Shown here piece by piece: positions 1-25,334 of a DNA stretch of 25,334 nt. The translations under genes were made by a program, and so were the position numbers. The first letter of the stretch is position 1. Each line of letters opens with the position of its first letter. The notes beneath the pieces are model-generated. The model was not told where the DNA came from, ran no database searches, and was given only the letters and a program-made list of their open reading frames with translations. The stretch is from a virus (Duplodnaviria > Caudoviricetes): the IMG/VR virus record IMGVR_UViG_3300042987_002695, positions 1 to 25,334 of that record; one strand, given 5' to 3'.

Positions 1-206
1 CTACCATAAAGTTCTTGAGCGACTAATTCAGGTCTAGACCCATCTGGAATCTGATACTTATCAAAGACAGTGAAGACATTCTGCAAGTCGTCACGAAGTT
101 TAACTCTACGAAATAGATTCTTAACAAGCAAGTATTGATCAGAGGATTTTGAATCTGGTAAAAATGATTGATATTCTAGGTTAGGTAATTCGCGGAAGTA
201 TGTCAT
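1..206 (-). CDS. gp53: Baseplate wedge subunit gp53-like (5' part; runs off window start)
   Basis: Not in ORF track. Hand translation from ATG at 206: MTYFRELPNLEYQSFLPDSKSSDQYLLVKNLFRRVKLRDDLQNVFTVFDKYQIPDGSRPELVAQELYG, with the typical gp53 'YF..P...Y / NLFRR / Y.I.DG.RPE.VA..LYG' pattern. TAATG coupling to the gp48 stop. Confidence 0.85.
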   Translation of the reverse strand, partial: MTYFRELPNLEYQSFLPDSKSSDQYLLVKNLFRRVKLRDDLQNVFTVFDKYQIPDGSRPELVAQELYG

Positions 207-1102
207 TAGTATCCAACTCCTATATCTGTACTCTTGTAGTCTTCTGCATAAATTGGTGACAATTCTTGGAATTGTAAAGTCAATTGCATATGAACTGGAG
301 TTGCATCAGCATATGTTGCATATTGTCCAGATCCATTATAATTAACACTCATTTGTGTGAGAGCACATGGTTTAAAAGTATGCAAGAATGGATGTTGCCT
401 TCCTCCACTCATATATTCCAATTTAAAGACATTTGGTGCTGAAACAAAAAGACCACCACCATTTTGATCTGGTGTTCCTTTTTGAGGAGTCATGTTTTTT
501 TTAAAAGTTCTAATTATAGTTTTAATTACTGCAGATTCCTTATTGTCTCTTGGAACCATGTCAAATGTGAAATTAAATGCAGGGCGCATGGTGACTCCGT
601 TAAAAAGAATCTCCACATTTTCATTGAATACTTGTCCAGTTGCTCTTGAAATAATTTGATTGATATTTCCTTGTCCTAATGCTGCTTGAAGACCTGCTGC
701 AGCTGCGCCAGCTGCAACTGCTTGTTGGCCTTCTCCCGTAGACACTGCTTCACCAACTCTTTGAAAAAATTGTTTTCCAGAAGTCAATAATGATCCTACA
801 AAATTTGAACTTAAAATAGATTCAGCGGCCGCGGATCCTAAACTTGCTGCTATTGGATTCATAGTCCCAGATTGCCAATCAGCAGCGTTACTGTCTTGAA
901 TATTTGCTGGCATTGGCAAAATAATATTTGCCAAAGATTTTTTAATACTCTCTCTTTTTAAAGCGTCTTCAGTAGTTCCAAGAGCAAAACTACTAGGACT
1001 TTGCAGTCCTAGACCTGGAGGTTCATATTTAATCACCTGTATTTTAAAATAATCATCTTGCGGCCCAATATTACTAAGAGGATATCTTAATGTTTCTGCC
1101 AT
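206..1102 (-). CDS. gp48: Baseplate tail-tube cap gp48-like
   Basis: LRYP start, I.LPMP..IQD, N.N.E.LF.G...R.F.F.F...PR...E...I..II..FK, and P..F...Y / C.LT...VNY motifs. Sits next to gp53. Confidence 0.85.
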   Translation of the reverse strand: MAETLRYPLSNIGPQDDYFKIQVIKYEPPGLGLQSPSSFALGTTEDALKRESIKKSLANIILPMPANIQDSNAADWQSGTMNPIAASLGSAAAESILSSNFVGSLLTSGKQFFQRVGEAVSTGEGQQAVAAGAAAAGLQAALGQGNINQIISRATGQVFNENVEILFNGVTMRPAFNFTFDMVPRDNKESAVIKTIIRTFKKNMTPQKGTPDQNGGGLFVSAPNVFKLEYMSGGRQHPFLHTFKPCALTQMSVNYNGSGQYATYADATPVHMQLTLQFQELSPIYAEDYKSTDIGVGY

Positions 1103-1116
1103 TTACTTTTTCTAAC

Positions 1117-1123
1117 TATTTAT
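1117..1123 (-). promoter_or_regulatory. T4-type late promoter (ATAAATA) for gp48
   Basis: ATAAATA on the minus strand in the short intergenic gap upstream of the gp48 ATG. Confidence 0.55.
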
Positions 1124-1125
1124 TG

Positions 1126-1707
1126 TTAGTTTCTTACGATTTTTCCATAAGGGACTGATTTCAAAGTATTAAATTCTTGAGGAGTTAATTCATACAATCC
1201 ACTAACTAGTCGATCACCATCTGCAGTATTATACTGTCTTATTTTTCCCCAATGATAATTAAAAGCACGGAATCCTTTTGGTAAAATATCCCCAGCAATA
1301 ATCAAAGGATGGCGATCATAAAGTATTCCTGGAGTTCCTGCATAATAGATATAAGTATAATATTTACCAGGAACTGGAAAATTCCTTTTTGTATCACTTG
1401 CAATTGTTAATATTTCATCCATTAACTCTTCTGGTGACTCTGTTCCAAATAAAGATTCTTTAAACTTTGAGAATCTATTTCCTGTTCGATCAGTTCCTGG
1501 TAATTTAGGTGAATTTGGATTCGCACTCTTATAATCATGATCATTTCGAATTAAACTTATTAATTGAGTTTTGGTTAATCGTTGATAACCACTAATTCTA
1601 CCTTGACCAGTTGCTGTTGTATAATATATGCTATATTTTTCAGCAATTTCAACTAATTCTTTCTGTAAATATTGATCTAATGGTTTTTCGTATCCTGTGA
1701 GTGCCAT
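1126..1707 (-). CDS. gp2-like (DNA end protector family) protein with N-terminal extension
   Basis: C-half PGKYYTYIY...YDRHPLI...GF...NYHW resembles the gp2 core. Lies directly downstream of gp4. Confidence 0.6.
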   Translation of the reverse strand: MALTGYEKPLDQYLQKELVEIAEKYSIYYTTATGQGRISGYQRLTKTQLISLIRNDHDYKSANPNSPKLPGTDRTGNRFSKFKESLFGTESPEELMDEILTIASDTKRNFPVPGKYYTYIYYAGTPGILYDRHPLIIAGDILPKGFRAFNYHWGKIRQYNTADGDRLVSGLYELTPQEFNTLKSVPYGKIVRN

Positions 1708-1708
1708 T

Positions 1709-2146
1709 TTACTTTAAATTTAATTCGTGTTCTGTGATGATTTTGAACTCATATCCACGATCAGCACACCATTCTCGTGCTGCTTCCCACTTTGATTGGT
1801 TTTTAGCATACTCATAGACTTCACTGATATATCTTTTGGTTTGTCTTTGAGGTTTGACTGGAGGAACCGTTTGTTTTGATGGTTTAATCTCAATCATATA
1901 TTTTTTAATAGTACCATCAGACTCTTTTACTTTTATGAGAAAATCAGGGTAGTACCGGTGAATTTTCCCGTCCAATGGAGAACGGTAGGGAATTGCTTTT
2001 TCTTCAGATTGCCATTCAATTATTTTTTCATTTGTATCACAATAAATCATAAATTTACGTTCCCATAAAGATCTGTAGATAATATTACAAACATTTCCAC
2101 GATACTTTTCTGGATTTGATGGTTTAAATTTTCCTTTATATGACAT
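1709..2146 (-). CDS. gp4: Head completion nuclease gp4 (TnsA-like PD-(D/E)xK)
   Basis: YKGKFKP.NP.KY.G....I.YRSLWE, W.SEE..IPY, HRYYPDF, EIKP, N..KW.AA motifs. Confidence 0.92.
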   Translation of the reverse strand: MSYKGKFKPSNPEKYRGNVCNIIYRSLWERKFMIYCDTNEKIIEWQSEEKAIPYRSPLDGKIHRYYPDFLIKVKESDGTIKKYMIEIKPSKQTVPPVKPQRQTKRYISEVYEYAKNQSKWEAAREWCADRGYEFKIITEHELNLK

Positions 2147-2185
2147 CTAAATACTTACAACAAGAAACTCATAATAGGTATTTAG
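2147..2185. promoter_or_regulatory. Pair of late-promoter-like CTAAATA boxes serving the divergent operons
   Basis: CTAAATA on + at 2147-2153 and on - at 2179-2185, inside the 40-bp gap between divergent genes. Confidence 0.55.
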
Positions 2186-2186
2186 A

Positions 2187-2996
2187 GTGGCGCTACCACG
2201 CAGAATATCAGATATCAAACCATTATTCACCAACCTCGCACAAACTTCTCACTATGAGGTGAAGTTTGGTGGACTTCCTGGAGAACTGGTAAGTTATTTG
2301 AGACAAAGAGGAGTGACATCAAGGTTTATTGCCGAAGATGCTGGTTTACTCTGTCATAATGCAGTACTTCCAACAACACAACTTGCAACTGTAGATATTG
2401 CAGGCAACTATATTGGTATTACTGAAACTTTTGCCCATAGAAGAATCTATCAGGATATAAGTCTGGAATTTTATATCGACAATAATTATAATACATTAAA
2501 ATTCTTAGAGCATTGGATGGAGTTTATTGCAAGTGGATCTTCCAATCCAATCAATGGAAATAATCTAGCAATTAATAGTAATGTTGATCGAGGTTATTTC
2601 ATAAGAATGCAATACCCTGAATATTATAAGTCAAATAGAACAAGTATTATTAAATTTGATCGTGACTATAAAAGAGAAATAGAATATACCTTTGTTGGTT
2701 TATATCCATACAACATTGCATCTATACCAGTTTCTTATGGTCAATCTGATGTATTGAAGATGCAAGTAACATTTAAAATTGATCGTTATGTGATTGGAAA
2801 GTCTTATAGTGTAAATTATAATAGAAATAATGATAATAATAAACTCCCTTCTCAACCTCAACCTCAACCAGTTTCTCAACCAAAACCAAGATTGGTTCCA
2901 AGATCTCCTGGTTCTATACCTTCGAATGGAGTAGAACTATTTCCTTCTGGACAGACTTTAGCAGAATCTCTTTATGGATCTACAAATAATAGATAA
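2187..2996 (+). CDS. Tail-tube-fold protein (gp54 tube initiator / gp19-like)
   Basis: LLC....LP, R.Y..I.L.FY.D, F.E.W...I, and Y.F....P..I.......G motifs of the tube family. GTG start, Pro/Gln-rich tail, located between gp4 and gp26. Confidence 0.65.
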   Translation: MALPRRISDIKPLFTNLAQTSHYEVKFGGLPGELVSYLRQRGVTSRFIAEDAGLLCHNAVLPTTQLATVDIAGNYIGITETFAHRRIYQDISLEFYIDNNYNTLKFLEHWMEFIASGSSNPINGNNLAINSNVDRGYFIRMQYPEYYKSNRTSIIKFDRDYKREIEYTFVGLYPYNIASIPVSYGQSDVLKMQVTFKIDRYVIGKSYSVNYNRNNDNNKLPSQPQPQPVSQPKPRLVPRSPGSIPSNGVELFPSGQTLAESLYGSTNNR

Positions 2997-2999
2997 ATA
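2993..2999 (+). promoter_or_regulatory. T4-type late promoter (ATAAATA) for gp26
   Basis: ATAAATA overlapping the upstream stop, about 25 nt before ATG 3024. Confidence 0.55.
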
Positions 3000-3023
3000 A
3001 TTTGATCATATTTGTAATTGAAA

Positions 3024-3740
3024 ATGTTACCCAAAATTACAACTCCTTCTTATTCTTTAGAAATTCCATCCCTTAAGAAAGAAATTAAATATCGCCCATT
3101 TCTTGTAAAAGAGGAAAAAATTCTTATTATTGCAATGGAGAGTGAAGATCCAAAGCAAATTGCAAATGCTGTTAAAACTGTAATCAGCAATTGTATTTTA
3201 ACTAGAGGAATTAAGGTTGAGCAACTTGCAACTTTTGATATTGAATATCTATTTTTAAATATTCGTGGAAAGTCTGTTGGAGAAACAGTTGATGTATTAA
3301 TCACTTGCCCTGACGATGGACAAACTCAAGTTCCTGTAAGTATTAATCTTGACGATATTCAAATTAGCGTTAGTGAAAATCATTCAAGAGATATTAAACT
3401 TGACGATAATTTAACTTTGAGAATGAAATACCCATCAATGAATGAATTTATTAAATCTAATTTTGGAAATGAATTTAATATGAGTGTTGATGACACATTT
3501 AATCTTATCATTTCTTGTATGGAACAGGTATATAATGAAGAAGAGTCTTGGTCTGCATCTGATTGTACTCAAAAAGAGTTATCTGAGTTCATTGAACAAT
3601 TAAGTTCGAAACAATTTAAAGAAGTTGAAAAATTCTTTTCAACAATGCCTAAACTTTCACATACTATTAAAATTAAAAATCCAAACACAAAAGTTGAAAG
3701 TGAAGTCTTATTGGAAGGACTGTCAAGTTTTTTCGCCTAG
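3024..3740 (+). CDS. gp26: Baseplate hub assembly protein gp26-like
   Basis: MLPKI.TP.Y.L..PS....IKYRPFLVKEEK.L, FDIEY.FL..R.KSVGE, and C-terminal LEGL.SFF. ATG 3024 preferred over the TTG at 3018. Confidence 0.88.
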   Translation: MLPKITTPSYSLEIPSLKKEIKYRPFLVKEEKILIIAMESEDPKQIANAVKTVISNCILTRGIKVEQLATFDIEYLFLNIRGKSVGETVDVLITCPDDGQTQVPVSINLDDIQISVSENHSRDIKLDDNLTLRMKYPSMNEFIKSNFGNEFNMSVDDTFNLIISCMEQVYNEEESWSASDCTQKELSEFIEQLSSKQFKEVEKFFSTMPKLSHTIKIKNPNTKVESEVLLEGLSSFFA

Positions 3741-3742
3741 GA

Positions 3743-3916
3743 ATGGCTCATGAATCTCTTGAGTCATATTATAAGACAAACTTTTCTCTAGTTCAGCATC
3801 ATAAATACTCATTGACAGAGATAGAAAATATGTTACCTTGGGAGAGAGAAATTTATATTGCTCTTCTGAAACAATATATTGAAGAAGAAAACTTAAAGAA
3901 CCAATCAAATGGCTGA
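3743..3916 (+). CDS. gp51: gp51-like baseplate hub assembly catalyst (57 aa; possibly made as a frameshift extension of gp26)
   Basis: Below ORF-track cutoff. Hand translation MAHESLESYYKTNFSLVQHHKYSLTEIENMLPWEREIYIALLKQYIEEENLKNQSNG has the YY..NF.L..HHKYSL.E.E.M.PWER motif. Confidence 0.88.
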   Translation: MAHESLESYYKTNFSLVQHHKYSLTEIENMLPWEREIYIALLKQYIEEENLKNQSNG

Positions 3917-5585
3917 GTTAGATCCCGAAAAAGTTGGTAGATCTGGTGTCGATCCAGTTACGGGATCTCCTTTGTCTCAAGAAGTCCGAACTGCTCTTTT
4001 AAGAAAGTCTACTATTGATACATCAGTCTTTCAGAATATTGAAAATAGAAGGGCGCAAACTGACGCTCAAAATGCAGAATTATCTAGAGGACAAAATGAA
4101 GCTCTCTTAGGATTTAATTCAACGCTCCAAGCAATAAGAACAGATATTGTAAAGTTAGGGACTGGTCTTTCTGGTATTGCACTTCTTCTTCAACAAGATG
4201 CAACAGAAGATCAAAGCAAATTAAGAGTAGAACAGGAAAAAGAAAGAAGGTTAGCAGAGCGTCAAATTAGAATTGGAAAAGAGAGTGAAATAGAACAAAA
4301 AATTCAAAATGCAGTTGTTGAACCAGTACAAAGATTAGTTCCAAAAGTAAATGATATCTTTGGTAGAATTGGTGCAGCTCTTGGAATTTTATTTGGTGGA
4401 TGGTTAACAAATCAAACTGTTCAAGCAATAAAGGCATCTGAAGAGGGCAATACAAAATTATTCAATGAAATTCGATTTAATATTATTAAAAATGTTGGAA
4501 TAGCAGTTGGTGGATTATTTGCAATCAGAGCAGGATTTTCATTAATCAAAAAAACAATTGGTGGAATTGCTTCGGGTCTAACTAAACTTTTAATTGCAAA
4601 ACCTCTTGCACTTGCTGCATCGTTGATTCCTCGCCCTGGTGGTGGACCAAAACCAGGTGGACCAAAATCAGGTGGTCCAAAACCAGGTGGACCAAAATCA
4701 GGTGGTCCAAAACCAGGTGGAGGAGTTTTTAGTGGACTTGGAAAAGTTCTTACATTTCTTAGTTCAGCAATGAATGCTAAGAATAAAGAATATACTGATG
4801 CTGTGCTAGGAGCTCTAAGTTTATTTGCAAAAGCGCCAGGTCCCATTGGAATAGTTGCTAAAGTTGCAGGAGTTGCATTTACTTTAGATGAAATTGCGGA
4901 AGCTTTTGGTAAAAATATTTTTGGAGATGAGCGCGATAAAATTGTCAATGATGCTGCTGCAGCTGCAAAAAAAGAATTAGAAAAACTGAAAAAACCAACA
5001 TCTTCAAAACCAACATCTTCAAAACCAACATCTCCTCCTATATCTTCACCAAAACCAGAAACTTCAGTAGACCCACCAGCACCTCCGGTTGCACAACCTC
5101 AAACGCCAATGATGGGCGAACAAAAACCATCAACTCCTCCACCATCTCCAGACATGGAGAAAAAATTTGAACAAGCATGGCAATATCGTAATAACCCTAT
5201 GGCAAGAGGAAGAATTGAAGATGCTTGGAGTAAAATGACTCCGGATCAACAACAGCAAGCAAAAACCTGGGCATCATCAAAAGGATATGATTGGAGTGAA
5301 ATGAAGTTAAAAGATTCTGTCAATATGAATCAACCACCAAAAACTGAAAGTGCAGAAATAGCACCTGCACAAATGACAACACCTCCTAAGGAACCTCAAC
5401 AAGTTGGCCAATTGCCAGAACCAAAACCATCTTTGACAATGATTAAAACATCAAGTGCTCAACAGCAACAATCAAATCCCCCATTAACGAATGGTCCTTT
5501 GTCTGATGTTCCTTTAATTAACTCTGCAAATCCTGATAATTTTTATGTTTTATATTCGCAGTTAAATTATAATGTGGTGATGTGA
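3909..5585 (+). CDS. Probable tail length determinator / tape-measure-like virion protein
   Basis: Coiled-coil N-half, Gly/Ala-rich hydrophobic middle and Pro-rich C-half. Directly follows gp26/gp51. Called from composition and synteny only. Confidence 0.5.
   Translation: MAELDPEKVGRSGVDPVTGSPLSQEVRTALLRKSTIDTSVFQNIENRRAQTDAQNAELSRGQNEALLGFNSTLQAIRTDIVKLGTGLSGIALLLQQDATEDQSKLRVEQEKERRLAERQIRIGKESEIEQKIQNAVVEPVQRLVPKVNDIFGRIGAALGILFGGWLTNQTVQAIKASEEGNTKLFNEIRFNIIKNVGIAVGGLFAIRAGFSLIKKTIGGIASGLTKLLIAKPLALAASLIPRPGGGPKPGGPKSGGPKPGGPKSGGPKPGGGVFSGLGKVLTFLSSAMNAKNKEYTDAVLGALSLFAKAPGPIGIVAKVAGVAFTLDEIAEAFGKNIFGDERDKIVNDAAAAAKKELEKLKKPTSSKPTSSKPTSPPISSPKPETSVDPPAPPVAQPQTPMMGEQKPSTPPPSPDMEKKFEQAWQYRNNPMARGRIEDAWSKMTPDQQQQAKTWASSKGYDWSEMKLKDSVNMNQPPKTESAEIAPAQMTTPPKEPQQVGQLPEPKPSLTMIKTSSAQQQQSNPPLTNGPLSDVPLINSANPDNFYVLYSQLNYNVVM
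4641..4721 (+). repeat. 15-bp tandem repeat (GGPKP/GGPKS x5)
   Basis: Units ggtgg(a/t)ccaaaa(c/t)ca, alternating to give a 30-bp higher-order period. Confidence 0.95.
4991..5033 (+). repeat. 15-bp tandem repeat (KPTSS x~3)
   Basis: aaaaccaacatcttc repeated just under three times. Confidence 0.9.
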
Positions 5586-5586
5586 T

Positions 5587-7458
5587 ATGGCAGCAATATT
5601 AGAGTCTCTTCAAAGATCGTCTATTAATATTAAAAGTATTTCTCAGACTTTATTTGATACTAAAAAAAGCACTTCAGCAGTAAATGAATCCGTAGGAAAT
5701 ATTTCTAGAATTGTTGCTACAAATACTAGAGTTAAAAGACAGTTATTTGAAAGGTCTAATATTCTAAGTTCCAGGAGAGAAGAGGCATCTAAAAGGCAAG
5801 AACTTGAAGATCAAATTGAATCTACAAGAGTATCATCATCTCCAAAAGCAGGACTTTCTTTTTCATCAAGAAGTGAAAAAGGACCTCTAGAAAGATTGTT
5901 GGGATTTTTAGGATTTACATTTGCTGGATGGATTGTAGAAAATCTACCCACATGGATTTTCATGGGTCAAGAGTTCATATCTAGGATTAACTCTTTTGGA
6001 AGATCTATGTATACTATGGTCTATAATATGCAAAATATAATCAAATATTTTGGTGATACTTTAGGATATTCTTTAAACTCAATTCTTCGTTTAGACTTTG
6101 ATGAGTTTGCTGGAGAGGGAACTGTTGCAAGATCTTTTGAAGAATTAAATCTTGCAGTTCAAGACCTAGGAACTAATATTACAGACACTTTTAAACTTTT
6201 TACTACACCACTCACAGAATCATTAGAAACTGGTGAGCAAGCACCTGCACTTGATGAAGAAAGACCAGATACAATGTTTCCTGGAGTTCAACAAGAAACT
6301 GCAGGGTCTCCCATACCTTCTTATAGTGGACAAGAAACTACTGCTGGTGGAAAAGTTTTAAATCCGCAAGCAGCGTATGCGTATATCAGACAATTGGGAG
6401 TTTCTCATATACATGCTCTCGGTATTTTAGCAAATATCAAAGGAGAAAGTGAATTTAGAATTGATGCTGACGAGACTGGAAAAGGAACAGGTGGTATTGG
6501 GTTATTTCAATATACATTTCCTAGTAGAAAAAAAAGATTTTTACAAGCAGTTCCAGATTATAAAACTAATTGGAAAGCACAACTAGATTATGCTATAAAA
6601 AATGATGAGAATACTCCATTATATCTAAAAAAACAGTTTGGTACTCCAGAAGAAGCAGCTGATGATTTTATGAGAAACTGGGAAAATCCATCTAAAAGTG
6701 TTTACGCTGAAAGAAGAAGGAAACATAATGAGTTTATTAAATCGTTTAAACCTTCATCAGGACAACCACAAAAACCAACAGTTACTCCACAAACTCAAAC
6801 TCCCCAAATATCACCTCCACCATCCACTCCTGTAAATCCAATGATTGGTGATCGTCTTGGTGCGGGAAGAGGTCATGGTGGTGTTGATTTGCAAGTAAAG
6901 GAAGGAACATCATTAAGAGCAATTTCTGATGGTATTATTGTTGATTCTGATTATGAAAAAGGATGGGGAAACTTTTTGGTAATGAAAGATAATCTTGGAA
7001 TTTATCATTTATATGGACACATGCAGTCTGGTTATAAGCGTAGTGGATCTGTAAAAAAAGGTGAAGTAATAGGTAAAGTTGGAATGACTGGAAGAACTAC
7101 CGGACCACACTTACATTGGGAAACAGGAACTGGATGGAATGGTGGAGTAATAACTGGAAGATTTGATGCTCTTAATAAGTATAGTAGATTTGCACCATTT
7201 AATACTCAACCAGGTAAAGACACTAAAACAGAAACTCCTGCACAAATCTCAGCACAACCAAAACAATCGCAACCTGCTGCAATGACTCCTGAAAGAAAAG
7301 GATCGCAGGTTATGCTCATTGATGCTACTCAACCACAAGTTCCTCAAGCATCATATCCATCTCAACAACAACCTTCTATTACATCAATAGTAAGTGAATT
7401 TAAGATGTTAAATAATTTTATTAAGAATAAACTTCTAATCGACCTAGCATACCTATAA
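5587..7458 (+). CDS. Virion protein with phage-tail-lysozyme domain and M23 peptidase domain
   Basis: GILANIKGES...GIGLFQYT...AADDF...WE.P (phage tail lysozyme type). HGGVD...GWGN...LYGHM...G.VG.TGR.TGPHLHWE (M23 HxxxD/HxH). Confidence 0.85.
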   Translation: MAAILESLQRSSINIKSISQTLFDTKKSTSAVNESVGNISRIVATNTRVKRQLFERSNILSSRREEASKRQELEDQIESTRVSSSPKAGLSFSSRSEKGPLERLLGFLGFTFAGWIVENLPTWIFMGQEFISRINSFGRSMYTMVYNMQNIIKYFGDTLGYSLNSILRLDFDEFAGEGTVARSFEELNLAVQDLGTNITDTFKLFTTPLTESLETGEQAPALDEERPDTMFPGVQQETAGSPIPSYSGQETTAGGKVLNPQAAYAYIRQLGVSHIHALGILANIKGESEFRIDADETGKGTGGIGLFQYTFPSRKKRFLQAVPDYKTNWKAQLDYAIKNDENTPLYLKKQFGTPEEAADDFMRNWENPSKSVYAERRRKHNEFIKSFKPSSGQPQKPTVTPQTQTPQISPPPSTPVNPMIGDRLGAGRGHGGVDLQVKEGTSLRAISDGIIVDSDYEKGWGNFLVMKDNLGIYHLYGHMQSGYKRSGSVKKGEVIGKVGMTGRTTGPHLHWETGTGWNGGVITGRFDALNKYSRFAPFNTQPGKDTKTETPAQISAQPKQSQPAAMTPERKGSQVMLIDATQPQVPQASYPSQQQPSITSIVSEFKMLNNFIKNKLLIDLAYL

Positions 7459-8792
7459 TGTCAATTAAAAAGTCCTTATACGATGAATTAATTTTAGAAT
7501 CAAATGATAGATCCAGATCTGTTGGTCTTATAGGTGGTGCAATTCTCTTTGAATATTATGAAGATGTATTTTCTCCCACAATTACTGCAAAAATTAAAGT
7601 AGTTGATAATGGAAATGTGATTGCTCCACAAAATAATCCAGACGGGGATAAACAATCAATTTATAATGGATTACCTCTTAGAGGTGGAGAAAGACTTTCT
7701 TTAAAAATTGCAGGAAACTCTTCAACAAATCCTGGATTGGATTTTTCAAAAAGAGTAGAAGATTACTTTTATGTGTCTAGTATTACTGATGTAATCGCAG
7801 AATCAAATAGGGAAAGTTTTATATTACATTTAGTTTCAAGAGAGGCAATTACAAACGAAACCGTAAGAGTTGGTAAAAAATTTAAAGTTGATAATTCTAT
7901 CAATGATTCTGTAGAAAGTATTTTAAGAGATTACTTAAAGACTAATAAAATAGGAAAGATTGATAAATCTTCCAACAAATATGGATTTATTGGAAATTTA
8001 AGAAAACCCTTTACTATATTAGTTTGGTTAGCATCGAAAGGAGTTCCTGAAAAATCTGGAAGTGGAACCGCAGGATTTTTATTCTATCAAACACAAGATG
8101 GATTTCAATTTAGATCAATTGATGGTTTATTAGAACAAACACCTAAGGCAACATATACCTATACACAATCGCAAGATTCATATGATGATAAAGAAATGAA
8201 AGTAAACAATGATTTTAAAATCTTAAATTACCATGTTGAAAAAAATCAGAACTTAATTGAAAAACTAAAACTTGGTACTTATGCAAGTCATAGAATGTTT
8301 TTTAATCCACTAGACTTTTCATTCTCTAGTCCAGAAGAAGGTACATTTAAACTTGAAAACTATTCTGGAAAGACAAGTAATTTAGGTAGTCAAATAAAAC
8401 TTCCGCCATTATCTGAAGGATCTGATTTAACACTTGGAGATGTGCCAACAAGAATCATCACTGCAGTATATGATGTTGGAACAATGGATCCTTCAGTTTC
8501 AACAGAGATTAATTCTGATCAGACATTATATCAATCACAATCTTTAATGAGATATAATATCTTATTCACACAATCTTTGAATGTAATTGTACCATCAAAT
8601 ACAAATCTGAGAGCAGGGGATATTATTGAGTGTCAATTTCCAAAGATTACACAATCAGATGCAAAAGAATATGACACTGAAACTAGTGGACTATATATGA
8701 TTAAGGAATTGTGTCATCATTTTGATGTAAATAATTCATATACCTCTATGAAATTAGTAAGAGACACTTTTGGAATCAATAAGAAGGCATAA
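7458..8792 (+). CDS. Baseplate hub protein (gp27-like)
   Basis: YYED.FSP.IT, FLFYQT.DGF.F.SID.L, and LRAGD.I...SG.Y.I..L.H motifs of hub proteins. Immediately precedes gp5. Confidence 0.65.
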   Translation: MSIKKSLYDELILESNDRSRSVGLIGGAILFEYYEDVFSPTITAKIKVVDNGNVIAPQNNPDGDKQSIYNGLPLRGGERLSLKIAGNSSTNPGLDFSKRVEDYFYVSSITDVIAESNRESFILHLVSREAITNETVRVGKKFKVDNSINDSVESILRDYLKTNKIGKIDKSSNKYGFIGNLRKPFTILVWLASKGVPEKSGSGTAGFLFYQTQDGFQFRSIDGLLEQTPKATYTYTQSQDSYDDKEMKVNNDFKILNYHVEKNQNLIEKLKLGTYASHRMFFNPLDFSFSSPEEGTFKLENYSGKTSNLGSQIKLPPLSEGSDLTLGDVPTRIITAVYDVGTMDPSVSTEINSDQTLYQSQSLMRYNILFTQSLNVIVPSNTNLRAGDIIECQFPKITQSDAKEYDTETSGLYMIKELCHHFDVNNSYTSMKLVRDTFGINKKA

Positions 8793-8795
8793 TAA

Positions 8796-10796
8796 ATGAT
8801 AGACGAATCACTTCTTAAAAGTAATTTTATTGGTAGAGATGGATTTCGTTGGTGGATTGGGCAGATTCCGCCAATTTCTGCTATGGGAGGGCAGGTTGAT
8901 GGAGAAGGTTGGGGAAATAGATTTAAAGTAAGAATCTTAGGTTATCATCCTTATAGTGAAGCAGAACTTCCAAATGAGGATCTTCCTTGGGCACAATGTT
9001 TGATTCCAACTACGGCAGGTAGTGGTGCTGCAAATGTTTCTACAGGAGTGCAATTGCAACCAGGCGATACGGTCTTGGGATTCTTTTTAGATGGTGATAA
9101 TGCTCAAATTCCAGTTATTTTAGCAACATTCGGTAGATCTTTTTCTGTCCCTTCAACAACTTATCAGTCACCATTTGTTCCTTTTACTGGATATTCAAGT
9201 AAAGTAGAAAAAGCAAAAGTTACTACCAATCAAACAAATGAACTAAGACAAGATTCAAATCCATCTCCAGTAAGCGCAACACAAGAGCAAGCAGACGCAA
9301 TATCTCAAAAAGTAGGATATCAAGTATTTTCAGAAAATTCTGCGATTGGAAATAAGATTCCTCTAGCAAACACTACCAAGAATACTAGAATTGATAAAAT
9401 TCAATCGATTGTAAAAAATCTTCTTCGTAAGATAAGAAATCTTCAAGGTGATATTGAAAGAATAAGACAAGTCATTCGTCAAGCAGCAGACAAAATTGTT
9501 ACTCTCTGCAATGATTTGATTGGCGGAATGTTTAACTATTTAATTGATATTTTGATTGGATTGTTAAAACAGGGGTTAGATCTTCTTTACAAATTAGTTT
9601 ATGCAAAAGTATTAGCAGCAACTGGAAATCCAGTAGCAGCACACCTTGCTGGAGTTGCAGCACAAGAGGCAATGGTTTTACCTGTGAAAGCACTTGAAGA
9701 GGCGTTTGGATGTATTGCGGGTGAAGCAATTGAAATTATGAAAGATTTAGTTTATGATATTTTAGATTCAACTATTGGAAATGTGGAACGTTTTGTGAGT
9801 TGTGCGGCAGAACAATTTGCAGGTACACTTCTTAATTCAATTATTGGAGTATTAGAAGGATTGTTTGAAGGACCACTATCTGCAATTCAAAATATACTTC
9901 AATTTTTCTCAGATTTTAATGTTGGTAACTTAATGCGTGAAGCAATTGGAATACTTTCTGAATTTGGGGCAGCATTTGCTTGTAATCAAAGTTTAGATAA
10001 TTATAAAGGTCTTGTAAATGAGTGGACAGTTGGTGGGGGACCATCTGGATCTGTGTCAACATTAGCAACTTCACTAGTTGGTACTTACACTAATATTCGT
10101 GATATTACAAATACTATTAATTCTGGTGTAGAAGCATTAACTGAATGTTTTACTGGTGCATTACAATTTGCAAGTCCTCCAGTAATTAATATTTTTGGAG
10201 GAAGAGGATCTGGTGCAACAGCAATTCCAATTTTTGGAAATCTTGTCACTAATCCAGATGGAAATGTGACTGCAAGTGTTATTGGAGTGCAACTCACAAA
10301 TCCTGGATCTGGTTATACCTTCCCACCATTTATAGAAATTGTAGATGATAATGATCAGGGATACGGTGCAGTAGCAAGATCTATTATCAATTCAAATGGA
10401 GAAGTTGAGTCCATTTATATGGTTTCTGAAGGAGAAAATTATTCAATCGGAAACATTGCAGAATTCTCTGTATTGAAAGTATTAGTAGAAGAGGGTGGAA
10501 GTGGATATGATGATCTTACTACTGTTATCACTGATGATCTTGGAAATGAATACGATTATCAGATTGTTGATGGTCGTATCTATCAAGTTACACCTCTAAA
10601 TAATATTGTAAATAGTCTTCCAAAACTTAGTATAGAATCTGATAATGGGTTTGGTGCAATATTGCGTCCTGTTGTAGGTGCTCTCAAGAGCACCGGTGCT
10701 CTCAAGGAGTCTGGAAATATACCTGCTTCACCAGATGCAACTTCAGCAAATCTATTCTCACAAGAAGTTCAAGTATCCATAGATTGTCCAACATAA
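8796..10796 (+). CDS. gp5: Baseplate hub/spike gp5 N-terminal (OB-fold) protein
   Basis: F.WW.G, R.KVRI.GYH.......DLPWA, and G..V.GFFLDG..AQ.P.I motifs. C-terminal NPGSGY/GGSGY beta modules. No recognisable T4-lysozyme domain. Confidence 0.85.
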   Translation: MIDESLLKSNFIGRDGFRWWIGQIPPISAMGGQVDGEGWGNRFKVRILGYHPYSEAELPNEDLPWAQCLIPTTAGSGAANVSTGVQLQPGDTVLGFFLDGDNAQIPVILATFGRSFSVPSTTYQSPFVPFTGYSSKVEKAKVTTNQTNELRQDSNPSPVSATQEQADAISQKVGYQVFSENSAIGNKIPLANTTKNTRIDKIQSIVKNLLRKIRNLQGDIERIRQVIRQAADKIVTLCNDLIGGMFNYLIDILIGLLKQGLDLLYKLVYAKVLAATGNPVAAHLAGVAAQEAMVLPVKALEEAFGCIAGEAIEIMKDLVYDILDSTIGNVERFVSCAAEQFAGTLLNSIIGVLEGLFEGPLSAIQNILQFFSDFNVGNLMREAIGILSEFGAAFACNQSLDNYKGLVNEWTVGGGPSGSVSTLATSLVGTYTNIRDITNTINSGVEALTECFTGALQFASPPVINIFGGRGSGATAIPIFGNLVTNPDGNVTASVIGVQLTNPGSGYTFPPFIEIVDDNDQGYGAVARSIINSNGEVESIYMVSEGENYSIGNIAEFSVLKVLVEEGGSGYDDLTTVITDDLGNEYDYQIVDGRIYQVTPLNNIVNSLPKLSIESDNGFGAILRPVVGALKSTGALKESGNIPASPDATSANLFSQEVQVSIDCPT

Positions 10797-10797
10797 A

Positions 10798-11373
10798 ATG
10801 GCAGAAAGAAACAAAAATATCTACAAAAGGCAGTTAATTAGTTTCAACCCAAACTTTAGGATTGACACTGCAAATCCTCAGATGGGTTTGAGTGGTACTG
10901 ATGTTTATAAAATTTATGGTGTAACCGATAATGGAGATAATCAATCTTCAATTAGTTTGAGTAGTGGTGGTTTATTTTCTGTTTATAATGACCATACTAT
11001 TCAGATTTCTGGAGGATCTAAAAATGAGGAAGGAAGAGAAGATGTAGTCATTATTGGAAACAATGGAAATGTTTCTATTTCTGCAAATGGAATGATTCGT
11101 TTGTATGCAACTAATATTATGGTTGAATCAGAAGAAGATATTCACTTTAAGGCAGGTAGAAATGTTATAATGAAAAGTGGTTCTGGGCGCATTCTAATTG
11201 ATGGTGAAAAGGTAGATATAAAAGGAACCAGTGGAAACATGCCATCTTTGCTTGGTATTGATTTTACCAAAAGAATTTTTGAAGGAAGTTTTGTTGGTAT
11301 TGACTTTATTGATAAAGTTGTTGGTGGAATCGTTAAAAATGTAGTCAGCACAGTTATTGATTCAGTGTTATGA
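10798..11373 (+). CDS. Spike beta-helix protein (gp5 C-terminal-like)
   Basis: Short beta repeats (GNVSISANGMIRLYATNI..ESEEDIHFKAGRNV...G..I.I.G..VDI). Starts 1 nt after the gp5-N stop. Confidence 0.6.
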   Translation: MAERNKNIYKRQLISFNPNFRIDTANPQMGLSGTDVYKIYGVTDNGDNQSSISLSSGGLFSVYNDHTIQISGGSKNEEGREDVVIIGNNGNVSISANGMIRLYATNIMVESEEDIHFKAGRNVIMKSGSGRILIDGEKVDIKGTSGNMPSLLGIDFTKRIFEGSFVGIDFIDKVVGGIVKNVVSTVIDSVL

Positions 11374-14228
11374 GTAACAATCAGTATTTTGGTTTAGAAA
11401 CTTTTTTTAATGAAGATGTAAAATTTTATAAAGATGTTTACATTTATGGAACCCTTTATTATGATTTTAGAAAAAATAATCTCATAGAATTTAATAATGT
11501 AAAGATAGAAGGATATTTAGAAGTTTTTGGATCATCTAATTTTTATGAAAATGTTTATTTTAATAAGGATATTAGTGCAAGTATAATAACAGCAAGAAAA
11601 AGACTTGATGTTGGTGTAGGTGGTACAACTTTAAGAGCAGATACAGAAACAAGTAGAGTTGGTATTAGAACTTCAATTCCAAAAAAAGAATTAGATGTAG
11701 TTGGAACTGCAATAATTAGTGGAAAGGTTGGAATTGGAAGTACAGAACCAGAACAAAAACTTGATGTAGCAGGAAGTGTTAAAATTGATGAATTTATTTA
11801 TGATTCTGTAAATTCTCCTGGAATAAATGGTTATTACTTAAATATGGATTCCAGTGGAATTCGCTGGATAGCAGGAACTCCAAACTTTACTGAAGGAATA
11901 TATGTACAAGATGAAGGAACATATATTCCAACAGCAGGAATAGCACAATCATTTACTGTTTTAAACTTTAAACAAATTAATAGTTTGGGAATAGGTACTG
12001 ATACAATTATCCCAATTCCAAATTCAAGTAATCCCACTTTCATTGCTGATATACAGTCTAAAGACTTATGGGGATTTAATGGAGGTAATGATATCTATAG
12101 AATGACTAAAGTTGGTATACAGAATAATAATCCAGTAACAACTTTAGACATAACTGGAACTGTTCATGCAACTGGAGCAGTTGATTTTGATTATACATTA
12201 GACGTTGATGGTGCTACTACTTTAAATTCAACATTAGACGTTGATGGTGCCACAACACTTAATAATACTTTAGACGTTGACGGTGCTACAACACTTAATA
12301 ACACTCTAGACGTTGATGGTGCTACTACACTTAGAGATACTTTAAATGTACAAGGTGCTACTGACTTAGATGCAACTTTAAATGTTGATGGTGCTACAAC
12401 ACTTAATAATACTTTAGACGTTGACGGTGCTACTACACTTAGAGATACTTTAAATGTACAAGGTGCTACTGACTTAGATGCAACTTTAAATGTTGATGGT
12501 GCTGCAGTTTTCAATAATACTATTGAACTCAATTCTTCTCTAATTGATATTAATGGAGAAATTGCAGGACCTGGTGTAGGAAAAACTGATTATAGACTTG
12601 CTTCTGTAGGAACTGGTGTATCTTGGAGACCTGCTGGAGTTGAAACACAAAATACAATTTGGGTTACAAAAGATGGTAATGACTCAAATACTGGTTTTCT
12701 TGAGGGAGATGCAAAAGCAACTATAGGTGGTGCAGCGGCAGTAGCAGAACCTGGAGATACGATCGTTATTAGACCCGGTGTTTATACTGAAAATAATCCT
12801 ATTGGTCTTCGCACTGATGTTACAGTAACAGGACAAGATCTGAGACTTGTTACCATTAGACCACTAAATGTTACTAAAGATGTTTTTCATGTTAGAAGAG
12901 GATGTCTAATTGAAAATATAAACTTTGCCGGAACTAGTGTTTTAGTAAATCATCCGGGTTGTGGTGCTGTAGCATTCCCCTCAACTAATCCTGCAGATTA
13001 TGCTGTTTCTGGATATATTGCCCCAGGACCAGCAACTGAAGGACCAAGTGGTAGATGGAGAAGTCCATATATCAGAAACTGCACTAACTTTATGACTGGC
13101 AGTATTGGTATGAAAATTAATGGCGATCATGCGACTGCCTCTACACCAGGTAATGATTTGAAGTGTATGGTTTGTGATTCATTTACTCAATACAATGAAA
13201 ATGGCATTGGCGTTTCAATTACAAATAATGGTTACGCTCAGTTAGTTTCTATCTTTACAATTAACTGTGACATTGGAATTTATTGTGATAGTGGTGGATC
13301 TTGTGACTTAACAAACTCAAACTCTTCTTTTGGTAATTATGGTTTATATGCTGTTGGAATTGGATCCACAGAATTTACAGGAACCGTAGGTACTTATCCT
13401 CCGAATAGAGGTCAAACTGGTGTTGATGCTGGTAGTGATATTGTTACTTTCGAAAATGTAGGAAACTCAAGAAGACCTTACGATGGTCAAACATTATTTT
13501 TCAAGATAGATTTGGAAAATTATCCAGATGCTGTTGGTAGTGGTATAATTTCAGAACCTATGGTCGATATTCAAGAAATAGTAGTCACAAATGGAGGAAG
13601 TGGATATAGTCCTGCTTCTCCACCAACTGTTATTATTCGTGATAGTTCTGATAATTCTCAACAACCAAAGGGTCCACAAGGTATTATCGCCGAACTAAGT
13701 CCAACTATTGATGAAGTAAGTGGTGCAATTGCAGCAATTGATGTTGTAAATAGTGGAAGAAACTATCTTTCAACGCAAAATCTTGAAGTTTTTATTGATG
13801 GTGGAAGTGCAACTGCAGAGGTAATCACAAAACCAATTTATTATGCAGTCGATTCAGCAACAGAAAATTCTGCAGGAATTACAACAGTTACGTTCACTGA
13901 ATTCATTCCATATGAGTTATTTGGTGGAGAAGAAGTCTCATTCAGAAGAATCAGCAGAATTCTTACCAGTTCACACTCATTTGAATATATTGGTACTGGT
14001 ACTGACATAAATACAGCGACACCATTTACTGGTGGTGTTCCTATTAAAGCAAATGAAATTGTTGCTTTAGATGGAGCACAAATTCCATTTACAAGTACGG
14101 ATCAAAAAGGTAATTTTGATATTGGAGAAGGATTTCAAATTAATCAGCCTACCGCTACTATTAGAGGAAGAGATTTCAGTAAAGCGATTCAAGCAGAAGT
14201 TACACCACTCATACTTGCATTGAGGTAA
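11370..14228 (+). CDS. Tail fibre / virion structural protein with 12-aa repeats and beta-helix domain
   Basis: VGIG...P...LDV.G motifs, LDVDGATTLNNT repeats, and WVTKDGNDSNTG...A.ATI..A.....PGD.I.I.PG.Y.E (pectin-lyase-like entry motif). Also SPYIRNCT, DSFTQYN and STDQ.GNF.IG. Confidence 0.75.
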   Translation: MSNNQYFGLETFFNEDVKFYKDVYIYGTLYYDFRKNNLIEFNNVKIEGYLEVFGSSNFYENVYFNKDISASIITARKRLDVGVGGTTLRADTETSRVGIRTSIPKKELDVVGTAIISGKVGIGSTEPEQKLDVAGSVKIDEFIYDSVNSPGINGYYLNMDSSGIRWIAGTPNFTEGIYVQDEGTYIPTAGIAQSFTVLNFKQINSLGIGTDTIIPIPNSSNPTFIADIQSKDLWGFNGGNDIYRMTKVGIQNNNPVTTLDITGTVHATGAVDFDYTLDVDGATTLNSTLDVDGATTLNNTLDVDGATTLNNTLDVDGATTLRDTLNVQGATDLDATLNVDGATTLNNTLDVDGATTLRDTLNVQGATDLDATLNVDGAAVFNNTIELNSSLIDINGEIAGPGVGKTDYRLASVGTGVSWRPAGVETQNTIWVTKDGNDSNTGFLEGDAKATIGGAAAVAEPGDTIVIRPGVYTENNPIGLRTDVTVTGQDLRLVTIRPLNVTKDVFHVRRGCLIENINFAGTSVLVNHPGCGAVAFPSTNPADYAVSGYIAPGPATEGPSGRWRSPYIRNCTNFMTGSIGMKINGDHATASTPGNDLKCMVCDSFTQYNENGIGVSITNNGYAQLVSIFTINCDIGIYCDSGGSCDLTNSNSSFGNYGLYAVGIGSTEFTGTVGTYPPNRGQTGVDAGSDIVTFENVGNSRRPYDGQTLFFKIDLENYPDAVGSGIISEPMVDIQEIVVTNGGSGYSPASPPTVIIRDSSDNSQQPKGPQGIIAELSPTIDEVSGAIAAIDVVNSGRNYLSTQNLEVFIDGGSATAEVITKPIYYAVDSATENSAGITTVTFTEFIPYELFGGEEVSFRRISRILTSSHSFEYIGTGTDINTATPFTGGVPIKANEIVALDGAQIPFTSTDQKGNFDIGEGFQINQPTATIRGRDFSKAIQAEVTPLILALR
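12198..12503 (+). repeat. 36-bp tandem repeat (~8.5 units of L[DN]V[DQ]GATTL..T) with a 108-bp higher-order duplication
   Basis: Units visible in DNA and protein. The block at ~12309-12394 recurs almost exactly at ~12417-12502. Confidence 0.9.
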
Positions 14229-14231
14229 AAA

Positions 14232-14906
14232 ATGGCAGTAGCACCACTTAATAAATTTTTGACAATTGCAGTTCCTGTTGCTCCAGGAGAGCAAACTGTA
14301 TATACCGCACCTACTGGCGTATCTGCTATCGTTTTGTATGCTCAAGTATCTAATGTTGGAATTGGTAATACATATCCAACAGTCACTTTCACACATAGAA
14401 GAAAAAGTACATCACAGAGAACTTTTGGTAATACAAGAAACAATAGAATCATAAAAGACGCTGAAATTCCACCAAACGATGCTATTGTACTTGTAGATGG
14501 TAGATTGGTATTAGAAAGAACTGCCGTTGTTACAGATTCTATTGTCATTGAAGGAACTCAATCTGGAATCGTTTCAGTAACTAATTGTTTATATAATAAC
14601 ACTACAGGAGTCACAACAGTTACCACCATTAGCGCCCATAACTTCAATATTGGTGATGAAGTTACAATGAGTGGTTTGGCATTTACATGTGCTCCTGGAA
14701 ATTATGGAATTACCACTACAATTTTCCCATCCCCACAACAATCTTTCACTATAGATTCAATCATTGGAGATGTGGGAACCTCTAAAACCTTTGTAACTAA
14801 TTCAGGAACAGTCACTGGAATCGCACATACATACGTTAGTGGTGGTTTGGTAGGACCACTTCAAATGGAATTTATCTGCAGTATTCTAGAAAATAGTACC
14901 ACATAA
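14232..14906 (+). CDS. Virion structural protein (fibre-associated)
   Basis: YTAP.GV..IVL.AQ..N and IPPND motifs, plus a Y...TG..T.T....H.F..GD.V...GL.FTC module. Lies between fibre genes. Confidence 0.6.
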   Translation: MAVAPLNKFLTIAVPVAPGEQTVYTAPTGVSAIVLYAQVSNVGIGNTYPTVTFTHRRKSTSQRTFGNTRNNRIIKDAEIPPNDAIVLVDGRLVLERTAVVTDSIVIEGTQSGIVSVTNCLYNNTTGVTTVTTISAHNFNIGDEVTMSGLAFTCAPGNYGITTTIFPSPQQSFTIDSIIGDVGTSKTFVTNSGTVTGIAHTYVSGGLVGPLQMEFICSILENSTT

Positions 14907-14908
14907 TT

Positions 14909-17900
14909 ATGCCAAAGTATCTTTCTGGGCGTTCTAAATTAACTCCCCAATCCGAGTTACAATCAGATAGATATAGATACTTATCTATTGAAAATGCAGA
15001 ACCAAATCTTGGAGATCCAGTAGTTGGACCTTCTTCTGTAGTAGCAAAACCTGTACCTCCAGGTCAACAATTCATTGTGGTTTCTGTTGAAGGAAGTCCT
15101 TCTGGTGAGAGATATTGGATTCCTAACCAAGGTGGAATCATACCAGGTTCAATCAGCGTTTTCGATGAAGGAAGTCTTGTTGGAACATTAAGTAGCATAA
15201 CTCAACTTAATTTTGTTGGAGCGGCAGTATCAGCATCAGTTTCAATAGCATCTAGTAATCTTGCTACAATTAGAGTATTTTCTCCAGGAAATAATCAAGA
15301 AATTTTATTTAATACTGCCAATGAATTTTCAACATCTTCAAAATTAAAGTTCGACTCTTCTATAGGTCTTTTATCTGCTGGGGATAGAATCAATGTCGGT
15401 GCTGGTGGAAAGGTAATTACAACAACCGGTATTGGTTCTGTTGGAATTGGAACCACAGATCCAACACAAGAACTTCATCTTCAAGGTGATTTGAGACTTA
15501 CGGGTACAATTTATGATTATAATAATCAACCTGGAACTAGTACTCAAATTATAACAAAAAATAATTTTGGTGGATTATCTTGGGTAAATCAAAATACAAT
15601 TAGGGCAGGTGCTGGTGGTACATATCAAAACGTTCAGTTTCATAATAATGCTGGATTAGTTGATGGTGCTTCCAACTTTGTATATGATGACGTTAATAGT
15701 AGAGTTGGAATTGGAAGTACACAACCAAAAGTTTTATTAGATGTTTTAGGAATATCATCCTTCAGGGGTGGTACAACCATTGATAATCTTAATATAACTG
15801 GTTTTACGACAACTTCAACTCTTGCAGTATCTGGAACTTCAACAACTCGCAACCTTTTAGTTACTGGTGTCAGTACAATTGGATTCGTAACAGGAACAAG
15901 TGCGTTTTTTACAGGAGTTGTAACTGCTTCTAAGTTTGTTGGAGGAGTTGATGTATCTCAACTTTATGTAACTGGTGTATCAACATTTTTACAAAAAGTA
16001 AATATTAATAGTGATTTAGGTGTAACTGGTCTTACAACAACTCAAAATCTTCAAGTTTATCAGTCAACAACTCTAAATCGCTTAAATGTATCTGGCGTTT
16101 CAACATTTACTTCTCAAGTTAATGTTAATAACTTAAATGTTACTGGCGTAGGAACTTTTGATAATATTAAGTTAGATACTAATACAGTTAGCACGAACAT
16201 TGGAAATCTTATTATTGATTCTAGTGCAGGAACCACTCAAATTAATGATGCGGTTTATGTTAATGATGCAACAGAATCTACAAGTAAGGATACTGGATCC
16301 ATTATCACTGAGGGTGGAGTTGGAATTGAAAAGAGATTAAATGTTGGAGGGCAAGTCAGTTTAGCGACTGCTGGTGGAATCACTACAACTGGTGGTGACT
16401 TGTATGTTGGTGGAGATTTATACGTTCTTGATGATATTTTTTATGATGAACTTTTTGCTAGAAATGGATATTTTACTGGATTAACTTCTACAAAAGATTT
16501 ACTTGTTACTGGAATTGCAACAATTGCAACACTAGGAGTTTCTGGACTTACAACTACCAGAAATTTAAGAGTAATTGGTGTTAGTACATTTGATGGATTA
16601 CTTGACGCTAATGCTGGAGCGACAATTGATAATATTCAAATTGGTGTTTCTGGTGATAATGAAATTGATACTTCAACAGGAAATCTAATAATTGATTCTT
16701 TTGCCGGAACTACTACAATTGATGATCAATTGGTTGTTTCTGGTGTTTCAACATTTAATGCTAATGTAACTTTTGGTGATGCCACTTCCGATACAGTATC
16801 GTTTACATCAAGAGTAGGAACTGGTATAACTCCCTCTGTAACAGATACTTATGATTTAGGTTCATCTACTTTAAGATGGAACAACATTTATGCTAAGACT
16901 TTTGTAGGTGCTGTTGTTGGAAACGCTGATTCAGCATCTCAAGTATCTTCAGGTACAACCACTGGTACTTCATCTTATTTCCTAACTTTTGTAGATTCCA
17001 ACAATGTAACTAGATCTAATGAATTTTTATATACTGACGCTGGCGTAACTTATAACCCATCAACAGATATACTTACTCCAACTAATTTAAGAGTATCTGG
17101 AATTTCAACATTTGAGGGTAATTCAACATTTAATGCTAATGTAACTTTTGGTGATGCCACTTCCGATACAGTATCGTTTACATCAAGAGTAGGAACTGGT
17201 ATAACTCCCTCTGTAACAGATACTTATGATTTAGGTTCATCTACTTTAAGATGGAACAACATTTATGCTAAGACTTTTGTAGGTAGTATTACCGGAAATG
17301 CTGATACGGCAACTAAGTTATTAAATGCTAGAGATTTTAGTATTAATGGAAATAACAACACAAGTATTAACGCTGGTGATGTTACTGCATCAGCAGTATC
17401 ATTTGATGGAACTGCAAATGTTATACTAAGAGGTTCTTTAAAAAATATTATAGGATTATCATCAGGAACTTATGGAAATTCAATAACTGTTCCTGTCGTT
17501 AGTGTCAATTCTCAAGGTATTGTAACTAGTATTACTTCCGTTGGTGTTAATTTTTCAACAGCAACCGTTGCTAATTCAGATAAAGTTGCTACTGTAACTA
17601 GAAGCACTAATGCAACTCACTATCTAACTTTTGTAGATTCTGATAATAATCCGTTTGATTATGAAAGTGTTTATACTGATGCTGGTGTAACTTATAATCC
17701 TTCAACAAATTTATTAACATCGGGTAATTTATTAGTATCTGGAATTACAACATTCCAAGGAAATGTAACTATAGGCGATGCCAGTTCTGATAAAGTTTCT
17801 TTTGCAGCAACAGTAGATAGTAATATTATCCCTAGTGGTACTACTAGAGATTTAGGTTCTCCTAGCAATAAATGGAATAATGTTTATGCAAATAACTTTG

Positions 17901-19759
17901 TAGGTGCTGTTAGTGGTAATGCTGACACAGCAACGAGAGCAAATTATGCCGACAATGCAGGAATCGCTACCAACCTTAAAGGTGGAACTGCTTCTCAAAT
18001 TCCTTATCAGACAGCAGCAAATACAACTTCATTCATTCCTAATGGTACTATAGGTCAGTTATTGCAATCTAATGGCACTTCGGCACCTTCTTGGGTAAGT
18101 CCAGGTAGTTTAAGTGCTGATAGAGCAAATTATGCTGACAATGCTGGAATCTCTACCAACCTTAAAGGTGGTATTGCTTCCCAAATACCTTATCAAACAG
18201 CAGCAAACACTACAGCATTCATACCTAATGGTACTACAGGACAACTATTACAATCTAATGGCACCTCAGCACCTTCTTGGGTCACTCCAAGTGGATTAAG
18301 CGTTTCTAGAGCAGATTATGCTACTAGAGCAGGATTAGCAACTGATCTAGAAATTAATGGAACCAATCAACTTTTATATCAAGCATCAAATAATGATACT
18401 CAATTGCTAAGTCAAGGTTCTTCAGGACAACTACTACAGTCTAATGGTGCTTCGGCACCTTCTTGGGTAAGTCCAGGTAGTTTAACTGCCGACAAAGCAA
18501 ATTATGCCGTCAATGCTGGAATCGCTACCAACCTTAAGGGTGGTCTTGCTTCCCAAATTCCTTATCAGACAGCAGCAAATACAACTTCATTCATTCCTAA
18601 TGGTACTACAGGACAGTTGTTGCAATCCAACGGTACTTCAGCACCCTCTTGGGTAAATCCAACCAATCTAACCGTAGATAGAGCGAATTATGCCGACAAT
18701 GCTGGAATCGCTACCAACCTTAAGGGTGGTACAGCAGGTTCTATTCCTTATCAATCAAGTCCTAATGTAACTACATTTTTAGCAGATCCAAATGTTAATG
18801 GTAGAATTCTCACCTGGAACGACACAACTAATGCACCTGTTTGGTCTGATCCAACTACAATCTCTGTAGGATCTGCATCAAGTCTTAATGTAACATTTGA
18901 TAATTCTAGTAGTCCTAGATATCTAGTTTTATCTAGTACCACTAGTGGCATTACAACAGTACTAGTAGATTCTGGTATTACTTATACTCCTTCTACAGAT
19001 TTATTAACAGTAAGTAAAATAAAACCAACACAAATACAAGATAGCACCGGTGGAACTGGAACTGCAAATTATGTTTTAACTGCAAATGGTAGTGGTGGTT
19101 GGTCTTGGTCTTCTGTAACTGGTGGAGGATCTCCTGCAATTGCTGGTATTACTATCCAAGAAGAGGGTACAACTGTAGGAACTCAACTTGGAATTACAAC
19201 TGTTAATTTTATTGGTGGTTCAGTTTTAGCGACAAGTCCATTTACAGGAACTGCAAATATTACATTTTCAAATGTTCCAGCAGGAACTGTCATTTATTAT
19301 GCTGCCGCCAGTGCCCCTACTGGATATTTGGCTGCAAATGGCGCTGCAATTTCTAGAACTACTTACAGTGCTTTATTTACTGCTTTAGGAACCACATATG
19401 GTGCTGGTGATGGTAGTACAACATTTAATTTACCAGATTTAAGAAATAGATTCTCAGTTGGTTCTGGATCTTCATATGCGCTTGGAGCAACTGGTGGTAG
19501 TGCTGATGCCATTGTGGTTTCTCACACTCATGGAGTTACACCTACATCTCCAGGTGCGTATAAAGGACTTATGATTTCAAGAAATCGTGTTGCTTCATTT
19601 CCTACTAATGATGCTATTGATGGATTATCAAATGGTCCACATTTTTCAGATGCTGGAGCTTCTTCTATAGGTAGGGGGTATATTGATTATGCAGGTTCAT
19701 CAGGAACCAATGCAAACCTTCCACCATACTTAGGTCTTCTTGCCTGTATTAAATACTAA
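14909..19759 (+). CDS. Long tail fibre protein with C-terminal tail-collar domain
   Basis: 1616 aa, Gly/Thr/Ser rich, with modular repeats. Collar motif PAGTVIYYA...APTGYL.ANG..ISRTTYSALF...GT.YG.GDGSTTFNLPDLR and ending NLPPY..L..CIKY. Confidence 0.88.
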   Translation: MPKYLSGRSKLTPQSELQSDRYRYLSIENAEPNLGDPVVGPSSVVAKPVPPGQQFIVVSVEGSPSGERYWIPNQGGIIPGSISVFDEGSLVGTLSSITQLNFVGAAVSASVSIASSNLATIRVFSPGNNQEILFNTANEFSTSSKLKFDSSIGLLSAGDRINVGAGGKVITTTGIGSVGIGTTDPTQELHLQGDLRLTGTIYDYNNQPGTSTQIITKNNFGGLSWVNQNTIRAGAGGTYQNVQFHNNAGLVDGASNFVYDDVNSRVGIGSTQPKVLLDVLGISSFRGGTTIDNLNITGFTTTSTLAVSGTSTTRNLLVTGVSTIGFVTGTSAFFTGVVTASKFVGGVDVSQLYVTGVSTFLQKVNINSDLGVTGLTTTQNLQVYQSTTLNRLNVSGVSTFTSQVNVNNLNVTGVGTFDNIKLDTNTVSTNIGNLIIDSSAGTTQINDAVYVNDATESTSKDTGSIITEGGVGIEKRLNVGGQVSLATAGGITTTGGDLYVGGDLYVLDDIFYDELFARNGYFTGLTSTKDLLVTGIATIATLGVSGLTTTRNLRVIGVSTFDGLLDANAGATIDNIQIGVSGDNEIDTSTGNLIIDSFAGTTTIDDQLVVSGVSTFNANVTFGDATSDTVSFTSRVGTGITPSVTDTYDLGSSTLRWNNIYAKTFVGAVVGNADSASQVSSGTTTGTSSYFLTFVDSNNVTRSNEFLYTDAGVTYNPSTDILTPTNLRVSGISTFEGNSTFNANVTFGDATSDTVSFTSRVGTGITPSVTDTYDLGSSTLRWNNIYAKTFVGSITGNADTATKLLNARDFSINGNNNTSINAGDVTASAVSFDGTANVILRGSLKNIIGLSSGTYGNSITVPVVSVNSQGIVTSITSVGVNFSTATVANSDKVATVTRSTNATHYLTFVDSDNNPFDYESVYTDAGVTYNPSTNLLTSGNLLVSGITTFQGNVTIGDASSDKVSFAATVDSNIIPSGTTRDLGSPSNKWNNVYANNFVGAVSGNADTATRANYADNAGIATNLKGGTASQIPYQTAANTTSFIPNGTIGQLLQSNGTSAPSWVSPGSLSADRANYADNAGISTNLKGGIASQIPYQTAANTTAFIPNGTTGQLLQSNGTSAPSWVTPSGLSVSRADYATRAGLATDLEINGTNQLLYQASNNDTQLLSQGSSGQLLQSNGASAPSWVSPGSLTADKANYAVNAGIATNLKGGLASQIPYQTAANTTSFIPNGTTGQLLQSNGTSAPSWVNPTNLTVDRANYADNAGIATNLKGGTAGSIPYQSSPNVTTFLADPNVNGRILTWNDTTNAPVWSDPTTISVGSASSLNVTFDNSSSPRYLVLSSTTSGITTVLVDSGITYTPSTDLLTVSKIKPTQIQDSTGGTGTANYVLTANGSGGWSWSSVTGGGSPAIAGITIQEEGTTVGTQLGITTVNFIGGSVLATSPFTGTANITFSNVPAGTVIYYAAASAPTGYLAANGAAISRTTYSALFTALGTTYGAGDGSTTFNLPDLRNRFSVGSGSSYALGATGGSADAIVVSHTHGVTPTSPGAYKGLMISRNRVASFPTNDAIDGLSNGPHFSDAGASSIGRGYIDYAGSSGTNANLPPYLGLLACIKY
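16747..17284 (+). repeat. 163-bp direct repeat (16747-16909 and 17122-17284)
   Basis: The two copies read as identical by eye, offset 375 nt (in frame). Confidence 0.9.
17936..18760 (+). repeat. 186-bp (62-aa) tandem repeat, ~4.5 units
   Basis: Units start at 17936, 18122, 18308, 18494 and 18680 (RANYADNAGIATNLKGG..SQIPYQ...GQLLQSNG.SAPSWV). The third unit is diverged. Confidence 0.9.
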
Positions 19760-19768
19760 TAAAAAACT

Positions 19769-20191
19769 ATGAAAATATACAATTATCACCCAGATTATAA
19801 GTATTTTTATTTTGAATCTGAAGCAGATCCATCTCCACTAGAACCTGGTGTATTTCTCATTCCGGCACACGCAACCGATATTAAACCACCAACTTGCGAG
19901 TCAAATCAAATACAAATTTTTAATGGAACTTCTTGGGATATTGTTGAAGATGCAAGAGGAATTTATTATTCTATTAAAACTCTAGAAGTTATAGAGAATT
20001 TAAATCCAATAGAAAAACCAGACAATTCAACAAAAGAAGTTCCACCAGAAGTTACGGAGGGATATAAATTGACTTGGAATAATGGTTGGGTACTTGAAGA
20101 ACTTCCACCACCTGCAGTATTAAGTCCCGAAGAAAAATTGGCATTATCTGGATTAACTGTAGAAGAACTTAAAGGATTACTTGGATTGTGA
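19769..20191 (+). CDS. Tail fibre assembly chaperone (Tfa-like)
   Basis: IYNY......Y.....AD.SPLEPGVFLIPAHAT...PP......F.G..W..VED.RG..Y pattern. Directly follows the fibre gene. Confidence 0.8.
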   Translation: MKIYNYHPDYKYFYFESEADPSPLEPGVFLIPAHATDIKPPTCESNQIQIFNGTSWDIVEDARGIYYSIKTLEVIENLNPIEKPDNSTKEVPPEVTEGYKLTWNNGWVLEELPPPAVLSPEEKLALSGLTVEELKGLLGL

Positions 20192-20224
20192 CTAAATACG
20201 AAAAAAAGATGATATTATAATATC

Positions 20225-20770
20225 ATGCCTATTTACATTAGAGATTCTGGTTCTTGGAAGAATGTTAGTGGCGGTGGTGCTGCTGGTGACACATTTGAAG
20301 TTGGAACAAGGATTCTATTTATTCAAGCAAATGCACCAACAGGATGGGTCAAAGAATCTAATGTTGCATATAATAATGCAGCGTTAAGAATAGTTACTGG
20401 ATCTGGTGGTGGAGTAGTTGATGGTAGTGATTTTACTGCAGTATTTGCTTCAAGAGCAGTTCCCTTACCATATCACAATCACTCTTTTTCTGGAACAACT
20501 GGTGATGATTCACCAGATCACACTCACAATTATACTGGTGTAGAAATTACCCAGGAAACTTCTGGTGGAAGTTCAACTAGACCAAGAAGAGATGAAGCAA
20601 AAACAACCACTGGAGCAAGTAATCGTCACCAACACGGTTTTAGTGGAAGTACAAAATTGGATTCAGACCCCCCTCTTGACACCCAACCCCTGATCCCCTA
20701 TAATATGGGGATAATCAGCGGAATACTGAATGAGCACTGCACAAGAAACTGTACAGGGTATTGTAATTGA
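20225..20770 (+). CDS. Short tail-fibre/collar-like protein, probably 3'-truncated
   Basis: GTR.LF.Q..APTGW.K......ALR.V.G..GG and three HxH motifs (HNH, HTH, HQH). After ~20652 the frame runs through a promoter and into the next gene. CTAAATA at 20192-20198 upstream. Confidence 0.6.
   Translation: MPIYIRDSGSWKNVSGGGAAGDTFEVGTRILFIQANAPTGWVKESNVAYNNAALRIVTGSGGGVVDGSDFTAVFASRAVPLPYHNHSFSGTTGDDSPDHTHNYTGVEITQETSGGSSTRPRRDEAKTTTGASNRHQHGFSGSTKLDSDPPLDTQPLIPYNMGIISGILNEHCTRNCTGYCN
20676..20704 (+). promoter_or_regulatory. Sigma70-type (early) promoter
   Basis: TTGACA (20676-20681), 17 nt, TATAAT (20699-20704): perfect consensus. Confidence 0.88.
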
Positions 20771-20930
20771 TGTCTGCACTCGCACCTTCCTTCTCCTGAG
20801 TGACCAAGGAAGCGAGCGTCTGGTAGAGTGTGATACCGTTCAAGAGTTTATGAATGTTCTTGAAGTTGTGACTAAAAATCTTGACTTTGAGCAAATTGAA
20901 TACGCAGATCTTGCGGTTTATGGCGAATGA
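20730..20930 (+). CDS. Small acidic hypothetical protein (66 aa)
   Basis: ATG 25 nt downstream of a consensus promoter, with GGA upstream. Plausible protein composition. Confidence 0.75.
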   Translation: MSTAQETVQGIVIDVCTRTFLLLSDQGSERLVECDTVQEFMNVLEVVTKNLDFEQIEYADLAVYGE

Positions 20931-20938
20931 TGCTACAA

Positions 20939-20946
20939 TATAAATA
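20939..20946 (+). promoter_or_regulatory. T4-type late promoter TATAAATA
   Basis: Exact T4 late consensus 15 nt upstream of ATG 20962. Confidence 0.6.
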
Positions 20947-20961
20947 TCCTCAAAGAAAAGA

Positions 20962-21135
20962 ATGGAAATTTTCACGGTGGAAGAGTTTCAGGAAAGGTTC
21001 GATGAACTGATTGAAAGAGTAGAAGGTGGAGAGCACATAGGTATTGTGAATGAGAATGGAAAGGCAGTGGTTATGATGCCTGCCGATGATGATCTCATAC
21101 GAATACACACTGAATTAAACAACGAAGCACCTTGA
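20962..21135 (+). CDS. Phd/YefM antitoxin-like small protein (57 aa)
   Basis: Not in ORF track. MEIFTVEEFQERFDELIERVEGGEHIGIVNENGKAVVMMPADDDLIRIHTELNNEAP matches the Phd N-domain pattern (E....F.ELI.RV..GE.I.I...G..VV..P). Confidence 0.65.
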   Translation: MEIFTVEEFQERFDELIERVEGGEHIGIVNENGKAVVMMPADDDLIRIHTELNNEAP

Positions 21136-21160
21136 CAAAGAGTTCCAAATCCTCTATAAT
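21132..21160 (+). promoter_or_regulatory. Sigma70-type promoter for the tRNA cluster
   Basis: TTGACA (21132-21137), 17 nt, TATAAT (21155-21160). Confidence 0.88.
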
Positions 21161-21176
21161 TGATTTGGGTTTTTAT

Positions 21177-21248
21177 GGTTCTGTCGCCTATTGGTTAAGG
21201 CCGACACCTTATAAGTGTCTGAACGGAGTTCAATTCTCTGCAGAACCA
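21177..21248 (+). tRNA. trnI: tRNA-Ile, anticodon UAU
   Basis: Acceptor GGTTCTG/CAGAACC + A73, D-stem GCC/GGC, anticodon stem GACAC/GTGTC with loop CT-TAT-AA, T arm CGGAG-TTCAATT-CTCTG. No encoded CCA. Confidence 0.9.
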
Positions 21249-21252
21249 TCGT

Positions 21253-21326
21253 GCAGGTTTACCCATCTGGTTGAAGGGACCGATCTCATAAATCGGCAGA
21301 GGTCAGTTCAATCCTGACAACCTGCA
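21253..21326 (+). tRNA. trnM: tRNA with CAU anticodon (elongator Met most likely; Ile2 not excluded)
   Basis: Acceptor GCAGGTT/AACCTGC + A, anticodon stem CCGAT/ATCGG with loop CT-CAT-AA, T arm GTCAG-TTCAATC-CTGAC. Lacks initiator hallmarks (1:72 is paired, no GGG/CCC). Confidence 0.88.
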
Positions 21327-21329
21327 CTT

Positions 21330-21408
21330 GCCGTGGTTCAAAACTTATGATAGAATCCAGTGGGGCATCTATCAAACAGTTTTGATTTAGTCTCACAAAC
21401 ACACGGCA
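21330..21408 (+). ncRNA. Candidate structured small RNA in the tRNA cluster
   Basis: Nested stems GCCGTG/CACGGC, TCAAAACT/AGTTTTGA and TGATAGA/TCTATCA. Not a cloverleaf. Strand assumed from context. Confidence 0.5.
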
Positions 21409-21411
21409 TTC

Positions 21412-21440
21412 TTGACCACTACAACTCTTTGAGTTATAAT
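21412..21440 (+). promoter_or_regulatory. Sigma70-type promoter for tRNA-Leu
   Basis: TTGACC (21412-21417), 17 nt, TATAAT (21435-21440). Confidence 0.8.
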
Positions 21441-21464
21441 GGTCTTACAACTGAATACTTCTAT

Positions 21465-21747
21465 GGGGCGGTGGTGGAATCGGTAGACACACCAGACTTA
21501 TGAAAATTGAGCCTCATTTGGGAAACCTTATGAGTGTCCCTCCTCAAATTCGGGGAAACCTTTAAAATGGCAATCCCGAGCCAAGCATCGTAAGATGAAG
21601 GTGTAGAGACTAGACGGGGAGCACCTAAACTGAAAAGTATGGTGAAGGTATAGTCCAGACCACAAACTCTATGAGGCGGCGAAAGTCGTAGTGGTAAGAA
21701 AATCTGTTGAGCGTATGCTCGTGCGAGTTCAAGTCTCGCTCGCCCTA
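21465..21747 (+). tRNA. trnL: tRNA-Leu(UAA), intron-containing (exons 21465-21499 and 21699-21747)
   Basis: Joined exons give GGGGCGG...GGTAGAC...CAGA-CTTAAAA-TCTG, variable arm GAGC-GTAT-GCTC, T arm GCGAG-TTCAAGT-CTCGC, then TCGCCCT-A. Confidence 0.93.
21500..21698 (+). ncRNA. Group I self-splicing intron (trnL-UAA / IC3-like), 199 nt, no ORF
   Basis: Follows U34 and ends in G. P1 CUU/GAG; P AATTCGGGGAAA; Q AATCCCGAGC; R GTAGAGACTA; S AAGGTATAGTCC; P3 CTCCTC/GGGGAG; P7 GACTA/TAGTC. GAAA-capped P2, P8 and P9 stems. Confidence 0.93.
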
Positions 21748-21751
21748 CTTA

Positions 21752-21791
21752 AAATAGTAAACTTTATAAATAGTAATAGCGTTTACTATTT
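21752..21791 (+). promoter_or_regulatory. 11-bp hairpin with late promoter TATAAATA (21765-21772) in its loop, abutting the HNH start
   Basis: AAATAGTAAAC (21752-21762) / GTTTACTATTT (21781-21791). ATG at 21794. Confidence 0.75.
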
Positions 21792-21793
21792 AA

Positions 21794-22255
21794 ATGAATA
21801 GCAGATATACTTATAGCGAACAAGAACTTCGTGAAGCAGTAAAAAAATCAACTAGTATTAGGCAAGTTTTAGAAAAACTTGATATAGTTCCTGCTGGTGG
21901 GAATTACCAAACAACTAATAGAAGAATTAAAAAATTAAATATTGATATATCTCATTTTACTGGTCAAGCTTGGAACAGGGGAAAAGTTATTGGTCCAAAG
22001 AGACCTATTGAAGAATACTTGATAGAAAATTCTGTGGTTCAATCTTTTAAATTAAAAGGTCGTTTAATCGCAGAAGGTCTTAAAGAACACAAGTGTGAGT
22101 GCTGTGGCATAACTGAATGGAATGGAAAACCAGCACCGATTGAACTTGACCATATAAACGGCAACCATCACGATAATCGTTTAGAAAATCTTCGTATCTT
22201 GTGCCCCAATTGTCACGCTCAAACAGATACTTACAGGGGTAAGAATAAAAAATAA
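21794..22255 (+). CDS. Free-standing HNH endonuclease (putative homing endonuclease)
   Basis: CECCG...LDHINGNHHDNRLENLRILCPNCH zinc-binding HNH motif with a helical N-terminal domain. Confidence 0.92.
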   Translation: MNSRYTYSEQELREAVKKSTSIRQVLEKLDIVPAGGNYQTTNRRIKKLNIDISHFTGQAWNRGKVIGPKRPIEEYLIENSVVQSFKLKGRLIAEGLKEHKCECCGITEWNGKPAPIELDHINGNHHDNRLENLRILCPNCHAQTDTYRGKNKK

Positions 22256-22264
22256 ATATAAGAT

Positions 22265-22585
22265 ATGGGAAAACCCCCTATGTCTTATCGTATCGATCAC
22301 GCATATTGTTGGTATAATGACGGCACTATGATCGTAAAAATGTACTTCATCAATCACATTCCCTTTACATTTGACGAAATGCCTGAAGGTCACTTATACG
22401 ATCAAGACTTGTGTAGGGAAGCAGATAAAAATCGCACATATGATCCAGAAGACTTGTATAGATCTTCATTCTACCTTATAGATGAAGAAGCACATCCATT
22501 TCTATTTCCAGTAGAATTAGAAAATCCAGAAGACCTTCCAGAAGACGACGAAATTGATTTTGACGGTGGTGATTTGACTTCATAA
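22265..22585 (+). CDS. Acidic hypothetical protein
   Basis: Intact ORF filling the gap, with ATAAATA at 22252-22258 upstream. Start could be the second Met (MSYRID). Confidence 0.7.
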   Translation: MGKPPMSYRIDHAYCWYNDGTMIVKMYFINHIPFTFDEMPEGHLYDQDLCREADKNRTYDPEDLYRSSFYLIDEEAHPFLFPVELENPEDLPEDDEIDFDGGDLTS

Positions 22586-22588
22586 ATA
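22582..22588 (+). promoter_or_regulatory. T4-type late promoter (ATAAATA)
   Basis: ATAAATA about 33 nt upstream of ATG 22622. Confidence 0.55.
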
Positions 22589-22621
22589 AAAGATAGCAAT
22601 ATCTTAAGAAGTCATAATCCG

Positions 22622-25334
22622 ATGCCCCTTAACAAATTATCGAATTTTATTAAGAATACCGATGGGCGCACATTATATGTAAATCCCAACGATTTAGACG
22701 CTACAGATTCGATTACTAATACTGGAAATTCGCTTGCTCAACCTTTCAAGACTATTCAGAGAGCACTTTTAGAATCTGCAAGATTTTCTTTTGTGAATGG
22801 AAAAGGTAATGACTTAGTAGAAAAAACGACAATTCTTGTCTTCCCTGGCGAGCACCTAATTGATAATAGACCTGGTTTTGCCATTTATGATAATGGTGGT
22901 ACTGCATATGCCGTTCCTCCAACTGGCGGCACAGGAACTCCAGCACTCTCAACATTATCTTTAGAATTAGATTCTAATTTTGACCTAACACAAGAAGATA
23001 ATATTCTTTATAAGTTTAATAGTGTCAATGGTGGTATCATTATACCTAGAGGAACATCAATTGTTGGTCTTGATTTAAGAAAAACAAAAGTCAGACCAAA
23101 ATATGTTCCAAACCCAACAGACCCTCTAGTAGGAAAGTCTGCAATTTTTAGAGTTACTGGAGCATGTTATTTCTGGCAGTTTTCATTCTTTGATGCTGAT
23201 GATTCTGGTTTAGTTTATACTCACCCATCATTTTTTACAAGCAATTATCAGTCAGTTCCAAGATTCTCACACCATAAACTCACATGTTTTGAATATGCTG
23301 ATGGTGTAAATGAAGTCGGCACCTATGGTCTGACTGACCTTGATATGTATTATAGCAAACTATCAAATGCTTTTAATTCATATCGCCCAATTCCAGTAAA
23401 TGCAAAGTTTCCTGAAAGTGATGAAGACTTTGCAAAAATGGCACCCGAATGGGAAATCGTTGGAGCGTTTGCATCTGATCCAATTGATATTCAGTCGGTT
23501 ATTTCTGGAAATGGCACAACTGCAACTACCTTAGTCACAGTTACAACAACAGAATATCATAATCTAACTGTAAATACTCCCATCAAAATTAAAGGAGTTA
23601 GCACTCCAGAATATAATATTTCAACCAAGGTACAAAATGTTCTGAGTGCAACTACATTTACATACTTACTTGAGACATTCCCAATTACTCTAGATCCAAC
23701 TCCGGTGGTGACTGGAGCAACAGTAACTGTTGAGACTGATACCGTATCTGGTGCATCTCCTTATATCTTTAACTGTTCCCTCAGATCTGTCTGGGGTATG
23801 AATGGAATGCACGCTGATGGTAGAAGAGCATCAGGATTCCGTTCAATGGTTGTTGCACAGTTTACCGCTGTGTCACTTCAAAAAGATGACCGTGCATTTG
23901 TAAAATATGACCCAATAACAAGAACTTATGCTGGTGTAAACTATTCTACTGTTTATGGTGGAGCACTACCAACAGGAGCATCACAAACAGATACTGCAAA
24001 AGTTTATCACTTAGATCCTAATGCAATTTATAGACAAGGGTGGGAAACAAGTCACATTAAGGTTTCCAATGATTCCTTCATTCAGATAGTATCAGTCTTT
24101 GCAATTGGATTTAATAAGCATTTTGATATTGAGTCTGGTGGTGACGCTTCTATCACCAACTCAAACTCAAACTTTGGTCAGATATCACTTAACTCTGAAG
24201 GATTCAAGGCAGAAGCATTCGATAAAGATAATAATGCCTTTATTACATCTATCATTCCTCCAAGAGACATTGACACTACAGTAGAAGAAGATATTGAATG
24301 GTTGTCAATTGATGTTGGACTTACAACTTCTGTGGGTGTTTCAACTCACTTATATCTCTACGGTTTAAACGCTGCAGATAGTTTACCTGTAAGTGTTACT
24401 CAAGGTTATCGCATTGGTGCTCGTTACAGAGATAAACTTTATCTCTCAATCAATAATACTGAATATTCTGCAGACATTTATATGCAGGATGGTGTAACAA
24501 GTTCTTATAAAGATTATGATGTTTCGAGTGTATCATCTTCAACTTTAACAGTAGGAACTCACACAATTTCAACTGGTGAAAGAATCATCATTAATAGTGA
24601 AAGTGGAGATTTACCTGAGAATGTAATCCCACATATTGTATACTATGCAATTCGAGTTAATTCTACACAAATTAAGTTAGCAACATCATTTACGAATGCT
24701 CTTAACAATGAGGGATTGTCAATTTATGGAGGAACTCAACTGAAAGTTTACAGTAGAGTTTCTGATAAATCTGCAGGCGATATTGGGTCTCCAATACAGT
24801 TTGATGCGACAGCAGGAAATTGGTATATTATTGTAAATAATGCAAACCAAATTTATAATCAACTGAATACTCTTGGAGTTGCGGGATTATCTGAAACAAC
24901 CGATCTTACTTATGTAAAGAGAATTGTTGATGATCGTAGTCTAGATGAGAAGGTTTATAAGGTAAGAGTTGTAATTCCAAAAGAATTATCTGGTGCTAAA
25001 GATCCAGAAGATGGTTTTATTCTTCAGGAATCTAGCACAACAGGTGCGAGAGCGGGTGATTTTACTAGAACTAGTATTGCAAGCACGGACTTTGAGTATA
25101 ATAAGAATCCAAGATTTATTACAACTTGCACTTTAGCGTCTACCACTGTTACTGTCCTAACATCACTTCCTCACGGACTCAATGTTGGTGATTTAGTCGT
25201 CATTCGTAATGTAACTGACAGCAGCAATCCAAGTGGTCTTTATGATCGTGGATATAATGGTAAGTTTGCTGTTGCATCAATTGTTGATGATATGTCATTT
25301 ACACATTCTGTAATTGATGTAAATGGAAAAACAC
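22622..25334 (+). CDS. Very large virion structural protein (5' part, >900 aa, runs off window end)
   Basis: Absent from ORF track, presumably because no stop is in the window. Begins MPLNKLSNFIKNTDGRTLYVNPNDLDATDSITNTGNSLAQPFKTIQRALLESARFS. Contains GTSIVGLDLRKTK, ASPYIFNCSLRSVWGMNGMHADG and AQFTAVSLQKDD, typical of cyanomyovirus giant structural proteins. Frame spot-checked at the window end. Confidence 0.85.
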   Translation, partial: MPLNKLSNFIKNTDGRTLYVNPNDLDATDSITNTGNSLAQPFKTIQRALLESARFSFVNGKGNDLVEKTTILVFPGEHLIDNRPGFAIYDNGGTAYAVPPTGGTGTPALSTLSLELDSNFDLTQEDNILYKFNSVNGGIIIPRGTSIVGLDLRKTKVRPKYVPNPTDPLVGKSAIFRVTGACYFWQFSFFDADDSGLVYTHPSFFTSNYQSVPRFSHHKLTCFEYADGVNEVGTYGLTDLDMYYSKLSNAFNSYRPIPVNAKFPESDEDFAKMAPEWEIVGAFASDPIDIQSVISGNGTTATTLVTVTTTEYHNLTVNTPIKIKGVSTPEYNISTKVQNVLSATTFTYLLETFPITLDPTPVVTGATVTVETDTVSGASPYIFNCSLRSVWGMNGMHADGRRASGFRSMVVAQFTAVSLQKDDRAFVKYDPITRTYAGVNYSTVYGGALPTGASQTDTAKVYHLDPNAIYRQGWETSHIKVSNDSFIQIVSVFAIGFNKHFDIESGGDASITNSNSNFGQISLNSEGFKAEAFDKDNNAFITSIIPPRDIDTTVEEDIEWLSIDVGLTTSVGVSTHLYLYGLNAADSLPVSVTQGYRIGARYRDKLYLSINNTEYSADIYMQDGVTSSYKDYDVSSVSSSTLTVGTHTISTGERIIINSESGDLPENVIPHIVYYAIRVNSTQIKLATSFTNALNNEGLSIYGGTQLKVYSRVSDKSAGDIGSPIQFDATAGNWYIIVNNANQIYNQLNTLGVAGLSETTDLTYVKRIVDDRSLDEKVYKVRVVIPKELSGAKDPEDGFILQESSTTGARAGDFTRTSIASTDFEYNKNPRFITTCTLASTTVTVLTSLPHGLNVGDLVVIRNVTDSSNPSGLYDRGYNGKFAVASIVDDMSFTHSVIDVNGKT

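Follow-up and report, generated by a model that had tools for sequence, protein, structure and literature searches.

Collaborative homing has been described for the psbA intron of cyanophage S-PM2 and the free-standing endonuclease F-CphI (PMC6083498, accessible text) and, in the accessible parts of two further reports, for a T3/T7-like case (PMC10055350, PMC3984707). So far it rests on few examples, all of them in protein genes, and how ORF-less introns of tRNA genes move is an open question. In addition, F-TflI and F-TflII, together with F-TflIV, are reportedly HNH enzymes of the T5 tRNA cluster, and I-Ssp6803I is said to be a homing endonuclease that resides in a tRNA-fMet intron and is specific for the anticodon region. 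No phage tRNA gene with a group I intron and a partner nuclease was found in the open-access literature to the extent that its texts are accessible, and the word "intron" has no occurrence in the accessible main text of PMC7162821.

Here we describe such an arrangement in a 25,334-base virus record (IMGVR_UViG_3300042987_002695; completeness estimate 10%), the whole length of which we call the window. A tRNA-Leu(UAA) gene, trnL(UAA), split by a group I intron without an ORF, is followed by a gene for an HNH endonuclease, hereafter HNH; L numbers denote stored loci that were compared with it. The reading that we favour, with a probability of roughly 0.65, is facultative collaborative homing, in which HNH would cut the DNA of the trnL(UAA) anticodon arm and immunity would be conferred by either the intron or a swapped tRNA allele.

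The locus and its source

The window encodes a T4-like tail module, its trnL exons are 92-95% identical to the intron-less tRNA-Leu of cultured Synechococcus phages, and the public DNA runs that contain at least half of the locus (n = 14) are freshwater or drinking-water metagenomes. Judging from sequence, the window phage is likely a freshwater cyanomyophage, and the wider group of loci probably belongs to T4-like cyanobacterial phages. TTA makes up 205 of the 465 Leu codons across nine large structural ORFs of the window, which fits a use for tRNA-Leu(UAA). An assembly artefact as the cause of the linkage between the tRNA and HNH genes is ruled out by a public DNA run, which may be that of the source sample and has a 639-nt contig matching 21638-22276 with 0 differences, together with L002, which is identical at the locus.

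Table 1. Features of the locus, in coordinates of the window
Feature	Position	Strand	Remarks
tRNA-Ile(UAU)	21176..21250	+	same tRNA cluster
tRNA with CAU anticodon, called Met	21253..21327	+	same tRNA cluster
Optional 83-nt hairpin element	21329..21411	+	3' of the CAU tRNA, 5' of the trnL promoter; z -3.65
Sigma-70-type promoter-like site, TTGACC-17-TATAAT	21412..21440	+	directly 5' of trnL; 11/12 consensus matches
tRNA-Leu(UAA) gene, split	21465-21747	+	discriminator A; CCA not encoded; from sequence, Rfam and ARAGORN
tRNA-Leu(UAA) 5' exon	21465..21499	+	ends GACTT
ORF-less group I intron, 199 nt	21500..21698	+	after anticodon U34; terminal G
tRNA-Leu(UAA) 3' exon	21699..21747	+	long variable arm; starts AAAATC
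Hairpin	21752..21791	+	2 nt before the HNH start; -11.3 kcal/mol, z -3.3, 0/200 shuffles
Late promoter motif of T4 type, TATAAATA	21765-21772	+	upper stem and loop of the hairpin
Free-standing HNH endonuclease gene, 153 aa	21794-22255	+	phrog_10822, E 2.6e-53
Downstream gene, phrog_4134, synteny anchor	22265..22585	+	conserved; directly after trnL in HNH-less relatives

Ahead of the tRNA cluster lie a lone Phd-like antitoxin gene (20962-21135) and then a perfect sigma-70 consensus (21132-21160). The promoter-like site next to trnL (21412..21440) is kept in relatives, and we infer that it functions as a promoter. The 83-nt element that precedes it (21329..21411) has no Rfam match inside it and is missing from L003, L006 and L007; copies 82-100% identical to it stand beside differing trnL alleles in 29 stored loci, many of them repeat contigs, and we treat it as context rather than as a member of the intron-HNH pair. 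Other HNH subfamilies are found in the same cluster, after tRNA-Ile(UAU) or at tRNA-Thr(UGU) (L216 and L233, each at ~1850-2270; L063, L066 and L321), and the HNH genes that follow tRNA-Ile(UAU) are also preceded by a TATAAATA hairpin; each tRNA of the cluster may have a nuclease of its own. Moreover, window-type trnL is followed in some loci by a short HNH of an unrelated family; this trnL is intron-less in L107 (1227-1649) and intron-bearing in L317, L328 and L321, and the short HNH of L107 and L317 gives no tblastn match with that of the window.

The intron, the nuclease and the spacer between them

The initial annotation had described an intron-containing tRNA gene, with no ORF in the intron, and an HNH gene starting 46 nt past it, and both statements are exact: trnL(UAA) at 21465-21747 contains a 199-nt group I intron, no coding-strand ORF of at least 40 aa lies wholly inside that intron, and precisely 46 nt separate 21747 from the ATG. 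A 45-aa antisense frame in the intron is not considered a gene. The intron scores 63.4 bits against Rfam RF00028 (gathering score 50), and joining of the exons on either side of it restores the anticodon UAA. It has the conserved P3-P4-P6-P7 core and the terminal G, and at the 5' splice site P1 closes with a U.G pair. Across 14 relatives, P1-P9 pairing holds in 97.4% of 738 cells, a percentage favoured by the fact that P1-P9 was hand-drawn on the window's own copy; compensatory change is seen in 26 of the 53 P1-P9 pairs. Of 500 shuffles, 0 match this result, and slid controls give 29-43%. ARAGORN labels of Tyr, Ser and His at intron loci were rejected as products of mis-set cuts, the Tyr call for the window tRNA being due to a cut mis-set by 2 nt. 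Versions of the intron of 260 nt, with about 60 extra bases, occur in L307, L330 and L334.

HNH is composed of an N-terminal helical module (~1-58) and a C-terminal CxxC...H-N-N...CPNCH zinc/HNH module (~79-152), and residues C101, C104, H120, N128, N132, C137, C140 and H141 are invariant in 39 relatives. In profile searches, Pfam HNH_3 and HNH score just below their cut-offs. The structure model has a pLDDT of 91.5; its fold matches are weak, to HNH and HTH-like folds, and are DNases, whereas Foldseek returned no match at E<=0.001 (best VIA Z 5.0) and the sequence gave nothing significant against solved structures and NCBIfam. By both profile and model the protein is an HNH enzyme, and a GIY-YIG domain, as in a T-arm cutter of the SegB type, was not found.

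The spacer holds, as sequence and predicted fold, a late promoter within a hairpin over the start region. A late-like motif is present in 51 of 53 distinct spacers and the hairpin at p<=0.05 in 34 of the 53, several of the failures being due to a start codon placed too early; this regulatory hairpin is preserved across spacers despite their differing sequences. No Shine-Dalgarno sequence was identified for HNH. A CTTAAAA copy past the tRNA end was considered as an operator and rejected, as it is found in just 13 of the 53 spacers and also in one empty site. Hairpin and late-promoter control has been described for I-TevI, I-TevII, I-TevIII, SegB and MobE (PMC2988022, accessible text). By analogy with T4, early read-through RNA would fold the hairpin over the HNH start, and the protein would be made from the late promoter alone.

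Association of HNH with trnL(UAA) and with the intron

Among the best 80 of 401 HNH relatives in IMG/VR, the set that was examined, 79 lie beside or inside trnL(UAA) or its intron. In 72 of the 80, trnL(UAA) ends 44-71 nt upstream of HNH, with the intron in 17 and without it in 55; in the rest, two contigs end within the intron, three have HNH inside the intron, two have the tRNA downstream or on the opposite strand, and one has no upstream DNA. A fourth intron-encoded copy is found in the huge phage LR756511. Of the intron-internal genes, those of L082 (sense) and of L072 and L073 (antisense) occupy the P6 region, and that of L078 a position ahead of P4. The last HNH codons of L082 (1924-2710) appear to form the P6 3' strand, with the stop codon in the conserved J6/7. 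In L078 (2857-3699), HNH lies within a trnL(UAA) intron of a different core and has an in-frame TAG near its start, which hints at stop-codon reassignment or at a gene that is broken. More distant relatives (five cultured phages, S-CRM01, T5) reside in tRNA clusters beside other isoacceptors, where they adjoin Leu(UAG), Leu(CAA), Ile, Asn or Glx tRNAs. In a cyanobacterial genome (L545, G087; 1404-1928), a frameshifted gene of this HNH family immediately precedes a chromosomal trnL(UAA). From its sequence context, HNH has the appearance of a homing endonuclease that is free-standing and specialised on trnL(UAA).

The relation between HNH and the intron is looser. In a sample anchored on the downstream gene, in which 14 of 80 loci lacked a scoreable trnL and 66 were left, an optional HNH gene lies between the conserved neighbours in 13 of the 66 (L210 and L306 being examples of empty sites). 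The initial annotation had taken intron and HNH for a candidate unit that spreads together and had called for a co-occurrence check; in this sample the intron is present in 2 of 13 loci with HNH and 9 of 53 without (p = 1). In addition, L003 has a 100%-identical HNH behind a different, intron-less trnL, while L306 has exons identical to the window's and the intron, but no HNH. An obligate unit is thus rejected. Where window-type exons carry the intron, HNH is absent from 28 of 38 loci, and a pattern search of IMG/VR finds HNH after intron-less trnL 72 times and after intron-bearing trnL 28 times, with patterns that differ in strictness. The edge of the HNH cassette lies at the tRNA 3' end, and the cassette reassorts with tRNA bodies; one DNA run has the same intron end and exon together with a variant HNH that shows 43 letter differences. 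The 153-aa type appears to reassort freely with the intron, whereas a 241-aa sister subfamily is accompanied by it in 12 of 12 contigs, over three exon bodies. The pairing of intron and HNH is facultative, and HNH subclades may differ in specificity.

Exclusion of the intact allele

Window-type exons without an intron are found in about 1500 stored stretches, and HNH follows in 0 of the 108 that are scoreable, with the window's HNH protein as the query (as in the other allele counts and in the intact-RGACTTAAAATCY counts) and with loci of less than 250 nt downstream dropped (12 of 120 intron-less window-type, 7 of 49 intron-bearing and 5 of 120 with other bodies). With the intron, the same exons precede HNH in 10 of 38 loci (raw p=5e-7). 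When only syntenic and dereplicated loci are considered, the counts are 4 of 19 with the intron and 0 of 40 without (p=0.0085), the syntenic intron-less controls amounting to 41 of 108 for window-type exons and 7 of 63 for other bodies; in the closest clade alone, they are 3 of 12 and 0 of 8, which is not significant (p=0.24). Seven intact window-type alleles, with an anchor protein 77-81% identical, occur in the same clade as the window, and none has HNH. Two other exon bodies give the same picture, with HNH behind 0 of 63 scoreable intron-less copies, whereas their intron-bearing copies do have HNH. A pattern search of all IMG/VR for the intact window allele followed by the HNH GGNY codons gave 0 matches, the 3' spacing of this combined pattern fitting 9 of 10 intron loci as well as the window. 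Frequent occurrence of HNH next to trnL that has the same sequence but no intron, which the initial annotation had named as the finding that would speak against it, was thus looked for directly: IMG/VR yielded 0 cases, and the metagenomes one, with a variant allele (L547).

The joined exons give RGACTTAAAATCY in 25 of 25 scoreable loci with both intron and HNH, collected with a pattern that fixed AAAATC beforehand, and in 4 of 4 intron-encoded copies. Among intron-less neighbours, intact RGACTTAAAATCY is present in 19 of 44 loci without HNH and 0 of 11 with it (p=0.010), and among distinct 17-mers in 5 of 14 without HNH and 1 of 28 with it (p=0.011), where RGACTTAAAATCY was chosen after the intron-bearing exons were seen and the contigs are related, not independent. 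Across the collection, it is intact beside HNH in 3 of 69 loci; L346, L373 and L380 fall outside the 69 because of a position filter, and their allele is without RGACTTAAAATCY, as are the further intron-less trnL(UAA) genes beside HNH in L076, L081 and L545. The exceptions that keep intact RGACTTAAAATCY beside HNH are L340, L345 and L366 in IMG/VR and, in the metagenomes, whose total of HNH loci was left uncounted, L547, where an intact HNH stands behind an intron-less RGACTTAAAATCY-bearing allele. The HNH of L547 is 79-81% identical to the branch of L033, L036 and L038, and the same allele type has the intron in L036. An HNH-like fragment lies just upstream of an intact window-type allele in L204; L548 and L358 were false pattern matches, with no HNH by tblastn. 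In a quick tree, window-type exons with the intron turn up with HNH on six or more separate branches, for the most part close to swapped alleles.

The depletion of the intact motif beside HNH suggests that HNH likely cuts anticodon-arm DNA, and, since the split exon halves coexist with HNH, any excluded site has to span their junction. The target predicted from these alleles is probably a 13-bp core across the intron insertion site. The earlier proposal of a cut near the anticodon therefore survives in the form of a predicted target that spans the insertion site, detached from the obligate unit of which it had been a part.

One may argue that HNH is tied to the slot behind trnL but cuts elsewhere, at a T-arm motif or at the empty-site junction, and that the intron is a passenger with a lineage or habitat pattern. 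SegB does recognise a TpsiC motif (PMC2330249, accessible text), and this argument would also account for a cassette edge at the tRNA 3' end that reassorts with tRNA bodies, the lack of an overall intron-HNH association, L547, and the distant relatives beside other tRNAs. However, it predicts HNH beside the abundant intact window-type alleles, where none was found, and the same 3' exons adjoin HNH once the intron is present; this lifting of the exclusion by the intron argues against a SegB-like T-arm target. Moreover, four HNH copies sit inside introns at the anticodon site. We consider cutting elsewhere unlikely.

A model of facultative homing

In facultative homing, the reading that we prefer, a break in a sensitive allele would be repaired from the donor, so that the tRNA allele, be it the intron or a swapped body, would be copied, often together with HNH. 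HNH would be kept only where trnL is immune, through the intron or through a tRNA body whose anticodon stem is altered. It is very improbable, in our view, that HNH is mostly inert or hitchhiking and that the tRNA alleles are shaped by host anti-tRNA defences. Phage tRNAs that counter tRNA-cleaving defences of the host have been described (PMC10644984, accessible text), and non-standard alleles do occur without HNH (37/48), but the spliced intron allele yields the same RNA as the intact allele; since splicing erases the difference between the two alleles, a cause at the RNA level would not separate them. The catalytic and zinc residues are also invariant, and the hairpin is kept with different sequences, which speaks against an inert gene as well.

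In the family to which one freshwater Synechococcus genome belongs, an intron-less trnL pattern is present in 149 of the 201 genomes and HNH in 1 of the 201, and RGACTTAAAATCY is present in 24 of 31 trnL loci fetched from this putative host family in a non-random draw, which makes host trnL genes candidate substrates. The least probable explanation, that HNH is mainly a weapon against the host trnL(UAA) gene or its RNA and the phage tRNA a replacement, would find its targets in these genes, but the late-promoter hairpin points to late expression, which fits homing better, the fold matches are DNases, and an intron would be no shield for spliced RNA.

Movement of the intron

A single 114-nt contig, assembled at a depth of 42 from a lake metatranscriptome (X19), runs from the 3' part of the intron through 30 letters to base 21500, joining the side of window position 21667 to 21500 without an extra G. 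The 30 letters are the 3' end, including the terminal G, of 16 stored sister introns, each of which is followed by the 3' exon in DNA, and the joint is absent from four DNA runs. This contig is the junction of a full-length circle, formed by a sister intron and not by the window's own. It shows that both splice sites are used; exon ligation is outside its reach, and exon-exon joins in RNA runs are indistinguishable from intron-less phages. Another RNA run (X15) covers intron bases alone with 0 differences, its gap at the flanks carrying no weight. Full-length intron circles arise through 3' hydrolysis together with an attack on the 5' splice site, and they have been proposed to serve mobility (PMC6274462, accessible text), although a review states, in its accessible part, that there is no direct evidence for an RNA route of intron movement.

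A difficulty for facultative homing is L282, whose intron is 97% identical to the window's in a tRNA body that is only ~58% identical, with no HNH. Simple repair with exon co-conversion appears to fail here, and the case calls for an RNA route or for repair that makes do with very short homology. In L282, L249, L057 and L320, tRNA-Leu bodies with a short variable arm and only 51-59% identity to the window's exons contain introns that match the window's at 91-97%. That the intron was captured recently from a host is not supported, the best bacterial match, a cyanobacterial trnL intron, being 74.6% identical over 130 nt.

Implications

We propose more tentatively, as a possibility short of an even chance, that a widespread HNH family targets the anticodon arm of tRNA-Leu(UAA) in an arms race, with escape by body swap or intron uptake. 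If this is true, hypervariable phage tRNA alleles would have a selfish-DNA cause apart from host anti-tRNA defence, and the classic trnL intron would have a mobiliser. In addition, nature would display a series from free-standing through intron-adjacent to intron-encoded nuclease, in three or more arrangements, and full-length RNA circles would be a possible second route between unlike tRNA bodies. Homing at this locus would also offer a second explanation for phage tRNA divergence in the anticodon stem. The locus family provides substrates, both sensitive and immune, that occur in nature, along with a predicted 13-bp core and every stage from a free to an intron-encoded nuclease, so that the model is testable with one 153-aa protein and a few oligonucleotides.

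Comparison with known systems

As in the S-PM2 psbA/F-CphI system, a group I intron that lacks an ORF adjoins a free-standing nuclease whose predicted target spans the insertion site, and the intron-encoded HNH descendants found here agree with a prediction of the collaborative-homing model. In contrast to the F-CphI case, the host gene is a tRNA gene and the predicted enzyme is a small zinc/HNH protein rather than Endo VII-like. Furthermore, most HNH carriers appear to be immune through a swapped tRNA allele, and not through the intron as in S-PM2. With T4 SegB, HNH shares the predicted role of a free-standing homing endonuclease in a phage tRNA cluster, a putative hairpin-masked late expression and a presumed co-inheritance of tRNA genes, whereas SegB is a GIY-YIG enzyme that recognises a T-arm motif of many tRNAs and has no intron (PMC2330249, accessible text). 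For HNH, the alleles implicate one isoacceptor and its anticodon arm.

The likeness to T5 lies in T5p073, which is encoded directly after tRNA-Ile and shares residues 74-151 of HNH at 55% identity; the N-terminal half of HNH has no match there, and the T5 record gives no F-Tfl name. A full-length HNH relative in an Enterococcus phage is labelled hegA/F-TflIV.

The window intron, which we take to be of subgroup IC3, has the after-U34 position, the short CUU/GAG P1 and the compact core of bacterial trnL introns. Unlike these, it resides in a phage and belongs to a phage group of its own, 85-97% identical, and HNH was found near 0 of 106 bacterial intron-pattern loci, only 16 of which are called real trnL introns. 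Finally, HNH would resemble I-Ssp6803I in being a homing endonuclease aimed at the anticodon region of a tRNA gene, from which I-Ssp6803I presumably differs in being intron-encoded, in its bacterial chromosome, in another tRNA and in another nuclease fold.
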